DNA of 63,715 nt from a virus. Its lineage: Duplodnaviria; Caudoviricetes. Location of the stretch: the IMG/VR virus record IMGVR_UViG_3300025030_000014, positions 1-63,715 of that record. One strand, given 5' to 3'. The notes beneath the pieces are model-generated. The model saw nothing but the letters and a program-made list of their open reading frames with translations. It was not told the DNA's origin and did no database searches. Of the stretch, positions 1 through 63,715 are shown piece after piece (position 1 is the first letter of the stretch; the number at the start of each line of letters is the position of its first letter). The position numbers and the translations under genes are program-made.

Positions 1-127
1 ACCAGCCGAGTGAGGTAGAAGCAAGAAAGAGAATAGTGTCAATCACAGCGAAGATGATTGAGAGCATTTGTAGCTTAATCTCAGGAGAGTTGAGCATCGA
101 AGGGGCGTACTTGTCGAGATAGTAGAC
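1..127. repeat. Terminal direct repeat (copy 1), probably the assembler circular overlap
   Basis: Bases 1-127 are identical to 63589-63715. The length of 127 matches a common assembly k-mer, and an ORF reads through the junction. Confidence 0.95.
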
Positions 128-517
128 ACAATATGCCATCAACAGCCCCATCATTACCTGATAGAACACAGTAGATCCAGGACGGACTAGATTGTTAAAC
201 GCATCAGTAACTACAGCAAGGGAAAGTCTCCAGCCAGTGAGTTTTGTTCCAGAGCTAACCATAGGAGCTGTGAAGACTTCATAGCTCTTATCCTGCAGGG
301 CAGCATCAGTAGAGATAGTAAGCTTCTCAATATCAATCTCGGAAATCTTTACAAGTCTTGCGTATTCTTTATCTGCAAGAGCTTCAGAGTAGCGATTGTT
401 CTCTTTGAGAATGAGTAGATCAGCCTTGGCCTTCTTAGCCTCAGCGAACTTATCCACTACTGAACCTATCAGCCCTGTAAGCCCACCAAGCAACGGAATC
501 AATCCTGTAAGTAGCAT
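1..517 (-). CDS. Putative 3TM holin (GTA_holin_3TM/DUF3154-like), 5' part; continues across the junction to the stop at 63548
   Basis: Not in the ORF track; translated by hand from ATG 517 (overlaps the upstream TGA): MLLTGLIPLLGGLTGLIGSVVDKF...FNNLVRPGSTVFYQVMMGLLMAYCVYY...IIFAVIDTILFLASTSLGWWFGVRGMSLRGKK*. It has an RP motif, hydrophobic segments, a WWFG motif and a basic tail, and lies next to the DUF5675 gene. Confidence 0.75.
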   Translation of the reverse strand, partial: MLLTGLIPLLGGLTGLIGSVVDKFAEAKKAKADLLILKENNRYSEALADKEYARLVKISEIDIEKLTISTDAALQDKSYEVFTAPMVSSGTKLTGWRLSLAVVTDAFNNLVRPGSTVFYQVMMGLLMAYCVYYLDKYAPSMLNSPEIKLQMLSIIFAVIDTILFLASTSLGW

Positions 518-924
518 CACCTTATCTCCAGCATAAAGGGTTTAAACTCAGTATACTTCACGAGTTTGTCCATTGCTTCTCTACTACGAGCTATAACCTT
601 CTGCCCATCAAACTTCGCTAATGCCATCCCTACAAGAATACACCCAAGAATCTCAGACCTCTTACCAAGTTCTTTATCCCCGCAATAATTCCCAGAGTGA
701 GTAAGGATATAACTGCGATGCTTAGTATCTGATAGTATAAAATGCTTACCCCTACTAGTGACTCTAGGAGTACATGTGTATATTCCTGTAGGTATGCAAC
801 TAACTCCATTTCTATCTTCTTTCCAAGGAAGCTCTCCTGAGTACATCAAGAGAGCTTCTCCACATAGTATCCCGAACGTACCATCTGGGGTAGAGGCTCC
901 ACGAGTGAGGACTAGTTCTATCAT
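517..924 (-). CDS. DUF5675-family protein (lysis-module, endolysin-like)
   Basis: Motifs LTR..TPDGTFG, ELPWKED..SCIPTGIY, ILTHSGN and GCILVG are typical of DUF5675; membrane-protein genes flank it. Confidence 0.75.
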   Translation of the reverse strand: MIELVLTRGASTPDGTFGILCGEALLMYSGELPWKEDRNGVSCIPTGIYTCTPRVTSRGKHFILSDTKHRSYILTHSGNYCGDKELGKRSEILGCILVGMALAKFDGQKVIARSREAMDKLVKYTEFKPFMLEIR

Positions 925-1160
925 TGCTTATGATTCCCATGATGTTGAGTTTCGATGATAATGAGTCTAGTATCAATCTTATCAACAGAGGAGTCAAGTT
1001 CCTCTAATGTCTTCCCTTGACTCTTAATCCTGCTATTAATCGAACCTACTATGTACTTAATCGAGAACCCTATAACGGATAATAGAATGCCCACGACACT
1101 TACAAGTGCCGCAATTACCTTAGCAGAGTTCTCAGGATCAATTGGGATGGTTGTCACCAT
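921..1160 (-). CDS. Small membrane protein with coiled coil (lysis accessory/holin-like)
   Basis: One TM helix followed by an amphipathic coiled coil; within the lysis cluster. Confidence 0.55.
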   Translation of the reverse strand: MVTTIPIDPENSAKVIAALVSVVGILLSVIGFSIKYIVGSINSRIKSQGKTLEELDSSVDKIDTRLIIIETQHHGNHKQ

Positions 1161-1323
1161 AGTTAGATTCTCCTACACAGTATCCTACAGCTACTATGAC
1201 ATCAACTACTAGGCGCAGAATGATTATAAGAAACAAGATACAAACTCCCCAGATAAGGGAGTTCAGGGTTAGGGCGAATAATCCAAGAAAAGTACTTATC
1301 AGGAATAAGAAGTCCTTAAACAT
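1138..1323 (-). CDS. Small hydrophobic membrane protein
   Basis: Two hydrophobic segments; abuts both neighbouring genes. Confidence 0.45.
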   Translation of the reverse strand: MFKDFLFLISTFLGLFALTLNSLIWGVCILFLIIILRLVVDVIVAVGYCVGESNYGDNHPN

Positions 1324-1920
1324 CTACCCAATCCTTTCCCCTTCAATAGGAGTCACGTCTATCGGCTGGTTGGAGATCTCGTGCATGGAAGTTTTACTCT
1401 GCGCGGCCATAGCTAGAAAAGAGCCGAAGTCTACTGGCCCGATGTTGTTGATAGTGCCGACAGTGGGAGCTTTGGGCATTACGGATTCGAGGAGATAGCA
1501 GGAAGCGCGGTAGTCGCCTTCAGCAACCTTTTCTACAATGTTCTCCGCAGCTTTAAGAGAGGCACTCTTCATCAGCTCCTTAGCCTGAGCTAGAATGTCA
1601 ATCTTAGTCTCTAACTCACGACCTTTCATCCTAGGATCACGCAGGACTTTAAGCGCGTATCCTCCACCATTATAGTGCTTCCCAGCTTGTAGGGCTGCTT
1701 TAGAGAATGAGGGCTTCCCGAACATCTTATGCAGCTCTGTACCATTTGCCCCCATAGCGTGTAAGTCTGCCATGAGGATTTGTTTTAGCTTGAGGGGCTT
1801 AGTGGGATCAAACATGGCTCCCTGCTTACCTCCCTTTGGTCTAAAGTAATGGTTACTTGTGGCGAAGTCAACTCCTTCACCGAACTGAATCTCCGCCAGT
1901 ATGCGCTTTGCTGCCGACAT
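1324..1920 (-). CDS. Candidate terminase small subunit
   Basis: 198-aa helical protein with a low-complexity C-terminus ending IDVTPIEG, as in many TerS. It lies upstream of TerL on the same strand. No diagnostic motif. Confidence 0.35.
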   Translation of the reverse strand: MSAAKRILAEIQFGEGVDFATSNHYFRPKGGKQGAMFDPTKPLKLKQILMADLHAMGANGTELHKMFGKPSFSKAALQAGKHYNGGGYALKVLRDPRMKGRELETKIDILAQAKELMKSASLKAAENIVEKVAEGDYRASCYLLESVMPKAPTVGTINNIGPVDFGSFLAMAAQSKTSMHEISNQPIDVTPIEGERIG

Positions 1921-2186
1921 AAGGGTATATCTCCTGTGGTTATCTTAATCATCTATAGAATCCTCTGTTGAGTGCTTACGATATGGCTCTGGGACTACGC
2001 AAGTTTTAGTATGAATACACTGTACCAGATTGCCTCGATGATGGCAATAGGTTGTGGGACTGTTCGGGCATCTTTTAAGAGTGTCTAGGTAGCACTCAGG
2101 GACTGTAGTAGTTTCCATTGAGAACTCCTTAGTAGAATAACAAAGAGGGCTAGTGATGGATTACTATCCCTCCTTGAAAGTAAGTT

Positions 2187-2423
2187 TTACATACGGGCTA
2201 GAATAACCAGTCCTACACTCAACACACCGCCAAGGGTAGTAGCGATAATATCATTAAGCTCAACCGTGCCTCCGTGAAAGTGGTCATAGACCTCTTTTCC
2301 GATGGCAACAGCCAGCACTGGGATGCAGGCATATCCGCCGATGAGTAAGGCCGAGGTGCCAATGAGAGCGCCCCAGATAGCGTGGTTTGCTTTGTCTTCA
2401 GGGATGATTGGAAGTTTAATCAT
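2187..2423 (-). CDS. Small membrane protein (DKxxH...KExxD...DxxA type)
   Basis: DKANHAIWG, GKEVYD and DIIAT motifs with TM segments. Confidence 0.6.
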   Translation of the reverse strand: MIKLPIIPEDKANHAIWGALIGTSALLIGGYACIPVLAVAIGKEVYDHFHGGTVELNDIIATTLGGVLSVGLVILARM

Positions 2424-2788
2424 GCATCTTCCCCCGCGTCTTCCCCCGCGTCTCTTGCATCTCGCGCTGCCGCTTCTGCCCGATAGAGTGAGTAAAGAAC
2501 GATCTGCACCATGCCGTAGGTACGGGCGATTGCCAGCAAAGTTGCATCGTCCAGTACCGAGTCGTCCAAAGGATTGAGCAGTATGAGCGGCTGCATCAGG
2601 TCTGTGAGTTCGACGGGCAGTTGTCCAATCCCATCCTTGACGTTCTTCGTGCCGTCCACATAGAGCGAAATTTCCTGCTCATTAAAGATGATTTTCGGTA
2701 TGGCCTCAAACTCGTTGTAGCCAGAGAATGAACCAACACGACAATAAGTTGTTCCGGCTGCGGTCGTTTTTTCTTTATAGAGTGACAT
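2420..2788 (-). CDS. Hypothetical protein, probably a tail-fibre chaperone/accessory
   Basis: Directly downstream of the tail fibre, with an AGGAG RBS and the same composition as the fibre C-terminus. Confidence 0.5.
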   Translation of the reverse strand: MSLYKEKTTAAGTTYCRVGSFSGYNEFEAIPKIIFNEQEISLYVDGTKNVKDGIGQLPVELTDLMQPLILLNPLDDSVLDDATLLAIARTYGMVQIVLYSLYRAEAAARDARDAGEDAGEDA

Positions 2789-2807
2789 TTTGATTCTCCT
2801 TTAAAGT

Positions 2808-4865
2808 TTAAGCTATGGTTGCGCCCGTATTCATTGCCCATCCACTTGCCGTCCAGATCAAGGATATTCCCTTTCCTAGCGGGTTAGCGGCGAAGGTTAT
2901 CGTTGCCCCACCGAGTAAGGTTGTAGGTGTTATTACCAGTGAGTCACCGGCATTAGATACCGCCTTGACATAAATGTTGATTATCTGCCCGACTGTTGTT
3001 CCATTGGCTAACGTTGCCACGGCTGCGCCGGTTATTGAGACTTCGCAGTTGGTTGAGGTGATGGGGATGGCCGAGGTTGTGGATGTTACTGCCGCTGTGG
3101 TGGGCGTGACGTTTATCGATTTGGCAAAAATCACCGCGCCTGTATTTAAAACTCTTATTGCCTCCAGCCAAGTGATCGCAGCATTAGCACTTCCTGATGG
3201 TGCTACCCTGAAGTATAGCTCACCGAGGGCAGTTAAAAATTGTGAAGCATGGCTGGCTGTTTTGTATTTCCATATACCATCGTAATAGGCATTAGTCATG
3301 AAGACCATGCTCTTATCAATACCAACCTTATCGTAAAAAATCGAACCATGTGGGAACTCTATTGCGCCGTAGTTTGAGTGCCAGGAGGCAGGCGTAACCC
3401 CCGCTAGAGCCATATTCCCACTATCCAACACGGTGAACTTCACCGCATCAGCAGAGTCTTGAACTTGTAACGCAACGCCAGTCGTGGTGCCGGTGCCTTT
3501 AATTTGGACTCTTGCTGCGGTAGGGATGACGCCGACACCGAAGTTGCCACCTTGAAATCTAGCCCATTCAACAAATGAGTTAAGATCGGTTGCTACAGTC
3601 AAACCCCCTACTGATAGGTGGCCGTTGCCCCCAGTCGGCAGAAACCATCTCACCTCATTTGCTCGTATTCCAAACCCGTATTTAGCGGATGCACTCTCAA
3701 AGAGTAATAGTTTACCGTCCCCCACAGAAGAGCCTAGAGACAGGCCGGTAAACGTCGGAGAGTCTGCTGTTGTCAATCCCGCAACTGCCGCCTGATTAAG
3801 TGTGCCAAGGCTTTTATCGCCCTTGAGATATTGTGCCGTAGTGCCCGCCGTGATAGCAGGCTCTGCTCCAACATCGGCAGCAGTCAGAACAACGACTCCA
3901 GCTTTTGTGTTGACAGAAGAGACTGCTCCTCCTGCCGCCCATGTCCCGTCATCTTTGAGAAATAGTCCGGTAGGTGAGCCCGTTGCAGGAACGCCGCCTT
4001 TCTTTGTGGCGGATACGGCGGGCAGTTTATCTCCGTCTATGGTGATTGACGCCCACCATGCCGTGACAAGTTGCACCAGGCGCTGCACTCCCCAGCTGTA
4101 GAGGGTACCAGAAACATCAGCAACATCCTCAGCTTGTTCTTGCGTAGGCGCAGAGGGATTAGCCTGAGCATCACTAGGTGCATGTGCTACTTGACTATGA
4201 TCGTAAGCTGTCTTACCTCTATCTCCACGATAAGCAGTGCTGGAAGTTTCTCCAAGAGCTAAGGAGGCAGAGATTTCTACATAGACTGTGCCACTCCAGC
4301 GGTAGGTGAGGTTAGTGTCAAGAGTGAGGTAGATCTTAGCAGATTCTCCAGTTACAGGAAATGCTGCAAGGTTGGCATATTCTAGTATGTCATCTACGTA
4401 AGAGGGTAGTTGGGAAGCTGGGACGAAGCCATCTACTAAGTCAGCTTTACCAGAAAGATCTTGGATATCAGTTCCAGCAGAGTGGATTTTAGCAATCTCT
4501 GTATCGGGGACTAGTGAATAGCCAGTGACTTTTTCTACTAAGTTGGAGAGATCTTGGTTATCACTACTTGGAGCATGGAGGTTAGACTTCTCGGTGTCAG
4601 TTACATAGTTGTCATCTTCCCCAAGAGAAGCCCCAGTAGGGGTATACGTATCTACTACCCAGGAGTAAAGTTGGTTAGTATCAAGAGTAACGTAGAGTAT
4701 AGAAGAGCTACCAAGAGCTGGAAGCGCTGCTAGGTTAGCTACCTGAACTACAGAAGCAGCCACCATGCCTATTTTGGAGACTGCGACTTCTAGGTTGGTG
4801 GTAGCAGAGGTAATAGGGTTTCTTCCAAGTTCTACCACGACTACAGGAGCGTTAGCGTTTATCAT
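2808..4865 (-). CDS. Tail fibre / receptor-binding protein
   Basis: 685 aa, rich in G/S/T/A. Duplicated LAALP..G.S..LY.TLDTN..Y.W unit, plus VSSVNTKAGVVVLTAADVG and GNFGVGVIP beta-repeat motifs common in phage fibres. Confidence 0.8.
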   Translation of the reverse strand: MINANAPVVVVELGRNPITSATTNLEVAVSKIGMVAASVVQVANLAALPALGSSSILYVTLDTNQLYSWVVDTYTPTGASLGEDDNYVTDTEKSNLHAPSSDNQDLSNLVEKVTGYSLVPDTEIAKIHSAGTDIQDLSGKADLVDGFVPASQLPSYVDDILEYANLAAFPVTGESAKIYLTLDTNLTYRWSGTVYVEISASLALGETSSTAYRGDRGKTAYDHSQVAHAPSDAQANPSAPTQEQAEDVADVSGTLYSWGVQRLVQLVTAWWASITIDGDKLPAVSATKKGGVPATGSPTGLFLKDDGTWAAGGAVSSVNTKAGVVVLTAADVGAEPAITAGTTAQYLKGDKSLGTLNQAAVAGLTTADSPTFTGLSLGSSVGDGKLLLFESASAKYGFGIRANEVRWFLPTGGNGHLSVGGLTVATDLNSFVEWARFQGGNFGVGVIPTAARVQIKGTGTTTGVALQVQDSADAVKFTVLDSGNMALAGVTPASWHSNYGAIEFPHGSIFYDKVGIDKSMVFMTNAYYDGIWKYKTASHASQFLTALGELYFRVAPSGSANAAITWLEAIRVLNTGAVIFAKSINVTPTTAAVTSTTSAIPITSTNCEVSITGAAVATLANGTTVGQIINIYVKAVSNAGDSLVITPTTLLGGATITFAANPLGKGISLIWTASGWAMNTGATIA

Positions 4866-4866
4866 A

Positions 4867-5217
4867 CTATACCTCCCTAGAGACTGTGGAGTTTATGAGA
4901 GCGGAGAAGGATAGGAGGGTGATGGATTTGTTAAGTGCTGTGCGAAGTCGGAGGTCTCCGTAGATTGTGGAGCCTACTAGGTCCGCGAGATCTGCTTTAG
5001 CAAAGGTAGTGGTGATTATGTCAGAAGCTACTGAGCAAGTTCCTTGAGCAATGAGGGTTCCTGTGTTGGCATCGGGAGTAGTACGGATTTGAGCAAAAGG
5101 AGTAGCTCCGGTGAGGGAGATAGCTACTCCGCTGTCGGTCATGGAGAAGGTGATTACTACGTCATCATCGTCGTAGAAATCCCACTCACGTTTTATAGGA
5201 AGCTTTTCTACTTGCAT
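4867..5217 (-). CDS. BppU-like Ig-fold virion protein
   Basis: Pattern ISLTGATPFAQIR...IYGDLRL...TVSR resembles the baseplate upper-protein N-terminal domain; adjacent to the fibre gene. Confidence 0.5.
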   Translation of the reverse strand: MQVEKLPIKREWDFYDDDDVVITFSMTDSGVAISLTGATPFAQIRTTPDANTGTLIAQGTCSVASDIITTTFAKADLADLVGSTIYGDLRLRTALNKSITLLSFSALINSTVSREV

Positions 5218-5229
5218 GGGTAGCTCCTT

Positions 5230-5267
5230 AAAAAGAGGATGCTAGGCAGGAGGAGGCCTAGCATCCT
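5230..5267 (-). terminator. Rho-independent terminator
   Basis: 12-bp stem AGGATGCTAGGC/GCCTAGCATCCT followed by a T-tract on the minus strand. Confidence 0.7.
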
Positions 5268-5291
5268 GATTGCAACTAGAGAAGGAGAGGA

Positions 5292-5663
5292 TTAGGTCGG
5301 GTCGGTGAAGACGATAGCGAATGCAGGGGAATCCCAGACATCAGTGGTCAGGACTGCTTGGGAAGTTACAGAGGTTCCTGTAAGCAAGGTATCAGCCGAG
5401 ACAAGCACTGCGTAGGTGATAGTACCATTGGCAGAAGGTGCGAGGTCGTTGATAGCGTTTACTGTAAGCTTGCGGCCACTAACATCTCCATCAGCGGGGC
5501 CGGTGAAGTCAGCAGCGGTGAGTGCGGCAGAGGAGCAGAGAGTTACGGCAGCTACTCCAGCAAAGTTAGCGGGTTCAGCAGAGCAGAAGACAAGGGAAGT
5601 AGCACCGTTCTTGATGATGTTGAGTGCTGCGTCGAATACCGAGTTGTCGTATTTTTTAGCCAT
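5292..5663 (-). CDS. Virion structural protein
   Basis: A/T/S/G-rich with GDVSGRKLTV and GTITYAVL motifs typical of small phage tail/decoration proteins; AAGGAG RBS. Confidence 0.65.
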   Translation of the reverse strand: MAKKYDNSVFDAALNIIKNGATSLVFCSAEPANFAGVAAVTLCSSAALTAADFTGPADGDVSGRKLTVNAINDLAPSANGTITYAVLVSADTLLTGTSVTSQAVLTTDVWDSPAFAIVFTDPT

Positions 5664-5675
5664 GAGGAGGACTCC

Positions 5676-6092
5676 TTAGTTTTGAGTTAGAGTTATGAGT
5701 TCGATGGTAGAGGCAGAGGAGAGGTCAGCGATGACTAGGAGGCCACCAGCAAGAGCTAGGACAATCTCTTCGATGGTAGAAGCTCCGGTGACATCAGCTA
5801 TCACGAGGTCTTTGTCAATAGTCAGGGTTATGTTACCGATGGTGGAAGCTGAGGTTATGCTAGCCACTGTGAGGTTCTTGTCTACGATGTACGTCCACTT
5901 GATATTAGCAGCGGGGATACCGAGGCTACGGAGGCCATCTATAGAGGCTTGGGTAGTAGCATCAGGAGTCGTGCCGCCGTCAGAGGAATCTCCATAGACG
6001 TATAGGAGAAGTTGCGGGCAGACTCCTAGGAGGTCTAGGAGAGTAGGTCGAGCCTCGTTGTTCAGAGCTAGGTTGGTGCATAACTGGCTCAT
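5676..6092 (-). CDS. Hypothetical virion-associated protein with C-terminal repeats
   Basis: Three repeats of approximately L.IA.(I/V/L)(T/S).ASTI..I.L at the C-terminus. Confidence 0.55.
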   Translation of the reverse strand: MSQLCTNLALNNEARPTLLDLLGVCPQLLLYVYGDSSDGGTTPDATTQASIDGLRSLGIPAANIKWTYIVDKNLTVASITSASTIGNITLTIDKDLVIADVTGASTIEEIVLALAGGLLVIADLSSASTIELITLTQN

Positions 6093-6095
6093 AGG

Positions 6096-6437
6096 TTAGT
6101 TACTCCCATAGAGGAACATAGAAGCAGTGGCGTCCCCTCCAGAAGCGTTGGAGATGGAGAAACGGACATAGGGAGCAACTCTTGCGAATCTAAATGCTCC
6201 AGTTGTACCTGCTGCGAGAGTAGCATTCCCAGGGATATTGCTGACAGTCTCTTCAAACACTACAGTGCTACCATCGTTACTCTGCTGAACCTTTACTGTG
6301 ACTACAGCGTCACTCTTACAATTGCCCACAAGGGCTGGCATGTTCCACGGAGTTTCCCCGCGCTCGATGTTCCATGTAGAGGAGTATGTCGCCCCTGTCG
6401 CTATTACTTCGTCTATCGTACTACCTCGTATAACCAT
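6096..6437 (-). CDS. Hypothetical beta-sandwich virion protein (first gene of the late operon)
   Basis: VKVQQSNDGST and APYVRFSISN motifs; AAGGAG RBS. Confidence 0.55.
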   Translation of the reverse strand: MVIRGSTIDEVIATGATYSSTWNIERGETPWNMPALVGNCKSDAVVTVKVQQSNDGSTVVFEETVSNIPGNATLAAGTTGAFRFARVAPYVRFSISNASGGDATASMFLYGSN

Positions 6438-6725
6438 CCTCTTACTCCTTTGCTAGGGTTACTTGCTCTACGCCTCTAGGATGACTCTACTATACCTCAT
6501 ACTCCGCAAAGTTACAAGACTTAGTCCTCTACCCCACTCACTCAGAAACGCCAAATTCTATTTCTGGAAAATTTTCACTTTACTACTCAGAGGTGTTTAA
6601 TAGGTAGGTTTTGGGAAATTTAGTAGAGCCTTGAAAGTACTCACTCAGAAATCGAAAACTACAATCTCACGTCATCAGACTGCCCCACCTGATGCTCGTA
6701 CTTTTATATTTCTGGAGCCTCCTTT

Positions 6726-6774
6726 TTGGCACGATAATTGTTGCACTAAATAAAATACTTGGCACGATAATAGC
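6726..6774 (+). promoter_or_regulatory. Tandem sigma54-like -24/-12 boxes
   Basis: TTGGCACGATAAT occurs twice, 33 bp apart. The second has canonical GG-N10-GC (6761-6774); the first has GG-N10-GT. Confidence 0.45.
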
Positions 6775-6883
6775 GTACTTGTAAAGGTGCGGGGAAGGTG
6801 TATAGTGTAAGGGAAGTCAGGAAAGGAAGGGTAGCAAGTGATCCCAGGTAGTAGAAAAAATGCAGAGAGTAGAAAATAAATGC

Positions 6884-6912
6884 TTGACAAGTAGAAAGAT
6901 GTTAGATATACT
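6884..6912 (+). promoter_or_regulatory. Sigma70 early promoter
   Basis: TTGACA-N17-TATACT immediately upstream of the first + strand gene. Confidence 0.85.
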
Positions 6913-6943
6913 CTTTACAAGATCAAAGAGAGGAGATAAGGAA

Positions 6944-7144
6944 ATGACAGTTAACCAGATCCAATATCAGATTGACCTATTGACAGAAGAACGAAATGGA
7001 CAGCCTGCAAAATATCATGCTGATTATAACAAGGGGATTAAACTCTTGCAAAGAGGTATGGTAAAGCAGGCAAAGCTGGAAAAAGAATTGCAAGAGGTAG
7101 TAGAACAATTGGATAGAGATTACTTTAGTTGGTGTAAGTCTTAA
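6944..7144 (+). CDS. Hypothetical early protein
   Basis: ATG 6944 follows AGGAG/AAGG, downstream of the sigma70 promoter. Confidence 0.65.
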   Translation: MTVNQIQYQIDLLTEERNGQPAKYHADYNKGIKLLQRGMVKQAKLEKELQEVVEQLDRDYFSWCKS

Positions 7145-7201
7145 CACGTAGCCTAGAGCTACCATAACAGGCAAGTCATAGAGCTTGCAACGGAGGAAAG
7201 T

Positions 7202-7825
7202 ATGTCAAACTTCAAGTGGGAAAAGAAGTCAAACGAGACAGCAACGGAAGGGCGGGTTTTTAGTGGTACTATCAACGGGATGAAAAAGACGGTAACGAAT
7301 ATTCGTTATACGATCAATGTTCCGACGTTTACAACGCTGGAAGATTTTTGCAAGGAAGCGTCCAGCATGAGTGACGCGGGGAAGATGAATTTGCTATCGC
7401 TTGTCACGGTAGCAGTATCAAACGCTTACATGAACAAAGCAACGGAACTTGTGGCGCGTGATATTCCGGTGGAGGATTTTACCCTTGAACAGTTCTTTAC
7501 CATGTCAGGGAACAGGGAGGGAGTGGGCAAAGCGATTGAACAGGCCGAGGAGGAGCTTGTTACACTGTCTGCGGAAAGAATGGAAGCGTTGTCAGCCGTC
7601 AACAATATCCTTACGGATGTTATCAGCGGGAAAGTGAAGATGGCAGATGCACCGACATTGCAACAGGAGTTGACAGCACAAGTTGCTGATATTGACGTGA
7701 AGGTAGCAGAGGTTAAGGCAAGGTTGGTTAAGTTGGAGGGGATTAAAGCAGAGCAAGCGGAGAAGAACAAAATTCGTGGTCTTGCTGCAGCAGCGAGTAG
7801 GAAGGCGAATGCAGAAGCCAAGTAG
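7202..7825 (+). CDS. Hypothetical early protein with C-terminal coiled coil
   Basis: 207 aa; GGAGG RBS; long heptad-rich C-terminal half. Confidence 0.75.
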   Translation: MSNFKWEKKSNETATEGRVFSGTINGMKKTVTNIRYTINVPTFTTLEDFCKEASSMSDAGKMNLLSLVTVAVSNAYMNKATELVARDIPVEDFTLEQFFTMSGNREGVGKAIEQAEEELVTLSAERMEALSAVNNILTDVISGKVKMADAPTLQQELTAQVADIDVKVAEVKARLVKLEGIKAEQAEKNKIRGLAAAASRKANAEAK

Positions 7826-7916
7826 CACAAGCGTTTGAATGTTTAACAGGGTGCTAGGTTATGAGACTAGCACCCGATTAAGCAGTTAAACAACTAACTG
7901 AAGAGGAGATAAAGCC

Positions 7917-8123
7917 ATGTTTATTCATGATGCTACGAAAATGAGCAAAGAAGCAAGGGTGTTAAACTTCTGCAATTGTGGGCAAAGGCTTGTGATATTT
8001 TTAGACAAGGTAGAAGGGGAGACAGTATTAAGTTTTGGTTGCGATGCATGTAATTGTGGAACGTCTGTTAATATTGGAAAACAGACGGAAAAACAGTTAA
8101 GGCATTGGATAGAAGCAAGTTAG
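7917..8123 (+). CDS. Small zinc-ribbon-like protein
   Basis: CNCG...CDAC motifs; GAGGAG RBS. Confidence 0.6.
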   Translation: MFIHDATKMSKEARVLNFCNCGQRLVIFLDKVEGETVLSFGCDACNCGTSVNIGKQTEKQLRHWIEAS

Positions 8124-8144
8124 CAAATAAAGAACGTCAGGTTA

Positions 8145-8180
8145 CAAAATCCCCTTACAGTAGATTGTAAGGGGATTTTG
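8145..8180. terminator. Bidirectional terminator-like hairpin
   Basis: CAAAATCCCCTTACA-loop-TGTAAGGGGATTTTG perfect inverted repeat with A/T tracts. Confidence 0.7.
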
Positions 8181-8312
8181 GCGTTTGAAGCGTCTGGAGA
8201 GTAGGAAAGGGGAAGGATTACTTTTAAACTCTCCAGACTAGTCAAGCAGGAAAAACGCTCACTCACTTATAACGCCCAAAATGGGCAAATAAGGCCAAAG
8301 GAGGATAAAGGC

Positions 8313-8519
8313 ATGATTGACGTTAAGGGGAGGGATTTTAAGGGCTTCAGGACGGCAAAACGCTCGAATCAGCATGGGAAAATGGCGCAATTCTACAGGG
8401 CTCCGAAAACGCCCAAAATGAGCGATAACGCTCTCCTGCTACTAGGCGCAAGCTGCATAGTGCTAGGGACGTGGTTAGCTGTAGTCGTGATCTGCGGGAT
8501 GTTAGCAGAGATTGGTTAG
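8313..8519 (+). CDS. Small membrane protein
   Basis: Basic N-terminus, one C-terminal TM helix; AAGGAGG RBS. Confidence 0.6.
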   Translation: MIDVKGRDFKGFRTAKRSNQHGKMAQFYRAPKTPKMSDNALLLLGASCIVLGTWLAVVVICGMLAEIG

Positions 8520-8578
8520 GAGTGCCTGGGAGTTTCTCTCTCTCTCTTATAACCTAATAACTTTTGAGGAGATTTATC

Positions 8579-8821
8579 ATGCAATCTGACTATTTTCACC
8601 TTGGAAAACTAGAAGCGTTTGGAAAAATGCAGCATAGAACGTGTAAAGCAGAAAATGCTGTATTAGCAGATAAGATAGATGCATATTGTAATCAGCATAA
8701 CATTACATGGTATAAGCCAGGTAATGCTTATGTGGCGAAGTTATTAGTAAAGATTAGATTTAAATCTGCAAGTTCTCAGGAGTTAGCAGATTATCAAGCA
8801 GGTAAGACTAGTTCTCTCTAG
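8579..8821 (+). CDS. Hypothetical protein
   Basis: GAGGAG RBS before ATG 8579. Confidence 0.55.
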   Translation: MQSDYFHLGKLEAFGKMQHRTCKAENAVLADKIDAYCNQHNITWYKPGNAYVAKLLVKIRFKSASSQELADYQAGKTSSL

Positions 8822-9187
8822 TAACTCTTTCACTCTGTACTATGATCTTCTTTCGTAGTACAGATTAAAGGAGTTAGTAAAAATGAGTGAGTGTTTTCGA
8901 AACGCTGCGCGATGCTGATTTGGGGGAGCGTAGGCGAGACTATAGGGGAGAAGAGAAGGGCTGTCAGAATGGCGCACAGAGCTTCTGAGCTATGGTTTCT
9001 AAATCCCTCTTTCTTCTTTCTTGCACGTAGGTCGCTTTCTAGTGGTCATGCCAAGTTTGAGGACAAAAGCATTATAATTTCTCTGCCTATTTTCTGTGCA
9101 AATCTTTGGCACGAATCTTGTCATTGAAGTTAGCTTCTAGAGTTGTATAGCGCTTGAAGATCAATACTATATCTTGTATGTAAGTGA

Positions 9188-9377
9188 GTGAGTGCATAAG
9201 TGAGTGTGATAGTATGAAAGGGGTCTATAGACAGAAAAGAAGAAAGAAAGAGGAGGAAAGAGATATAGATATACTAGAAAAAAAATATTAAAATTAATTA
9301 ATGTATATGTCCTCCTTTCTCTTCTTCTTTCTCTACCAAGGGGGTCTGTATACTATCACACTCACACACGCACTCAC
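9188..9377. repeat. Long imperfect palindrome around an AT-rich core (candidate replication origin)
   Basis: Arms 9188-9215 and 9350-9377 are inverted repeats (24/28). The inner purine-rich and pyrimidine-rich arms flank an almost pure A/T centre (about 9279-9302). Confidence 0.6.
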
Positions 9378-9673
9378 AAAGAAATAAGACAAACAGATTA
9401 GAGAATGGACAAACAGGTTAGAAGAGCTTAATAATTATGCCCTAACTACAGGCCACGCGCTTGTGCTATACTTTGGGCAAAGAGGTAGACTTGAGGCAGG
9501 TAGTAGGTAGTGGTATGAAGGAAAGACTGGAGTTGGCTATTAGGTTTATTCAGATAGCGAGGGATATGGGGAAGAGGTAGGATAGTCTAGGGAGTAGCAG
9601 GTAGTCTTTCTTGCTACTCCCTGGGATGTGCTAGACTTTCACCACGAATAGTAGATAGAGGAGATAGAGAGCC

Positions 9674-10174
9674 ATGAAGAACTTGCAGAGATTGGCGGAT
9701 TCGTTTTGTAGTACTCATGGGTTGGAGAAGATACCTGTAGAGTTTAAGGCGATTAAGAGAGCTAATGGGCTTTATTGTTGGAAGGGAAACTCTGCGGAGA
9801 ATAGCAGGATAGTGCTGAGTAGTGGGATAAAGGAGCACTATGGGTTTGCTCAGCAGATGAGTACGTTGCTGCATGAGCTTACGCATTACTATTGTCATGT
9901 GAAGTTTAATGACGTGCAGCATAGTGAGACTTTCAAGAAGTATTGTAGCATGTTCGGCGGGACGATGAATGAGAGTATGGCGGGAGAGGAGTACTCTGAA
10001 GCGGCTAGTCAGCAGTATGTGAGTAGTGCTATAGAGTTTAGGCTTCAATGCTCTTGTGGGCGTTGTAGAAGTCAGAGGTATTTGAAGCTCCCAGCGCTTT
10101 CTTATAGAAAGAATCGCTGGTGTGGGAGTTGTATGGAGACTATGGATATGTGGCAGAAGGTGGGATGTAGGTAA
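9674..10174 (+). CDS. SprT-like zinc metalloprotease
   Basis: TLLHELTH...H..F motif and C-terminal CSC...CGSC zinc ribbon. Confidence 0.85.
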   Translation: MKNLQRLADSFCSTHGLEKIPVEFKAIKRANGLYCWKGNSAENSRIVLSSGIKEHYGFAQQMSTLLHELTHYYCHVKFNDVQHSETFKKYCSMFGGTMNESMAGEEYSEAASQQYVSSAIEFRLQCSCGRCRSQRYLKLPALSYRKNRWCGSCMETMDMWQKVGCR

Positions 10175-10195
10175 CTCTAACTAAGGAGAAGAGAG

Positions 10196-10420
10196 ATGAA
10201 AGAGAAGAAGATGAGAGTGGTAGCTAAGAATGTAGGGACGTGTACTTATTTCACGGCAGGGAAGTATTATGTGGTGAATAGACTCTCTAGTAATGGTTGT
10301 GGTGGAGAGGTTACTGGAGATGATGGGCAGGAGTGTTTTATTCATTTTCCGTATAGCTCACATATAGATGATAATTCCTGGAGAGTGGTGGGTGAGAGGA
10401 CGATACGGAAGATGCCTTAG
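10196..10420 (+). CDS. Small SH3/beta-barrel-like hypothetical protein
   Basis: FTAGKYYVV pattern; TAAGGAG RBS. Confidence 0.6.
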   Translation: MKEKKMRVVAKNVGTCTYFTAGKYYVVNRLSSNGCGGEVTGDDGQECFIHFPYSSHIDDNSWRVVGERTIRKMP

Positions 10421-10509
10421 GTCAGTCTAGGGAGGAAGAGAATGAGAGATACTATCCTGTTCTCTTCTTTCGTGGGAAGGACTAAAGAAGATCACTAAGG
10501 AGATGTACT

Positions 10510-10683
10510 ATGTTTGAATGTACCTGCTACTTCTGTAAGAATGGTAAAGAACATCCTGGGAGTCATGTAGTATGGGAGGATGATAATCCCGTGCTGCTCA
10601 AAAGTAATTCGCTCAGGAAAGAGGATATAGTGTTGATGGAGTTTTGTAGTACTTGTGGGCATAGTAGAAGGAAAGAGGAGTAG
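10510..10683 (+). CDS. Small Cys-rich protein (57 aa, not in ORF track)
   Basis: MFECTCYFCKNG...FCSTCGH; TAAGGAG RBS. Confidence 0.55.
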   Translation: MFECTCYFCKNGKEHPGSHVVWEDDNPVLLKSNSLRKEDIVLMEFCSTCGHSRRKEE

Positions 10684-10732
10684 GACGGGTAGATAGGTAG
10701 TCTTGGGTGCAATCCAACAGAGGAGAGTGGCT

Positions 10733-11020
10733 ATGAAAAAGCTAGTACTAGACCCAGAGAAGTACAGAGCACCAGTAAATGAGCAGGAAGCCCTGGAGTA
10801 TATTACTACTCACAGGGAGTATGTAGTTGAGGATAATAGAGGAAAACTCTGGAATTGTCGGAGTAATGGGAAGCTTAAGACTTTCGTTAAGTCTGGTAGC
10901 TGGAGAAAGCCTGTTAAGCATGGGTTGTATGAATGTTTTTCTATTAGTTATATTAATGGTATTACTCAGCAGTCTGGAGATCATCCCTGGGAGTTTCTGA
11001 GAATAGCGAAAGGAGAGTAG
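10733..11020 (+). CDS. Hypothetical protein
   Basis: GAGGAG RBS; RSNGKLKT...PVKHGLY pattern. Confidence 0.65.
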   Translation: MKKLVLDPEKYRAPVNEQEALEYITTHREYVVEDNRGKLWNCRSNGKLKTFVKSGSWRKPVKHGLYECFSISYINGITQQSGDHPWEFLRIAKGE

Positions 11021-11022
11021 AG

Positions 11023-11241
11023 ATGTTCTACGCACAGAAACGCAGACATGGGTGTGAGATACTAGGGAGTAATGGCATCATGATGTTAGATGCTAGGTGG
11101 AGTAGGAGTACGGCAGAGAGGTATGTGGTAGAGCATTTGAAGCTGTATAACCTGGACTGTGCAGATGCGTACCAGTTGTTCAAAGGCGAGAAGTTTACAA
11201 CTGCTGTAGCTGTGAGTCCTGTTATTCCTCTAGAGCTATAG
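11023..11241 (+). CDS. Hypothetical protein
   Basis: RBS present; packed in the operon. Confidence 0.55.
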   Translation: MFYAQKRRHGCEILGSNGIMMLDARWSRSTAERYVVEHLKLYNLDCADAYQLFKGEKFTTAVAVSPVIPLEL

Positions 11242-11319
11242 CCCATGGTTCTCGGTAAGGGAGCCAGATAGAAGTAGTTCCTCACCACAAGATAGATAAC
11301 CTGGAGAAGGAGAGTAGTC

Positions 11320-11622
11320 ATGGAAAGTCGTAGAGTGGTGCTTAGTGAGCTGTATCAGCAGGCTAAGCAGAGGATGGACTGGGAGAAGATACAGGCTTAT
11401 ATGGTGCTGAATAAATGGAAGTGGCAAGGAGAGACTCCTACAGTCGAGCAGATGGAGCATACTTGTGACCAGCTCTATGCGGCGCTTAATGTAGAGAAGG
11501 ATTACTACAGAGTCTCTACAGGAGGATTTGTCCTGACATTCTTTGTCTGGGAGAGTTGTATAGAACTCTGCCTGGATTTTGTACTTGAGCATCAAGGGCA
11601 GGAAGAGTCGTTGAGAGATTAA
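11320..11622 (+). CDS. Hypothetical protein
   Basis: AAGGAG RBS; motif WEKIQAYM..W.W..TPT...STGGF. Confidence 0.65.
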   Translation: MESRRVVLSELYQQAKQRMDWEKIQAYMVLNKWKWQGETPTVEQMEHTCDQLYAALNVEKDYYRVSTGGFVLTFFVWESCIELCLDFVLEHQGQEESLRD

Positions 11623-11826
11623 TCCCTGTTTAGAGAGTAGAAGCACTATGATGTTTCTACTCTCTAGGAAGGGTTAATAGCAACAGAAGCTATAACCTCG
11701 TCAGTACAGTGCAGGGGAGAGTGGTAGAGCTTTCACTTTCTAGTCACTTTCTCCTGCTGTCCTCGGTGTTGGAAATGGAATCGGAGAGCTACGAAGTTTC
11801 ACAGCTTCACTCAAGGAGAACTTGCT

Positions 11827-12459
11827 ATGTATATCCAGCTGACTACGCGTTGTAACATGCTCTGTGGACATTGTTGCTTCTCCTGCACAGCTAGAGGAGT
11901 AGATATGTCCCAAAGGACTTTTGACAAGGTTATAGCACTGTGTCGTGAGGAGTATGTGACTCTCGGAGGAGGAGAGCCGACTCTCCATAAGAGGTTCCAG
12001 AGCTATCTTCTCTCCGCTATAGCAGAGTGTGAGGGAGTGTATGTTATTACCAATGGGACAGTGGAGAAGACAGCACTCTTGCTTGCAAAGCTAGCAAAGG
12101 CAGAAGTAATAGGAGCGCAGCTCTCCTTCGACAAGTACCATGATAAGAGTATGATCTCTCCAGCTGTACAGGATATCTTCCACGCGCTAAAGCTGGATAA
12201 GGATGTTAGTCGTGTACTCTCTAGAGGCAGAGCTAAGGAGAATGATCTCTCTACCCTTGATGAGTGTTGTTGTGATGATCTATTCTTTGCTCCTACAGGG
12301 AATGTCTACACTTGTGGATGCAAAGCTATCAAGCTCGGTAGTGTACACGACCTGGGCATTCAGGACAAGATAGTAGAGTATCAGAGTTTCTCAGACTACG
12401 AGAATCCATGTGGGAAAGACTTCAAGACTGAGTGGAATAGTAGATCTTCCAACCTCTAA
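11827..12459 (+). CDS. Radical SAM protein
   Basis: CNMLCGHC (CxxxCxxC), LGGGEPTLH, ITNG and a C-terminal Cys cluster (CCC..GNVYTCGC, twitch/SPASM-like). Confidence 0.9.
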   Translation: MYIQLTTRCNMLCGHCCFSCTARGVDMSQRTFDKVIALCREEYVTLGGGEPTLHKRFQSYLLSAIAECEGVYVITNGTVEKTALLLAKLAKAEVIGAQLSFDKYHDKSMISPAVQDIFHALKLDKDVSRVLSRGRAKENDLSTLDECCCDDLFFAPTGNVYTCGCKAIKLGSVHDLGIQDKIVEYQSFSDYENPCGKDFKTEWNSRSSNL

Positions 12460-12473
12460 CAGAAAGGCTAAGT

Positions 12474-12665
12474 ATGAAGGATAATGTGTTAGTAGAACTC
12501 CGAGACGATCAGCATCGACTGCTAGGAGAAATCTCTAGAGTCATTCAGCAGAAAGGCTCTGCTGCTTCTCTACGAAAGATAGAGTATCGCGGCAAGCAAT
12601 ATGTCATGTACGGAGGAATCCGTACTCCCTACTGGATAACCATTTATGAAGAAAAGGAGAGCTGA
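12474..12665 (+). CDS. Hypothetical protein
   Basis: Packed ORF with RBS. Confidence 0.5.
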   Translation: MKDNVLVELRDDQHRLLGEISRVIQQKGSAASLRKIEYRGKQYVMYGGIRTPYWITIYEEKES

Positions 12666-12666
12666 G

Positions 12667-12960
12667 ATGAGCAAGAGTCGTGCAGTACAAGGAAGTACAA
12701 TACAAGAAGTAAAGACTGGACTTCAATCCACTTCTTTCATCCGTGAGCCTGCAAAGAAGCAGTATAAAACAGTCAATGGTAAAAGGTTTGTAGTCTTTTG
12801 TGGCTGTGAGGCGATAAGTAAAGGATTAAGTATCTCTGCTAATCACCCCAACTTCTGGAAAGCCTCTTGCGTCATAGTCTCTTATAGAGAATGTCCTAAG
12901 TGCAAATGTGCTAGCTACATCGACATCACCTCGCTCAACCTCCCAGAAAGGAGTTACTAA
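12667..12960 (+). CDS. Zinc-ribbon hypothetical protein
   Basis: CGC...CPKCKC; AAGGAG RBS before ATG 12667. Confidence 0.55.
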   Translation: MSKSRAVQGSTIQEVKTGLQSTSFIREPAKKQYKTVNGKRFVVFCGCEAISKGLSISANHPNFWKASCVIVSYRECPKCKCASYIDITSLNLPERSY

Positions 12961-12961
12961 C

Positions 12962-13843
12962 ATGGCTAGACTATGCACTTTCACCATTTCCATCGAAGTA
13001 GACGAAGACTTCACCGACTCTGATGCTCAAAAGCACTGTGATGATCTTGAGCATCTACTAGCATCTTCTTTCTACATCAACGACGCAAGCTACGAACTGG
13101 AAGAGGAGTAGCTCTCATGTCCTTCAAAGGAACTATCCATCTCACCCATACTGGCTACTACGCAGGACGTGTCTTCTGCGGAGCTGTCAGAACAGAGGTA
13201 GACACCTACATGCACATACCATATTCCCACACTAAAGAGTTCCTAACTAACCCAGCACTATGTCCTGATTGCTTAGAAGTACTGGAAGCTAGTGAGAATG
13301 CTGAGCCTGAAGCTCAGTAGTAGTTATCCCCTCCCCACTGCCCTTGACCTTCAGCTAAGGAGACTTACGAGATGACGCAGAGAAGAAGCAAGTTAATTTA
13401 TGCTATAGAAGACTTGGATTATCCTATCCTTCTACTGCAAGAAGGGAATGATAGATTCTCGGTGGTATATGGTCAGCAGGCTAAGACAGGGCTAGGCTAC
13501 TCAGCAGCGAAAGAGAAGTTCGCTGATTGTCTGTTTCATGCACTCGCACTTGCAGGCAAGTTTGCTCAATAGTCCCAGTTTAGAGAGTAAGAGCTTCTAG
13601 GGTTCTTACTCTCTAGGATGTGCTATTGAAGGCACACATAATGAATAGGAGGATGTGATGAATAAGAAGATCATACTTAATGGAGTAGAGTTCTACAGAT
13701 ACATGGAGAAAGACTCTCATGGTTCTAGGAGTGAGAACTACTGGATAGATAAGAAGTTAGTCACTTCAGTAGAGTTTACCAGAGAGCTTAAAGCTCAATT
13801 AGGCCCTGAAATGCTCAGTGCATTGCATTGTGTGTTTTATTAG
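12962..13843 (+). other. Cluster of small hypothetical early genes (12962-13111, 13117-13320, 13372-13572, 13655-13843)
   Basis: Each ORF is preceded by a GGAG-type RBS, co-oriented. Confidence 0.55.
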
Positions 13844-13895
13844 TAGTCCAACCATTCCACCAGCACTACCATGCTGGAAACTAAGGAGAGAAGAG

Positions 13896-14132
13896 ATGAC
13901 TAAGAAGCAGAAGTTTAAAGTAGGAGATCTAGTAGAGATCACAGGGAGTGAGGATTACTACTTCCATAAAGGAGATAGGGCTGTGCTACTCAAGCAAGCC
14001 TCTGCTGGCGACTGGTATGCGGATTTCAACAACCAAGGCAATCCTACTATCACTCAAGAAGGTCAATGGTGGATAGGGGATGGTAAGGTTCCTAAGGAAT
14101 ACACTTTCCGTCTAGTCGGAGGAGATAAATAA
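13896..14132 (+). CDS. KOW/SH3-like small protein
   Basis: KFKVGDLVEI start; TAAGGAG RBS. Confidence 0.6.
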   Translation: MTKKQKFKVGDLVEITGSEDYYFHKGDRAVLLKQASAGDWYADFNNQGNPTITQEGQWWIGDGKVPKEYTFRLVGGDK

Positions 14133-14133
14133 C

Positions 14134-15693
14134 ATGGCTAAGATATCCACAAAGTCCTGGCCTAAGAAGTCATGGGAGAAGCCAGCCCCACGTCCTGAGT
14201 ATGTAGAGAAGAGCTTTACTCCTTCACCCATGCAACAAGACTTCTTCTCATGGGTGCAGGAAGGCTCAGGTAGTGCTATCCTTGAAGCAGTAGCAGGATC
14301 GGGAAAGACTACTACTCTTATTCACGCTACCAAGCTGATGAAGGGTTCCGTGTTCTTCGGAGCTTTTAACAAGGCCATAGCTGAGGAGATTGCCCACAAG
14401 ACAGCTTCTAACCCTCTAGTCACTGCTTCTACTCTTCACTCCGCAGGATATTCCATCTGGAAGTCCCATGTAGGGAAGTGTAAAGTAGATAGCTGGAAGG
14501 TTACTAATATCTTCCGAGAGCTGTTTACTGAGGAGAAAGAGCAGGAGTTTTTATATGCTGTTAAGGATCTAGTAAGCTTTGCCAAGCAAGCAGCCACCTC
14601 CCTGAGTGGCCTGAATGACGCCTCTACCTGGGAGCAACTCTGCGGAGACTTCATAGATCGGTATTCTATAGCTGTACCTGATAATCAAGATGAGCTGGCT
14701 ATAGAGATGTCGAGGGAAGTGCTATTGAAGAGTAACTCTGTGAAGGACGTAGTAGATTTCGACGATATGATCTACTTCCCTGTGCTTCATGGAATTAGAT
14801 CAGTTACTCAATACGACTGGGTACTCATAGACGAAGCTCAAGACACGAACTACTCTCGTAGAAAGCTCTCTCTTCTACTGCTCAAATCAGGTGGCCGTCT
14901 AGTAGCAGTCGGTGATCGGCACCAAGCTATCTACGGATTTACTGGTGCCAACTCAGATGCACTAGACCTTATCCGGCAAGAGGTTAAGGCTATCACGCTT
15001 CCCCTTACTGTCACTTATCGCTGTCCTTATTCTGTAGTAGAAGAGGCAAGACGCTACGTAGGTCACATTACAGCCTATGAAGCTAATCCTGTCGGGCAAG
15101 TACGCCACCTAGAGCAGAAGGATCTGTTCTCTAGTACTTCTGCTGGAGACGCTATCCTCTGTCGAGTCAACGCACCACTCGTAGAGCTAGTCTACAAGTT
15201 CATCGCTAAAGGCATAGGAGCCAAGGTAGAAGGACGTGAGATCGGGACTAACCTTAAAACTCTACTCAAGAAAGTCCCTGACTTCTCTTCCTTTCGTTCT
15301 TTCTTCCATGGACTAGAGGTGTGGGGAGATAAGGAAGTAGAGAAGCTAACCTCTAAGGGTCACTTTGTCAAAGCTCGTAACCTTGAGGACAAGCTCTATT
15401 GCCTGAATATCATAGCCAACAGAGCAGATAGTCTCAATCATAACTCAGGTTCTCCCAAAGAGGATATTCTCCGTGAGATAGACAATCTCTTTGGGGATAA
15501 TCTCAGTGGAGTAGTAATCCTCTCTTCCATCCACAAAGCCAAAGGCCGTGAGTGGAAGAATGTTTACTATCTCACTACGCCCACGAGGAAGAACTTGCAG
15601 GATTGGGAGTTAGAGCAGGAGAGGAATCTTGCTTATGTGGCTATTACAAGAAGTATGGCGAATCTTTATTTCGTCGAGTATGAAGGGAAGTAA
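14134..15693 (+). CDS. UvrD/Rep-family (SF1) helicase
   Basis: AVAGSGKTT, LIDEAQD, VGDRHQAIYGFTGA, TYRC, SSIHKAKGRE, AYVAITR. Confidence 0.95.
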   Translation: MAKISTKSWPKKSWEKPAPRPEYVEKSFTPSPMQQDFFSWVQEGSGSAILEAVAGSGKTTTLIHATKLMKGSVFFGAFNKAIAEEIAHKTASNPLVTASTLHSAGYSIWKSHVGKCKVDSWKVTNIFRELFTEEKEQEFLYAVKDLVSFAKQAATSLSGLNDASTWEQLCGDFIDRYSIAVPDNQDELAIEMSREVLLKSNSVKDVVDFDDMIYFPVLHGIRSVTQYDWVLIDEAQDTNYSRRKLSLLLLKSGGRLVAVGDRHQAIYGFTGANSDALDLIRQEVKAITLPLTVTYRCPYSVVEEARRYVGHITAYEANPVGQVRHLEQKDLFSSTSAGDAILCRVNAPLVELVYKFIAKGIGAKVEGREIGTNLKTLLKKVPDFSSFRSFFHGLEVWGDKEVEKLTSKGHFVKARNLEDKLYCLNIIANRADSLNHNSGSPKEDILREIDNLFGDNLSGVVILSSIHKAKGREWKNVYYLTTPTRKNLQDWELEQERNLAYVAITRSMANLYFVEYEGK

Positions 15694-15715
15694 CCTCTAA
15701 CTAAGGAGCTATGTA

Positions 15716-16090
15716 ATGAATAGAAAAGATGCAATAAAGATTCTTCGTGGAGGGGAAGGACTAACAGACGAGGCAGCTTTACTCCTGCTGTTAGTCAAGT
15801 ATTCTGGTAAGCTGACAAAGGCAGATGAGCTTATTATAGAGAATCTGCGCTTCTGCTGTCCTCTCTGCCAGATTCATTGTAATAACTCTCATTGTCAGGA
15901 TAAAGGAGCTTGTCCTTGGCTTAGGTTTACGGACTTCAACTCCCTAAGTGGTGACAAAGCTTGTGTAAAATGGAGAAGAAGTCAAGACTCCAGTATAGAG
16001 GTAAAATTTGCAGAACTACCAGAGCATATCCTGAATAAGCGTATAGAGATGATAAAAGATTGGCTTAAGATAATTAGAGCAGCTAAGTAG
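15716..16090 (+). CDS. Cys-rich hypothetical protein
   Basis: CCPLC...C...CPW...C; RBS. Confidence 0.6.
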   Translation: MNRKDAIKILRGGEGLTDEAALLLLLVKYSGKLTKADELIIENLRFCCPLCQIHCNNSHCQDKGACPWLRFTDFNSLSGDKACVKWRRSQDSSIEVKFAELPEHILNKRIEMIKDWLKIIRAAK

Positions 16091-16363
16091 TACTCACCTC
16101 TAACTAAGGAGATCTACAATGAAAGACTTACTACAGCAACTCTGGGATGAGTACAAGTTAGCTATCGACGTAATAGACGACCTCAATGACGAGCATCCCT
16201 TTCTCACTGATACTCAAGAGATGCAAGAGCTACGAGGAAAGTTAATCGAAGCAGGAGTAGCTATCTAACCCCTTACCCATACACAAGAGAACTCCCACCT
16301 CTCTTGTGTATCAATAAGGGGTTAGGTAGGAAGTCCAACATTCAATCACAGAGGAGATTTTCA

Positions 16364-16765
16364 ATGCGAAAGTTACTACTCACTACAGCTTTACTAGTAC
16401 TACTCTCCAGTCACTCCTTAGCTGCACCTTGGAGCAAGACTGACATCGCTCTCCAGTCCATCACCACAGTCACCCTTGCTGCTGACTGGAGGCAGACTAG
16501 GGATATCAAGAACCACCCTGAACTACAAGAACTTAACCTCCTCCTAGGCCCTCATCCTAGCAACGAGAAGATAGATATGTACATGGGAGGAGCTATAGTA
16601 GGACATGCTCTCATCTCTCACTATCTCCCTGACCTTGTGCTTCTCTGCGGAGGCTCTCCTGCCGCAGCAAAACTCTCTCGTACTATCTGGCAGGCAACTT
16701 GGATCGGCCTAGAGACTAGTGCTATTGCTAATAACTATGCCATGGGGATCAAAGTAGGATTCTAA
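16364..16765 (+). CDS. Signal-peptide membrane protein (D..QT..I...E.N..LG.HPS family), paralogue 1
   Basis: Cleavable signal peptide; similar to 42639-42995. Confidence 0.7.
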   Translation: MRKLLLTTALLVLLSSHSLAAPWSKTDIALQSITTVTLAADWRQTRDIKNHPELQELNLLLGPHPSNEKIDMYMGGAIVGHALISHYLPDLVLLCGGSPAAAKLSRTIWQATWIGLETSAIANNYAMGIKVGF

Positions 16766-16976
16766 AGGAGACTTTCTATGCTATACCTAATCATCACCTT
16801 ACTAGCTCTTGTCCTAACCTGCCTCATCCTCAGCCCTGTTGCTAACTTGGTAGCTGTGGGAGTCTTGACAGTAGTTTTCTTGCTCCTTTGCATGATTACC
16901 CTTGCCTGAACTTGCCAAGCAGGATTCTACACCTGCTTATTACTGGAACGCTAGACTATAGAAGAGGAGAAGTGAG

Positions 16977-17285
16977 ATGAGCAACCTTCCTAAGATTTAC
17001 TGTTTCTCAAATGTCCGTGGTGGTGGAGATGGAATTGCCTACGCAATGGCAGAGGATGGTACTGTGCTAGGTAGTCACTGGTGTAGTCATGAATACTATG
17101 TTCCTGGAGATCTTGGAGTAACAGAAGGTAGTCGGCCAGATCGACACGAAGAGAGTTACTCTAAGCACTATCCTAATGGCTATGAGATGGAGTTTGTCAG
17201 AGCTGCTGAAGTAAAGAGTCATGAAGGCTTGATGAAAGCTTTTGTGCTGAATACTAAGCAAGGTGAAGAATCCAAGGAGTCCTAG
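16977..17285 (+). CDS. Hypothetical protein
   Basis: RBS; AMAEDGTVLGSHWCS...YPNGYEMEFV. Confidence 0.7.
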   Translation: MSNLPKIYCFSNVRGGGDGIAYAMAEDGTVLGSHWCSHEYYVPGDLGVTEGSRPDRHEESYSKHYPNGYEMEFVRAAEVKSHEGLMKAFVLNTKQGEESKES

Positions 17286-17287
17286 TC

Positions 17288-18194
17288 ATGCTCCCCACCA
17301 ACATCTCCACAGACCTTGCTTTCGAGACTTACCTTAAGTCTCTGCATAAGGCAAGGACAGTCATGCCACAGCTATTCGTGTACGGCTATCTACACGCGCT
17401 AGGGGATAATGAGTTACTGACTACGAGGCTTACTAGATTCAGATTACAATTCAACATCCAATGCCCCACTACCTCAGATCGGATTCTTTCAATATGGTAT
17501 TTGTTATCATCATACTAAGGAGACTTCATGCCTAAGATAATTCAAGATGAATTTACAGACTTACCAATATCCGCCCCTAGAAAGTGGCAACTTAGACAAC
17601 TAAAAGCTGGTAAGTGTTGTACTTGTGGGAAATCTGCAATATATGGAGGTTTCTGCTCCGAGCACTTAAAGCAAAATAGAACTACATGCAGGAATATTTA
17701 TCGGAAATCTCATGGTATTCCAGTAGACTTACCATTATTACCAAAAGGGCTAAAGTATGGTATTTAAATTTAAGACTTATGTTGAATAACTCTATCTATA
17801 AAGGAGACCTCATGCTCTGCAACTCTGCTATCTGTCCTTTCCTACAGGAGTGTAAGCGTCATGTGTCAAAGGTTCCAGTGCATCAGAAGAGATTTAAGGA
17901 TGTACATATTAAGGACTTCACTATCGGCATCATCATCGGGGACGAAGGATTGTATTGCTACCAGTTTAAGGAGAAGGTGAGATGAGTAGAAAATATCAAA
18001 CAGAACAGTTAATAGAAGATAATCAGAGAATGAAAGAAGCTTTACTTAAAATCAGTAAGTGGCATGGGGAGTTTCCTATAACTGGTGAAATGTGGGCAAA
18101 TGGAACTCCAATGAGCTACAGTACTTGTTATGGCTCTAATGGAGAACGTGACTACATGAGAGAAGTAGCAAGGAAAGCTTTAGAAGGAGAGTAG
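17288..18194 (+). other. Cluster of small hypothetical genes (17288-17518, 17528-17767, 17812-17985, 17982-18194)
   Basis: Co-oriented ORFs with RBSs; two are Cys-rich. Confidence 0.55.
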
Positions 18195-18196
18195 TC

Positions 18197-18526
18197 ATGG
18201 AACCCACTCGTATCCACAGGACTAAAGTCTACTCACTCCTACACGCACAACGAGGTATGCTCTTCTCTGTAGACTTTATAAAAAAGGATCTTTCTCATCG
18301 TCATCTCACCGGCATGATAAAGCCTCCTAAGCCTCATCCTAAACGTCCAGCACCAGCGAAGGACTCCAACTCCTATCTCCTCATGTGGGATATGACGGAG
18401 TATAAGAAGTTACGACGTGAGGGAGTAGAAAAGGAAAAAGCTTCCGACTCTTGCTACCGACTCGTGAATATGGAGACTGTCTACATGTTTCACTACAAGA
18501 AGGTTTACTACGTTGTCGTAGACTAA
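18197..18526 (+). CDS. WYL_2/Sm-like SH3 beta-barrel protein
   Basis: FSVDFIKKD.S.R.L.G...WD...YR.VN pattern. Confidence 0.6.
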   Translation: MEPTRIHRTKVYSLLHAQRGMLFSVDFIKKDLSHRHLTGMIKPPKPHPKRPAPAKDSNSYLLMWDMTEYKKLRREGVEKEKASDSCYRLVNMETVYMFHYKKVYYVVVD

Positions 18527-18697
18527 CATGACTTTTAATTCTATCCCAAGGAGCCTTACCAATGCAATGTCACAAGTGTGATTCCCGTGTTTCCTGTACT
18601 CGCTGTGCTGGCTGTGAGCATCATGAGGTGGCTACTATCACCTGTCACCATTGCTTGCATTCTGAAGTGAAGTGCTATCATAAGGAGAAGAAGGAAG

Positions 18698-20464
18698 ATG
18701 AGTAGAGATAATAGTCCAGTGTCGGAGACTTGCCCTTCTATAGATAAAGTAATTTCTATCATGGAAGATATTCGTGACGCTAACTCTTCTCTTCGTGAGT
18801 GGGGGAATGAACTCTACTATGAGTTAGATGAAGCTAAGTCTACTATCAGGGACTTAGAGCGAGAGATTGATGATCTGAAAGCTGAGGTGCGAGCATTAGA
18901 GGAGGAACTCTCTAATGAACGATCTTAGTGCCCTAGCCTACACTCCAGACGACCCTTCTTCCTGTCCTATCAAGGAAGTCTACGCTCTCTGGCATGATGT
19001 GTTGATGCAAGCGATATTTGACTTGCAGTATCACCCACTAGACTCTCGTAGCTCTCATAGATGGTTCTTGAGTGAGAGTGTAGAGATAGGTAGCTTTCTC
19101 TGGATATGTCACACTGTAGGGGGAAGCCCTGAGCACCTGCGAAAGAAGTATTCAACCCAACTCACCTCTATGATTACAGGGAAGTGTAAGAGTAGGGGGA
19201 GAGTGCACTGAGGAGAAGAGCTATGCAAAAGAAAATAGAAGTAAATGGCAAATTCTACAGACGTACTAAATGCAAAGAAGATGGTTTCTGCTTTGGTTGT
19301 GTAGGTTATGAAGCAGGTGGCCCTTGTACGGCACTATCTCCTTGCTATGAGAATGGCAAGAACTACATCTTTGTTGAAGTAAAAGAAAAGGAGCCCCTCT
19401 CCCATGACTGAAGAACTCGCGAGGACTAAATGGTGCCCACAAGTAAGATTAGGACTTGGCCCACAAGATCCTAGTTGGCAAGGTGCTATGTATTCTAACA
19501 GGGTTAATTGTACTGATGTTTCCTGCTGTTGTATCGCCTCAAACTGTATGATGTGGAGAGAAGTAAAGGACTATACAAGAAACTCTCCAAATGACTCCCT
19601 TGGAGGTTGTGAAGTCGTTGGTGGCTACTGTGGCCTAGCAGGAAAACTATAAAGGAGAAGGTTATGAACATAAATAAACTCAAAGCAGGAACAAAGTGTA
19701 GACTACTCCAGAATAGAATGGATTTAAAATCTGGACAGCTTGTGACAATTAGTACTGATTCAGCTTTTCATAGAGGAGATTCAGTACTAGACTTGCAAGG
19801 AGATTTATGGGTATCACCACTAGGGGATGGTGAATATAACCATCTCTGCTATTGTCTTTGTGATAGTGATGAGGCCCACGAGTATCTTAAAGTTCTGAAG
19901 TATTAAGGAGTACCTAACCATGAGAAAATGTAAACTCTGCTCCAACATCCTAACAGGGCTATCTCCACTATGCCCTAGTTGCTCACAGACTAAAGAGAAA
20001 TCAGAGGTGGTAGATCGGCCAGAGTATGTCTTCGGCCTCCAACCCCACGCTATCTTCTGCAATTCCTGTAAGGAGGTAGTTCTCCTAGAGAACGAATACC
20101 ACGAGCAATGTAACTCTCTAGACGATGACTGGTATTGTCCTGTGTGTGGGCATAAGGCTTGGTACATGCAGGATAATGAGGATGCGTACTTTAAGAGTAA
20201 CTTCAACGAAGACAAGGAGGAGAGATAGCCATGACTTCTACAGCATCCATATTCGCCTGGATAGACAAGAACGTAGACTATCTAGAGCACTCAAAAGAGG
20301 AACCCTCAGGCTTCTGGCCTCATGACTGTCTAGTCCATAGTCATGGTAGTCCTTGTATATACTACCTACAGGATGAAGGCGAGTGTGAACTCAACTGCCT
20401 ACGTTACAAAGACCTCTCTTTCGTGGAGTACATCTCTCTGCGAGTAGAAGAGTCCAACTCTTAA
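18698..20464 (+). other. Cluster of small hypothetical genes (18698-18928, 18915-19211, 19223-19411, 19404-19652, 19664-19906, 19920-20228, 20231-20464)
   Basis: Overlapping or abutting ORFs with RBSs; several have CxxC motifs. Confidence 0.6.
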
Positions 20465-20629
20465 CCACTAACATCTTGCTATGGAGACTTGTAATGCCAA
20501 GGAGAAAAGAACTAGAGAACTATCGTCCGCCGCTTACGAAAGAAGAAATCCTCTTTCGTAAGAAGCTTTCTATTGTAGAAGAACGCCACAACCACAACAA
20601 GCCTACATTGCAAAGAAGGGAGAATAGAG

Positions 20630-20881
20630 ATGAGCTTAGGTAGTAAAGTAAGACGTTGGCAAGAAACCTTTGTGAACAATGGTACAGATTTCTAACACGC
20701 TCATATAGAGCGAGAGATTACAGAGTTACGGGAGGAGAATGAAGCCCTACGTAGACAGCAAGCTGCATTAGTTGATGCACTAAGACCTTTTACTATATAC
20801 CATTGTGATGATACTACCTGTGCTTGCTATAACTGTAATGGGTATAAGCTTCTTAAGAGGATCAAGGAGTCACAGATATGA
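20630..20881 (+). pseudogene. ORF interrupted by an in-frame TAA at 20693
   Basis: ATG 20630 with RBS; after 21 codons comes TAA, then the same frame stays open for 61 codons to TGA 20879-20881, which overlaps the next ATG. Confidence 0.5.
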
Positions 20882-21198
20882 ATCTTTCTACTGAAGAACA
20901 GAAACTCCTGACAGAGTGGCTTGGGGAATGTTGGCATGAAGAAGGTACACCTACAGGAATGGTATATCATCCTTATCGCTGTGCTAAGTGTATTAAACCT
21001 ATTCATGCTGGTGGCCCTTCTCGTCTCGACTTCTCCGACTGGAGAGTTGTGGGGAGGATAGTGGAGAAAGTAAGATCCCTGCATATTGCAAGTGACTATC
21101 TCTGTAAAGTGTTTAGTAACGCTATATTCTTTAGTGATAACCCTCAACTCGCTATCTGCCGAGCTATCCTGGCCTACTTACAAGAAGGAGAGAAGTGA
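20878..21198 (+). CDS. Hypothetical protein (LTE.LG.CWHE family), copy 1
   Basis: Similar N-terminus to 21370-21714; ends PQLAICRAIL (ABA-sandwich-like). Confidence 0.65.
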   Translation: MNLSTEEQKLLTEWLGECWHEEGTPTGMVYHPYRCAKCIKPIHAGGPSRLDFSDWRVVGRIVEKVRSLHIASDYLCKVFSNAIFFSDNPQLAICRAILAYLQEGEK

Positions 21199-21369
21199 TG
21201 TTAATGTGGATCAAATGTCTAATTGGACTACACAGCTACATAAGAACTGTAAGTGTGACTAGTGGCATACACTATAGAACTTGCAGGTATTGTGCCAAGC
21301 GTCAATCGTTACGACTTTCTGAAACTTGGGAAGATTGCTGTACAGAACTTCATGAAAGGATTAGTAGTC

Positions 21370-21714
21370 ATGAATAACTCTCAACTCTCCATCAACATCT
21401 TCCTCACAGAGAAGTTCCTAGGGAAGTGTTGGCATGAGTGTGACAAGCTAGTGTTTGCAGATCCTAACTATTCAACAGTGTATAGCTGTAAGAACTGCAA
21501 AGAAGTTTGGGAGACTAATGCTGACCTCTTCACCCCTGATGGCTTCTTCCTGCTCTGGGAGAAAGCACAAGGGGAGGAGTGGTGGGCAGCTTTTCGTAAG
21601 TATGCTTATAAAAAGAATATACCTCACTTTCATACTTTCTGGGAAAAAGAAGTTAACCCACTCACCTTCCCTACTCTCCTCGCAGAGTATCTGGGATGGA
21701 AGGAGGAGATATGA
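21370..21714 (+). CDS. Hypothetical protein (LTE.LG.CWHE family), copy 2
   Basis: FLTEKFLGKCWHE...CKNC; ATG 21370 after AAGGA. Confidence 0.65.
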   Translation: MNNSQLSINIFLTEKFLGKCWHECDKLVFADPNYSTVYSCKNCKEVWETNADLFTPDGFFLLWEKAQGEEWWAAFRKYAYKKNIPHFHTFWEKEVNPLTFPTLLAEYLGWKEEI

Positions 21715-21917
21715 CTACCCCACGGCCCTTTCGTAAAAAAGCCCTTCTAGATAGCACTACCAAGGTGCTTGTCTACATCTTTCTACTAGCATCTCTCTGC
21801 TCTTGTGGCAGCGATGAGAATGACTCCATCGTGGATTGTAGGATAATCGGAGGAGAGGTGGTCTTTGATGCTAACGGGAATTATGTCGGGTGTGTGGAAC
21901 CAACTAACTCTAACTAA
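21711..21917 (+). CDS. Small lipoprotein-like protein
   Basis: Hydrophobic segment ending LCSC (lipobox-like). Confidence 0.5.
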   Translation: MTTPRPFRKKALLDSTTKVLVYIFLLASLCSCGSDENDSIVDCRIIGGEVVFDANGNYVGCVEPTNSN

Positions 21918-21928
21918 GGAGATCTACC

Positions 21929-22252
21929 ATGAAATCACTAATCCTAGCTACCCTTCTACTCATCTTCTCCTCTTCCGCCTATGCAGATCTAGTCACTAGG
22001 GAGAAGACAATTACCTATCTCCATAACCAGCTAACACCTAAGGCCATTGTAACCTGTGACTCCCCTGACTGTATGGTTGCAACACTAAAACTCAACATGA
22101 TAAACAAACTTTCTCAGGAACAACTAGGCCCCTCTTGTAACCTGCTCTATCTCCAGTATGGAAAAGGTGTACTCATGCCTCAGGGATTCTCTTCAATGAT
22201 CGTAGTGGATACTTTAGATAACTTTATGTGTAGTAGTAAGTTGAACTACTAG
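21929..22252 (+). CDS. Secreted hypothetical protein
   Basis: Signal peptide ending AYA; TAAGGAG RBS. Confidence 0.6.
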   Translation: MKSLILATLLLIFSSSAYADLVTREKTITYLHNQLTPKAIVTCDSPDCMVATLKLNMINKLSQEQLGPSCNLLYLQYGKGVLMPQGFSSMIVVDTLDNFMCSSKLNY

Positions 22253-22409
22253 GGGACAAACAGATTAGAGCCTTTCGGACAATTTCCCCAAAGCAATCTA
22301 ATCATTTTGCCCACCTTTTAATGCTTTTGCCCCTTGTGTGAGTGAGCGTTTTGCTGTACTATTACTTTACCGGCAAAACATCAACTCTAACCTCAAGGAG
22401 CTACCCCGA

Positions 22410-22814
22410 ATGAAAAGCTTTAAAGACTCTGTTGGCGCACGTGTAGATAACAAAGTAGAAGTCCTCGCTACGTTTGACTTCTATGAAGTGGAGACTACTG
22501 AAGAAGCTATTACCCTCTTTGGTGAGGCTTCTGTCGTAGCCCTCATCAATCGCTCTTACATCCAAGGTCAGCAGAACCTTGCACGTGAAGCTTGTAAAAA
22601 AGACGGCGAAGGCAAGAAGAGTGAAGGGGAGATCCAGACCCTTATTACTAACTACAAGCCTGGGGCTTCTGTCACTCGCTTCAGTATCAAGAACTACCTC
22701 GCTCTCTTCAATGCCGCTGTTGAAGCTGAGAAGTACGAGATTGCTAAAGCCGCTGCTGCTATCTACCGTGATGGCAGTCCTGAGGAAGCTTTCAACTTCC
22801 TGCTGGAGAACTAA
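22410..22814 (+). CDS. Hypothetical protein
   Basis: AAGGAG RBS before ATG 22410; codon usage resembles that of the capsid gene. Confidence 0.7.
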   Translation: MKSFKDSVGARVDNKVEVLATFDFYEVETTEEAITLFGEASVVALINRSYIQGQQNLAREACKKDGEGKKSEGEIQTLITNYKPGASVTRFSIKNYLALFNAAVEAEKYEIAKAAAAIYRDGSPEEAFNFLLEN

Positions 22815-22873
22815 TCCTCTAGGGTTAGTAACCAGCTCGACCTAACTCTCCTCTCGCTTGAGTTACTAACCTA

Positions 22874-22913
22874 GGCGGGTAGTAAGAATCTTTGCCGGTA
22901 CTTACTACCCGCC
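22874..22913 (+). terminator. Terminator-like hairpin
   Basis: 13-bp stem GGCGGGTAGTAAG/CTTACTACCCGCC; weak U-tail. Confidence 0.5.
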
Positions 22914-22988
22914 GAAATTTAGAAATAAAAGTGAGTGAGTGAGTGAATGTTTCAAATGTTCCACCTAGTACAACTCAGGGATACAAGT

Positions 22989-23569
22989 AAATAGTTCTTT
23001 ATCCCTGTAGAAGCACAGCTTGCCCACCTATGAAAATGAGAGAGTGACAACGAGTGCCACTTAGCGATACTGATAGACGCGGTGAAGGGTGCACAAGCTA
23101 ATCTCTCAAGGGAAACCCGTATGGTGAATCTCCTCAAAGTCGGCGAAAGCTTCTAGTAGAGACTGAAATCCCTTCCTACAGCGTAAGCCTAGAGAAGGTC
23201 AGTAGAGTCATTCTGGTCGAAATCCAGCTGCTATGCCCACGCCGAGCGAAGCCCCCTTGTAAAATAGGTGTGAATCCTACATGACAAACAATCCGTTATA
23301 TGCGGAAAAGGGGAACGTGTAGAGACTAGACGGGGAGGAGTTAAGGAAGTAAAAGGCGCACTCAAGAAGAGTGTCAGCCTAGCTGGAATAATGCTACTTC
23401 TAAGCTCAAGGCATAGTCCAGACTACAAACACTATGTGAAGACAGGGATTCGACACAAGAGTATTGAATAGGAATATAAAGTAGGCTAGTCCGAAACAGA
23501 AACCTTAGTAGACTCAACTGTGGCTCGGCGTGTTGGTTAGCTAGTGACAGCGAAAGCTGTAGTGGTAAG
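22989..23569 (+). ncRNA. ORF-less group I intron/ribozyme (IC3-like); 5' boundary inferred
   Basis: P3 CTCCTC(23130)/GGGGAG(23332); P AAAGTCGGCGAA; Q GCCGAGCGAAGC; R GTGTAGAGACTAGACGG (23317); S AAGGCATAGTCC (23408); P9.0 GACTAC/GTGGT; GNRA hairpin ACAGC-GAAA-GCTGT; terminal GTGGTAAG with omega-G at 23569. Confidence 0.85.
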
Positions 23570-23667
23570 AGTGGTAACTCAATGAACGGTGGTTCAATGA
23601 CGGGGTTATACTCCCCTAGGAGTTCACCAGACCAGCACCTCAGTGGTATATCAGGGGTAGCTATTAC

Positions 23668-23743
23668 AAGGGCGAATGTTCCAAGGTTGGCGAACGAGTC
23701 TCCAAAACTTGTTGGCTAGGTTCGATTCCTAGCGTCCTTGCCA
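23668..23743 (+). tRNA. tRNA-Trp (CCA)
   Basis: 76 nt: acceptor AAGGGCG/CGTCCTT, anticodon arm CGAGT-CTCCAAA-ACTTG, T-arm CTAGG-TTCGATT-CCTAG, G73 and encoded CCA. Confidence 0.9.
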
Positions 23744-24018
23744 TTATTCTAAGCACCTTCAACCCACTCTGGTAACACATCTCTCTCCTCCATAGAAGAC
23801 CCTCCGCTTCTGTGCTAACTCTTACCAGAGTGGATTTAAGAGGCTTAGCAGCACATCTTACAATCAAAAGGAGATCTACATGAGCAACATTCTACGCAAG
23901 ATCGAACGTACACAGAAGTGGCTAATCACAGGCTCTAGGAAGTTCACCAAAGCCTACAAGGATGCACGTTACAATGGTAAGCTTAAAGAATACTTCGCTC
24001 AGTATAGGAGTGTATAAC

Positions 24019-24180
24019 ATGACTAACGACGTAGAAATTCCAGAGCAGCAACGTATCAGAGATGCTGAGTCCAAGAAACGCTTTGGCAATAGCAAGTACA
24101 CTCCTCATCAATCTACCAAAGAGAAATCCCGTAGGCTCAAGCAACTAGCTTCTGGTAAGCTTACCTTCAAGGGAGCTTAA
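24019..24180 (+). CDS. Small basic hypothetical protein
   Basis: AGGAG RBS; SKYTPHQ..KE..RR.KQ motif. Confidence 0.6.
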   Translation: MTNDVEIPEQQRIRDAESKKRFGNSKYTPHQSTKEKSRRLKQLASGKLTFKGA

Positions 24181-24184
24181 CCTC

Positions 24185-24616
24185 ATGGCCCTACGATGGT
24201 CGCTCACAGAAGGAGCGTATAACAAATACGCCCACTTCTTTAACAAAGATCTACCAATAGAAATCCCTGCTAACTCCCCTGTAGCCACAGCTTCTCATCT
24301 CCGAGACATTATAAAATGGGCTCATCTTAACAAGCGCAAAGGAGGAGAGTTATACGGGAAAGTTAGAGTCTCTCCGCAAGAAGGGAACTTGGTAAAGATC
24401 ATTCCTCTTGTCTCTGTTAATGCTAACCTACCTACACATAATATCTTCGAGCTTATGTGTCTGCTAGGTGATGAAGCTCTCCCCCACGGCTACAAAGCTC
24501 ACGTCTCAGATGGAATAGAAGCAGTCCTAGCCATGCAAGATGGTTTCCCACAATACAACTTCATCCCTCTCCATGCGGATATTATGGAGTTTCAGAAAGT
24601 AGGAGGATTGTTATGA
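24185..24616 (+). CDS. Hypothetical protein
   Basis: Packed ORF with GGAG RBS. Confidence 0.65.
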   Translation: MALRWSLTEGAYNKYAHFFNKDLPIEIPANSPVATASHLRDIIKWAHLNKRKGGELYGKVRVSPQEGNLVKIIPLVSVNANLPTHNIFELMCLLGDEALPHGYKAHVSDGIEAVLAMQDGFPQYNFIPLHADIMEFQKVGGLL

Positions 24617-24972
24617 GTCAGGATTTTAGCACAGCGAAGGTAGGGGATAAGGTTTGGACGATAGCTGATGGTGATAGTGCAATTAATTCACTAGACCCAA
24701 AAGATAAGCTTTGTATTAAAGTAGGGGAGTATTGGTATACTAAAGATGGCAAGATTGGTGAGCTAGATAAAATGCAATCCCTCTTCTGGTCTAACCCAAA
24801 CATCATAGCTCCTGAGAAGCCGAAGAAGGTAGTGAAGCATGAAGTTCTTATTCCAACATCATTAACTATTAGTAGCACACAAGATAGAAGTTTGATAGTA
24901 TCCTTTAATTCTTTACGTATTCCAGATACAATAAACATTAAAGCTATTCTTTACTATGAAACTCTGGAGTAG
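24613..24972 (+). CDS. Hypothetical protein (AKVGDKVW, SH3-like)
   Basis: FSTAKVGDKVW...YTKDGK...SLFW pattern. Confidence 0.65.
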   Translation: MSQDFSTAKVGDKVWTIADGDSAINSLDPKDKLCIKVGEYWYTKDGKIGELDKMQSLFWSNPNIIAPEKPKKVVKHEVLIPTSLTISSTQDRSLIVSFNSLRIPDTINIKAILYYETLE

Positions 24973-24978
24973 CTCTAC

Positions 24979-25263
24979 ATGAATTATGCAGACTTATTTC
25001 CTAAACCTATTACAGAATGCACCGATGAAGAAATCATAGCACGAGCTATGGAACTCCGAGAAAAGAACGCTCTACCCAAATTCTCCTCCATCGGTAAAGC
25101 ACCTAAACTAGCAAAGGAGAAAGTAGCTAAAACTCCTGTGCTCTCCAAAGCAGAGCTTGCCATGCAGTCCATTCTAGAATCCGCAATGGCTAAGAAAGCT
25201 GCAAAGGATTCCACTAATGAGAAAGAAGATAGTAGTAACCCTAGCACTGATCTTCCTAGCTAG
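24979..25263 (+). CDS. Hypothetical protein
   Basis: Packed ORF. Confidence 0.55.
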   Translation: MNYADLFPKPITECTDEEIIARAMELREKNALPKFSSIGKAPKLAKEKVAKTPVLSKAELAMQSILESAMAKKAAKDSTNEKEDSSNPSTDLPS

Positions 25264-25720
25264 TGTAAGTGCAGTCTTTTATCTAAAGGTGAAAAGAGTA
25301 GCGAAAGAGCTTGTTCCTGTAACCATCATCGAGATTGACCCTAACCTCAAGTCTCTTAACTGGCTGACTACGTTCTTTCAAAAGCATAACATCCAGAATG
25401 CAGATGAGTTAGCCCTAGCTCTACTCCTAGCACCAGCTGCCTATCGTGAAGTCCTTGCAGCAATAGCTGTGCAGGAAGGGACTCATGGAGATACTACAGT
25501 GGTGGGAAGAGCAGGGGAAAAGGGGATCTTCCAAGTACGGGAGAAATACTGGGGCAAAGTCCCACGAGACATAGCAGGGCAAGTGCTCCAAGCCTCGTAT
25601 ATCTACGCTTCTCTACACAAGATACATGGTTCTGAGTATCGAGCAGTCAAGGCTTACAACGGAAGCGGGTATAAAGCCCAACAATATGCTTATGCAGTTC
25701 TAGCGATGAAAGGGGAGTGA
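25217..25720 (+). CDS. Membrane-anchored lytic transglycosylase (SLT-like)
   Basis: N-terminal TM; LAAIAVQE (catalytic E), GEKGIFQV and AVKAYNG lysozyme-fold motifs. Confidence 0.75.
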   Translation: MRKKIVVTLALIFLASVSAVFYLKVKRVAKELVPVTIIEIDPNLKSLNWLTTFFQKHNIQNADELALALLLAPAAYREVLAAIAVQEGTHGDTTVVGRAGEKGIFQVREKYWGKVPRDIAGQVLQASYIYASLHKIHGSEYRAVKAYNGSGYKAQQYAYAVLAMKGE

Positions 25721-26021
25721 GATGAACCTAGATTATAAAACAGTAGCAAGTTGGTGTGTAGTAGCTCTATTACTTGGCTTCTTCATGCAAATCGGTAACA
25801 AGATGGCTGAGAATGTCTGGCCTGACAAGCCTATCCAGATTATAGATATTACGGAAGTGGAGTAGTCTTTATGCTAATCGTAATCGACCCTATCCGTAAG
25901 CTCTACAAACGCTTTGTCGGACATACCTGCACTCACAAGGCAGAGGCAGATACTCACTTAACAGCAGGAGAAGTAGAACAGTTCCGAGTCAATCCTAATA
26001 GTGCAATAGTGGAGGAATCAG

Positions 26022-26243
26022 ATGCCCCTAAAGCCTCGTAAGGTAAAACGAGTAGTCTCTCCCATCGAACTAGCTCGCCGCGAATGGTGTTCCCGTAACT
26101 TCCGCATAGCAGGTCTACTAGCCAACATCGACCAAATTGCCTCTGAGCTTAGAGTAGATGCTGGGAGATATAAGGCTTCAGTAGAAGTGCTGAGGGACTT
26201 TAACAACTCCTGGGGTAAGGCTCAGGGGATTAAGATTGGGTAG
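26022..26243 (+). CDS. Hypothetical protein
   Basis: GGAGG RBS. Confidence 0.55.
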   Translation: MPLKPRKVKRVVSPIELARREWCSRNFRIAGLLANIDQIASELRVDAGRYKASVEVLRDFNNSWGKAQGIKIG

Positions 26244-26250
26244 GAGTTCT

Positions 26251-27138
26251 ATGGAAGATTACTCAGCAGCAAATCTAAAGGTTAGACAATCTCTTCCTTT
26301 AGAAGCAAAGGTAAACTTTGCAAGATCACGAATCATAGATTGGTATGAACGTAACTCAGGAGATGTTTATATTTCCTTTTCTGGAGGTAAGGATAGTACT
26401 GTACTTCTACATCTTGTACGTTCTATCTATCCAAACGTACCTGCTGTATTTGCTAACACTGGACTTGAGTACCCAGAAATTGTAGAATTTGTTTCTACAA
26501 TAGAGAATGTAATAACAATTAGACCAAAAATGTCTTTCAAGTCTGTTATAGAAACTTACGGCTACCCAGTAATCAGCAAGGAACAAGCACAATACATTGG
26601 AGAGTACCAAACTACAAAATCAGCAGATCTAAAGTTTACTCGTAAGTATGGTAACTCTTCTGGCCGAGGCAAGATAAGTAACAAGTGGTTCTTTATGACT
26701 ACAGCACCTTTTAAGATTTCTCATAAGTGTTGTGACAAGTTAAAGAAAGAGCCATTTAAGATTTACGAAAAAGCTACTAAGCAAACTCCATACATAGGTA
26801 CAATGGCTTGCGACAGTGGCTTACGTTTCCAGTCTTATATCAAGTATGGATGCAATACCTTTAAAACTGTTAGGGCTTCAAGTCGTCCATTAAGTGTATG
26901 GCTAGAAGAAGATATTTGGGAGTATATTAAGCAGCATAATCTACCATATTGCTCAGTGTATGATAAAGGAATAGAAAGAACTGGTTGCATATTCTGCTTA
27001 TTTGGTATTGGACTTACAAAACAGAATGCAATAAGTTACTTGAAAGTCTATCATCCAAACTTATATGAATACTGTATGAGTCAGTTAGGTATGCGAGAGG
27101 TATTAGATTTTATGCAAATTAAAGAGAGTACTCTATAA
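26251..27138 (+). CDS. PAPS-reductase-family (PP-loop, Fe-S) protein
   Basis: SFSGGKDS PP-loop, NTGLEYPE, CC..LKK, RTGCIFC; ATG 26251 after AGGAG. Confidence 0.9.
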   Translation: MEDYSAANLKVRQSLPLEAKVNFARSRIIDWYERNSGDVYISFSGGKDSTVLLHLVRSIYPNVPAVFANTGLEYPEIVEFVSTIENVITIRPKMSFKSVIETYGYPVISKEQAQYIGEYQTTKSADLKFTRKYGNSSGRGKISNKWFFMTTAPFKISHKCCDKLKKEPFKIYEKATKQTPYIGTMACDSGLRFQSYIKYGCNTFKTVRASSRPLSVWLEEDIWEYIKQHNLPYCSVYDKGIERTGCIFCLFGIGLTKQNAISYLKVYHPNLYEYCMSQLGMREVLDFMQIKESTL

Positions 27139-27965
27139 TGATTCTTCAAAGTTCACAACTCTCATGTTTCTATGAGTGCCCCAGGAAGTGGGTGTATCAA
27201 TATGGGCGAATGCGAACACGTCCTCCCTCTATGGCAATGGAAGCTGGTTCTACTTTCCACAATCTCTGTGAAAACCACCTGAAGAAAGGAATACCATTAG
27301 AGAGCTTATATGATAGTCTTGATGAGAATAGGCAAGAATTCTATGAAGTAATCTTCCCAGTCTTTCTAGGCTGGCTCAAAAAGGACGAGAAATCTGGCTA
27401 CATAACCCACACTATCAACGGAGAGAAGGCTATTGAAGTAGAGTTCTCAATCCAACTCTCTCCCAACGTAGAATACAGAGGAAAGGTAGATCGCATTGCA
27501 GAGAAAAGTGGCTCACTCTACTTCCTTGACTGGAAATACACCTCTAGCTATCTAAGCGACTCCTTCTTCAACAAATTCGAGATTAGCCCACAGGTACTTA
27601 GTTACTCTTACCTCGGCAAGACTGTATTCCCTGGACTAGATGGTTTCATCATCGACGCTGCTTCTCGTACCAAATCCGGCACTGTAGCCTACGAAAAACG
27701 CTACTTCCCACTACTCCCTGTAATGGATGAGTTTATGGGTGAGGTGCTGGCTATTGCTGAGTTTATGGAAGAGAATCTAGACAACGAAGAAGCTTTCTTC
27801 CACAATCGTTGTAGTTGTATGACGAAGTATAATAGTAGATGTTTGTTCTATGATGTGTGTCTTACGAAGCCTAGTAGTAGAGAGAGGATTCTTATGTCCG
27901 ATCTCTATGTCACCAACCAGCTCATTTATGACGAGGAGAAGAAGCCTGATGCAATTTCCTGTTAG
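27138..27965 (+). CDS. PD-(D/E)XK (Cas4/RecB-like) exonuclease
   Basis: SSQLSCFYECPRKW, GSTFH, GKVDRI, LDWK and C-terminal C..C..C. Confidence 0.85.
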   Translation: MILQSSQLSCFYECPRKWVYQYGRMRTRPPSMAMEAGSTFHNLCENHLKKGIPLESLYDSLDENRQEFYEVIFPVFLGWLKKDEKSGYITHTINGEKAIEVEFSIQLSPNVEYRGKVDRIAEKSGSLYFLDWKYTSSYLSDSFFNKFEISPQVLSYSYLGKTVFPGLDGFIIDAASRTKSGTVAYEKRYFPLLPVMDEFMGEVLAIAEFMEENLDNEEAFFHNRCSCMTKYNSRCLFYDVCLTKPSSRERILMSDLYVTNQLIYDEEKKPDAISC

Positions 27966-28209
27966 TCCAGAGAACGTAGCTCGACTTATTGAGCTAAAGA
28001 AACAGCAAGAAGTAATTGACAAGATGATGGTTATGTTCATGGATAACTTTGAAGCAAAGCTCTACGCACTGTCTACTGAAGAAGGCACTATCTGGGATAG
28101 TATTTGTGTGGAGCATGATCTTGACGTTGTGACTCATCACTGGACTATCAAGACCCTGGATGATGGAAGTACAGTGGTAGTGAGTAGTCCGAAAGGAGGG
28201 TTGCAGTAA
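27949..28209 (+). CDS. Hypothetical protein
   Basis: Packed ORF. Confidence 0.55.
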   Translation: MQFPVSPENVARLIELKKQQEVIDKMMVMFMDNFEAKLYALSTEEGTIWDSICVEHDLDVVTHHWTIKTLDDGSTVVVSSPKGGLQ

Positions 28210-28430
28210 TGGCTAAGATTAATATTGATAACAAAAAAGAACTCCTTCGCGGCATGGATGTTATTCCTGATCCTATCTCGACCCTAGACCTACTTGCTGA
28301 TGTAGTTGAACTTAACTCTATCTCTGGCATTATGTACGGCTCTACTAATGTTTATGCTGAAGGTATTCTAGTAGGCAAAGTATTTAAATTCTTCATTCCA
28401 TCTAAGGAGTCTCCCCTTGGCCAACGCTAA
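28209..28430 (+). CDS. Hypothetical protein
   Basis: TAATG coupling; GGAGG RBS. Confidence 0.5.
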   Translation: MAKINIDNKKELLRGMDVIPDPISTLDLLADVVELNSISGIMYGSTNVYAEGILVGKVFKFFIPSKESPLGQR

Positions 28431-29154
28431 AGACCTAACCTCTTCCGCCCCACTAAAAGTCCTACTCTACGGCCCCGCAGGTACTCGCAAGACTACCCTC
28501 GCTGCTACTTTCCCTAACCCACATTTCGTAGACTTCGACAATGGCATGAGAACCATTAGGGGTCAATCAGTCCACTATGTCACCATCAACGGAAGGGAGA
28601 CTACAGATCCAGACTTTCTAGCTATCCCTGCTTGTAAGGCTGTGGCAAAGGCGTCTGCATTCATTAAGGGGCAGAAGTATCTCGAACACCTAGCCAACAC
28701 GCTTAAAGAAGAAGATACCCTAGTTCTCGACTCTCTCACCTTCTATGGCAACTACGCTATGGATCATGCACTTGCATTAGCAGGTCGGCCCACTCCTCAA
28801 TTGCAAGACTGGGGAACAGCACGTAAAATGGTAGAGATTAGCCTAGAAGCCCTGAAGAGTGCTGCCTGTAACCTCATCATCATTACCCATGAGGACTTCG
28901 AGAAAGACGAAGAGCAAGGTTATATCTCCTTCCAGCCCAAAGGAGTTACAGGGAATCAAGGCCGTATCCTAGGAACCTTCTTCGATGAAGTCTGGAGAGC
29001 AGGGATTGTGCATGGGCAGGGGGTAGATAAGGGTAAGATGACTTATACTCTCACTACTGTACCCTCCAAACGTGCAGAAGGGAAGAGTAGGTCTAACCTA
29101 CCTGCTACTATTGAGAATCCAACGTATGAGAAGATTAAAGGTTTGATTAAATAA
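28417..29154 (+). CDS. AAA_24 / Sak4-like ssDNA-annealing ATPase
   Basis: LLYGPAGTRKT, FVDFDNG, LVLDSLT, IITHE, FDEV. Confidence 0.85.
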   Translation: MANAKDLTSSAPLKVLLYGPAGTRKTTLAATFPNPHFVDFDNGMRTIRGQSVHYVTINGRETTDPDFLAIPACKAVAKASAFIKGQKYLEHLANTLKEEDTLVLDSLTFYGNYAMDHALALAGRPTPQLQDWGTARKMVEISLEALKSAACNLIIITHEDFEKDEEQGYISFQPKGVTGNQGRILGTFFDEVWRAGIVHGQGVDKGKMTYTLTTVPSKRAEGKSRSNLPATIENPTYEKIKGLIK

Positions 29155-29272
29155 CCCAAGGAGGACTACCATTGAAGAAATCATAACCCTACCTACCAAA
29201 TGGCTCATCGTGACTACTCCTGGATCTAGTAGTAGTTATTTCTATCAACTCTTTCAAGAAAGAAGATCTCTC

Positions 29273-29692
29273 ATGGCTAATATCTCCCTCCCTACTAACC
29301 TCGCAGACGTTAAAGCCGAAGGTAATTTTGAACTCAAGCCCCTTGGCACGTATACCGTTGAAGTCCAGAAAGTAGAAGTCAAGCACTCTCCTGGGAAAGA
29401 ACACCCCTATCTCTCCATGCAGTACAACATCACTGAGCCGGAAGAGTTTGCTGGTGGCAAGTTCTTTGACAATGTTTCTATGTCTCCGAAGGCTCTGTTC
29501 AAGTTCAAGCAGCTCACCCTTGCTTGTAATCTGGATATCACCGATCAGTTTGACACTGATGATCTTCTGGGTAACACTGTTAGTCTCGTTATCAAGTATG
29601 AGAACAAGAAAGACTCCGCTGGTAACTTGGTGCTGAAAGAAGATGGTACTCCTGAGCAGCGGGAAGTCGTGGATCGCTATATCTACGAATAA
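29273..29692 (+). CDS. DUF669-family single-stranded DNA-binding protein
   Basis: PLGTYTVEVQKVE...PYLSMQY.I..PEEF.G.K.FDN; directly after Sak4 as is typical. Confidence 0.75.
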   Translation: MANISLPTNLADVKAEGNFELKPLGTYTVEVQKVEVKHSPGKEHPYLSMQYNITEPEEFAGGKFFDNVSMSPKALFKFKQLTLACNLDITDQFDTDDLLGNTVSLVIKYENKKDSAGNLVLKEDGTPEQREVVDRYIYE

Positions 29693-29743
29693 GCTCTAAC
29701 TGTTTCGTGGTGCTACAGCACGTTAATCTGTAGCAGTTTTCTT

Positions 29744-29773
29744 CCCAGAAGCGCAACTCTGGGTTTCTTTTTT
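29744..29773 (+). terminator. Rho-independent terminator
   Basis: CCCAGA...TCTGGG stem followed by TTTCTTTTTT. Confidence 0.7.
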
Positions 29774-30543
29774 GTGTCAAAATTTCAGGAGCTTTATGGA
29801 AGTTACAGGAGCAGACTTACCAGATTGGCTAGATATAGTTACCATTCTCAATGTAAAGACCAAAGAGACTAGAAAGATTACAGGACTAGTTCTCTATGAT
29901 GGCCAAACTCTATTATCAGCTATAGAAGACTCACTATCCCCTAGTGAGGTTGCAATCGCAAATTATCAAGAAATTGATTTAGCTAAATGGTGTGAATTAT
30001 ACTATTCAAGGAGCAAATGAATGATCTCTTCCATTACTACCCCAGTCACAGGTGCACCGATTAGTCACTGGATGAAACAACAAGTCCTAGACTGTCTAGA
30101 ACTCATCGACCCTGCGCACACCTCAGATCTAGCTATCTCCTCCTACGGCAAACTCAACGTCTACGAAGACGGTACTAGTGAGTTCCTCTGGAAAGGCAAG
30201 CGCATGATTCTCTTCCTCAACAAAGGCATTCGTAATGGTGCTATAGAGCTGGAAGCTATTCACAAGTACGAAGGGATGGAGAGGAGCGTGAGGTTTGATG
30301 AGTAAGATACGTGCCTTGATTAACTTCGTTAGAGATAATGATATTGCAGTTCAAGGTAAGTTTGTTGAGATTGATGTAGCTCCGATAGAAGATGAGCTTA
30401 CTTACTTATCTCACCCTGTGGACATTCTATTAGATCTTGCAGCAAAACGAGGAATGGTAGTAACTAAAGAGACTGAAGAATACTTACGCTCTATCTGTGA
30501 TAAAGAAGTTATTATAGATTTCAATCTAGGAGGCTCTAAATGA
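29772..30543 (+). other. Three small hypothetical genes (about 29772-30020, 30021-30305, 30295-30543)
   Basis: Abutting co-oriented ORFs. Confidence 0.55.
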
Positions 30544-31589
30544 AACGTGAATTTCTACAACAATGTCAACCCTACAAAGAGTCCAAGCATAACCTCGTAG
30601 GTTGGATGGCTAGTGAGAAGCTTGATGGACAGCGTTGCTTCTTTGATGGTGGAATCAGCCGTGGTACTATGTGCTCTCAAGTCCCGTGGGCGAATAACGA
30701 CAAGAAATCCTGTGATAGAATGGCTACTGGACTCTGGACTCGCTATGGCAACCCTATATTCGCTCCTGACTGGTTCCTGAATGGACTTCCTTCTTTCCCC
30801 ATAGACGGAGAGTTGTGGACTGGCTATAGACAATGGAGCAAGCTTCGTAAGATTATCTCCACGGACATTCCAAATTCGAATAGTTGGAAAGACGTTATCT
30901 TCTGTGCTTTCAACGCGCCAGTAGCTAACCAAGTCTTATTTGATGGAGAGATTAACCTGACTAACTTTCAGAAACGCATCATCGGCTGTGAGGAGTTTAT
31001 CTCTAACCACGGTGGGAAGATTGAGAAGCCACGTACTAACTGGGAAGGGCATAAGTTCCTACTGGACAATCTCATTGAGCATGACAACCTCCTTGTCCAC
31101 CCTCAACGCTTTATGTCCAAGCAGGAGGATCTGGATCAGTTCCTCTCTGATGTACTCGCCAAGACTGGAGAAGGCTTAGTCTGCATCCACCCTGCTACTC
31201 TCTACTCATGTAGTCGCCACAAGAACTCTGTGAAGATTAAGCCGTATCAGGATAGTGAGGCAGTTGTTGTAGGATATGTAAGTGGTCGTGAGACTGACAA
31301 GGGTTCCAAGCTCCTTGGACTCATGGGAGCACTCATCGTAGACTGGAAAGGAAAACGCTTTGAACTCTCAGGCTTCACTAATGCCGAGCGTGTCATTACT
31401 CATACTTCTGGTGTTGGTTCATCTATCCCCTACAATTGGGCATGCGCCAACCCTGAGACTCAGTTTCCTGCTCATTATCAATGTGATACTTTTCCTCGTG
31501 GGAGTGTTGTGACGTTCAAATTTAGGGAACTCACTGATGCTGGAGTACCAAAGGAAGCTTCCTACTTAAGGCCTTTTGAAGGAGTGTAG
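30540..31589 (+). CDS. ATP-dependent DNA ligase
   Basis: SEKLDGQR (KxDG), IDGELW, GEGLV, VKIKP and an OB-fold C-terminus. Confidence 0.93.
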   Translation: MKREFLQQCQPYKESKHNLVGWMASEKLDGQRCFFDGGISRGTMCSQVPWANNDKKSCDRMATGLWTRYGNPIFAPDWFLNGLPSFPIDGELWTGYRQWSKLRKIISTDIPNSNSWKDVIFCAFNAPVANQVLFDGEINLTNFQKRIIGCEEFISNHGGKIEKPRTNWEGHKFLLDNLIEHDNLLVHPQRFMSKQEDLDQFLSDVLAKTGEGLVCIHPATLYSCSRHKNSVKIKPYQDSEAVVVGYVSGRETDKGSKLLGLMGALIVDWKGKRFELSGFTNAERVITHTSGVGSSIPYNWACANPETQFPAHYQCDTFPRGSVVTFKFRELTDAGVPKEASYLRPFEGV

Positions 31590-32105
31590 TTATGGAATTA
31601 GATCTTAAAGAACGTCTAAGGTGTCTTAACATAGATATAGAGCTAGTAACAGATGATGGCTATGGCTCTCAATATGTAGAGCCGGAGAGAATTTGTGTAC
31701 AAGAAGATGGAACTATCACAGTCACAGTAAGAGCTTGGAGAGACTAATGCAAGAAATCTCCCAACTCCTTATCCTCCTCATCTTCCTACGCCTTATCTAC
31801 CAACACCTCAAACTCTCCGCTTCTATCGGAGAACTTATAACCCTAGCCCTATTCCTCATGTTGTTCTTCATAGCAGGGACGTTTGAGGAGTTATGGGGAT
31901 GGATGAAAGGACTAGTATGAACCTCAAAAGATATTTAAAAGGTACATTACATATCTACTATGAACCACACTCTCGTTGGTGGTATTGTAGTTTTGATAAA
32001 AGATGGTCAGGTAGATTATTCTTTCTGCACTTATCAAAATTAGTTATTACCCTAGACTGTAGAATATCTTGGATTGAGGATTTAATTACTGGTAAGGTGA
32101 AGTAG

Positions 32106-33104
32106 ATGATAGTTGAAAACATCCTACGTCCTGACTCACAGATAGCAATTATCTACACTCAACCTTCCACAGAATCCGAAGCTCGTAAGAAAGTCACAGG
32201 AGTCGATGAACACTTCCTCTCCAAGTCTGAGCAAGGCTTCTTATCCAAACTAGGAGGCTCTGGCATAGATGTAGACAAATGCTCTATCCTGACTATCGTG
32301 AGAAATAGATATTACAACGCCTCTGCACGTTTCCCAGAAGGGGAGCTTGACTGTTGGTATGAGCTTCTGAGTAGAGATCTTGCGAAGCTCTCTCCCAATA
32401 TCATAATCGCCTGTGGAGAGATTCCTACAGCGTTCTTCCTCAACAAGAAACTCACTTACAATAAGCTCGGCCTAGTAAACCAGCACTCAGAACGTATGCA
32501 AGGATATGTCTACCCTACCTCTTATGGAAAAGTTATAACCCTAGCAGGCATCACCAACTCTGATTGGGCAGTACCATCCTGGCATCCTATGATGCAGTGG
32601 AATTTAGGTAAGGCTAAGAGGAATGCAGAGACGAAGGAGAGTCTGAGTAAACAACCTACCATCCATGTTACTAACGATATGCAACTTCTCAAGAAAGTCT
32701 TCCTAGATGAAGAATATCAGAACGATCCTACTTCCTACTGTGCCTTCGACATCGAGTGTTGTGGTATGGAGATTACCTGTATTAGTTTTGCTCGGGATAT
32801 TCACAATGCCTATGTTGTGCCTCTTCATCACTTGCATAGTAGTGAGCTTGCTTATTGCCTCAGATGGGTAGGGAAGATACTGGATAGTCCAGTTGCAAAG
32901 GTCGGACAGAACGGTAACTTCGACATCCTCTACCTTGGCTTCTACTACAACATGCCAGTGAGGAATTATAAGTTTGATACGATGCTGGCGCAACATGCTA
33001 TGTATTCTAACTTGCCAAAAGACTTGAATACTCTTGGAGCAATCTTTACTGATGAGCCAAGTTGGAAGGACTCGAAGGGATGGGAGAAGGAGGGTGATGC
33101 GTAA
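32106..33104 (+). CDS. Family A DNA polymerase N-terminal part: degenerate UDG-like domain plus 3'-5' exonuclease motifs I-II
   Basis: LSPNIIIACGE (UDG4-like), AFDIEC (ExoI), GQNGNFD (ExoII), DTMLAQH...PKDLNTL...EPSWKD. Confidence 0.8.
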   Translation: MIVENILRPDSQIAIIYTQPSTESEARKKVTGVDEHFLSKSEQGFLSKLGGSGIDVDKCSILTIVRNRYYNASARFPEGELDCWYELLSRDLAKLSPNIIIACGEIPTAFFLNKKLTYNKLGLVNQHSERMQGYVYPTSYGKVITLAGITNSDWAVPSWHPMMQWNLGKAKRNAETKESLSKQPTIHVTNDMQLLKKVFLDEEYQNDPTSYCAFDIECCGMEITCISFARDIHNAYVVPLHHLHSSELAYCLRWVGKILDSPVAKVGQNGNFDILYLGFYYNMPVRNYKFDTMLAQHAMYSNLPKDLNTLGAIFTDEPSWKDSKGWEKEGDA

Positions 33105-33271
33105 TGGACTGTGAAGACTTAACAGATAAATCTATTAAATATTGCTCTACTTGCTATTGGAAAGATGGTTGCAAATGTGTAATTCATTTTAAAGTAGTTA
33201 CCATTGTTACAATAGCCTGTAAAAGCTATATACGTTCTATGAAAGATTTACTGGGAGTATCTAATGGCTAG
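33104..33271 (+). CDS. Small Cys-rich protein inserted between the polymerase halves (55 aa, not in track)
   Basis: TAATG-coupled ATG; MDCEDL...CSTCYWKDGCKC...C...; overlaps the next start. Confidence 0.55.
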   Translation: MDCEDLTDKSIKYCSTCYWKDGCKCVIHFKVVTIVTIACKSYIRSMKDLLGVSNG

Positions 33272-35171
33272 TAAGTGGATAACAGAACAGCAACGACCCG
33301 ACTTTAATTGGAATCAATTCCACCAGTACTCAGGACTTGATAGCTGCAACACCCTAGAAATCTGCCTCTCTCAACTCCCGCTACTCAAGCAACGCAAGGT
33401 AGAAGCTATATTCCAGCGTGAGATGGATCTGTGCTATCCGCTTATCTCTATAGAGCTAAAGGGGATGTTGATAGATCAGAGTTGTAGAGGAAAGATAAAC
33501 GCAGAGCTTCAAGCGCAGATAGACAAGTGGCAACTATTCCTCACAGAACTAGCTGGCACTCTCAACGTCAACTCCCCCGATCAGATGAAGTCCTATCTAT
33601 TCGGGCAACTCAAGCTCCCTAAGAGGGTTAAAGATGGCAAACTATCGACAGATGAGGATGCGCTACTATCACTCATGCACTTGCAGCCAGCCCTTATTAA
33701 AACTATCCTCATTCTCCGAGGACTCAAGAAGAAGCAATCCTTTTGTAATAAGAGATTGTCAGATGACGGGAGGGTACGTACCACTTTCAAACCTGCCGGG
33801 ACGCTTACTGGGCGACTTTCTTCATCCAAATCTATCACTGGCACAGGGGACAACCTACAGACAATCATGAAAGAACTACGTGAGTTCTTCATCTGCGACC
33901 CTGGCTATATCCTCATCCAAGTTGACTACGCCAAAGCAGAGAGCTGGGTAGTGGCATATTTGGCTAAAGATGAGAAGATGATAGCGGCGTTGCAAGGGGA
34001 GGACTTTCATAGTACTAATGCCTCAGCAATACTTGGAAAGCCAGTCACTAAGGCGAATTATGGGGATAGACAATTAGGAAAGAAGATCTCTCATGCCTGT
34101 GTAACGGGTGATTGTGAAGTTTATACTCCTTTGGGTTGGATGTGCTTTGAGGAGTATATTAAACATCAAGGAGTTATAGTAGTTACAGACCCAATCAGAA
34201 GGGAAGAGTGGGTAGAAGTTCCTTCTGCTGTTCACTCCTATGATTATTCTGGGGATATGTATAGATTTAGGATGGGAAGTCAGGAACAGTTTGTAACTCC
34301 AGAACATAAGATGCTAGTCTATGATTACATGGGCAGACCTGTTGTCCTAACTGCTGAAGACTTGGCTAACTCTGATGGTTACGTAACTGACGATCATGCA
34401 AGTATTCACTGGAATATTGAGCAATTTACTGGAAAGGTCTACTGTGTAACTACCTCATCTGGATTCTTTACTATTCGTTATAATGGAAAAGTATCCATCT
34501 GTGGAAATAGTAACTACGGTATGTCCGAGTTTCAAATGCAACTTGACCTTGCAAAAGAGGGATATTCCTTCACCAAGACAGAGTGTAGGGAACTTATAGC
34601 TGCATACTTCAAAGCCTATCCGAAGATCAAGCAGAATTACCACAATTGGATAGAGGAGTGTCTACGGACTACCCGCACCCTAGTTACTCCCTTTGGCCGC
34701 AAAGTAACATTCTGGGACTTTTGGAGTAATAGGCTGCTTAACCAGAGCTATGCTTTCATCCCACAATCCACTGTCGGAGATATGACTAACCAAGCTTTGT
34801 TGAATGTCTACAATACTCTGCCTCATGTAGACATTCTTCTCCAAGTCCATGACTCCTTGGTAATGCAGGTGAAGCTGGAGGATTATACTCCTGAGCTACT
34901 TGCTCAAATCAAGAAGTGCATGTCAGTTCCTCTCACCATCAAAGGCTGCACGATAGATATTCCTGTAGATCTCGAAGTCGGCTGGAATTGGTATAAGCTG
35001 GTGGATGTAGAGGTTATGGATGAGGTGCTTCTTAGACTAAAACAGAAGTATCCCTTCATGCCTATTGATGCTGATGAGTACTTGACTATTCGTCAAGAAG
35101 TCTTCTCCACAATCATGCTTGAACACAAACTTGCTAAAGAAGCAGCTAAGGCTGCGAAGGAGAGTATATGA
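33264..35171 (+). CDS. polA: Family A DNA polymerase C-terminal part (ExoIII plus polymerase domain), with intein
   Basis: YSGLD (ExoIII), TLTGRLSS, NLQT, DYAKAE (motif A), RQLGKKISHA/SNYG (motif B), QVHDS (motif C). Confidence 0.92.
   Translation: MASKWITEQQRPDFNWNQFHQYSGLDSCNTLEICLSQLPLLKQRKVEAIFQREMDLCYPLISIELKGMLIDQSCRGKINAELQAQIDKWQLFLTELAGTLNVNSPDQMKSYLFGQLKLPKRVKDGKLSTDEDALLSLMHLQPALIKTILILRGLKKKQSFCNKRLSDDGRVRTTFKPAGTLTGRLSSSKSITGTGDNLQTIMKELREFFICDPGYILIQVDYAKAESWVVAYLAKDEKMIAALQGEDFHSTNASAILGKPVTKANYGDRQLGKKISHACVTGDCEVYTPLGWMCFEEYIKHQGVIVVTDPIRREEWVEVPSAVHSYDYSGDMYRFRMGSQEQFVTPEHKMLVYDYMGRPVVLTAEDLANSDGYVTDDHASIHWNIEQFTGKVYCVTTSSGFFTIRYNGKVSICGNSNYGMSEFQMQLDLAKEGYSFTKTECRELIAAYFKAYPKIKQNYHNWIEECLRTTRTLVTPFGRKVTFWDFWSNRLLNQSYAFIPQSTVGDMTNQALLNVYNTLPHVDILLQVHDSLVMQVKLEDYTPELLAQIKKCMSVPLTIKGCTIDIPVDLEVGWNWYKLVDVEVMDEVLLRLKQKYPFMPIDADEYLTIRQEVFSTIMLEHKLAKEAAKAAKESI
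34098..34508 (+). mobile_element. Mini-intein (137 aa, no homing endonuclease) in PolA motif B
   Basis: Starts CVTGDCEVYTPLGW, has VTPEHKM (block B) and VYCVTTSSGFF..RYNGKVSICGN/S; removing it restores KKISHASNYG. Confidence 0.9.
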
Positions 35172-35350
35172 CTATACGTGAAGAAGTAATTGCTGAACTT
35201 AAAGCTCATGGGTGTGAGAGGGAAGAGTATATATTTGGTTGTGATGACTGCGGGTGTACTGCTGAGACTTGTGACTGCTATTATGATCCATATAATATAG
35301 ATGGTGACTGTTTAGCAGAAAAATAATTCCCTACTCCTGCATTTTGTCTA

Positions 35351-35380
35351 TTGACAATTATAGCCTCGCTATGTTAAGAT
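35351..35380 (+). promoter_or_regulatory. Sigma70 promoter
   Basis: TTGACA-N18-TAAGAT with extended -10 TG, upstream of the dNMP kinase. Confidence 0.65.
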
Positions 35381-35409
35381 AGACTCATTAATCGAAAGGA
35401 CTCTACTCC

Positions 35410-36117
35410 ATGCCCCCCACTATCATCGGCATCGCTGGCAACATGGGAACTGGCAAAACTACTATCGCCACCATGATCCAGTCCTACTATCCTAACTCAG
35501 TAATCCTTCCATTCGCGGGAGAAGTTAAAAAAGAACTACACACTCTCCTCTCCTCCTACCGCAAAGGACATTTCTTCTCCTACACGGCTAACATGCTATA
35601 CGGATCTCAAGAGGATAAGAACCTCATCTTCTTCGTCCCTGCAAGTCTATTCGCTGAAGCAGCTTCTCAAGGTATCTCTCTCACTGACATTGGCGATGAG
35701 CAGTTCATCCACGGCCAGACTTGGTACACCACTACTGGTCGCAAACTCATGCAGTGGTATGCTACAGACTATCGGCGCAAGCTAACTCCTTCCTACTGGC
35801 TAAACAAATGGCAGCACTCAGCAGAGAGAGCTATGGGTGGTGGGTGGAATATCATAGTTGACGACATTCGATTCCCTAATGAAGCGGAGTTAGTTCGCTC
35901 CCTAGGTGGCTATATCATCAAAGTCCTTCGAGACACCAATCATGATTTGACTCATCATAGTGAGTGTTTAGTCTCCTCCATTACTTCTCACTACGACATC
36001 GACAACTTCTACTCCTTAGATTACCTAGACTCCCGTACCTTCAACATCGCATCTTTCATCCTTCCTTCAGGAGAGCTACATGACCCCAGAGCAGGAACTC
36101 AAACTATGGCTGATTAG
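35410..36117 (+). CDS. Deoxynucleoside monophosphate kinase
   Basis: IIGIAGNMGTGKTT, PFA..VK, RKLMQ..ATD, DDIRFPNE, HHSE. Confidence 0.9.
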   Translation: MPPTIIGIAGNMGTGKTTIATMIQSYYPNSVILPFAGEVKKELHTLLSSYRKGHFFSYTANMLYGSQEDKNLIFFVPASLFAEAASQGISLTDIGDEQFIHGQTWYTTTGRKLMQWYATDYRRKLTPSYWLNKWQHSAERAMGGGWNIIVDDIRFPNEAELVRSLGGYIIKVLRDTNHDLTHHSECLVSSITSHYDIDNFYSLDYLDSRTFNIASFILPSGELHDPRAGTQTMAD

Positions 36118-36430
36118 GAATGGCTACCCTGACTCTCACATTCCTATTATCCTACGCTATTGCCCACAACTCCTAGACTCCTATTCCATCGAAGAAATTG
36201 GAATAATGAGTGTCTCCAACCACACGCTATTCATCCCTGACAAACAATACATCGCTATCCGCCCGATCATCTACAAAGCAGCAATAGCTGAAACTCAGGG
36301 CCGCAACACCTCTGCGTTCATCGAAGAATCCATCTCCATCTTCGCCAAGGACTCCCTAGAAGACACCTTCAAGGATCAGTTCACAGCTCTCTACAAGCGA
36401 CTCACCAGCTGTAAGAAGGTGGGGTTATGA
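36080..36430 (+). CDS. Hypothetical protein
   Basis: Packed between the kinase and the DUF3987 gene. Confidence 0.6.
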   Translation: MTPEQELKLWLIRNGYPDSHIPIILRYCPQLLDSYSIEEIGIMSVSNHTLFIPDKQYIAIRPIIYKAAIAETQGRNTSAFIEESISIFAKDSLEDTFKDQFTALYKRLTSCKKVGL

Positions 36431-37623
36431 GTGAGGAGAAAGGCATAGATCTGTTTGGAGAATATCACAACTATTGCAAACTCGCTGGTTGTCCTACATC
36501 TTATCATGACTGGGTACTACTGTCTTCCATCTCCGCTGTAATAGGCAAGAAGCTCTGGATACCCTGTAACTATTTCAAAGCCTACCCGAACCTCTATGTA
36601 ATCCTAGTCTCCCCTCCAGGAGTGGGGATGAAAAGCTCTGCTATGAGAATGGGACGCAGCACTGTGCAACTCTCTGCCTCACCTGTTCAATTCTGCCACG
36701 ACAATGCGACTCCTCAAGCTCTACAGATTGAGATGGTAGATAGCTATTCCACCTTTGAGATAACTCCAGGGAAGTTCTACGGAAGCTCTGCCCTGACTGT
36801 TATTGCCTCAGAGCTAGTCACGCTCCTAAGTGCTGGCCCTCCAATGGTAGAGTTTCTCACTGACATCTTCGACTCAGACACCAAGTTTGAGTATAAGACT
36901 AAGAATAAGGGTTGTCTAGAGATAGTCAATCCTTGTCTTAATATCATCGCAGGTGCGACTACAGAAACCTTCTGTTCACGGATTATCAAGGATGCTGTAG
37001 CGGGTGGATTTATGTCTCGCTCTATCATCGTCTATGACAACGCAGTAAATAGCTCTTCCCCTCTTCAAATGCCAGAAGATGACATGCTAGAGTCTCAGCG
37101 TAAAGTAGCAGAGCGTCTTGCTGAAATCTCCAAGCTCTATGGAGAGGTAAAGTTCACCAAAGAAGCCAAGGAACACTACGAAGCTTGGCATCTAGGAGAG
37201 AAGCCAGAGGCATCTGGAATGAATGTCTCCTTCCATTCTCGCAAACACATTCACATCCTAAAGGTCGCTATGCTCCTTGCAGCAGCAGATCTCACCCGCC
37301 TGATCTCCCTAGACCACATGAAACGGGCAATGCTCTTCATCGAGCGTATAGAGCATAACATGAAGTTCATCTACATGAGCGCGGGAGCTAATAAACAGAG
37401 CGAAATCCACCTCCGTATGCTGAATGCACTTAACGCCGCTGGTAGTCCTATTGAGTATAAAGAGCTACTGGCGCACTTCATGAAGGATGTTACCCAAGAA
37501 GAGTTTGATAAAGTTCTTGAGACACTAGAAAAGGTTGGGTATCTCCAGCAGAAGATTCAGGGGAATAGTCGGGCTATTGGAATTACAGAAAAGGCTAAAG
37601 GGATATTATCAACTTATAAGTGA
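36427..37623 (+). CDS. DUF3987-family P-loop ATPase (putative replicative helicase)
   Basis: PNLYVILVSPPGVGMKSSA, TPQAL, ASEL, NPCLNIIAGAT, GFMSR. Confidence 0.75.
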   Translation: MSEEKGIDLFGEYHNYCKLAGCPTSYHDWVLLSSISAVIGKKLWIPCNYFKAYPNLYVILVSPPGVGMKSSAMRMGRSTVQLSASPVQFCHDNATPQALQIEMVDSYSTFEITPGKFYGSSALTVIASELVTLLSAGPPMVEFLTDIFDSDTKFEYKTKNKGCLEIVNPCLNIIAGATTETFCSRIIKDAVAGGFMSRSIIVYDNAVNSSSPLQMPEDDMLESQRKVAERLAEISKLYGEVKFTKEAKEHYEAWHLGEKPEASGMNVSFHSRKHIHILKVAMLLAAADLTRLISLDHMKRAMLFIERIEHNMKFIYMSAGANKQSEIHLRMLNALNAAGSPIEYKELLAHFMKDVTQEEFDKVLETLEKVGYLQQKIQGNSRAIGITEKAKGILSTYK

Positions 37624-37843
37624 GGTACTATGTTTGCAACATTTGGTTGTGGCTGTACTGCTAATCTAGACCCTAGAACATTTACATTCTGTCTACGACA
37701 GAAGCCTATTTTTGAAGATATTTATTCATTGCATGGTACAATAGCAGAGAAGGTCTGTATTGGTAATGAATTTATTCATCCAATGACGCCTGAGTATCTA
37801 TTTTCTATGATTGAGTTTAATAACCACTAACAAGGAGTCTTGA

Positions 37844-40000
37844 ATGCTCGAAAATGACATTGTATCCCACATCACCCTATCCCCACGCGCTGAGACTATT
37901 GCAGCAAAACGACTCTACCGAAAAGACCTCGAAGGGAATCCTATCGAGAACTATTCCTCCATGTGTCAGCGAGTAGCAAAGCATCTTGCTAACAGCGAGA
38001 CAGAATACCACTCCTTCCTAGAAGTAATGCTTGCACAGGAGTTTCTCCCTAACTCCCCTTGTCTGGTGAATGCAGGGATAGAAGGTCGGCCTAATCAACT
38101 TAGTGGCTGCTTTGTAGTACCCATCGAAGACTCAATGGAGGCAATCTTCGACTCAGTAAAACAGGTTGCTCTCATACACAAACACGGAGGAGGTACTGGA
38201 TCTGATTACTCAGCACTACGTCCAATGAACTCCACAGTAGCCTCTACGCATGGAGTAGCTAGTGGCCCTATCAGCTTCATGAAAGTCTTCGATGGTGCTA
38301 CTGAAGCTGTGAAGCAAGGCGGATCGCGTAGGGGTGCTAATATGGGAGTGCTCCGAGTAGATCATCCTGACATTATGCAATTCATTGCAGCCAAGAGTGA
38401 TCGTAAGTCACTCCAGAACTTTAATCTCTCAGTAGCAATCACCAACAAATTCATGCAGGCAGTCCAAGAGAACACTACCTATGATCTAGTCAATCCTGCA
38501 AATGGGGAGACTATCTCTACTCTTGCAAAGCCAGTATGGGAAGCCATCATCAATAGTGCTCATTACTCTGGTGATCCTGGCCTGATCTTTATTGATAAGA
38601 TCAATCAGCATAATCCACTAACTGGTGAGCATAATACTATCAGGGCGACAAATCCCTGCGGAGAGATGCCTTTAGTATCTTGGGAAGCCTGTGGCCTAGG
38701 CTCTGTTAATCTCTCCTTAATGGTTAGCAATGGACAAGTAAACTTTGAACGGCTTAGAAAAGTAGTCACGGTAGGTATCACCCTACTTAATCGTATGATG
38801 CAGAAGAGTGAGTACCCAAATGATAAGATTGCAGCAAGGGTAAACTATAGTCGCAAAGTAGGACTTGGCCCGATGGGACTTGCAGATCTACTCATCAAGC
38901 TGAAGATCCCTTTCTCCTCCCCTGATGCAGTAGAGATTGCTGAGAACATTGCTATTGTTATTCTGGATAGCACTACTCTTGCTACTCACAAGCTAGGAGC
39001 TATCGAAGGAACTTTCCCAGCTTTTGATGAATACAAGCTTCCTGAGCATATCAAGGAGTCCCTCAGTCGTCTTGGAATTGCAGAGTTAGACTACACTCCT
39101 GCTAATTCTACCATGACTACAGTCGCCCCAACTGGCACTATTTCCATGATCGCAGAGTGCAGCGCTTCCATCGAACCTATCTACAAATACATCCAATTTG
39201 AGAATCGTGCTGATACCCTCATAGAGCATCACCATCCTCTCTATGCTAAGTGGAAAGAGTTATATCCCAATGCTCCTATCCCTTCCTACTACGAGGAAGC
39301 ACATGATATCACCCCTGCACAACACATAGCAATCCAAGCTATCTTCCAGAAGTATACTTGTAGTGGAGTAAGCAAGACCATCAATCTCCCATCTCATGCT
39401 AGTAAGAAGGACGTTTCGGATGCCTACTTCTTAGCATATCGTAGTGGATGTAAGGGCATAACAGTGTATCGGGATGGCTCCTTAGACAACCAAGTCCTCA
39501 GTGGTTCTATGCCCAATGGTAGTGCTGCGAATAGCAACGTCATTGTCCCACTAGATCGTCCTAAGGCACTCAAGGGAGATACTTACCAGATTAAAACTGG
39601 CTATGGGGAGATGCTAGTTACTGTCAACTATCTCAATGGTAAGCCTTTTGAGATTCTGTGTACTCTAGGCAAGAGTGGTGCTTCTGAAATGGCCAAGGCA
39701 GAAGGGATCTCCCGACTCTGCTCTATCCTCTTGCGCTGTGGAGTCTCTCCTGATATTATAGTAGGTCAGTTAGAAGGGATTAAGGGCAGCACTCCTGTGC
39801 ATACAGAGTTGGGCCTTGTGGAGTCAATCCCTGATGCTATCTCTAAGGTCATTACTCATTATGTTTTAGGGAATGAGCATAGTACTGGAACAGTTCCAGC
39901 GATGATGCAATGTCCAGAATGCAAGAAGAGTCATGGATTAGTAAAAGTGGGCAGCTGTATTAAATGCAACCTCTGTGGCTTTGAGTCTTGCGGGGGGTAA
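37844..40000 (+). CDS. nrdJ: Class II (adenosylcobalamin-dependent) ribonucleotide reductase with C-terminal TSCPD/Zn-ribbon region
   Basis: PNSPCL.NAG, LSGCFV, GGGTG, RRGANMG, TNPCGE, VAPTGT, SKTINLP, KGITVYRDG, RP..L.G.T...TGYG, C-terminal CxxC..CxxC; no small subunit gene. Confidence 0.92.
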   Translation: MLENDIVSHITLSPRAETIAAKRLYRKDLEGNPIENYSSMCQRVAKHLANSETEYHSFLEVMLAQEFLPNSPCLVNAGIEGRPNQLSGCFVVPIEDSMEAIFDSVKQVALIHKHGGGTGSDYSALRPMNSTVASTHGVASGPISFMKVFDGATEAVKQGGSRRGANMGVLRVDHPDIMQFIAAKSDRKSLQNFNLSVAITNKFMQAVQENTTYDLVNPANGETISTLAKPVWEAIINSAHYSGDPGLIFIDKINQHNPLTGEHNTIRATNPCGEMPLVSWEACGLGSVNLSLMVSNGQVNFERLRKVVTVGITLLNRMMQKSEYPNDKIAARVNYSRKVGLGPMGLADLLIKLKIPFSSPDAVEIAENIAIVILDSTTLATHKLGAIEGTFPAFDEYKLPEHIKESLSRLGIAELDYTPANSTMTTVAPTGTISMIAECSASIEPIYKYIQFENRADTLIEHHHPLYAKWKELYPNAPIPSYYEEAHDITPAQHIAIQAIFQKYTCSGVSKTINLPSHASKKDVSDAYFLAYRSGCKGITVYRDGSLDNQVLSGSMPNGSAANSNVIVPLDRPKALKGDTYQIKTGYGEMLVTVNYLNGKPFEILCTLGKSGASEMAKAEGISRLCSILLRCGVSPDIIVGQLEGIKGSTPVHTELGLVESIPDAISKVITHYVLGNEHSTGTVPAMMQCPECKKSHGLVKVGSCIKCNLCGFESCGG

Positions 40001-40010
40001 GGAGACTAAC

Positions 40011-41175
40011 ATGCAACTACTAAGCGACATCTCAGAAGACGACTACGCACCTCTACTCCACTCAGGAATGCTCTTCGAACTCTACCCAATGGCTACGGGG
40101 GACTACAAGATAGACTCCCTGAAGCCTGACATTCTCAATAACTGGTACTTAAAAAAGGAGTCTCCCCATGCCTCTTGATACCCGCCAAGTAACCACAGCA
40201 GAGGGAGAGCAACGCTTTTACTACAAATGCCACATCTGTAAGAAAGCGAAGAATATCCTTCCTTATGATACTAAGGCCCTAGCCCATCTTGAGAAGTGTA
40301 GCTGCAAGGTTACGCACTTCCAGCAAGAGATAGACCTTCGAGAGCTGCCACTCTACAACCCTATCGAGAACTGGAGATGAAGTCTCGCTGTAAGGATTGT
40401 GGAGCTAATATAAAACCAGCCTGTGCTTCCTGTGAGCATTACTTAGGAGACATTAACCAGCGTTGGGTAGAGAAGGAGTGTAGAGAAAGCCATTCGGCCT
40501 ATCTACACTCCTCACTTTACAGAAGAAATAAATACCTCTACGGCTGTGTACGAGCCTTTGATGATAAGATGTATGATGAAGGTAGTTGGTAGTGAAACTC
40601 TAACAAGGAGGATTATTATGAATACAGGCAGCGAGGTAAGAGGTATACTCATGAATGAACTAGGACTTACTCGCGAATATGTTCGAGGTTTAGTTGATGA
40701 CATAGTTAGAGCTGAAGTAGCTAAACGCTTGGATAGTGTAAATATTCAGCAGTACCTTGATCGCATTATAGTACAAGAAATTGATAGGCTTTCACGTGGG
40801 TCGAATAGACTTACTGGCACAGATATTCGTGAATATGTACAAAGAGCTGCACAAGAGAAAATGAAAGAGTTTATTACCAGTCGAGTACAAATTCTAACTA
40901 AGGAGATTTAAATGGAAGAGCAGAAAGAAGTAACCCTAGAGGATATTGCAAAGGAATGCGTAGGTAAGATAACCTTCGACATCAACATGAGAAGTGGCTT
41001 CGGTGCAGCTTACCGCATGATAGATCCGAATATGAAAGAGGAGATTCTACGCGGGTGGGTGTTTAGTGTGAAAGAGGTGTTGGAGAAGAGTGGACTTAGT
41101 GTGGCTAAAGAGGTTCCTGTTGTGTTGCCGAAGCCTGCTACTATGCCTTCCCCTGTGCAAATTGGAGGGAAGTGA
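40011..41175 (+). other. Cluster of small hypothetical genes (40011-40178, 40168-40380, 40377-40592, 40618-40911, 40912-41175)
   Basis: Abutting ORFs with RBSs. Confidence 0.55.
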
Positions 41176-41849
41176 TGCAAGAATTTTGTAAGGTAGAGGG
41201 CTGTGGTAAACGTGCTATTAAGAAGGATTGCTGCGATCAGCACTATAGGCATTTTATTCGTTATGGTGAAGCACGTACAATTATTCGAGGAGGCGTTAAT
41301 GAGTACATTACTGAGGGTGATATTACTAAAATAGTACTTAAAGATCAGTTTGGAAAGGTATTAAACTATGCTTTAATTGACACAGAGGATGTAGCTTTGG
41401 TAAAGGATGCCCTCTGGAAATATAATACATCTACAGGATATGTAGGAACCAGCAATACTGGAATATTCCTGCATAAAGTAATTCTACAAACCAAAGGTAA
41501 TGTAGATCATATCAATAGAATACCTAGGGATTGTAGGAAGTCTAATCTACGACAAGCAACACAATCTCAGAATATGATGAATTGTGATTTACGTAGAGAT
41601 AACAGATCTGGAATGCGTGGAGTTAAGCCCATGTCTTGTGGGAATAAATGGAGAGCCATACTATGGTATCAAGGTAAAGAAATATTTATTGGCTCTTTTG
41701 AATGCCGAATAGCCGCTATGTGGGCATATAATCAAAAGTCACTAGAACTATTTGGTGAGTTTGCTTACCAAAATAAGATTGAAGACGTTAAACCATTGAG
41801 TGCTAAGGCTATTAAAGCCTCTAGTAGGAGAGTTTATAATGAGTATTAA
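41172..41849 (+). CDS. HNH-AP2 homing endonuclease
   Basis: VDHINR..DCRKSNLR.AT.SQN..N (HNH_3), then NRSGMRGV..KWRA...IGSF...YN...FGEFA (AP2); N-terminal C..C..C..H. Confidence 0.9.
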   Translation: MMQEFCKVEGCGKRAIKKDCCDQHYRHFIRYGEARTIIRGGVNEYITEGDITKIVLKDQFGKVLNYALIDTEDVALVKDALWKYNTSTGYVGTSNTGIFLHKVILQTKGNVDHINRIPRDCRKSNLRQATQSQNMMNCDLRRDNRSGMRGVKPMSCGNKWRAILWYQGKEIFIGSFECRIAAMWAYNQKSLELFGEFAYQNKIEDVKPLSAKAIKASSRRVYNEY

Positions 41850-42417
41850 GATCTTATGGCTAGATGTTGAGTCGACCGGACTTACCCCAGCTAACGGACT
41901 CATTCAAATCGGGGCTATGATTGAGCTTGATGGGCTAGTAGTGGAGACCATCAACTACAGAATGAACATCTGTGCTGGCGACCAAATCGTTGACGCCGCT
42001 CTACAATGTAACGGCATCACTCGTCAGCAGCTCCGCACCTTCCCTCACCCCAGTGTGAAATACCATCGCTTCGTGAATGTACTGAAGGAATATGTAGACC
42101 ACGAAGACCCTAACGATACCTTCATCCTCGCTGGCTACAACGTCAACTTCGACCTACGTATGCTGAAAGCTTGGTTTGAGAAGAATGATCCCTCGTTCTG
42201 TATCCACAACCTGATAGACGAATCTGCCTATGATGTCCTTGGACTCACTCGTCAGTGGTTCAAGAAACAGGGGATTAAGGTAGGTAAAGGTGGCACAGTT
42301 GAGAACCACAAACTCACTACTATCGCTGCCTACTTCAACATCGAAGAAGACTTCCATGACGCCCTAGGCGACATTCGAGCTACTAAGAAGATCTATGAAA
42401 TCGTGAGTGGAGGGTGA
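41839..42417 (+). CDS. DEDDh 3'-5' exonuclease (DnaQ-like)
   Basis: WLDVESTG, GYNVNFD, HDALGD. Confidence 0.9.
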   Translation: MSIKILWLDVESTGLTPANGLIQIGAMIELDGLVVETINYRMNICAGDQIVDAALQCNGITRQQLRTFPHPSVKYHRFVNVLKEYVDHEDPNDTFILAGYNVNFDLRMLKAWFEKNDPSFCIHNLIDESAYDVLGLTRQWFKKQGIKVGKGGTVENHKLTTIAAYFNIEEDFHDALGDIRATKKIYEIVSGG

Positions 42418-42587
42418 GATGCTGAAGGCATTACTAGAAACTCGAACCTTAATGCAACTAGCCTTTCAAAAGAACGAAGATCTGATCGAGATGTATAAAG
42501 AGGTGGAGAGGCTCCGAGCACTCCTCACTCCACCTCCTCCAACTACTGTAGGAGATGCAGACTACTCCAGAGACATGTAGAAAACTA

Positions 42588-42621
42588 AAGCCCTACAAGA
42601 CTAACATCTCTTGTAGGGCTT
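42588..42621. terminator. Terminator-like hairpin
   Basis: AAGCCCTACAAGA/TCTTGTAGGGCTT inverted repeat. Confidence 0.55.
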
Positions 42622-42638
42622 CTTACTACGGAGTTATT

Positions 42639-42995
42639 ATGTTACGTTACATTCTCATTGCTTTATTACTATTTGGGCACTCTACTCCATTATATGCTGA
42701 GTGGACTACTACAGAGAAGGTTACAGAAGTTGTGGTAGTTACTTCGCTACTAGTAGATATGGCCCAGACGCTAGATATCAAGAACCACGAAGGCTTATAT
42801 GAGACTAATCCTATCCTAGGCAAACATCCAAGTGATAAGAAGGTAGTAAGTTACTTTTTAACCTGTATCTTAGGACATTTATTAATTGCGGATTCCCTGG
42901 GGAATAAGAAAGTCTACTGGCAACATTTCATTCTTATACCTGAGATTTATATCATCGGGCATAATTATGAGCTAGGGTTAAGTGTAAAATTCTGA
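42639..42995 (+). CDS. Signal-peptide membrane protein, paralogue 2 of 16364-16765
   Basis: Signal peptide; DMAQTLDIKNHEGLYETNPILGKHPS; located between two terminator hairpins. Confidence 0.7.
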   Translation: MLRYILIALLLFGHSTPLYAEWTTTEKVTEVVVVTSLLVDMAQTLDIKNHEGLYETNPILGKHPSDKKVVSYFLTCILGHLLIADSLGNKKVYWQHFILIPEIYIIGHNYELGLSVKF

Positions 42996-43002
42996 ACAAA
43001 TA

Positions 43003-43037
43003 AAGCCCACTAGAGAGATAGATTCTCTAGTGGGCTT
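43003..43037. terminator. Bidirectional terminator at the convergence of the two transcription blocks
   Basis: AAGCCCACTAGAGA/TCTCTAGTGGGCTT with A/T tracts on both sides. Confidence 0.8.
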
Positions 43038-43050
43038 CTTTGTTTCTATT

Positions 43051-46000
43051 CTACTGTGCACCTACCTTAGCCCAGGTTGTACTATCTGAAGTATTAATAT
43101 AAAGAACTCCAGCAGATGTTACCCATAAAGAACCCATACTTGCTGTATGAGTAGGTGCCGCTGAAAGGGGACTAGGAGATAATCTTATAGGTGCACCAGA
43201 CGCAGTACTTGCAGATCCAACAGAAGTAGCGAAACTAGCGCCATACCCACCGCCGATATTTTTACAATATAAGGAATAAGTTCCACCTCCTTTTACTAAG
43301 CAGCCAATAGTAGTGCTATCCCAGTTACCAAATGATGCATAAGAAACTAGACCAGAGTAATAGTTATCATCATCTAGACCAATCCGACTAACTAGTTCTG
43401 AGTGACTATTAACATAATCAAATAACCGTATATCACCAGAAAATGAGTCAATAGTACAAACTTTACTATCAGGTACTATATATGTACCTATAGATCTTGT
43501 TATAAATTGTCTAAAGTATATAATGGCCAAACTATCTGCTGGAAGAGCTGTTGCTACTGTTATCCTATAACTATATGTAGTACCCCCCACGACCCATGTA
43601 CCTGTTGCTTTAGTAAGTATCCTATAATGTAGACTACTCATTTTAACCCACTCATTAGTTGTACCATTGCCAGTAATAGCAGTATAATTTGCAGATTCAT
43701 TAAAATATATATAACCTCCTGTCCATCTTGCAGTATCTACTACTGCGCCTGGAAGTGCTACTGTACCATAGGCGGTGTAATAAGAACCATCTAAAGCTAC
43801 CCCTGTCAATGTAGTACCAGTTTTTCCGGTATAGGTAATCCTAATAGCAGACCCTGTACCATCTGATTTTGTACCTAATGTGGCTATTCCAGAAGAGGCA
43901 AAATTAGTTGTATCTTTAACTGAGATAGTAGTATTAATAATATCCCAATCAGAGGTTAGAGCTGTTACATTATTACCTATTATAGCCCCAATAACTAAAC
44001 TACCAGATATAGTACTACCAGTGATATCAATAGCATATAATGTTCCTGTCGTAATACTCCCTGCATCAATAGCCACTGCATTGACTTGAGTAGCAGTAAG
44101 GGTTCCTGTATAAATCCCCGTACTACCTATATAAGTCCCTCTAGCACTCGTAGGAACCCAGCTACTCCCTACATACTGATACTGTGTCTGTGCATAGTAA
44201 GTCCCATCAGTATCTTGGGTATTAAACCACAAGGTATACTGAGCAGGACTTCCAGGAGGATCAGTAGATCTATAGTAACCTACTCCAGAAGTCCCATCTA
44301 CCCCAGCGAGGCTTTTCGTGAGACTCTGTGCAGTAGAGAGTGTGACACTAGTCCCATCTAACATCTTAACCTTCACAGTCCAGTTAACTACAACAGCTGT
44401 AGTCCCATCAGCCATAGCTGAGTAATCTGCGATTGTAGCTGTGGTAGTCCCTGCGCCACTAATACTCCCAGCTGTGATAGTTGCACTTGGAACTTGTGCC
44501 CCAGCCTCAACTGTAAACGTCCCCGCTACCGTAGGAGGATTAACTGCTGTATCTGTAAGATAAGTCCCGCCCTCTAACACTCTTATAGTCGTTCCACTAC
44601 CGCTATAACTACTCACCGCCCCAGCACTACTAGCAGGTAACGTATGCGCAGGATTGGAAACTATAACACTAAGAGCATTACTTCCATCTACTCCACTTAT
44701 CCCAGCAATACCAACAGGATACGCTGCACTCGTAACTGGACTATACCCTGAAACTATCATACTCTGCTCATACAAAAACTTATCCATCTGTGTCCAACCC
44801 TGAGCGTCGATAGTCGCACTAGGGTTAGAAGGCATAAGTCCCGTCAGTGAGCGTGTATTCTCTGTAATAGTCGGCCAGCCACCAGCACCAGCCACAGAAC
44901 TCCTCCAGCTACCTGTACCAGCTTCCACCTCTCCTACAATTCTAGTATCAACAGCATCACGATCTGCGGGCCTTGCACCAGAATACGCCAGAACATAGTC
45001 ATGCACATCTGCTGTGGGGAGGACAGTGATAGAAGCATCCCATAGTGGACGGGCCTCTACTATAACCCCAGCACCTTTGTAGTTCGTCACCAAGTCGCTT
45101 GTACCAGCGTATTCAGAGCCAGAGATGTAGATCTCAGAAGTGCTTGAGATATTGCTGTAGATGTAATAAGGTGATTGGTCATAAACAGAGTTCGGGCCTT
45201 CGAGGAAGTGATTGTTCTCGCTGGTAAACTTGATAGGCTCCCCAGCAGGGTTCTCTGTGGCGTTTTCTACAATCGGTACCCAACCTGTGAGGCCCCCGTT
45301 GTAGAGCAGGTTATTAACATGCACAACCTCAGAAGCAATGTTAACCTCTGGGAATCTAGTCTTCTGATGAGCTACTAGGTTTTTGATAATGGATAGATTC
45401 TTAACTCTATCGCTGACTAGAATACCACGAGAATTTCCTGCATCATATTCCAATCCCTCACTGAGAATGGAATGGGAGAGTGTAAGGTCGTGGGAGTAGT
45501 AATGAAAGGTAATACAATCATCCCGGCCCCAGCTGATTGAGCAGTGGTCTATTACTACGTTATAAATAACATTCTGATTAGGGTAGTGTTGGATATAGAA
45601 CGGGCCGACAATATCAGAGTAGGAATCTCCCATTCGCATACGAAGATGCTGAATAAGAATATCATGGGTTCGGATATTAATCCCGTAGTTGCGAATATTA
45701 ATCCCAGGAGAAGGGGCTGTTTGCCCAGCAATAGTGAGATAAGGGGAAGTTATGTAAATAGGCGAAGTAAGTGCAATCGTACCACTTACCTCAAAGACCA
45801 CAATACGAGGGCCAGTAGCTTCTAATGCTGCACGTAAGGAATCCGCCCCGCTGTTGTTTAAGTTCTTTACTGTGTATATCGTCCCGCCTCTACCGCCTAT
45901 AGTAGAGGAGCCAAATCCCTCGGCATAAGGAAAGGCTTTTAGTTCTCCTAGGATACTACTCCCTGTCGGCCAGACTACCTCAGTAGTAGCAGTGGAGAGG

Positions 46001-46518
46001 TAATCTACCACTCGGACCTTACTCCCCCAGAGGATATCTCCGGGAGTTGCAGTACCTGGGGTAAGCTCCCAGCCATTAGGTACTGTAGGAGCTGTGAACT
46101 CTCCAGTTGCCCAAGTGTAGGTAGAGGTTCCTGAAGGTGCTACGGGAGCAGATGTTGCCCATTGGAAGACTTCTAAGTCTGCTGTACGGGTAATCCCCAT
46201 CGAGATAGTAGCAGTTCCATCGTCATCTACCAGGACTCCAGTACTCGCCAGCCATTCGCTGTCGTCTCCCGGAAATACAGTCTGGACAAAAGGGATGTAT
46301 TGTACCCCATCATCTAGAGTGACATTCGAGAAGGTATAGCTAGGGGTGAGAGTCACAGGAGTAACAGTCGTCCCTCTCATCCCCACAAACGCTGAGGCAG
46401 TGATAGCAGTGAGGGGAGTCTCCCCAGACTTACACAGGGCTACATTAAACCCTAGCAGAAGTCTCTCATCTCCTGTCCACTCCCAGGATAAACTAACATT
46501 CTTTATAACCTTGGCCAT
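43051..46518 (-). CDS. Tail fibre/spike with internal PL1 pectate-lyase domain
   Basis: AFP.AEGFG...GGRGG.IY.V.NLN.SG..SLR, IAGQTAP, VVIDHCSISWG.D, RFP (about 44760-45946), flanked by S/T/G-rich fibre segments. Confidence 0.85.
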   Translation of the reverse strand: MAKVIKNVSLSWEWTGDERLLLGFNVALCKSGETPLTAITASAFVGMRGTTVTPVTLTPSYTFSNVTLDDGVQYIPFVQTVFPGDDSEWLASTGVLVDDDGTATISMGITRTADLEVFQWATSAPVAPSGTSTYTWATGEFTAPTVPNGWELTPGTATPGDILWGSKVRVVDYLSTATTEVVWPTGSSILGELKAFPYAEGFGSSTIGGRGGTIYTVKNLNNSGADSLRAALEATGPRIVVFEVSGTIALTSPIYITSPYLTIAGQTAPSPGINIRNYGINIRTHDILIQHLRMRMGDSYSDIVGPFYIQHYPNQNVIYNVVIDHCSISWGRDDCITFHYYSHDLTLSHSILSEGLEYDAGNSRGILVSDRVKNLSIIKNLVAHQKTRFPEVNIASEVVHVNNLLYNGGLTGWVPIVENATENPAGEPIKFTSENNHFLEGPNSVYDQSPYYIYSNISSTSEIYISGSEYAGTSDLVTNYKGAGVIVEARPLWDASITVLPTADVHDYVLAYSGARPADRDAVDTRIVGEVEAGTGSWRSSVAGAGGWPTITENTRSLTGLMPSNPSATIDAQGWTQMDKFLYEQSMIVSGYSPVTSAAYPVGIAGISGVDGSNALSVIVSNPAHTLPASSAGAVSSYSGSGTTIRVLEGGTYLTDTAVNPPTVAGTFTVEAGAQVPSATITAGSISGAGTTTATIADYSAMADGTTAVVVNWTVKVKMLDGTSVTLSTAQSLTKSLAGVDGTSGVGYYRSTDPPGSPAQYTLWFNTQDTDGTYYAQTQYQYVGSSWVPTSARGTYIGSTGIYTGTLTATQVNAVAIDAGSITTGTLYAIDITGSTISGSLVIGAIIGNNVTALTSDWDIINTTISVKDTTNFASSGIATLGTKSDGTGSAIRITYTGKTGTTLTGVALDGSYYTAYGTVALPGAVVDTARWTGGYIYFNESANYTAITGNGTTNEWVKMSSLHYRILTKATGTWVVGGTTYSYRITVATALPADSLAIIYFRQFITRSIGTYIVPDSKVCTIDSFSGDIRLFDYVNSHSELVSRIGLDDDNYYSGLVSYASFGNWDSTTIGCLVKGGGTYSLYCKNIGGGYGASFATSVGSASTASGAPIRLSPSPLSAAPTHTASMGSLWVTSAGVLYINTSDSTTWAKVGAQ

Positions 46519-46529
46519 GTAGAACTCCT

Positions 46530-49500
46530 TTAGGAAAGTGTAACAGGGGTAACGGAAGTAGGAGGGTTGGCAATTAGATCAGGTACGGTGACGGAGAGAG
46601 TTTCACTAGGAGCGTCGAGAAGGTTCATAGTGATATCATCTGTATTCACTGTAGCCACAATGACCTCATAATTCGTAGTCATCAGCTCTGCGGGGAGAGG
46701 AAAGCTGAAGTAGTTTCCAGTGAAAGTCCCCGCAAAGTTCCAGTCACCGAGGATAGAGTCTGTAGTAGTACGGAAGTAGCACTTGGCTTGCTTGTAGTAG
46801 ATGCTGGAAGGAGGAGTGATAATGACTTCTATGTTCTTCTGGTATTCCCCAAGAGCGTTATAGAAGTCACTCGATGTAACGGAGACAATCGTAACCTCAG
46901 GCATATCTGCTATAGGACTATACACTATGTTAGGAATATCCGAGTCGTTATAATCATAGATCTCTGCGATGTATTGAATCCCGCTGATGGTGCAGAGAAG
47001 ATCTGTAGATTGTGTAAGATCCAGCACCCTAACCTTCTCCACAACTCTATCAGTCTCCCCAATGGCATAGGAGTCTAGAGCAGAGACTGTAATCCCAGCA
47101 GTCAGAGTTATTACACTAGTAGTACCACTAAGATTCACCAGAGTAGCAGTGATGAGCGTTCCATCTTGCTTGGCTACCTTAAGCGTATACCCTGTGAGAT
47201 TCACAAAGGTGTAAGCTCTATCCAAGACTAATATAGTAGGAGAGGTAACACTCTTTATCCTCCCACCACCCAGCGCTGCTTTAAGTACACAACTCTGAAA
47301 CTCTACCACATCACCTATTGTACAGGTAATAGCGTTAAGAGGAGCTTGGAAACTAATAGTTTTCTTCAAATGCTTGTTCTTTAGAAGTTCAAACTTTGCA
47401 CTTCTATAAGCCTGACTAGCATTGGTACACCCACGGAGAGTGAGGGCTACTTTTTTCTGGGAATCAGAGAATCCACTTTCCGTTAGGGAGAACTTGTTAC
47501 TCTCGTAATTCTTCCCAGCATCTATGAACTCTACCTCCACTGCCGTAGCCCTATCCGTGAGAGAAAGGTAACTCTCCTTCACTGAGTCAAGCACATAATC
47601 TCCAGCCCCGAAGAGTTGTGTAGTAGCCGTAGTATGATCCAGCACTACCTGAATTTCATTCCCATGCCAGACTAGCCATGCTTGAGAGTTACCCGCAATT
47701 GCCAGTGCTGCTTCCCAGAGGTTGCTGATTGTATCAAACCCTCCATTGAAGGTATAACGCTTTTCTGTGCCACCTGAGATATCTACTAAGGTGTCACAGA
47801 AATCCGCCCAAGCTTTGAAACTCACATAGTCAAGCTGTGCAGGATTAATTCCCTCATATCTTATCGCAGGACTGGTAGTAGTCCAAGGAGTTATAGCCCC
47901 ATCAGGCATCAACGGCTGACTCAGCACATCATAACACACCCATGCAGGGTTGTTGTTAAAAGCATATGCCCAAGTAGTCCCTCCCCATACAGCTACCTTA
48001 CGTCCTTGGAAGATAATCTCAGGGACTAACGAGCTTACATTCTTATCCCCTGTAGCCACTACATGAGCCAACACACATCTAGGATACGTAAGCGGATCTA
48101 CCTTAGTCATATCGCCATAGGAGTTGATAGTAGTAATACTACATCCCCTAACCACCATAGCCCATCCACCTGACTGTACTTGGGTACTGGTGAGATTTAA
48201 CTTCAATATATAAGAAGTCACTGACACAGCAGGGTTAATAGCAAACTCATAGGGAATCTCAAAGGTATTAGAAGTCCTAGCCCCATACACCTTCTTCACA
48301 GGCTCAGTATACTCAGCAATCACAATAGGCTCTGTGAGACTCAGATATCTCCACGTATAAAGACTAATCATCGCAGGAATAGTAGGAGGAGCAGACTCAG
48401 CATTGGCAGAAGTGGCATATTCTACCCATCTGGTAGTGCCTACTCCCTGGACTAAGTATTCTAAAGTCTTATACTTTCCCGAAATGACATTATCACTAAT
48501 CGCTGGTATCACCGCGTACTGCCCATAAGACCATCTACGGGTAGCTCTGGTAGCTTCCTTAACTACTCCAGCAGGAACAATATCCTTACCTGTAAAGTTA
48601 ACACTATTCACAGGCTGCCAAGCATAATCACCACCAGAGAAACTAGCAGAGTCAGCTATGGAGATTTCCATTCCTACAGCTACATAGCCTTTATCAGTAT
48701 CCTCATAAAGCGTATATGCCCCATTGGGAAAGATCATGTCAAACTGGATCTTATTAATCTCCGTAGCAGGAATCTCTACAGTAATTTCTACAGAGTTAGG
48801 AGTCGGAGCAGATTTAGGACTATTGGTGAATCCTGTGAGGCTAACCGTGTGACTCGTAGCTCCAGAGTAGGAAGGGTTAGAATCAAACTCACTTTGGGTG
48901 ATGTATCCAAGTCGATAATCAGTCTCAAGACTAGAAGAACTTAGCGCCCCAGGAATTGTAATACTAGTAATACTCTCCCAAGGGCCAAGACCTAGTGAGA
49001 ATACTACATCGTAGAATGTGGCCAACTGATTCTGTGTTAACACCTTATCATTCTTATACGCATTAATCGCATTAGCCGCTTTAAGCTTGAAATACCCATA
49101 CCACATAGGGTAAGGGAGTCCTTGCTGCTGAGTGGCTACAGGGTCGATGCTGTATGCAGAATACGTAGGAGCCTTCTCAGCCTCAGGATATGGCAACAAC
49201 TTATTCACCAGCATCCCGCCGATGATATTCGTCGCAGTCATACCTGCTATAGCCATCATGGTGGAGCCAGTGGTGATGGTGCCCATACCTACTGAAGTAC
49301 TAACAGCCATAGTCGTCGGGCCAAGCATAGCCCCTACACCCATCGAGGCAATACTCACCCCAATAAGTGCCATCATCCTGACGTTAGACTTCTCATCTCC
49401 ATTCTGGCCACCACCAGCGATACTAGGTTGAATGACTACCAGATCAGTATCAGTAGGGAAAGTCTGGGGCCATAGCTCCTCTTCCAGAGCTATGCCATTC

Positions 49501-49634
49501 AGACGTACCTCCCACTTCCCCTCTCCCAACTCTGCTTCCACCAGATCGGCAATACTACCAAGAAAGATAAACTCCTCAGAAGTATCCACCCGCCCATCCT
49601 CAAAAACATTCTCTATTCTCTTCAACCTTGCCAT
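46530..49634 (-). CDS. Central tail-tip/host-specificity protein (lambda gpI+gpJ-like)
   Basis: N-terminal ubiquitin-like part, QGLPYPMWYG, LGLGP, NNPAW..YD, FNG.FD, GCTN.SQA.R, GDVV. Confidence 0.85.
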   Translation of the reverse strand: MARLKRIENVFEDGRVDTSEEFIFLGSIADLVEAELGEGKWEVRLNGIALEEELWPQTFPTDTDLVVIQPSIAGGGQNGDEKSNVRMMALIGVSIASMGVGAMLGPTTMAVSTSVGMGTITTGSTMMAIAGMTATNIIGGMLVNKLLPYPEAEKAPTYSAYSIDPVATQQQGLPYPMWYGYFKLKAANAINAYKNDKVLTQNQLATFYDVVFSLGLGPWESITSITIPGALSSSSLETDYRLGYITQSEFDSNPSYSGATSHTVSLTGFTNSPKSAPTPNSVEITVEIPATEINKIQFDMIFPNGAYTLYEDTDKGYVAVGMEISIADSASFSGGDYAWQPVNSVNFTGKDIVPAGVVKEATRATRRWSYGQYAVIPAISDNVISGKYKTLEYLVQGVGTTRWVEYATSANAESAPPTIPAMISLYTWRYLSLTEPIVIAEYTEPVKKVYGARTSNTFEIPYEFAINPAVSVTSYILKLNLTSTQVQSGGWAMVVRGCSITTINSYGDMTKVDPLTYPRCVLAHVVATGDKNVSSLVPEIIFQGRKVAVWGGTTWAYAFNNNPAWVCYDVLSQPLMPDGAITPWTTTSPAIRYEGINPAQLDYVSFKAWADFCDTLVDISGGTEKRYTFNGGFDTISNLWEAALAIAGNSQAWLVWHGNEIQVVLDHTTATTQLFGAGDYVLDSVKESYLSLTDRATAVEVEFIDAGKNYESNKFSLTESGFSDSQKKVALTLRGCTNASQAYRSAKFELLKNKHLKKTISFQAPLNAITCTIGDVVEFQSCVLKAALGGGRIKSVTSPTILVLDRAYTFVNLTGYTLKVAKQDGTLITATLVNLSGTTSVITLTAGITVSALDSYAIGETDRVVEKVRVLDLTQSTDLLCTISGIQYIAEIYDYNDSDIPNIVYSPIADMPEVTIVSVTSSDFYNALGEYQKNIEVIITPPSSIYYKQAKCYFRTTTDSILGDWNFAGTFTGNYFSFPLPAELMTTNYEVIVATVNTDDITMNLLDAPSETLSVTVPDLIANPPTSVTPVTLS

Positions 49635-49996
49635 TGGTAGAATCCTCTCACTTTATTAACCCAAGGATCTTTGTCAAATCGCTCTATGGTAACTCTGGTA
49701 TTGTGCATGATATGTATAAACCTATTATACTCCAGCACAACACCTACGTGATTTACATAAGGATGGACTAGGGAGAAAGCTACTAGGCAGTACAACTCAG
49801 GAGCTTCTAACTTCTTCCACCGCCTAGCTTCTTCCTCTATCAGCCCATCTATATCTCTTGGGGTAGTATAACTCACTTTGGGAGGAAAGTAAATATCTAC
49901 TCGCCTCCCAACTTCCCTAGCAAGTCCATAGCAGTCATAGGCATCGGGGCCTCGCGCGCCATAGAGGAATTCTTTACCTAGCAAGTCAGAGAACAT
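49622..49996 (-). CDS. NlpC/P60 tail-tip protein (gpK-like)
   Basis: GARGPDAYDCYGL, HVGV, FIH. Confidence 0.85.
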   Translation of the reverse strand: MFSDLLGKEFLYGARGPDAYDCYGLAREVGRRVDIYFPPKVSYTTPRDIDGLIEEEARRWKKLEAPELYCLVAFSLVHPYVNHVGVVLEYNRFIHIMHNTRVTIERFDKDPWVNKVRGFYQWQG

Positions 49997-50622
49997 TACA
50001 CTATCCTTACTTCTGGGTTGTAGAGTCCTGGAAAGCCTCCGAAGTTAGAGGTGTTGCTATAGTCTTGGCATTGCTGCCATGTGCCGTTGCAGGTAGAAGC
50101 AGCTCCAGCGTACTTGCATTCAGCACCCTTGAAGTTCTGCACAAAGTTACAGTAATGTGCCATATAGACGTAGAGAGGGAAGCGTTGCCGGAGGGGATTG
50201 CTACTCCCTAGTGTCCAACTCACCCAATAATTATCCACCCCTGCATCGAGGATAGTAAAGGTGCGCTGAAGCTCTGCGTAGTTCTCTGTGAGATGCTCAG
50301 AGGAGACTAAGGTGAAGACTACAGTTCCACCTACACCTCCATTATACTCCCGTAGGATCTGATTAAAGGTGTTAGCAATATTACTAACACGAATGCCTAG
50401 TGAGGGAATATCTCCCTTACTCGTCCAACTACTTGTATCTATCTCCATCGGGAAAGCCGTATAAGTCTCTCCTCCAAATACTACATCTTCGTTATTCTTA
50501 GCCAGCCGAATAACTATATCACTCGGACTGGCAGGAATCGTAACCTCCAACAGTACTATCCAAGCACTGTTGGAGGAGAGCTTGTTCTTCTCTGCTATAA
50601 GCGTCGAGGAAAGATTCAGCAT
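49996..50622 (-). CDS. Minor tail protein L-like
   Basis: Four-Cys C-terminal motif C...FKG.EC.Y....C......C and FGGFPG. Confidence 0.85.
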   Translation of the reverse strand: MLNLSSTLIAEKNKLSSNSAWIVLLEVTIPASPSDIVIRLAKNNEDVVFGGETYTAFPMEIDTSSWTSKGDIPSLGIRVSNIANTFNQILREYNGGVGGTVVFTLVSSEHLTENYAELQRTFTILDAGVDNYWVSWTLGSSNPLRQRFPLYVYMAHYCNFVQNFKGAECKYAGAASTCNGTWQQCQDYSNTSNFGGFPGLYNPEVRIV

Positions 50623-50623
50623 G

Positions 50624-50956
50624 TTACACCTCTTTCAGCATTATATCGCTTACCTTGAACCAGCCACTAAGAGCACGAGTGAAGGAGAGAGGGGAATCAT
50701 AGAAGACAGTGAAGCTAGCGCCATCCAAATCCGTCCAGCTAAAGCTAGTATGAGTCCCGACAGTATCAAAGTGAGTTTTGAGGAGTTCTTTATCAGTAGT
50801 ATTAAGTAGATCATACTGAACTTTAAAAGTCCTTCTCACTCTAGTAAAGCGTGGTCTCCGAAACTCATACCCTGCTTCTAACGAATGCCCTATCTTATTA
50901 TCCTCATTACTCGTCTCTACATCTATAGCTCTTCTACCTAATGTCGGAAAGGCCAT
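50624..50956 (-). CDS. Distal tail protein (gpM-like)
   Basis: Follows TMP; GYEFRRPRF..RRTF.V.Y and FSWTD pattern. Confidence 0.75.
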   Translation of the reverse strand: MAFPTLGRRAIDVETSNEDNKIGHSLEAGYEFRRPRFTRVRRTFKVQYDLLNTTDKELLKTHFDTVGTHTSFSWTDLDGASFTVFYDSPLSFTRALSGWFKVSDIMLKEV

Positions 50957-50961
50957 CTCTA

Positions 50962-53820
50962 CTATCCTCTCATTGAGCTTCTAAAGCTCGGATTGGTTGA
51001 CATTTGCTTGACTATGATAGAGGTTACATACTTCTCACCATCGAAGGACATGCCGGATTGAGTAGCGGTTAGAGGGACGCTGGATTCATTTGTGAAGTTG
51101 ATAGTGACGTTAGGTGCACCAGAGCTGCCATAATCCTTACTCTCTTTATTACTCAACACTCTCTCTGGCCCACGCTCTGCGAAGGAATAGGAAGCTCCAG
51201 AGTTTTGTCCAATGCCAAAGACTGGCTCATTAATCATCCCACCAGCATAGTTGGGATAAGTTGCCCAGTTTATACCTAGATCAGCAGGAGTTCCACCACC
51301 AGTATAGTTAGCACTTCCCATACCAGTATACGCCGAAGCAGCACCTCCGAACATCTTCCCCATAATCCCTACTGCATTATCTCTAAACTGCATCTCCATC
51401 ATTGCACTGAACCACTCACTAACCATATCACTGAGCATGGAGGAGAAGGAGTCTTGGATGCTTTTCAGGACTCCTGTGAAGAGTTGTCCGAAGCTGGTGA
51501 TCTCATGGTTGAATACACTTGTGAAAAGTCCTTTAAAGCTACTCCCTAAATACGTTCCAAAAGAATCAAACGAGAGGTTCATCTTAGCTAGCTCAAAGTC
51601 CCAATTAGTGGAAATTCTCTTCTGTTCTGCAAGGACTAACTCAGTCGCAGTCTTATACTCCTCAGCTGTCATCTTCATAGGGAAGAAATCTGTCACAGCT
51701 GCTTGAGCTTTGATATTAGCCAGTAGAGCTTCTCTATTTATCCTAGCATCTAAATCCCCAGTATACTGCTTCTGCGCAGCTATAATAGCATTCCAATACT
51801 CAATCTCACTAGATCCCCAATCTCTAACTCTCTCAGGTGGCCCCATATCATCAGCAGCGAATCTCAACTTCCAGCCTGCTTGGAAGTCCATCATCATAGC
51901 CTCTAATTCCCCAGTAGAGAAATAATCCTTCACTTGTGCATAGAGGTCATATGTCAGCTGGTCTACAAAAGTAGTAGCCATTGAGGTAGCTGCTGCTTTG
52001 GTACCTTTATCGTCTCCATCTTTATCGGGAGCAAGAAGACCTGTAAGAGCTTTATGTGCTTTTTGTTGCATTGCTAATGTTGGACCTGTATAATCATCTG
52101 TCATTACTAAACTTGTACCAACTGCAAAATTCTCTAAGCCCTTTAATATAATCTTTCCCTCATCTACTAGTCCTTGAATTACATTCAATCCAGCTTCTTT
52201 AGCGTCTTCTAAAGCACCTAGAGATTTAAAAGTTTTAAATGCCCCTGCAAAATCTTTAGTTATTAATTGAGCCATACCAGTAGCAAATTTACTTAAATCC
52301 TCTCGTCCCATTCTGATAATAGAGTTTTTGATGTCTACAAGTAATTCCCATAAGATAAGAAATGGTTTAATTACACCACCATAGACTATTTGACCTATGC
52401 CAAGGAGAGTTAATCCCCAATCCTTAGTCCATTCCCAAGCTTTAAAGAATACTTTATAGATTTGAAGTCCAAATTCTGTGAGATTTCCAGAAACATTAAA
52501 TAACTTTCCATTGAAATCAGTAAGCCCTTTAAGCCAGATGTCATAGAGTCCAGTAGCATCTAATGCCATTGCAGAGATAACACTGAGAGAAGCTTTAAGT
52601 ACAGTATGCTGAACCTCTAGATTAGCATTAGCGGCCTTGAGAGAAGGAGCCATTTTAAACATCTCAGCATTTAACTTTTCCCACATCTGCTGGGTAGTAC
52701 CACCTTCTTTACGGATTCTCTCTAGTGCTCCTCGCAGTTCAGGCATAGAGTTCTTAATCATAAGTCCAAACTGTTCCGAGAGTCGTGTCTGTCCAGTAAA
52801 GAAACTTTGCAACTCTTGTCTAATCTGCTTAGTATCCCCCTTCAAGTTACTCGCAATTTCCTGAACAATCTTCATGCTTGCAATAGATTGTTCCAGATTA
52901 TCATTATCTATCACAACCCCAAACTGAGCAAGTTCCCTTGCACCAGTCATGAATTGTTCCATTGTGAGTCCATATTGCGGAAGTAGTACCATCGCGCGAC
53001 TTAATGTAGTCTGGAAGTTATTGAAGTAATTAGTATAGTTCTCGGTGAAGTCTTTTCCATTCTTAGTGACTAGCGCCAGCATACCAGCAACCATAGCACC
53101 AGAGCTACGGATGTCGTCCATTACTTTTATCCCACCAGCAAAGATCTGAAAGAAATAAGTAGCTGCCTGAGTTACAGCTCTAATACCTCCATAGATTACT
53201 CCAAAACCTATACCAATGCGACCAAAGTGATTCCACCAGTTGGAGAATACATCTTGGATTTGCTGACTAGGAGTTAGGAATGCCTTAGCACCTCCAGCAG
53301 CTGAGTGGAGGTTCTTAGTGAGTGTAGTAATCCCAGAGTTGATCTTAGCTAAAGTACTCTCATTCCAACTTCTCATAATAGAGTTAGTTGTAAAAGGAGT
53401 ATAATTAGAAGTCTGTCCACCAAGAGGAGTAGACCCTTTAGACATTTTATTAAAACCAGAGCTGGTTCTTTGTGCAGACATACTAGCTACTACTTTAGCC
53501 CTCAAAGCAGCAGCTGACATTTTCTCTATTTCTTTAGTGGTCTTAACATACTCGTGCTGAAGTTTAACTAATCCTTGTATAGCATCACGATAAGTATTAA
53601 TATTCCCTAAAGCCTGTTTAGCTGTTTGGGCCTTTTTAATAGTCTCAGCAATAGCAGGATTAACATCAGTCCAGCTTTTGGCATATCTATTCAGTGTAGC
53701 TTTACTAGAAATAAGGCTACTATCAAGCTTAGTCAGTTCGTTAGTAACCCGATCTAACTGCCTGATATTCTCCTTCAGTCCTTTTATATCAAATGTAGCC
53801 TCTACATTACCAACATTCAT
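50962..53820 (-). CDS. Tape measure protein
   Basis: 952-aa helical protein after the chaperones; C-terminal YAGGMINEP...AERGPERVL. Confidence 0.85.
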   Translation of the reverse strand: MNVGNVEATFDIKGLKENIRQLDRVTNELTKLDSSLISSKATLNRYAKSWTDVNPAIAETIKKAQTAKQALGNINTYRDAIQGLVKLQHEYVKTTKEIEKMSAAALRAKVVASMSAQRTSSGFNKMSKGSTPLGGQTSNYTPFTTNSIMRSWNESTLAKINSGITTLTKNLHSAAGGAKAFLTPSQQIQDVFSNWWNHFGRIGIGFGVIYGGIRAVTQAATYFFQIFAGGIKVMDDIRSSGAMVAGMLALVTKNGKDFTENYTNYFNNFQTTLSRAMVLLPQYGLTMEQFMTGARELAQFGVVIDNDNLEQSIASMKIVQEIASNLKGDTKQIRQELQSFFTGQTRLSEQFGLMIKNSMPELRGALERIRKEGGTTQQMWEKLNAEMFKMAPSLKAANANLEVQHTVLKASLSVISAMALDATGLYDIWLKGLTDFNGKLFNVSGNLTEFGLQIYKVFFKAWEWTKDWGLTLLGIGQIVYGGVIKPFLILWELLVDIKNSIIRMGREDLSKFATGMAQLITKDFAGAFKTFKSLGALEDAKEAGLNVIQGLVDEGKIILKGLENFAVGTSLVMTDDYTGPTLAMQQKAHKALTGLLAPDKDGDDKGTKAAATSMATTFVDQLTYDLYAQVKDYFSTGELEAMMMDFQAGWKLRFAADDMGPPERVRDWGSSEIEYWNAIIAAQKQYTGDLDARINREALLANIKAQAAVTDFFPMKMTAEEYKTATELVLAEQKRISTNWDFELAKMNLSFDSFGTYLGSSFKGLFTSVFNHEITSFGQLFTGVLKSIQDSFSSMLSDMVSEWFSAMMEMQFRDNAVGIMGKMFGGAASAYTGMGSANYTGGGTPADLGINWATYPNYAGGMINEPVFGIGQNSGASYSFAERGPERVLSNKESKDYGSSGAPNVTINFTNESSVPLTATQSGMSFDGEKYVTSIIVKQMSTNPSFRSSMRG

Positions 53821-53824
53821 ATCC

Positions 53825-54169
53825 CTAACTCCTTCCTCGTAGCATATCCCACGTAGAGTCTATCTTCTTCTGATCTACAGCTTTGGTGATTGTATAAGGA
53901 TTCAACAACTCATTAAACCCTTTATTCAACTTCGCTTGTTCACTTTTGTCTACTTCCCCGAACCTCGGCATCATGTTCACCAAGAGTAGAGTCCTGTAGG
54001 CTCTTTGCCTCTGTGCTTCTTTAAACAGCACTTCTAACTGAGAAGGTAAAAAAGAAGCGAGTTCTTCCAGTTTATACTGTGAGAACTCGCTTGCAATTGC
54101 TCCTATTAGAAATAGTTTCCTATCATCTAATTCAGTTATTTCGAGGAGAACAAGCTCTCGGACAAAAAA
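53825..54169 (-). CDS. Tail assembly chaperone T (via -1 frameshift)
   Basis: The -1 frame is open from the slippery T-TTT-TTG (54163-54169) to the stop at 53825. Confidence 0.7.
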   Translation of the reverse strand, partial: FFVRELVLLEITELDDRKLFLIGAIASEFSQYKLEELASFLPSQLEVLFKEAQRQRAYRTLLLVNMMPRFGEVDKSEQAKLNKGFNELLNPYTITKAVDQKKIDSTWDMLRGRS

Positions 54170-54414
54170 TCAAGAGCACCTTTGAGTTCTACGAGGCCGA
54201 TGGAAGCGAGGTCTTCAGTAGAGAAGCTGCACATAGAGGCGACAACTTCTCTAATCGGCCCAGCTCCAGTACGTTCATCCTTCCCCAGTGCATCCATGAG
54301 AGTCATCGTCTCATCTTTAATCTCACAAACCACAGCCGTCTTTCCATTAGAGAAGGTGATACTTGCACTCTTCTCTTCAAGAAACTTGCCACCGTTGAAG
54401 ACCTTCATAGCCAT
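54136..54414 (-). CDS. Tail assembly chaperone G
   Basis: Lies between tail tube and TMP; slippery site near its 3' end. Confidence 0.75.
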   Translation of the reverse strand: MAMKVFNGGKFLEEKSASITFSNGKTAVVCEIKDETMTLMDALGKDERTGAGPIREVVASMCSFSTEDLASIGLVELKGALDFLSESLFSSK

Positions 54415-54444
54415 TGCTCTTTCTACGCGTCTGCGTGTTAGGGG

Positions 54445-55194
54445 TTAAGAAGTTGAAGTATCATCACCGAAGAAGTAGGTGACTGTCTTAGCTGTAGCTC
54501 CAGTACCTACTCCCCAGTTAGCTGTGATACTTTTCGGGAAACATTTAAACTTAGTAGCCATGACTCTCTGATTATCCGCATCGTAGGACAATTCAATATT
54601 CCCTACTGGAGCAGCCAGAGGGAGAATGATACGATCAGCGAGGTCAGTAGAAGCTGCGCCACTTACATACTTAATAAGCTGCAACTCTTTATCATCTGCC
54701 AGCAGAGAAGTACCTACGTTATTCTCCCCAAGTACCCCAGCAGCTGCCCCAAAGGTAGATTGGTGCAGGACTTTAGAGAGAAGCTCGAAGCTAATCTCAG
54801 CGAAGGAGCACTCTACTTCGACTGTCGTTCCTGTAATGATGGTGTCCTCAGCAGCAGTGCCATACTGATCGGATTTAAGATCCACACTCTCATCAGAGAT
54901 ACGAAGAGTTACCCCTCCTTGAGTTTTACCAAGATCAGTGAGTCCTACAGACAGCACAGTCCAAGTAATCCCATCATCAGTGATGGTAGATCCAACTGTC
55001 TTACCAGTCAGATCAGGAGAAGAAGCAGCAGAGCTACCTCCATCAGTAGTGACTTCAGCGAGAAGAGAGATAGCAGGAGAGGCGTCAGTGATGACTCGTT
55101 TATCTCCAAGTGCATAGTTCGTGAGTGCTGCCCATGCAGTGCCTCTTACCGCAATCCCATACATAACCTGACAAGGCCCTAATTCTAATGCCAT
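54445..55194 (-). CDS. Tail tube protein paralogue 2 with about 68-aa inserted domain
   Basis: Aligns over its full length with 55204-55755 except for an insertion after residue 15. Confidence 0.8.
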   Translation of the reverse strand: MALELGPCQVMYGIAVRGTAWAALTNYALGDKRVITDASPAISLLAEVTTDGGSSAASSPDLTGKTVGSTITDDGITWTVLSVGLTDLGKTQGGVTLRISDESVDLKSDQYGTAAEDTIITGTTVEVECSFAEISFELLSKVLHQSTFGAAAGVLGENNVGTSLLADDKELQLIKYVSGAASTDLADRIILPLAAPVGNIELSYDADNQRVMATKFKCFPKSITANWGVGTGATAKTVTYFFGDDTSTS

Positions 55195-55203
55195 AAAGCC
55201 TCC

Positions 55204-55755
55204 TTAGGAAGTAGCAGCTTCATTACCGAAGTAATAAGTAACTGTCTTAACAAGATCTCCACTAGTACCCCATTTGGCAGTGACAGCTTTGGGGAAGCAT
55301 TTAAACTTGGCAGGAATGACACGTTGGTTATCTGCGTCATAGGCAAGCTCTAAGTTACCTAACGGCGCTGCAAGAGGAAAGACTATCCGATCCACAGCGG
55401 AGCTAGAAACAGCCCCATTGACATACTTAGTCAGAACAAGAGATTGTCCAGCAGTTTTCAGACTAGTCCCGACGTTATTCTCACCAAGAAGTCCACCAGT
55501 AGAGGCACTACCATACGTAGATTGGTTGAGGATCTGAGCAATCAGCGCAAAGCTAAGCTCCGCAAAATTACACTCCACTTCCACATTAGTGCCAGTGATA
55601 ATAGTATCTTCTGCTGAAGTCCCATACTGGTCACTCTTCAGGTCTACGGAATCATCCACAATCCTGACAGTAACCCCACCTTGAGTCTTTCCCAGGGACA
55701 CTTCTGCCCCTGCCGTACCAAACTTTACTTCACAAGGGCCGAGTTCGAGAGCCAT
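55204..55755 (-). CDS. Major tail tube protein
   Basis: LGPC.V.FG...LGKTQGGV...DQYG...AELS motif; position after the neck genes. Confidence 0.85.
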   Translation of the reverse strand: MALELGPCEVKFGTAGAEVSLGKTQGGVTVRIVDDSVDLKSDQYGTSAEDTIITGTNVEVECNFAELSFALIAQILNQSTYGSASTGGLLGENNVGTSLKTAGQSLVLTKYVNGAVSSSAVDRIVFPLAAPLGNLELAYDADNQRVIPAKFKCFPKAVTAKWGTSGDLVKTVTYYFGNEAATS

Positions 55756-55769
55756 AGTTATACTCCTTC

Positions 55770-56135
55770 TTAAGTTGTGTAGAAACCAATGTTACAAAAG
55801 AACACAGCGTTGAGGTGTTCGTCATAGCCGATGAATTGAGGTGTAGCTACTGGAACTGCGTTAAATATAACAGATCCGTCAGAGAATGTACAGCCTTTGT
55901 AGGAGAAGAGGGAGAATAGTACGTTGATGAAAGTATCTCCGGTGATATAGTCAGGGGAGATGTGCCTTATCTCTATGATCTTGCGTTTCATGCCGGATTC
56001 GTTCAAGGCTCCTGCATGTTCATAGATCACAGTACCAGTTTGTTTCTCTACTGGAATGCGGCCTATGTAGAGCGTTGTGCCTACTACTAGGGAAGCGTTT
56101 GTAGCTATGTAATCTGCCAGTCCTTTGATGAACAT
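55770..56135 (-). CDS. Tail terminator (minor capsid 3-like)
   Basis: LYIGRIP...PQFIGYDE...F..N pattern and position. Confidence 0.7.
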   Translation of the reverse strand: MFIKGLADYIATNASLVVGTTLYIGRIPVEKQTGTVIYEHAGALNESGMKRKIIEIRHISPDYITGDTFINVLFSLFSYKGCTFSDGSVIFNAVPVATPQFIGYDEHLNAVFFCNIGFYTT

Positions 56136-56136
56136 C

Positions 56137-56673
56137 TTATCTCCTCCTTATCGGAGCGGAACTGCTTAATGCAAATCTAGCAATCTCTGTGAATTTCCTT
56201 CCAAAGATAGGAAGTTTAGAACTCACAAATAATGGCCCTGAACCTGGCTCTCTAGGTTTATAAACTCCATTGTGCATTTGATTAGCATAGTCAGTCTTAA
56301 ACACCACTGAGACGGTATCTCTAAAGGAAGTAAGTGGAGCACCTCCCATTTGAGTAGCACCTTGTCTAGCTCTACTCCGAAAGGATTCCAGATGAGATCC
56401 TCCTGAAGCAGTCTTGCGGCCGTAGACTAGATCATTTGCAGAGGCTCTGGGGTTCTGACCATACTCCCCAAAGTCTTCTGTGGTAGTTACGAGTCTGGTG
56501 CCTACGTAGGCAGCACCAGAGTTCCTAAGATCTCCTGAGTCCCAAGGCGGCGTAGGCTCATCTTCTAAGCAACTCTGTAACAAAGCATAAGCAGTCTGCT
56601 CAGGCATATTAGAAAGGGAACTTTGCAACCTCTTTATCCCCTGCAATACCCCTGCAACATAACTCTTAGCCAT
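56137..56673 (-). CDS. Neck/tail-completion protein (HK97 gp10-like)
   Basis: PPWDSGDLRNS...YA..MH...GPLFV. Confidence 0.7.
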   Translation of the reverse strand: MAKSYVAGVLQGIKRLQSSLSNMPEQTAYALLQSCLEDEPTPPWDSGDLRNSGAAYVGTRLVTTTEDFGEYGQNPRASANDLVYGRKTASGGSHLESFRSRARQGATQMGGAPLTSFRDTVSVVFKTDYANQMHNGVYKPREPGSGPLFVSSKLPIFGRKFTEIARFALSSSAPIRRR

Positions 56674-56959
56674 AAGTCACCTCGTAATGATGAAATTCCC
56701 CTTCTACCACTAGCTTCTCCAACCTTGCAATCTTATACTCAACATTATCCACCTTGATCCCCATAGAAGGAAGGAGAGTAAGGGAAGTAGAGGTGTAGAA
56801 AGTCCCCTTACCGAGGAGTACAGTAGCCCCACTGATAGACCTAAACACATCACTTCTATCAATAACACCTTTACAACTGAACTCATAAGGAAGAGTAATC
56901 TGTCCATAAGCATCAATCGCGTACTCTACAAGAAACGCCTCTTCATTCTCAGGGATCAT
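56666..56959 (-). CDS. Head closure protein
   Basis: DAYG...DNVEYKI...HHYEV pattern and position. Confidence 0.6.
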   Translation of the reverse strand: MIPENEEAFLVEYAIDAYGQITLPYEFSCKGVIDRSDVFRSISGATVLLGKGTFYTSTSLTLLPSMGIKVDNVEYKIARLEKLVVEGEFHHYEVTYG

Positions 56960-57273
56960 AACACAACCTCATCTTGCTCCAACACACTAGTCTCAGGATA
57001 CTCAAATCCATCATCAATCTGAGTAGCAGTGCTACGCATCATGTAGTTCTGAATCTCCTGCCTGATAGTCGCGCAGTCTATAACCTCTTCGTACTTCCCA
57101 ATCCTAACCCTTATCTTCCCCCTATAACGCCTTACTACCATTCTAAGAACTTCGGCACAGATGAGATTTAAATCACCTGTGCCGATTTTGTTCTCTACAT
57201 AGGCAATATCAGCGTCACTAATCACAGAGGCAGGAAGTTGTAACTCTGATCTGACTGATGTGATAGTAGACAT
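56956..57273 (-). CDS. Head-tail adaptor
   Basis: VR.EL....ISDADI helical pattern directly after MCP; AGGAG RBS before ATG 57273. Confidence 0.6.
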   Translation of the reverse strand: MSTITSVRSELQLPASVISDADIAYVENKIGTGDLNLICAEVLRMVVRRYRGKIRVRIGKYEEVIDCATIRQEIQNYMMRSTATQIDDGFEYPETSVLEQDEVVL

Positions 57274-57347
57274 ACTATCTCTCCTAGAGATAGCCAGCGC
57301 GTACATGATGGACTATGCAGAGGCGCTGGGCGTATTACTCACTAGTG

Positions 57348-58289
57348 TTACGTCAAAGGAGCATCGACAAAGAGGCCAAGGTCAGCGGCCACTTTCTTCA
57401 TCCCATGATAGTTATGTGCCTCAACCCGCCAAGCCTTAGGATCTTCACGATACCAAGTCTCAACGCCATAACCAGCAGTACCATAGCCAGTCCAGCCAAA
57501 GTTATAGCCAGCACTGGGGTCTTCCAAGGAAGGATTAGCCGCACAGTGGAGAAGCTGGAACTTATCACCAGCGATATATCCAATAGAAGCAGCAGCACCA
57601 TAGTTAGCAGTATCAACAATAGCACGAAGGACGATGATCTCATCCAGCTCAAGGATAGAAGCCAGCATAGCTTCAGTAATCTGTGCAGTGGGGACAGTAC
57701 TACCAGAGCTAAAGAGCGTACCTTTGATAGTCGGGTGACGCTTCAGCACGTCAAATACCTTCTGACTCATGACTGCTTTATTCGGACTAAAGCCAGTGGC
57801 ACTTGCCATAGTACGTTTAAATCCATCAATGTCTTCCAGAGGGACAGAGTTAGCCGCATCCCACTTAGGATTCGGTGCAGCAGCATCAGTACCCCAGACA
57901 CCAGTTTTGAAGAAGTTAGACACGTATGCAACTTCGTCGTACAGAGCAATCTTGTGAGTAACCCGACGAGTAGCGGCTTTTTGAGGATTCAACGGAGCAG
58001 GGTCATTAGCAACATACTCACGAGGGACATCTTCGTGGAAAGAAATGTCTTTGCAGACATAGCTATCAGTCCCACGGCCCTGCGGAGAACCCTCGCTCTC
58101 AGTACCAGGCATACGTTCAGCAGCTTCATTCTTCAGCCAGTAACTCTTATCCCAAGTAGGGAAAGTGCTGGATTGAAGAGTAACAGGGCAGAGAGGGAAG
58201 ATCTTACCAGCTTTGAAAGCCTTCGGATCTTGCATGTACTTCAAACCAACATTGGTGAGAGTAGTAGAGAATTGAGTAGCGAGCGGCAT
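57348..58289 (-). CDS. Major capsid protein
   Basis: 313 aa; LTNV...Y, IFP..PV, KWD..NS.P..DI, PN..VM...VF..LK.HP, PSAGY.F.W. Confidence 0.9.
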   Translation of the reverse strand: MPLATQFSTTLTNVGLKYMQDPKAFKAGKIFPLCPVTLQSSTFPTWDKSYWLKNEAAERMPGTESEGSPQGRGTDSYVCKDISFHEDVPREYVANDPAPLNPQKAATRRVTHKIALYDEVAYVSNFFKTGVWGTDAAAPNPKWDAANSVPLEDIDGFKRTMASATGFSPNKAVMSQKVFDVLKRHPTIKGTLFSSGSTVPTAQITEAMLASILELDEIIVLRAIVDTANYGAAASIGYIAGDKFQLLHCAANPSLEDPSAGYNFGWTGYGTAGYGVETWYREDPKAWRVEAHNYHGMKKVAADLGLFVDAPLT

Positions 58290-58314
58290 AGTGTAGTCTC
58301 CTTTTAAAGGTTAA

Positions 58315-58653
58315 TTAGACAATCTTGCAACGGGTAAGCTGGCCATCTGCCATAGTTTCGAGCGGGATGCAGCAGACAAGATCAGCATCAGTGCCATCAG
58401 CAGCAGAGGCAGTAGCTTTACCAGCGGCGTCACTACGACAGGGAACACCAGCGTTGATAGCGCCGCTACCCTGTACGAGAGCAATCCCACCAATCTGGAC
58501 TTGGCCAGAAGTCTCAGAAGCGCTAGTACCTTCGTAGGCAACACCAACAGCGCGGAGAGTAGCAGAGAGGGTGCCAGCCCCAGAGATCAGCAATCCACGA
58601 GCAGTAGAAGCCGGAATGGGCATAGTGATGAGCGTTTTACCTTGGTCAGCCAT
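58315..58653 (-). CDS. Capsid decoration/cement protein
   Basis: Ala/Gly-rich, AVGVA...GIALV..GAI.AG...SDAAGKA; between protease and MCP. Confidence 0.75.
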   Translation of the reverse strand: MADQGKTLITMPIPASTARGLLISGAGTLSATLRAVGVAYEGTSASETSGQVQIGGIALVQGSGAINAGVPCRSDAAGKATASAADGTDADLVCCIPLETMADGQLTRCKIV

Positions 58654-58664
58654 GTGATGTCTCC

Positions 58665-60011
58665 TTAGTTAGCGGGTTTGAAAAGGGAAGGATAGAGAGT
58701 CGATGCAGCTTCAATAGCAGCATCAATGTCAGTGATTTTACCTTCAGCGAGGATGGATTCTACAGCAGCGTCGATAGTAGCGGGGGTAGTTTTATCTTCT
58801 GCGTCAGTGGTGTGCGCGTCAGGGGTAGTCTCAGTCAACTCACCAGCAAGTTCTTTGATCTGAGTAGCCATCCCCGTCAGCTTACCAAAGATGAGGTCAG
58901 CGGTAGAAGCTTCGACAGCCAAGAGAGCTTCAGCCAGAGCAGCGTCATCAATCTTCACAGCTTTCAGCTTACCAGTGATCTCACTCAGCTTCTCTTTCCG
59001 AGCAGTCTCAGTCTTCTCAGCAGCCAGAGCTGCAACGGCATCTTCCTTCTCTTTAGCCAAAGCAGTAAGAATACTACCTTGATCTGCAAGCAGTTTGGTC
59101 TGTTCTGCAATAGTAGCTTGCAGAGTAGCAAACTGTTCGGCAGAGATTACATTAACCTGCCCAGTAGTTTCAGCCATCTTCATGTCTCCTTTGAGTGTTT
59201 GGGCGACTTTCATCGCGTGTTTCATACTTCCTACTTCGTGGATGAGGCCGAGGGTACGAGCCTTGGTAGCAATGTGAGTACGGGCATCTGCAAGAGTGAT
59301 TGCTTGTTCTACGGAGATACCTAGATTACGAGCGATGTCTTCTACGAAGAGAGTGTAGTAGTCATCAATAGAAGCTTGGAGATATTCTTTAGCTTCTCCT
59401 TCTAGTGGCTCAGAAGAGTTGCCAGCAGATTTGAACTTACCTGCGTAGATGTAGGTAGTCTTCAACCCTGCGGCTTCTTCACCTTTGCTCCAGTCTTGAT
59501 GCTTGGTAATAACACCAATAGATCCAATGGACGCAGTAGGAAAGCCCACCATTTTATCAGCAGCAGAGCCTATCCAGTACGCTGCACTGCACATTTGTCC
59601 AGAGGTGAAAGCTACTATAGGCTTCTTACCTCGTGACTCGTAGATAAAGTCTGCTAACTCCTTCGTCCCTGTCACTGTACCACCTGGACTGTCTATGTTT
59701 AGTATAATACCAGAAACGCTAGAATTATCAAGTGCTTCTTGTATACACTGCTTGTAGTCATCAGTGGTGTGCCCACCAGAGATAGCTTCGAGGCCATAGA
59801 GCTTTTTGCAGATAGTGCCACAGATGTTGATTACTGCATTACCATCCTGCATAGTCATGAGATCATCAGAGTCTGCCGAATCCCCTGACTTGAGATAGAC
59901 TGGATTACCATCTAGATGATTGGAGACTACTGTGAGCAGGACATCCAAATGATCTTTAGTAATTGCCCAGGCAGTAGTTTCCATGAACCTTATAATTGAC
60001 TTATCTTTCAT
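58665..60011 (-). CDS. S49 head maturation protease with C-terminal scaffold
   Basis: IDSPGG, MCSAAYWIGS, IGSIGV, AGKFK, then an acidic Ala-rich coiled coil. Confidence 0.9.
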   Translation of the reverse strand: MKDKSIIRFMETTAWAITKDHLDVLLTVVSNHLDGNPVYLKSGDSADSDDLMTMQDGNAVINICGTICKKLYGLEAISGGHTTDDYKQCIQEALDNSSVSGIILNIDSPGGTVTGTKELADFIYESRGKKPIVAFTSGQMCSAAYWIGSAADKMVGFPTASIGSIGVITKHQDWSKGEEAAGLKTTYIYAGKFKSAGNSSEPLEGEAKEYLQASIDDYYTLFVEDIARNLGISVEQAITLADARTHIATKARTLGLIHEVGSMKHAMKVAQTLKGDMKMAETTGQVNVISAEQFATLQATIAEQTKLLADQGSILTALAKEKEDAVAALAAEKTETARKEKLSEITGKLKAVKIDDAALAEALLAVEASTADLIFGKLTGMATQIKELAGELTETTPDAHTTDAEDKTTPATIDAAVESILAEGKITDIDAAIEAASTLYPSLFKPAN

Positions 60012-61337
60012 CTATTCTTCCTCCTCTATGGGATCTTCTGAGTCTTCCTTCTTTTTCTTCTGCACTTCTTTAACAGGCTTATTCTCTTCTATCTTCCTAG
60101 CACTCTTAGGATCCGCACTAGGCATGGCTGCTTCATTGCGGAGATATTCTTCGAGTACATCATCAGGGGTTAGGACGTTGAATTTGAGTAGACGGCCTAA
60201 GAATCCTGCAAGCTCAGTGAGGTTAGGCTTGGAGATACCTACAGGCTTGACATACGGACGCTTCTTTAACCCATTCAACGCTACAAGAGCTGGCACACCA
60301 ATAAACTGAGTGTTGATGACGTTAGCGATAGTAGCAGCGAATCCTTCTACAGCCCGATTGAACAAATCCTTCTGCTCTTTAGCCAAGGCAAAGGAGCCAG
60401 AGGAGTTTACAACACCTAGGATAAGGAACTGAGACAACATACTCATAGCGATGTTGGCGGAGTATCTATCAATAACGAGGTTCATATCAAACTGACGATT
60501 ACCAGGACTACCTATAAGCTTCACTTCCCACCCAGGAGGAAGTACTAAGCCTTCTTGAGAGTTGCGTTTAATGCTACGAACAGTATTCCAACTCCACTGC
60601 CCGATAGCATTAAGAGCACCTTTATCATCTGTCAACTCACAGTTCTCAGGAGCAGTTAGAACAGGTAATCCTGTCAAATCCCGCTCAATCCCCATTGCTT
60701 CTACTTGCTCATAGTTAGTCTTGTAGTACCACGAGCGATAGGCATTACGAAAGAGAGACTTCCCTAATGGATTAACCTGAGTCTTCGTTGTGGTGAATAG
60801 TAGACACTTCTTAGCAGGAATATCCACCACATTACCAGAAAGTCCCTGCTGTTGAATAGTGACTAACTTTCCGTGTTTGTCATATTTCCAGTCAGAGAGG
60901 GTGGTTTGGGGCCGATAGTGCATGGAACCCCAGATGTAGGAGCCATCCTCACGCTCCTTCATGGTAACTTCCATGACATTGTGACCATAAATGAACTGAG
61001 TACAGACATCTTCTATGCGCTCCTGCCAGTTTACCTCAGCAAGAGAGTCACGAAGAATGTTATCATCATCATCCATACACTTCCATTCCGTAGCTTGGAA
61101 GATCTTGGTGAGGACGAGTAGAATAGATCCACAAATAGGATCATTGAGTCCCATCTTACGGAACTCGAACTTGTAGAGATCTCCTCTGAGTCTATTCTCC
61201 ACCTCAGAGTCTATATCTCTGTCGAATACCCCTTTGATGGTCATAAGCCCAGAAGGAGAAACTACCTTCTTTTCTAACGGAGCTGGCTTGTCATCAGGAG
61301 CTTCTACGGATTTGCTGAAGAAGTTATATTTTCTCAA
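60012..61337 (-). CDS. Portal protein (DUF935-like)
   Basis: YG..VME, NPLG.SL.R.AY..W..K, GIERDLTGLP, GSFALA. Confidence 0.9.
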   Translation of the reverse strand: MRKYNFFSKSVEAPDDKPAPLEKKVVSPSGLMTIKGVFDRDIDSEVENRLRGDLYKFEFRKMGLNDPICGSILLVLTKIFQATEWKCMDDDDNILRDSLAEVNWQERIEDVCTQFIYGHNVMEVTMKEREDGSYIWGSMHYRPQTTLSDWKYDKHGKLVTIQQQGLSGNVVDIPAKKCLLFTTTKTQVNPLGKSLFRNAYRSWYYKTNYEQVEAMGIERDLTGLPVLTAPENCELTDDKGALNAIGQWSWNTVRSIKRNSQEGLVLPPGWEVKLIGSPGNRQFDMNLVIDRYSANIAMSMLSQFLILGVVNSSGSFALAKEQKDLFNRAVEGFAATIANVINTQFIGVPALVALNGLKKRPYVKPVGISKPNLTELAGFLGRLLKFNVLTPDDVLEEYLRNEAAMPSADPKSARKIEENKPVKEVQKKKKEDSEDPIEEEE

Positions 61338-62760
61338 AGGTAGACTCCACGGCGAGGTTATTATTCATCAGGAGAAAGGCATTAACGTCTATTTGGGTAT
61401 AGTGATTACGATTGACTACAAAGTGCCGGAAGGTACAAAGCATGAGGGAGTCGGAGTAGTCAGGAGAGTAGCCGAGTTTATTCTTGATGTAGACTTTATC
61501 TACTACTTGCAGAGGCTCTTTTTCCTCTATTACATTGAAGAGAGTAAGCTCCTCAAAGTAGCGAGGCTCTTCTGGGATAGCAAGTTCAGGAAAAGCATCA
61601 CTTAACTGCTTGTAGAGTTCAGCCCTGAGGTTCTTATACGCCTCTGGATCAGCTGCTCTAGCATTGGTGACTACTTTGTAGGTAGTGAAACCCTTTTCTA
61701 CCCTCAACAGGTCATACGCACCACAACCACAGCCATTGTACTCTACGAAAACCTCTTTTGCTCCATGATCTCGTAGTAGTTGAGCACACTTAGCACTAAG
61801 CTCTTGAACATTCTTATGCTTAATCCTATATGGCTTAAATATATACCCTCCACGCCGAATAGTCAACACAGAGGAGTCATTCTGCCCAGCAGAGGGGTCT
61901 AGTCCTGCTACTACAATACCAGAGTCTGGTGGCTCCATGAGATTCCAGCGCATGTTGGCGGATTGTATCATCTCAAGGGAGAAGAGATTCGTACCCGCGC
62001 CAGAAGGGAACTCACCTAGTACTTTAGTCTTAAAGAAGTCACTATCTTCTCCATGAATAGTCCTCATACGCTCTATCCACTCACGTTGAGCAAAGGGAGA
62101 GTTGATAGAGGAGAGAGTTACTTGATACCAAACAGCTTTGTTCTTGTTGAAAGCATCATAGAAGTATCCATTAGGTCTAGTAGGGTTGCCTACCATTAAG
62201 CAGTAGACATTCTTCTGAATCATCGAGCCTTCGATACCTAGGAATACTGGATCAGGGACGCCACTCGCTTCGTCGATCAAAAAAAGTAAGTAAGGTGCAT
62301 GAAATCCTGCCAGCACGTCACCTAGCTTATCCTTTGCATCCTTGGGAATAGTACGCCCGACTATGTACCAGTCAGAGTAGCCCTTTATGTAGATCTTACC
62401 TTTGATAGCTACAATGGAATCACGAATGAAAGGAACTTTGATCTTCCTTATCCAAGAGGTCATCTCAGCAAATAGCAAGTCTTCTAGCTGATGTCCTGTA
62501 GGAGCAGTACAGACGACCTTGGATTCATATCGTGTGGTCAAGAACCAAAGCGCTGTCGTTGCTGCTCTTGTCGTTTTTCCTGTAGTAGTTCCTGACTTAG
62601 CTACTATGAAATTATGCTTGGATAAGTCACATTTACGCTGGTCACTAGTAATCTCCGCCCCAAGAATCTCCTTCATCCAGAGTTCGTAGTTATTAATGTA
62701 ACGCTCAGTATACTGCGCTGGAGTCATTACATTCTGGGGTTCTGCTTCCTTGTGAGACAT
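61324..62760 (-). CDS. terL: Terminase large subunit
   Basis: KSGTTTGKT, TAPT..QL, LAGFH, IDEASGV, GNPTR, GLDPS, SPD.SD. Confidence 0.93.
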   Translation of the reverse strand: MSHKEAEPQNVMTPAQYTERYINNYELWMKEILGAEITSDQRKCDLSKHNFIVAKSGTTTGKTTRAATTALWFLTTRYESKVVCTAPTGHQLEDLLFAEMTSWIRKIKVPFIRDSIVAIKGKIYIKGYSDWYIVGRTIPKDAKDKLGDVLAGFHAPYLLFLIDEASGVPDPVFLGIEGSMIQKNVYCLMVGNPTRPNGYFYDAFNKNKAVWYQVTLSSINSPFAQREWIERMRTIHGEDSDFFKTKVLGEFPSGAGTNLFSLEMIQSANMRWNLMEPPDSGIVVAGLDPSAGQNDSSVLTIRRGGYIFKPYRIKHKNVQELSAKCAQLLRDHGAKEVFVEYNGCGCGAYDLLRVEKGFTTYKVVTNARAADPEAYKNLRAELYKQLSDAFPELAIPEEPRYFEELTLFNVIEEKEPLQVVDKVYIKNKLGYSPDYSDSLMLCTFRHFVVNRNHYTQIDVNAFLLMNNNLAVESTFEKI

Positions 62761-62762
62761 TG

Positions 62763-63095
62763 CTAGTCCTCCAAGTAGACATAAGTATAATGCAACTTTG
62801 CAAACTCTTTAGCTTGGATAGTCATTTTAGGACTATCTATAACAATAACATTATCAGCACAATAACCAGCGATATCTTCTATATCTACTGGATTAATTAA
62901 CTTAAGAAACTGCTCAACTAGATATGGACTTCTTAATGCACCATTAACTATTTTAAAGTCAGTATACTTAAACCTATGATTCACAGTAGCTATAATGCTA
63001 TTGGCTAAAGTAGTAAATACCTCTTCATCTGAGATGAGGACTTTAATGCTTCTACTCCGCAAGAACAATTCTACCAAATCTCTCTTCTTCATCAC
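62763..63095 (-). CDS. Hypothetical protein
   Basis: Packed ORF upstream of TerL. Confidence 0.55.
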   Translation of the reverse strand: MMKKRDLVELFLRSRSIKVLISDEEVFTTLANSIIATVNHRFKYTDFKIVNGALRSPYLVEQFLKLINPVDIEDIAGYCADNVIVIDSPKMTIQAKEFAKLHYTYVYLED

Positions 63096-63547
63096 ATCTC
63101 CTGAGGGGATAAACGAGTGTATTGTAGGGATACTAGATGCTCTATGGCTTCTTCTCTACTGCACTCAAGCTGCTGCTGAACAATGTGGATAGGATTATAG
63201 AACCTCTCACAGGCATAGCACTTGATAGCATTCTCCTTCTGTAAGACTTGCCAGCCACGAGGGGTGTCACAGCAAAGAGACTCACACTTATTGTGGGAGT
63301 CAAGCTCCAAGAGAAGCCAAATAGGATAAGCCCTCGCAATCGTATAATCCTGAGGATTGAAGTGACTATGATCTACCAGATCCTCTATGATGAACTCTTC
63401 AATGGAATGAGCAGGCATCACAGCCCTAGTATGACACTCCCCACACACAGCAGAGATAGAAGGAACTAACCTATCCTTCACTAACTCCGTATACAGCCCG
63501 AAGACTATATGCTTCGAGCTGCACTTCTCACAGAATACCTTTTCCAT
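63092..63547 (-). CDS. Zinc-binding hypothetical protein
   Basis: CEKC, CGEC, C...CC and CYAC motifs. Confidence 0.65.
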   Translation of the reverse strand: MEKVFCEKCSSKHIVFGLYTELVKDRLVPSISAVCGECHTRAVMPAHSIEEFIIEDLVDHSHFNPQDYTIARAYPIWLLLELDSHNKCESLCCDTPRGWQVLQKENAIKCYACERFYNPIHIVQQQLECSREEAIEHLVSLQYTRLSPQEM

Positions 63548-63715
63548 CTACTTCTTTCCTCTCAGTGACATTCCCCGAACTCCAAACCACCAGCCGAGTG
63601 AGGTAGAAGCAAGAAAGAGAATAGTGTCAATCACAGCGAAGATGATTGAGAGCATTTGTAGCTTAATCTCAGGAGAGTTGAGCATCGAAGGGGCGTACTT
63701 GTCGAGATAGTAGAC
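63548..63715 (-). CDS. 3' part of the junction-spanning putative holin (see 1-517)
   Basis: ...GWWFGVRGMSLRGKK with TAG at 63548-63550, directly before the next ATG. Confidence 0.7.
   Translation of the reverse strand, partial: VYYLDKYAPSMLNSPEIKLQMLSIIFAVIDTILFLASTSLGWWFGVRGMSLRGKK
63589..63715. repeat. Terminal direct repeat (copy 2)
   Basis: Identical to 1-127. Confidence 0.95.

What the first reader, a model, noticed from the sequence alone, without database searches (positions are those of the whole stretch)
22943..23629. The ribozyme's flanks can pair into a structured exon RNA, and a hairpin competes with the predicted 5' splice site
Seen: candidate P1 is CAAGT(22984-22988)/GCTTG(23018-23022) with the required U.G pair, followed by P2 CACCTATG/CGTATGGTG. 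CAGGGATA(22976)/TATCCCTG(23000) forms a hairpin with that splice site in its loop. The 5' flank CCTA-GTACAACTC (22964-22976) can pair with the 3' flank GGGTTATAC...TAGG (23603-23620), and GTGAAT with GTTCAC. The 3' flank also offers a T-arm-like GGGG-TTATACT-CCCC and ends in ACCA (23626-23629). Known: anti-splice-site stems control the c-di-GMP-II-gated group I intron of C. difficile. Inference: splicing may be switchable and may yield a roughly 100-nt rod or tRNA-like ncRNA.
Basis: inference. Interest (0 to 1): 0.7.

Follow-up and report, generated by a model that had tools for sequence, protein, structure and literature searches.

The report
Phage group I intron without tRNA
A self-splicing-type RNA enzyme of the kind that normally interrupts tRNA genes sits here in non-coding DNA of an uncultured groundwater phage; one hairpin beside it is conserved in a relative, but the proposed splicing switch and structured exon RNA are not supported.

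Summary
The ribozyme is real. It is a subgroup IC3 group I intron of the family that usually sits in tRNA-Leu(UAA) anticodon loops. It matches 98 of 103 family-invariant intron columns and scores 44.9 bits with a model of the family's 3' half. The family's 3'-terminal signature places the last intron base (omega-G) at 23569, so the intron is 22989-23569 (581 nt) with five large peripheral insertions. The exons are neither a tRNA, a tmRNA nor a plausible ORF. The hairpin 22976-23007 is real and recurs, with a different stem and the same loop, in the one syntenic relative found (L127). That relative has no ribozyme, so the hairpin did not evolve only to gate splicing. The flank pairing, the "T-arm" and the ACCA end do not exceed chance: ligated exons fold with z = 0.03, and 375 of 500 shuffles give an exon-exon duplex at least as good. 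ACCA lies at the start of the conserved tRNA-Trp leader. No ligand-binding aptamer was found. Verdict: an unusual, ornate group I intron in a non-coding spacer. The switch and the exon RNA remain conjecture.

The parts
22875..22912 (+). Hairpin H1 after the upstream gene. It has a 13-bp stem, and its loop is identical in L127 while the stem differs.
   Evidence: Sequence. One search shows an exact match at 22885-22902 in a relative's contig. One search aligns it with L127 476-514.
22931..22949 (+). (GUGA)n repeat, block 'a', conserved in L127 (530-544).
22913..22988 (+). Predicted 5' exon. It is non-coding and not tRNA-like.
22976..23007 (+). Hairpin 'c': stem 22976-83/23000-07, loop CAAGUAAAUAGUUCUU. 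It spans the predicted 5' splice site.
   Evidence: Minimum-energy folds (-11.6 kcal/mol). Homologous to L127 about 740-798: score 42 against shuffles 21.9 +/- 3.7, maximum 35. L127 fold.
22984..22988 (+). P1 5' strand CAAGU. The predicted 5' splice site follows U22988.
   Evidence: the only candidate of 4 with four Watson-Crick pairs plus U.G. Family layout.
22989..23569 (+). Predicted group I (IC3) intron, 581 nt.
23018..23022 (+). Internal guide sequence GCUUG (P1 3' strand). CAC at 23014-16 could form a 3-bp P10 with GUG at 23571-73.
   Evidence: Read. The layout guide sequence - 2 to 3 nt - P2 matches alignment A4.
23026..23127 (+). P2 (23026-33/23119-27) with an 85-nt insertion. The insertion includes a GGGAAACC hairpin at 23110-17.
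   Evidence: The alignment starts at the P2 3' end. The match of 23110-17 to the family's P2 GAAA loop is weak (-0.3 bits).
23130..23135 (+). P3 5' strand CUCCUC. It pairs within 23332-23340.
   Evidence: plus reading.
23139..23246 (+). P4 (23139-45/23240-46) and P5, with a 79-nt insertion.
   Evidence: alignment to model R2 positions 46-111.
23247..23316 (+). The GCGAAG joining segment and P6, with an insertion.
23317..23333 (+). J6/7-P7-J7/3 core, GUGUAGAGACUAGACGG, 17 of 17 identical to the family.
23341..23405 (+). P8 with a 47-nt insertion. The family's tetraloop-receptor-like bases are altered here.
   Evidence: column 25 C>U.
23406..23419 (+). J8/7 and the P7 3' strand, UCAAGGCAUAGUCC.
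23422..23426 (+). P9 5' strand ACUAC. It pairs with GUGGU at 23562-66.
   Evidence: Helix 4. Compensatory variants seen by reading the listing.
23430..23546 (+). P9a stem (23430-34/23542-46) enclosing module 'b' (23435-23541).
   Evidence: score 51 against 27.2 +/- 4.1 for L127 602-696; consensus fold; about 94% identical copy in other flanks.
23547..23560 (+). P9b hairpin ACAGC-GAAA-GCUGU.
   Evidence: model R1 positions 77-90, 6.5 bits, E 0.03.
23552..23569 (+). Family 3'-terminal signature GAAAGCUGUAGUGGUAAG. The last intron base (omega-G) is G23569.
   Evidence: 1 match in the window, 0 in 100 shuffles; 66 of 86 family introns end this way.
23570..23630 (+). Predicted 3' exon. It starts with AGUGGUAAC, a tandem copy of the intron's last 9 nt. 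It also holds hairpin UCAAUGAAC-GGUG-GUUCAAUGA, hairpin GGGG-UUAUACU-CCCC, and ACCA.
23631..23667 (+). Conserved leader upstream of tRNA-Trp.
   Evidence: 87% identity over 131 columns with L127, leader plus tRNA..
23668..23743 (+). tRNA-Trp (CCA).

Best explanation
The interval holds a 581-nt subgroup IC3 group I intron (22989-23569). It derives from the family that normally interrupts tRNA anticodon loops, mostly tRNA-Leu(UAA). Here it lies in a non-coding spacer, between a hairpin-terminated upstream gene and tRNA-Trp, in a complete 63.7-kb groundwater phage genome.

Inferred mechanism: the spacer is transcribed. CAAGU (22984-88) pairs with the guide GCUUG (23018-22) to form P1 with U22988.G23018. 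Free guanosine attacks after U22988. G23569 then enters the P7 pocket and the exons are joined as ...ACAAGU|AGUGGU.... This leaves a roughly 160-nt leader that RNase P would cut from tRNA-Trp.

The intron carries five peripheral insertions (P2, P5, P6, P8, P9a) and no endonuclease gene. The hairpin 22976-23007 is an independently conserved module whose loop happens to supply the P1 strand. It must open, or form a pseudoknot, for P1 to form. That can slow splicing, but nothing shows it works as a regulated switch.

The intron is most simply a passenger in a transcribed, dispensable spacer, because a relative lacks it. Shown here: family membership of the core, the core's intactness, and the conserved modules. 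Inferred: both splice sites, activity, and transcription.
For: - Rfam Intron_gpI matches 23082-23438 at E 2.7e-5.
- The 17-nt core motif occurs at 121 sites in 119 viral contigs. Of these, 86 of 121 lie inside ARAGORN tRNAs split in the anticodon loop.
- Family structure is supported by covariation: alignment A3 has 97.2% of cells paired, A4 has 92.5%, and 0 of 500 shuffles reach the covariation score in either.
- Model R1 of the family's 3' half hits window 23317-23478 at 44.9 bits, E 9e-11.
- Model R2, run on the sub-region, aligns P3-P4-P5-P4' at 23124-23259 with a 79-nt insertion.
- Family-invariant columns: 50 of 58 (A3) and 49 of 56 (A4) are matched. Ten of the 15 misses are in the exon or guide sequence, so 98 of 103 intron columns match.
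- The 3' end: 66 of 86 family introns end TAGTGGTA[ACT]G. The signature occurs once in the window, at 23552-69, with 0 expected, and in 61 other loci.
- P1: the family shows U.G in 31 of 31 sequences, with the guide sequence 2 nt before P2. The window has the same layout. CAAGU is the best of 4 candidates.
- L127 is collinear over 22395-28209 but gives no hit with R1, R2 or Rfam.
Against: - The Rfam score is 30 bits, below the gathering score of 50. There is no hit at gathering thresholds.
- R2 scores only 21.9 bits on the whole window and does not align P1 or P2.
- R1's own optimal alignment ends at 23478, not 23569. The 23569 end rests on the signature match and on P9b.
- The P1 loop is 29 nt, against about 13 in the family.
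- P10 is only 3 bp and offset by one base.
- There is no exon-exon stem next to the splice sites, unlike the anticodon stem of this family's normal hosts.
- The first 19 intron bases are homologous to non-intron sequence in L127. This fits a ribozyme cassette joined downstream of the hairpin, with a fortuitous P1.
- A strict CAAGU within about 100 nt is expected roughly 0.1 times by chance (my arithmetic).
- There are no RNA data.
Confidence: 0.5

Rival explanations
1. A captured or stranded ribozyme. A cassette (about 23008-23625) holding an IC3 intron without its native 5' exon and P1 strand replaced other DNA between hairpin c and the tRNA-Trp leader. The CAAGU match is fortuitous. The RNA either does not splice, or uses another 5' site (for example C23014 in the mini-hairpin AAGC-ACA-GCUU, or UGAGU in the repeat), or only hydrolyses at its 3' end.
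For: - L127 has two unrelated ORFs exactly between hairpin c and the leader.
- Hairpin c, including the bases that would be the intron's first 19 nt, is conserved as one unit without a ribozyme.
- The P1 loop is 29 nt against about 13 in the family.
- The guide sequence can fold locally with AAGC at 23011-14 (minimum-energy fold).
- There are three alternative UGAGU sites.
Against: - 98 of 103 invariant intron columns are intact. This argues against long disuse.
- CAAGU gives the only P1 with four Watson-Crick pairs plus the canonical U.G.
- The alternatives lack U.G or rely on three wobble pairs.
Confidence: 0.27
2. The hairpin is an anti-splice-site device that makes splicing switchable, as in the c-di-GMP-II-gated ribozyme of C. 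difficile.
For: - The hairpin (-11.6 kcal/mol) holds the splice site in its loop.
- In a nested model, forcing P1 raises the energy of 22960-23035 from -14.4 to -8.7 kcal/mol.
- The hairpin is conserved in L127.
Against: - The hairpin shares no base with P1, so a pseudoknot is topologically possible.
- The hairpin is kept in L127, where there is no ribozyme to gate.
- No aptamer or riboswitch family matched at E <= 10 in 22400-24100.
- There is no gene whose ribosome binding site or start codon would be created by splicing. The next feature downstream is a tRNA.
Confidence: 0.1
3. The ligated exons form a functional roughly 100-nt rod or tRNA-like RNA ending in ACCA, or are a decayed tRNA.
For: - The minimum-energy fold of the 106-nt ligated form closes with GUGAAU/GUUCAC and has three arms.
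- L127 can form GUGGUUGG/CCUACCAC at the equivalent place, with two positions changed on both sides (read).
- A GGGG-UUAUACU-CCCC hairpin precedes ACCA.
Against: - z = 0.03 and +0.82.
- Exon-exon duplex: 375 of 500 shuffles are at least as good.
- No tRNA in 4930 trial joins, nor at the exact junction down to a 60% threshold on the + strand.
- No Rfam hit at E <= 10.
- Best similarity to 46 family tRNA 3' exons is reached by 57 of 200 shuffles. For the 5' exon it is 200 of 200.
- The 3' exon is not conserved in L127.
- In L127 the putative closing stem would enclose 855 nt containing two ORFs.
Confidence: 0.05
4. The intron interrupts a small protein gene: ATG at 22947 gives 14 codons, joined in frame to 50 codons from 23570.
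For: The junction 22988|23570 keeps the frame of ORF 23582-23719 (and reading).
Against: - The frame runs 52 nt into tRNA-Trp.
- L127 has a 1-nt insertion inside the conserved leader, which would shift the frame.
- There is no convincing ribosome binding site.
- L127 has no homologous ORF.
Confidence: 0.02

Closest known systems
Group I (IC3) introns in tRNA-Leu(UAA) anticodon loops of cyanobacteria, plastids and other bacteria. The layout is CUU/a...g/AAAA as written in Williams 2020, bioRxiv 10.1101/2020.01.27.920355 (part 1 of the text read). Here the family is also seen in 86 of 121 sites in viral contigs.
   Same: Same core sequence and helices P3-P9. Same J6/7-P7 17-mer. Same P9/P9b with a GAAA loop and the same ...UAGUGGUAAG 3' end. 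The guide sequence lies directly before P2, and there is a U.G pair at position -1.
   Different: Not in a tRNA. 581 nt against about 200 nt. Five insertions. A 29-nt P1 loop. No anticodon-stem-like exon pairing. The P8 receptor-like bases are altered.
Azoarcus pre-tRNA-Ile IC3 intron (recalled from general knowledge; only its title seen in search listings).
   Same: Same subgroup, and the same tetraloop-bearing P2 and P9 design.
   Different: Azoarcus is minimal (about 205 nt, recalled) and lies in a tRNA. This one is ornate and lies in a spacer.
c-di-GMP-II-gated allosteric group I ribozyme in a 5' UTR of Clostridioides difficile (passage in Hausner et al. 2014, PMC3984707).
   Same: A group I ribozyme in non-coding RNA. 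Alternative pairing near the 5' splice site is conceivable.
   Different: No aptamer was found. There is no downstream ORF whose ribosome binding site would be affected. The hairpin exists without the ribozyme in a relative.
Group I introns in the T-loop of tmRNA genes (Williams 2020: 343 genes reported).
   Same: A tRNA-family intron in a non-tRNA small-RNA gene. The exon here ends in ACCA after a hairpin.
   Different: No tmRNA call by ARAGORN or Rfam. The 5' exon is only about 75 nt.
Phage group I introns in protein genes. These include about 12 of the 35 family sites in viral contigs that lack a tRNA call and share one coding-like 3' exon.
   Same: They show that this intron family also moves to non-tRNA sites in phages.
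   Different: Those lie in ORFs. This one has no credible ORF on either side.

Membership tests
Group I intron (Rfam RF00028) | Reaches Rfam's gathering score | tested here: not met
   30 bits against 50; E 2.7e-5. No hit at gathering thresholds. The shortfall is explained by large insertions.
Group I intron (Rfam RF00028) | Conserved catalytic core (P3-P8, the P7 pocket, J6/7, J8/7) | tested here: met
   R1 scores 44.9 bits, E 9e-11. 98 of 103 family-invariant intron columns match. The core motif is 17 of 17 identical.
Group I intron (Rfam RF00028) | P1 with U.G at the 5' splice site, formed with a guide sequence just upstream of P2 | tested here: met
   CAAGU 22984-88 pairs with GCUUG 23018-22, followed by CCC and then P2. 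This is the best of 4 candidates. The evidence is sequence only.
Group I intron (Rfam RF00028) | Omega-G at the 3' end | tested here: met
   The family signature ends at G23569.
Group I intron (Rfam RF00028) | Self-splicing activity | not testable with these tools
   No RNA run holds the stretch.
IC3 introns of tRNA anticodon loops | Lies in a tRNA anticodon loop | tested here: not met
   ARAGORN allowing introns, 4930 trial joins, the exact join, and the shuffle test.
IC3 introns of tRNA anticodon loops | Exon-exon pairing (the anticodon stem) next to the splice sites. This requirement is known to me only from the title of Zaug et al. 1993 in Hausner's reference list. | tested here: not met
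   No complementarity adjacent to 22988/23570 on reading. The duplex test shows no excess.
IC3 introns of tRNA anticodon loops | P10 between the 3' exon and the guide sequence | tested here: inconclusive
   Only GUG 23571-73 with CAC 23014-16, offset by one unpaired A.
IC3 introns of tRNA anticodon loops | GAAA tetraloops on P2 and P9b | tested here: met
   P9b at 23547-60. GGGAAACC at 23110-17 is a weak match.
Allosteric (riboswitch-gated) group I ribozyme | Ligand aptamer adjacent to the ribozyme | tested here: not met
   No riboswitch family at E <= 10 in 22400-24100.
Allosteric (riboswitch-gated) group I ribozyme | Mutually exclusive pairings that select the splice site | tested here: inconclusive
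   Hairpin against P1 costs 5.7 kcal/mol in a nested model. They share no bases, and the hairpin is also present without a ribozyme.
tRNA / tmRNA (for the exon product) | Recognised by ARAGORN or by Rfam tRNA or tmRNA models | tested here: not met

The most novel reading that the evidence does not exclude
The spacer is a functional non-coding RNA locus built from portable structured modules, and the tRNA-type ribozyme has been domesticated within it. Hairpin c, with its conserved 14-16-nt loop, would present or withhold the 5' splice site. Module b is a roughly 110-nt domain whose two conserved motifs pair with each other. It would be a new mobile or autonomous RNA domain able to live in an intron's P9a loop (this phage), free in a spacer (L127), or in a stand-alone hairpin (the contig from run X6). 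Splicing would then control the release or the fold of these modules, or the maturation of tRNA-Trp.
Probability: 0.1. Interest if true: 0.7.

Novelty: new variant of a known kind. Interest (0 to 1): 0.4.

Why it matters
Introns of this tRNA-type family are textbook examples of elements tied to one insertion site, the anticodon loop. This copy has an almost fully intact core but no tRNA, no ORF and no homing endonuclease around it. A close relative lacks it. Together they offer a natural case for asking two questions: how such ribozymes reach and survive at ectopic, non-essential sites, and whether a new 5' exon can be recruited through a 5-nt guide match. It also flags two small conserved RNA modules (b and c) of unknown function in an uncultured phage lineage. 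For annotation, it shows that Rfam's general group I model misses ornate members, and that a family-specific terminal signature fixes the 3' boundary.

Tried and rejected
tRNA in the exons:
- ARAGORN allowing introns found only tRNA-Trp on 22801-23800.
- At lowered thresholds it returned only junk calls inside the intron.
- 4930 joins of every 5' end 22945-23029 with every G at 23425-23639 gave 0 tRNAs at a 95% threshold.
- The exact join gave only a complement-strand junk call at thresholds of 70% or lower.

tmRNA idea (a GGAUUCGAC-like motif in module b, and the ACCA end):
- No ARAGORN or Rfam support.

Decayed-tRNA idea:
- Single alignments looked suggestive.
- They failed a control that takes the best score over all 46 exons: 57 of 200 shuffles reach it.

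Coding exons: rejected, as described under the rivals.

Promoter or terminator in the spacer or leader:
- The scans listed nothing at the leader or at H1.
- My own reading of an extended -10 at 23644-52 is not supported by the tool, and I have dropped it.

Search for relatives:
- Phage collection by blastn: none.
- Upstream protein and the downstream-protein alignment in viral contigs: none.
- Relatives of the PAPS reductase, L121-L124: no intron and no tRNA.
- tRNA-Trp 21-mer: two unrelated tRNA-array phages.
- Module b patterns in viral contigs and genome contigs: none.
- Hairpin c pattern in viral contigs: 7 hits, all without a hairpin context, so I judge them chance.
- The loop motif AGTAAATAGYTCTT occurs 5 times in the window at 2 or fewer mismatches, against 1.85 expected. 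The other sites are inside or antisense to ORFs.
- Closest cultured phages have under 32% DNA polymerase identity, so no host can be inferred.

Other checks:
- Nothing complementary to the conserved loops of H1 or c was found in the window or L127.
- L127 segments S1 and S3 have no significant similarity to the window.
- MAFFT/RNAalifold on hairpin c misaligned the stems and is uninformative.
- Thermodynamic z-scores of the flanks with the intron ends are -0.51 and -0.32, so uninformative.

Sequencing runs: no RNA holder was listed. The laid runs are DNA contigs only.

The family data moved it to 23569.

Tools and papers:
- A find in PMC13168695 returned no passages.
- Papers seen: Williams 2020, part 1 of the whole text. 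Hausner 2014, passages only. All others, search listings only.
Full report
**Setting.** The window is a complete 63,715-bp viral record with direct terminal repeats. It is held by groundwater metagenome runs. Its DNA polymerase is under 32% identical to that of any cultured phage. The finding lies in a spacer between a 158-aa ORF ending at 22814 and tRNA-Trp at 23668-23743.

**The ribozyme.** At gathering thresholds Rfam reports nothing. A permissive scan gives Intron_gpI at 23082-23438 with 30 bits, against a gathering score of 50, E 2.7e-5.

Of 121 motif sites, 86 lie inside tRNA genes that ARAGORN calls as split in the anticodon loop, mostly tRNA-Leu(UAA). This matches the classical CUU/a...g/AAAA arrangement described by Williams 2020.

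I aligned 30 and 31 distinct tRNA-Leu introns in two halves, giving alignments A3 and A4. The hand-drawn helices are well supported: 97.2% and 92.5% of cells are paired, 10 and 14 pairs change on both sides, and 0 of 500 shuffles reach the covariation score.

- The 3'-half model R1 hits the window at 44.9 bits, E 9e-11.
- The 5'-half model R2 gives 21.9 bits on the whole window.
- On the sub-region, R2 aligns P3, P4, P5 and P4' correctly across a 79-nt insertion.
- With the insertion tips left out, the window matches 50 of 58 and 49 of 56 family-invariant columns. Ten of the 15 misses are exon or guide-sequence positions, which must differ. So 98 of 103 intron columns agree.

This is an intact IC3 core, not a decayed relic.

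**Boundaries.** 66 of 86 family introns end TAGTGGTA[ACT]G. It is preceded by a GAAA-capped hairpin, and by a stem ACCAC/GUGGU that shows compensatory variants on my reading of the listing. The window carries GAAAGCUGUAGUGGUAAG once, at 23552-69, with 0 matches in 100 shuffles. The P9b hairpin at 23547-60 aligns to the model. ACUAC (23422-26) can pair with GUGGU (23562-66). Omega-G is therefore G23569.

R1's own optimal alignment stops at 23478, because it cannot bridge the 107-nt insertion in P9a. This is a weakness of the automatic evidence.

At the 5' end, the family places a 4-nt guide sequence 2 nt before P2, with U.G in 31 of 31 sequences. CAAGU at 22984 is the only one of 4 upstream candidates with four Watson-Crick pairs plus U.G.

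It has no ORF of 40 aa or more on its strand. P10 is weak, at 3 bp. The intron's last 9 nt are repeated at the start of the 3' exon (AGUGGUAAG|AGUGGUAAC).

**The exons.**
- No tRNA or tmRNA is found, either in 4930 trial joins or at the exact join.
- No Rfam family matches 23425-23640 at E <= 10.
- Ligated exons fold no better than shuffles, z = 0.03 and +0.82.
- The best exon-exon duplex is equalled by 375 of 500 shuffles.
- Likeness to family tRNA exons is not significant: 57 of 200 shuffles for the 3' exon, 200 of 200 for the 5' exon.
- An in-frame 64-codon reading across the junction runs into tRNA-Trp and is broken by a 1-nt insertion in the relative.

**The one relative.** A 22-mer from the tRNA leader retrieved metagenome contig L127. 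It is collinear with 22395-28209, and its flanking proteins are 47% and 51% identical. It has neither an Rfam group I match (E <= 1) nor an R1 or R2 hit (E <= 10). A contig with the same spacing occurs in run X3.

L127 shares these parts with the window:
- Hairpin H1, with an identical loop and a different stem.
- The (GUGA)n block.
- The tRNA-Trp leader and the tRNA.
- Hairpin c with its 5' flank: score 42 against 21.9 +/- 3.7.
- Module b: score 51 against 27.2 +/- 4.1.

The order differs. In L127 it is a-b-c followed by two ORFs. Here it is a-c-core(b). In L127, hairpin c has an 11+3-bp stem of different sequence around the same loop, AGUAAAUAG(C/U)UCUU.

Module b lies here in the P9a loop (23435-23541). 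Its two conserved motifs pair with each other, and the closing stem changes on both sides. A 198-nt contig from an unrelated freshwater run holds 23435-23549 with 6 differences and one gap, in different flanks. So b behaves as a portable domain, which removes the apparent permutation.

The 3' exon has no counterpart in L127. ACCA (23626-29) is the first copy of a duplicated ACCAG at the start of the conserved leader.

- The hairpin is real and conserved, but it is kept where there is no ribozyme. Gating therefore cannot be its only role.
- It shares no base with P1. A nested model puts a 5.7 kcal/mol price on P1, but a pseudoknot is possible.
- No aptamer is present.
- The rod or tRNA-like exon RNA is unsupported.
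- One hint remains. GUGAAU/GUUCAC corresponds to GUGGUUGG/CCUACCAC in L127, with two double changes. There it would enclose 855 nt with two ORFs, and two sequences prove little.

**Rival worth keeping.** Hairpin c, including the would-be first 19 intron bases, is one conserved unit. L127 carries unrelated ORFs exactly between c and the leader. The ribozyme may therefore have arrived as a cassette without its native 5' exon, which would make CAAGU a lucky match. The intact core argues for recent arrival or continued use.

**Verdict.** This is an ornate IC3 group I intron of the tRNA-intron family stranded in a non-coding phage spacer. It is a new variant of a known kind. The interpretation as a switch yielding a structured exon RNA does not.

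Noticed in passing
window 23435-23541; L127 602-696: Module b is a roughly 110-nt domain. Its two conserved motifs (ACAGGGAUUCGACA and UGGCUCGRCGUGUUGGU) pair with each other around a variable middle. It occurs in three contexts: in the intron's P9a loop, free in a spacer, and in other flanks in a 198-nt contig from an unrelated freshwater run. It matches no Rfam family.
   Followed up: partly
window 22875-22912; L127 476-514: Hairpin H1 after the upstream gene. An 18-nt loop region is identical in both phages, while the 13-bp stems differ completely. This is the same pattern seen in hairpin c.
   Followed up: partly
window 23561-23578: Tandem repeat AGUGGUAAG|AGUGGUAAC straddling the predicted 3' splice site. 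The second copy has C where omega-G would be.
   Followed up: no
window 9180-9377: A second (GUGA)n-like block (GTAAGTGAGTGAGTG) and its inverted counterpart flank a long purine-rich / pyrimidine-rich palindrome around an AT-rich centre. It might be a replication origin or a recombination site.
   Followed up: no
loci L002-L120: 86 of 121 IC3 core-motif sites in viral contigs lie in split tRNA genes, mostly tRNA-Leu(UAA), and six of those have introns of 677-699 nt. About 12 of the 35 remaining sites share one coding-like 3' exon, so the same intron family also sits in a phage protein gene.
   Followed up: partly
L127 835-1334 and 1525-1597: The relative carries two ORFs, of 115 and 43 aa, with no homologue in the window. 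The first gives a weak, sub-threshold Terminase_6N match (E 0.053). These ORFs occupy the place where the window has the ribozyme. L127 also has a second tRNA (anticodon UAU) after tRNA-Trp.
   Followed up: partly
L124 2891-3115: An RT-2 RNA (Rfam RF03077, 76.9 bits) lies in an unrelated viral contig that was fetched through the PAPS reductase.
   Followed up: no
window 23631-23667: The 37-nt leader before tRNA-Trp is conserved about as well as the tRNA itself. The consensus scan found no promoter there.
   Followed up: partly

Follow-up and report, generated by a model that had tools for sequence, protein, structure and literature searches.

IC3 group I introns occupy the anticodon loops of bacterial, plastid and phage tRNAs (tRNA-Leu(UAA), tRNA-fMet, tRNA-Arg and tRNA-Ile), the Anabaena and Azoarcus types among them. 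GIR1, the lariat-capping ribozyme, is derived from group I; it forms the 5′ end of an RNA that lies downstream of it. [quoted passage not shown] In the 5′ UTR of a C. difficile gene, a c-di-GMP-II riboswitch and a group I ribozyme form an allosteric ribozyme (Lee et al. 2010, as cited in PMC3984707 and PMC9481103). In the literature reviewed, no other natural group I ribozyme is described as acting in non-coding RNA, and the arrangement is said to occur in that species only (PMC9481103). Group IIC introns, which belong to another ribozyme class, insert next to intrinsic terminators (PMC9481103).

The window analyzed here is the whole 63,715-nt stretch, a complete genome of 63.7 kb from a groundwater phage. 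In a non-coding spacer it carries a group I ribozyme that is genuine, has an intact structure and no ORF, and belongs to the IC3 lineage. The features of the locus are as follows; the copy called L229 is its closest relative.

22338–22814, + strand: upstream ORF of 158 aa, in no Pfam or PHROG family
22874–22913, + strand: terminator-like hairpin after the upstream ORF, as read from the sequence (13-bp stem GGCGGGUAGUAAG/CUUACUACCCGCC, 14-nt loop, weak U tract)
22975–23007, + strand: 8-bp hairpin CAGGGAUA/UAUCCCUG, with the preferred candidate 5′ splice site in its loop and the alternative one base past its 3′ strand
22984–23022, + strand: candidate P1, read from the letters (CAAGU 22984–22988 with GCUUG 23018–23022; 5 bp, including the wobble U22988·G23018)
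23020–23023, + strand: UUGC, which would form an alternative P1 of 4 bp with GU/AG (including U23008·G23022)
22989–23569, + strand: group I (IC3-type) ribozyme/intron, 581 nt, or 561 nt with the alternative 5′ splice site
23038–43 and 23102–07, + strand: P2 (GAGAGA/UCUCUC) with an internal extension; compensatory changes relative to L229
23110–23118, + strand: P2.1 hairpin with a GAAA-type loop; compensatory changes relative to L229
23129–33 and 23334–38, + strand: P3, enclosing P4, P5 and P6/P6a (cmscan alignment); pairs kept in the window and L229
23140–45 and 23240–45, + strand: P4 (cmscan alignment)
23149–23236, + strand: P5 with an extension of ~85 nt (cmscan alignment)
23246–23318, + strand: P6/P6a with an extension (cmscan alignment)
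23317–23333, + strand: R element GTGTAGAGACTAGACGG, comprising J6/7, the P7 5′ strand GACUA (23324–28) and the start of the P3 3′ strand
23339–23407, + strand: P8 with an extension of ~45 nt (cmscan and alignments of host-less copies)
23408–23419, + strand: S element AAGGCATAGTCC, comprising J8/7 and the P7 3′ strand UAGUC (23414–18)
23423–26, + strand: P9.0 5′ strand CUAC, pairing with GUGG 23562–65; the S region spans 23408–23426
23430–23569, + strand: P9 region with an extension of ~115 nt, the P9 hairpin CAGC-GAAA-GCUG (23548–59) and the P9.0 3′ strand GUGG (23562–65)
23569, + strand: ωG of the 3′ end ...GTGGTAAG, where GUGG is followed by UAAG; 3′ splice site between G23569 and A23570
23569–80, + strand: 3′-flank hairpin GAGU-GGUA-ACUC, which includes ωG (−4.1 kcal/mol, z −2.9)
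23573–75, + strand: GGU, 4–6 nt 3′ of ωG, complementary to the guide triplet GCC 23022–24
23575–83, + strand: motif UAACUCAAU, common, as UUAACUUAAU, to other host-less copies
23668–23743, + strand: tRNA-Trp (CCA), the sole tRNA of the phage, 98 nt 3′ of the 3′ splice site

The original prediction had read a full group I core (R, S, P9.0, a GNRA hairpin and the intron end) from this stretch, and each of these motifs is found where it had been placed. The core helices P3, P4, P6, P7 and P8 and the R and S segments are all present and pairable. At the Rfam gathering thresholds the whole window gave no match (the RF00028 gathering score is 50 bits). With E-value thresholds, however, cmscan matched RF00028 over its full model length at 23082–23438 (30 bits, E = 1.9e-5); the score in the whole-genome routine was 17.1 bits. 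Four large insertions, rather than a damaged core, account for the low score. A covariance model, R1, was built from 48 compact phage tRNA-hosted IC3 introns (alignment A3) with the window left out. It matches the window once, at 23078–23460, with 65.6 bits (E = 1.3e-17; 44.8 bits with filters off), as against 150–233 bits for the compact introns.

The proposed resemblance to IC3 introns of tRNA anticodon loops is borne out by the R1 match and by an alignment of 12 sequences (the window copy, 10 tRNA-hosted introns and L161, a further host-less copy). This alignment has 71 invariant columns, including all of R and ATAGTCCAGAC of S, and all 71 are intact in the window. Phage tRNA-Leu introns have the same, or nearly the same, R, S, P9, P9.0 and ...GUGGUAAG end. 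The 3′ end is that of the tRNA-Leu introns, ...GGUAGUGAAAACUAUAGUGGUAAG followed across the splice site by AAAAUC, and it is the same in the 48 tRNA-hosted introns. The exact R 17-mer occurs in at least 119 IMG/VR stretches, and 88 of its 121 occurrences there lie inside a split tRNA detected by Aragorn, mostly Leu-UAA. The window copy thus shares with IC3 tRNA introns the R/S core, the P3–P8 architecture, GAAA-type loops on P2.1 and P9, P9.0, the ωG end and the lack of an ORF. Unlike them, it lies outside a tRNA, has a guide of GCC or GCUUG instead of GAG or GGU, carries a conserved 3′-flank element that the tRNA-hosted copies lack, and is ~580 rather than ~200 nt long owing to extensions in P2, P5, P6, P8 and P9. 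An enlarged form can be a normal intron, as seen from the long tRNA-hosted relatives L257 (a 563-nt intron), L255 and L259.

The gap in which the ribozyme lies measures 853 nt from the stop of the upstream ORF to tRNA-Trp. The predicted value of 850 bp therefore holds for this distance but not for that from the terminator-like hairpin, which is ~750 nt. The hairpin was not called by a consensus terminator scan, and promoter and terminator scans of the region gave no signal above shuffles. An MFE fold of the whole region was uninformative (z −0.78). The tRNA-Trp itself scores below the Rfam tRNA gathering score, its best match in the clan being tRNA-Sec (38.6 bits). No endonuclease had been predicted, in line with the absence of any + strand ORF of at least 30 aa within the ribozyme (scan of 22846–23581), with the size of the four − strand ORFs at the locus (31–61 aa) and with neighboring ORFs that match no Pfam or PHROG family. 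In this respect, and in having no coding host, the window copy differs from the introns of phage protein genes, with which it shares residence in a phage; an IC3-like core is also found in phage CDSs. Being ORF-less, it also lacks the IS200/IS605-type transposase of an IStron.

Neither flank had been thought to look like a tRNA half or a conserved CDS, and the search for a host gene agrees with this. Aragorn, allowing introns of up to 1000 nt, found only tRNA-Trp at both the default and the 90% threshold; calls made with looser settings (a Pyl on the reverse strand, and a Phe that extended into tRNA-Trp) were implausible. When the flanks were ligated in silico at either candidate 5′ splice site, no tRNA or tmRNA was found other than the separate tRNA-Trp. 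A tRNA host is thereby rejected. The true 3′ splice site is not spanned by any long ORF. The highest value in a scan for ORFs across the junction, 58 codons, depended on a 3′ site at 23540 that is false and on a 5′ site lying within the upstream ORF, and a protein-coding host was rejected as well. The joined flanks are thus no ordinary known gene by tRNA, tmRNA or long-CDS search. An intron-less allele of the flanks, also suggested as something to look for, was not seen among the covered parts in DNA contigs from three runs, in which the sequence of the locus is the same. An apparent variant that joins 23333 to 23407 with 28 other letters between them belongs to another intron, a compact one, present in those samples. 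No RNA run is listed as containing the locus.

The ribozyme had been called an orphan. This is right in that it has no recognizable host gene, but the window copy is not a one-off. Viral and metagenome contigs yielded 10 further IC3 ribozymes outside tRNA and CDS (L229, L161, L258, L208, L231, L234, L254, L260, L261 and L263), all matched by R1 with E < 1e-7. In L161 and L258 the ribozyme lies 15–70 nt upstream of a tRNA, and in the other relatives save L263 it lies 15–70 nt upstream of an ORF, which is preceded by an SD where the sequence shows one. The ribozyme of L263 sits within the loop of a terminator-like hairpin, those of L234 and L161 abut such a hairpin and that of the window follows one; that host-less copies prefer terminator hairpins as targets is only an impression from 4 of the 11 loci. 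Group IIC introns are similar in that a selfish ribozyme sits after or in a terminator-type hairpin and disrupts no ORF, but they differ in ribozyme class and mobility mechanism, with no reverse transcriptase at this locus. The genes downstream of the host-less copies are mutually unrelated. A tblastx comparison of L161 with the window gave no match, so the host-less state recurs in unrelated phages. In L229, a homolog of the upstream ORF lies directly 3′ of the ribozyme (BLASTP against L229:3547-3906:-; 33% identity, E = 1e-8 in a single comparison). We conclude that this is not a wholly new system: the window copy is one member of a sub-class that recurs and has apparently not been described, within a ribozyme family that is well known.

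The structure of these copies is under selection. Between the window copy and L229, 97.4% of 78 cells are paired, compared with 35–50% in slid controls, and P2, P2.1 and P7 have changed on both sides; the P7 pair A23328–U23414 of the window is U–A in L229. These compensatory changes, one of them in P7, indicate continued selection. For the 11 host-less copies together, pairing holds in 88% of cells against 34–43% when slid, 23 of 43 pairs have changed on both sides, and none of 500 shuffles attained the values observed. P3 is 100% paired across these copies, with 5 of its 6 pairs changed on both sides. An apparent helix 1 in the same alignment (97% paired) arises artificially where the alignment ends are free and was not used.

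The 5′ end is less firmly placed. We predict cleavage between U22988 and A22989, with U23008/A23009 as the alternative; the original prediction had the element start at 22989, which coincides with the preferred site. The 8-bp hairpin around the two sites is present in the MFE fold of 22960–23030 (z −1.9; 7 of 200 shuffles fold as well). The candidate P1 was placed through homology of the intron block that follows it with tRNA-hosted L257 and L259. Neither this P1 nor its alternative is backed by covariation, and the 5-bp pairing CAAGU/GCUUG, which has an estimated chance of 0.2–0.4 of arising within ~100 nt, is not significant alone. Judged from homology with L257, L259 and L161, GCC 23022–24 would be the guide triplet; the 100 nt upstream contain no GGU, its complement. 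The Anabaena tRNA intron is said to require exon-exon pairing. A candidate exon-exon helix was found by hand in the window, with GGGAUAC (22978–84) and GUAACUC (23574–80) forming 6 pairs around one A·A mismatch. Exon-exon duplex energies were significant in only one, L263, of 13 located elements, a set that leaves the window, L234 and L252 outside.

On the 3′ side, a complement of the guide triplet that ends in U follows ωG within 8 nt in 10 of the 11 host-less copies and 6 of the 7 lineages. The statistics for this pattern (permutation P = 0.007; shuffled-flank P = 0.026) allow G–U pairs and draw on 7 lineages and triplets, and are suggestive only. In three close pairs the triplet and its downstream complement change together: GCC/GGU in the window against GGG/CCU in L229, GCC/GGU in L161 against GGG/CCU in L258, and GCC/GGU in L261 against GGU/ACU in L260. 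A downstream complement is absent in the tRNA-hosted L257 and L255. The host-less L161, L229, L260 and L234 also have the normal upstream complement at the canonical distance. The C. difficile ribozyme reportedly uses an alternative GTP-attack site, and the two systems compare in that a group I ribozyme sits in non-coding RNA just upstream of a gene, with alternative guanosine-attack sites in one and a guide-triplet complement 3′ of the splice site in the other. They differ in intron subgroup, in the gene downstream, which in the window is a tRNA and not an ORF, and in that no aptamer was detected here: Rfam gave no c-di-GMP-II or other riboswitch family at E ≤ 10 in 22700–23900, and RF00028 was the only Rfam match in the region.

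The original prediction offered interruption of an unknown phage ncRNA, or repurposing for RNA processing, circularisation, trans-splicing or release of the tRNA, as possible explanations, and on the evidence gathered here these are still hypothetical. The likeliest reading, to which we give an even chance, is that the element is a still-active, ORF-less self-splicing intron of a non-coding RNA, which would be either intercistronic or the leader that precedes tRNA-Trp in its transcript, and resides there as a selfish passenger. The core would fold through P2–P9 and the guide sequence would pair with the 5′ flank, through CAAGU/GCUUG with U22988·G23018 or at the weaker site U23008. Guanosine would then attack, the 5′ flank would in turn attack after ωG23569, and short non-coding flanks would become joined, with gene products unchanged by splicing. 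The element would persist as a selfish passenger whose own spread keeps the ribozyme active, at a harmless site that it may have reached by ectopic transposition or recombination out of a phage tRNA gene. A simple intron has no established P1 here and leaves the guide-triplet complement downstream of ωG unexplained; the RF00028 score below gathering and exon-exon pairing that is significant in L263 only also speak against an intron. The downstream complement, its change together with the triplet in close pairs and its absence from tRNA-hosted copies speak for a domesticated ribozyme for processing or regulation, a reading we hold possible though rather unlikely. Its guide would pair with the triplet just 3′ of ωG (GGU 23573–75), perhaps in addition to the upstream exon, and guanosine attack or 3′-splice-site hydrolysis there would set the 5′ end of the tRNA-Trp precursor, or of an mRNA in the relatives. 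It would account for all 11 copies lying directly upstream of a tRNA or ORF and for a core maintained by compensatory change though no gene product needs splicing, and a natural 5′-UTR group I ribozyme in gene control does exist (PMC3984707 and PMC9481103). Yet the flank GGU of the window, L161 and L261 may be a partial repeat of the intron's ...GUGGUA end, the supporting statistic permits G–U pairs over few lineages, four copies keep the normal upstream complement, the downstream genes are unrelated, and no aptamer or other Rfam family lies beside the ribozyme. More specifically, the window copy and its 10 relatives could form a domesticated module whose substrate strand has moved 3′ of ωG, which we regard as unlikely: GCC 23022–24 would pair with GGU 23573–75 in a small hairpin, GTP attack after U23575 would cleave the RNA there, and a 5′ G would be added to the tRNA-Trp precursor downstream (to an mRNA in the relatives), so that the element would be a GTP-dependent RNA end-forming ribozyme and not an intron. 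GIR1 offers a parallel to such processing in its upstream position and 5′-end creation; the window ribozyme differs from it in keeping a normal ωG, P9.0 and P7 and in lying outside any other intron.

The lack of a convincing P1 would also fit a decaying relic: a phage tRNA gene (for instance a tRNA-Leu beside tRNA-Trp in a small cluster) would once have held this intron, its exons would have been lost or have mutated past recognition, and the ribozyme, no longer splicing, would have yet to erode. The element adjoins a tRNA, as introns in phage tRNA arrays do, its scores with RF00028 and R1 are low, and MAFFT aligned a D-arm-like stretch at 23064–23082 to tRNA-Leu D arms. We nevertheless consider a relic decidedly unlikely, since none of the invariant alignment columns is damaged, the changes relative to L229 point to continued selection, the low score is due to the large insertions, and the host-less state recurs in unrelated phages. 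Interruption of a small unrecognized gene, either a short ncRNA made of the joined flanks or a micro-ORF, appears highly improbable to us. The junction 22988/23570 does open a frame of 64 codons from ATG 22947 to the stop at 23717–23719, with the ORF 23582–23719 in frame, and IC3 introns can adjoin gene starts, as in L166 and L211, where an SD-preceded ORF is interrupted after its codon 5; at least 15 of 32 compact non-tRNA introns with the same IC3-like core have open frames of at least 56 codons on both sides. But ATG 22947 lacks a good SD, unlike the neighboring genes, and the frame crosses tRNA-Trp to give a low-complexity product. In L229, the closest relative, every one of the three frames meets a stop no more than 6 codons from the 3′ splice site. 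The flanks, once joined, show no more stable fold than shuffled sequences do (3′ flank z −0.45) and gave no tRNA or tmRNA match.

Counting the window copy, at least 11 ribozymes from the tRNA-intron lineage reside in phages outside any gene, with cores preserved by compensatory changes. Should they prove to be mobile introns aimed at hairpin loops or spacers, they would provide evidence that group I introns transpose ectopically; should they be processing modules, domestication of a group I ribozyme would have a second and widespread example.

Other searches for relatives added little. blastn against 50,697 phage records gave no match for the window region, likewise for L231, and no relatives were found through the upstream ORF protein. 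A PAPS-reductase-like neighbor ORF led to 4 loci, all without a ribozyme or tRNA. The five viral stretches L264–L268 gave no match to the model, and L354 and L355, from the last viral scan, contain no ribozyme. A 16-mer scan returned 40 stretches, of which L161 is the only true relative and the remainder are at chance level. The scan of genome contigs returned 85 stretches against ~70 estimated by chance, mostly in coding sequence; many of them resemble, at a guess, one conserved protein-coding motif on the opposite strand. The one real intron among them is L320, which lies in a tRNA-Met.

The window (63,715 bp) spans an entire virus record, which has direct terminal repeats and a completeness rating of 100%. 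Among its products are a DNA polymerase of family A, a helicase of the UvrD type and a ribonucleotide reductase carrying a TSCPD domain, together with a portal of Mu type, an S49 protease and a capsid protein of E type. The DNA runs containing it are labelled as groundwater metagenomes. The locus is arranged as follows:

22338–22814: 158-aa ORF, with its stop at 22814, upstream of the ribozyme
22989–23569 (+): group I ribozyme, with its start taken at the preferred candidate 5′ site
23668–23743: tRNA-Trp (CCA), found by Aragorn, the sole tRNA in the window

The tRNA-Trp gene encodes its CCA. It scores below the Rfam tRNA gathering score and its best clan match is tRNA-Sec (38.6 bits), a sign that the D arm may be unusual.

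The element is a genuine IC3-type group I ribozyme, intact and without an ORF or a host gene. The group I motifs named in the original prediction were found where it had placed them, and there is no + strand ORF of at least 30 aa between the stop at 22814 and tRNA-Trp. Rfam gave no match in the window at curated thresholds. With E-value thresholds RF00028, the model proposed for checking the ribozyme, aligned end to end on 23082–23438 (30 bits, E 1.9e-5) but stayed under its gathering score of 50; P3, P4, P6 and P8 are visible in this alignment, in which P5, P6 and P8 contain large insertions.

At least 119 IMG/VR stretches contain the 17-mer R element. Among the matches listed, 88 of 121 occurrences lie inside a split tRNA (Aragorn, long introns allowed), mostly tRNA-Leu(UAA) and otherwise Met, Lys, Thr, Arg or Phe, and usually in same-strand phage tRNA arrays; Aragorn mislabels some of the split tRNA-Leu(UAA) genes as 'Tyr ata' or 'Ser aga'. 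These introns are ~200 nt long and end in ...GGUAGUGAAAACUAUAGUGGUAAG/AAAAUC (slash, splice junction), and the window ribozyme ends in ...CAGCGAAAGCUGUAGUGGUAAG/AGUGG. R1, a covariance model from 48 non-redundant compact tRNA-hosted phage introns (alignment A3), scores 65.6 bits on the window (E 1.3e-17), and 71 columns are invariant in an alignment of ten tRNA-hosted introns, the spacer copy L161 and the window. Given this score, these columns and the likeness of R and the 3′ end, membership of the IC3 tRNA-intron lineage is well supported. The family names used here, such as IC3, Anabaena and Azoarcus, are consistent with PMC3984707. A contig in the same groundwater samples (runs X1 and X3) has identical R and S elements and a P8 of 28 nt, compared with 23333–23407 in the window; it represents a distinct compact IC3 intron belonging to another genome.

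Relatives were collected by word scans. A 16-mer from P3-P4 gave L161 as the only true relative, an S-region pattern in metagenome contigs gave 58 stretches, mostly split tRNAs, with L208 related, and two further patterns were scanned in viral sequences. The scans yielded two groups of enlarged introns (430–620 nt) akin to the window. Six lie inside tRNAs (L257, with a 563-nt intron in tRNA-Leu, L259, L255, L252, L251 and L239). Ten lie outside any tRNA, and R1 matches all of these (E 1e-7 to 1e-20). Their settings are:

L229, the closest to the window: promoter-like TTGACA-17-TACCAT upstream (read by eye), SD and ORF ~70 nt downstream
L161: terminator-like hairpin upstream, tRNA-Met 22 nt downstream
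L258: tRNA ~15 nt downstream
L208, L231, L254, L260: mutually unrelated ORFs 42–59 nt downstream, SD-preceded in L208, L231 and L254
L234: adjoins a terminator-like hairpin; the first ORF identified, 17 nt downstream, has 50 aa and no evident SD
L261: contig stops at an SD and ATG ~43 nt on
L263: 880–1680 (+), 600-nt-class IC3 intron after an ORF stop

The L263 flanks pair over ~20 bp (-20.2 kcal/mol; 0/300 shuffles as low) and a U-rich run follows; they thus form a terminator-like hairpin with the intron in its loop. The loop, ..AAUCAU^AAUA.., resembles a tRNA-Met anticodon loop. The window ORF at 22338–22814 is homologous to L229:3547–3906 (-) (33% identity), but lies 5′ of the ribozyme in the window and 3′, just downstream, in L229. 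Over 13.8 kb, tblastx found no similarity between the L161 phage and the window.

The window ribozyme belongs to a class that recurs in phage spacers. A full-text search of openly accessible papers found no description of IC3 introns in such spacers. In PMC3984707, PMC4853749, PMC9481103 and PMC4227781, bacterial and phage group I introns are placed in tRNA, rRNA or protein genes, the exceptions being the C. difficile 5′-UTR ribozyme and IStrons; the C. difficile allosteric ribozyme is outlined in PMC3984707 and PMC9481103.

The core is conserved as structure. For 40 pairs assigned by hand to the window and L229 (P2–P8, P7 entered as a pseudoknot), 97.4% are paired, against 35–50% with partners slid, and in three pairs both partners differ (P2 A-U to G-C, P2.1 G-C to C-G, P7 A-U to U-A); the shuffle control (49/500) is weak, with two sequences only. 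When the 11 host-less copies (the window and its ten relatives) were aligned to R1, 88% of 426 cells were paired (slid, 34–43%), in an alignment that leans towards structure because it was fitted to the model. Both-side changes occur in 23 of 43 pairs, 0/500 shuffles reach any observed measure, and in P3 and P8, which show covariation, pairing is 100%. Helix 1 of this alignment was rejected as an artefact of free ends.

By homology, the 3′ splice site is placed between G23569 and A23570. The block GCCCACCUAUGAAAAUGAGAGAG was rejected as an exon boundary, being homologous to intron positions ~15–40 of the tRNA-hosted L257 and L259. In both, the triplet immediately preceding the homologous block is GAG, which pairs with the exon end CUU/. 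On the same rule, the window guide triplet would be GCC (23022–23024), the same as in L161 and L261. L161 has GGU/ 15 nt upstream; GGU is absent from the 100 nt upstream in the window. There are two candidate 5′ sites:

(a) CAAGU/A (22984–22988) with GCUUG (23018–23022): 5 bp, terminal U·G; the originally predicted start
(b) GU/AG (23007–23010) with UUGC (23020–23023): intron start AGAAGCACAGCUUGCC, homologous to AGUAACACACAGUAAGCC in L161

Site (a) is tentatively preferred, pairing strength being the sole ground.

The flanks had been said to resemble neither a tRNA half nor a conserved CDS, and our searches agree. With introns of up to 1000 nt allowed, tRNA-Trp was the only Aragorn call both at the default and at 90% sensitivity. 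Lowering this to 80–85% added a 'Pyl' on the reverse strand and a 'Phe' whose 3′ half is taken from tRNA-Trp; both were rejected. Flanks joined in silico at either 5′ site gave no tRNA, mitochondrial-type tRNA or tmRNA, and the scan found no frame open across the junction at the true 3′ site. A small unrecognised host gene is very improbable: a 64-codon frame is open across 22988/23570, but it lacks a good SD and continues through tRNA-Trp, and in L229 all three frames are stopped within 6 codons of the 3′ splice site. We regard an active selfish intron in a non-coding RNA as the most probable reading, at about an even chance. That the element is a relic seems quite unlikely.

A domesticated ribozyme, end-forming or regulatory, is a possibility to which we give a minor share of belief; the little that is left beyond these four readings goes to none. 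A U-terminated complement of the guide triplet lies within 8 nt past omega-G, the last intron G, in 10 of 11 host-less copies and 6 of 7 lineages (permutation P 0.007; shuffled-flank P 0.026); often a small hairpin that takes in omega-G holds it in its loop (in the window G/AGU-GGUA-ACUC, -4.1 kcal/mol). Triplet and complement change together in three close pairs of copies, and many host-less copies share the motif UUAACUUAAU (window version, UAACUCAAU). The complement is absent in the tRNA-hosted L257 and L255. It could form an alternative substrate helix, such as is reportedly present in the C. difficile allosteric ribozyme; alternatively, it may represent a target-site remnant or partly repeat the intron end.

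Further observations were made. The viral contig L354 (360 kb) has a 19-tRNA array in which the 200-nt stretch separating tRNA-Asp from tRNA-Ile (9090–9291 (-)) shares a 20-nt motif with the window P2 region and has no ribozyme match. A viral contig retrieved via a PAPS-reductase-like protein carries an Rfam RT-2 RNA (L124:5891–6115 (+), RF03077, 76.9 bits). Phage protein genes are also interrupted by IC3-type introns with the tRNA-intron core (L075, L084, L029, L106 and others): at least 15 of 32 non-tRNA introns have at least 56 open codons on both sides, and four share a 3′ exon starting AAAGGCGCTGGTACAAGGTGAG. In L166:1758–2014 (-) and L211:4040–4296 (-) a compact intron follows codon five of an SD-preceded ORF (ATG TAT CTC GAA CTT / intron / AGA AAA ...), the downstream frame being open. 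Two or three IC3 introns lie within a few kb of each other in L060, L061, L088, L099, L173, L180 and L227, which are viral or metagenome stretches.
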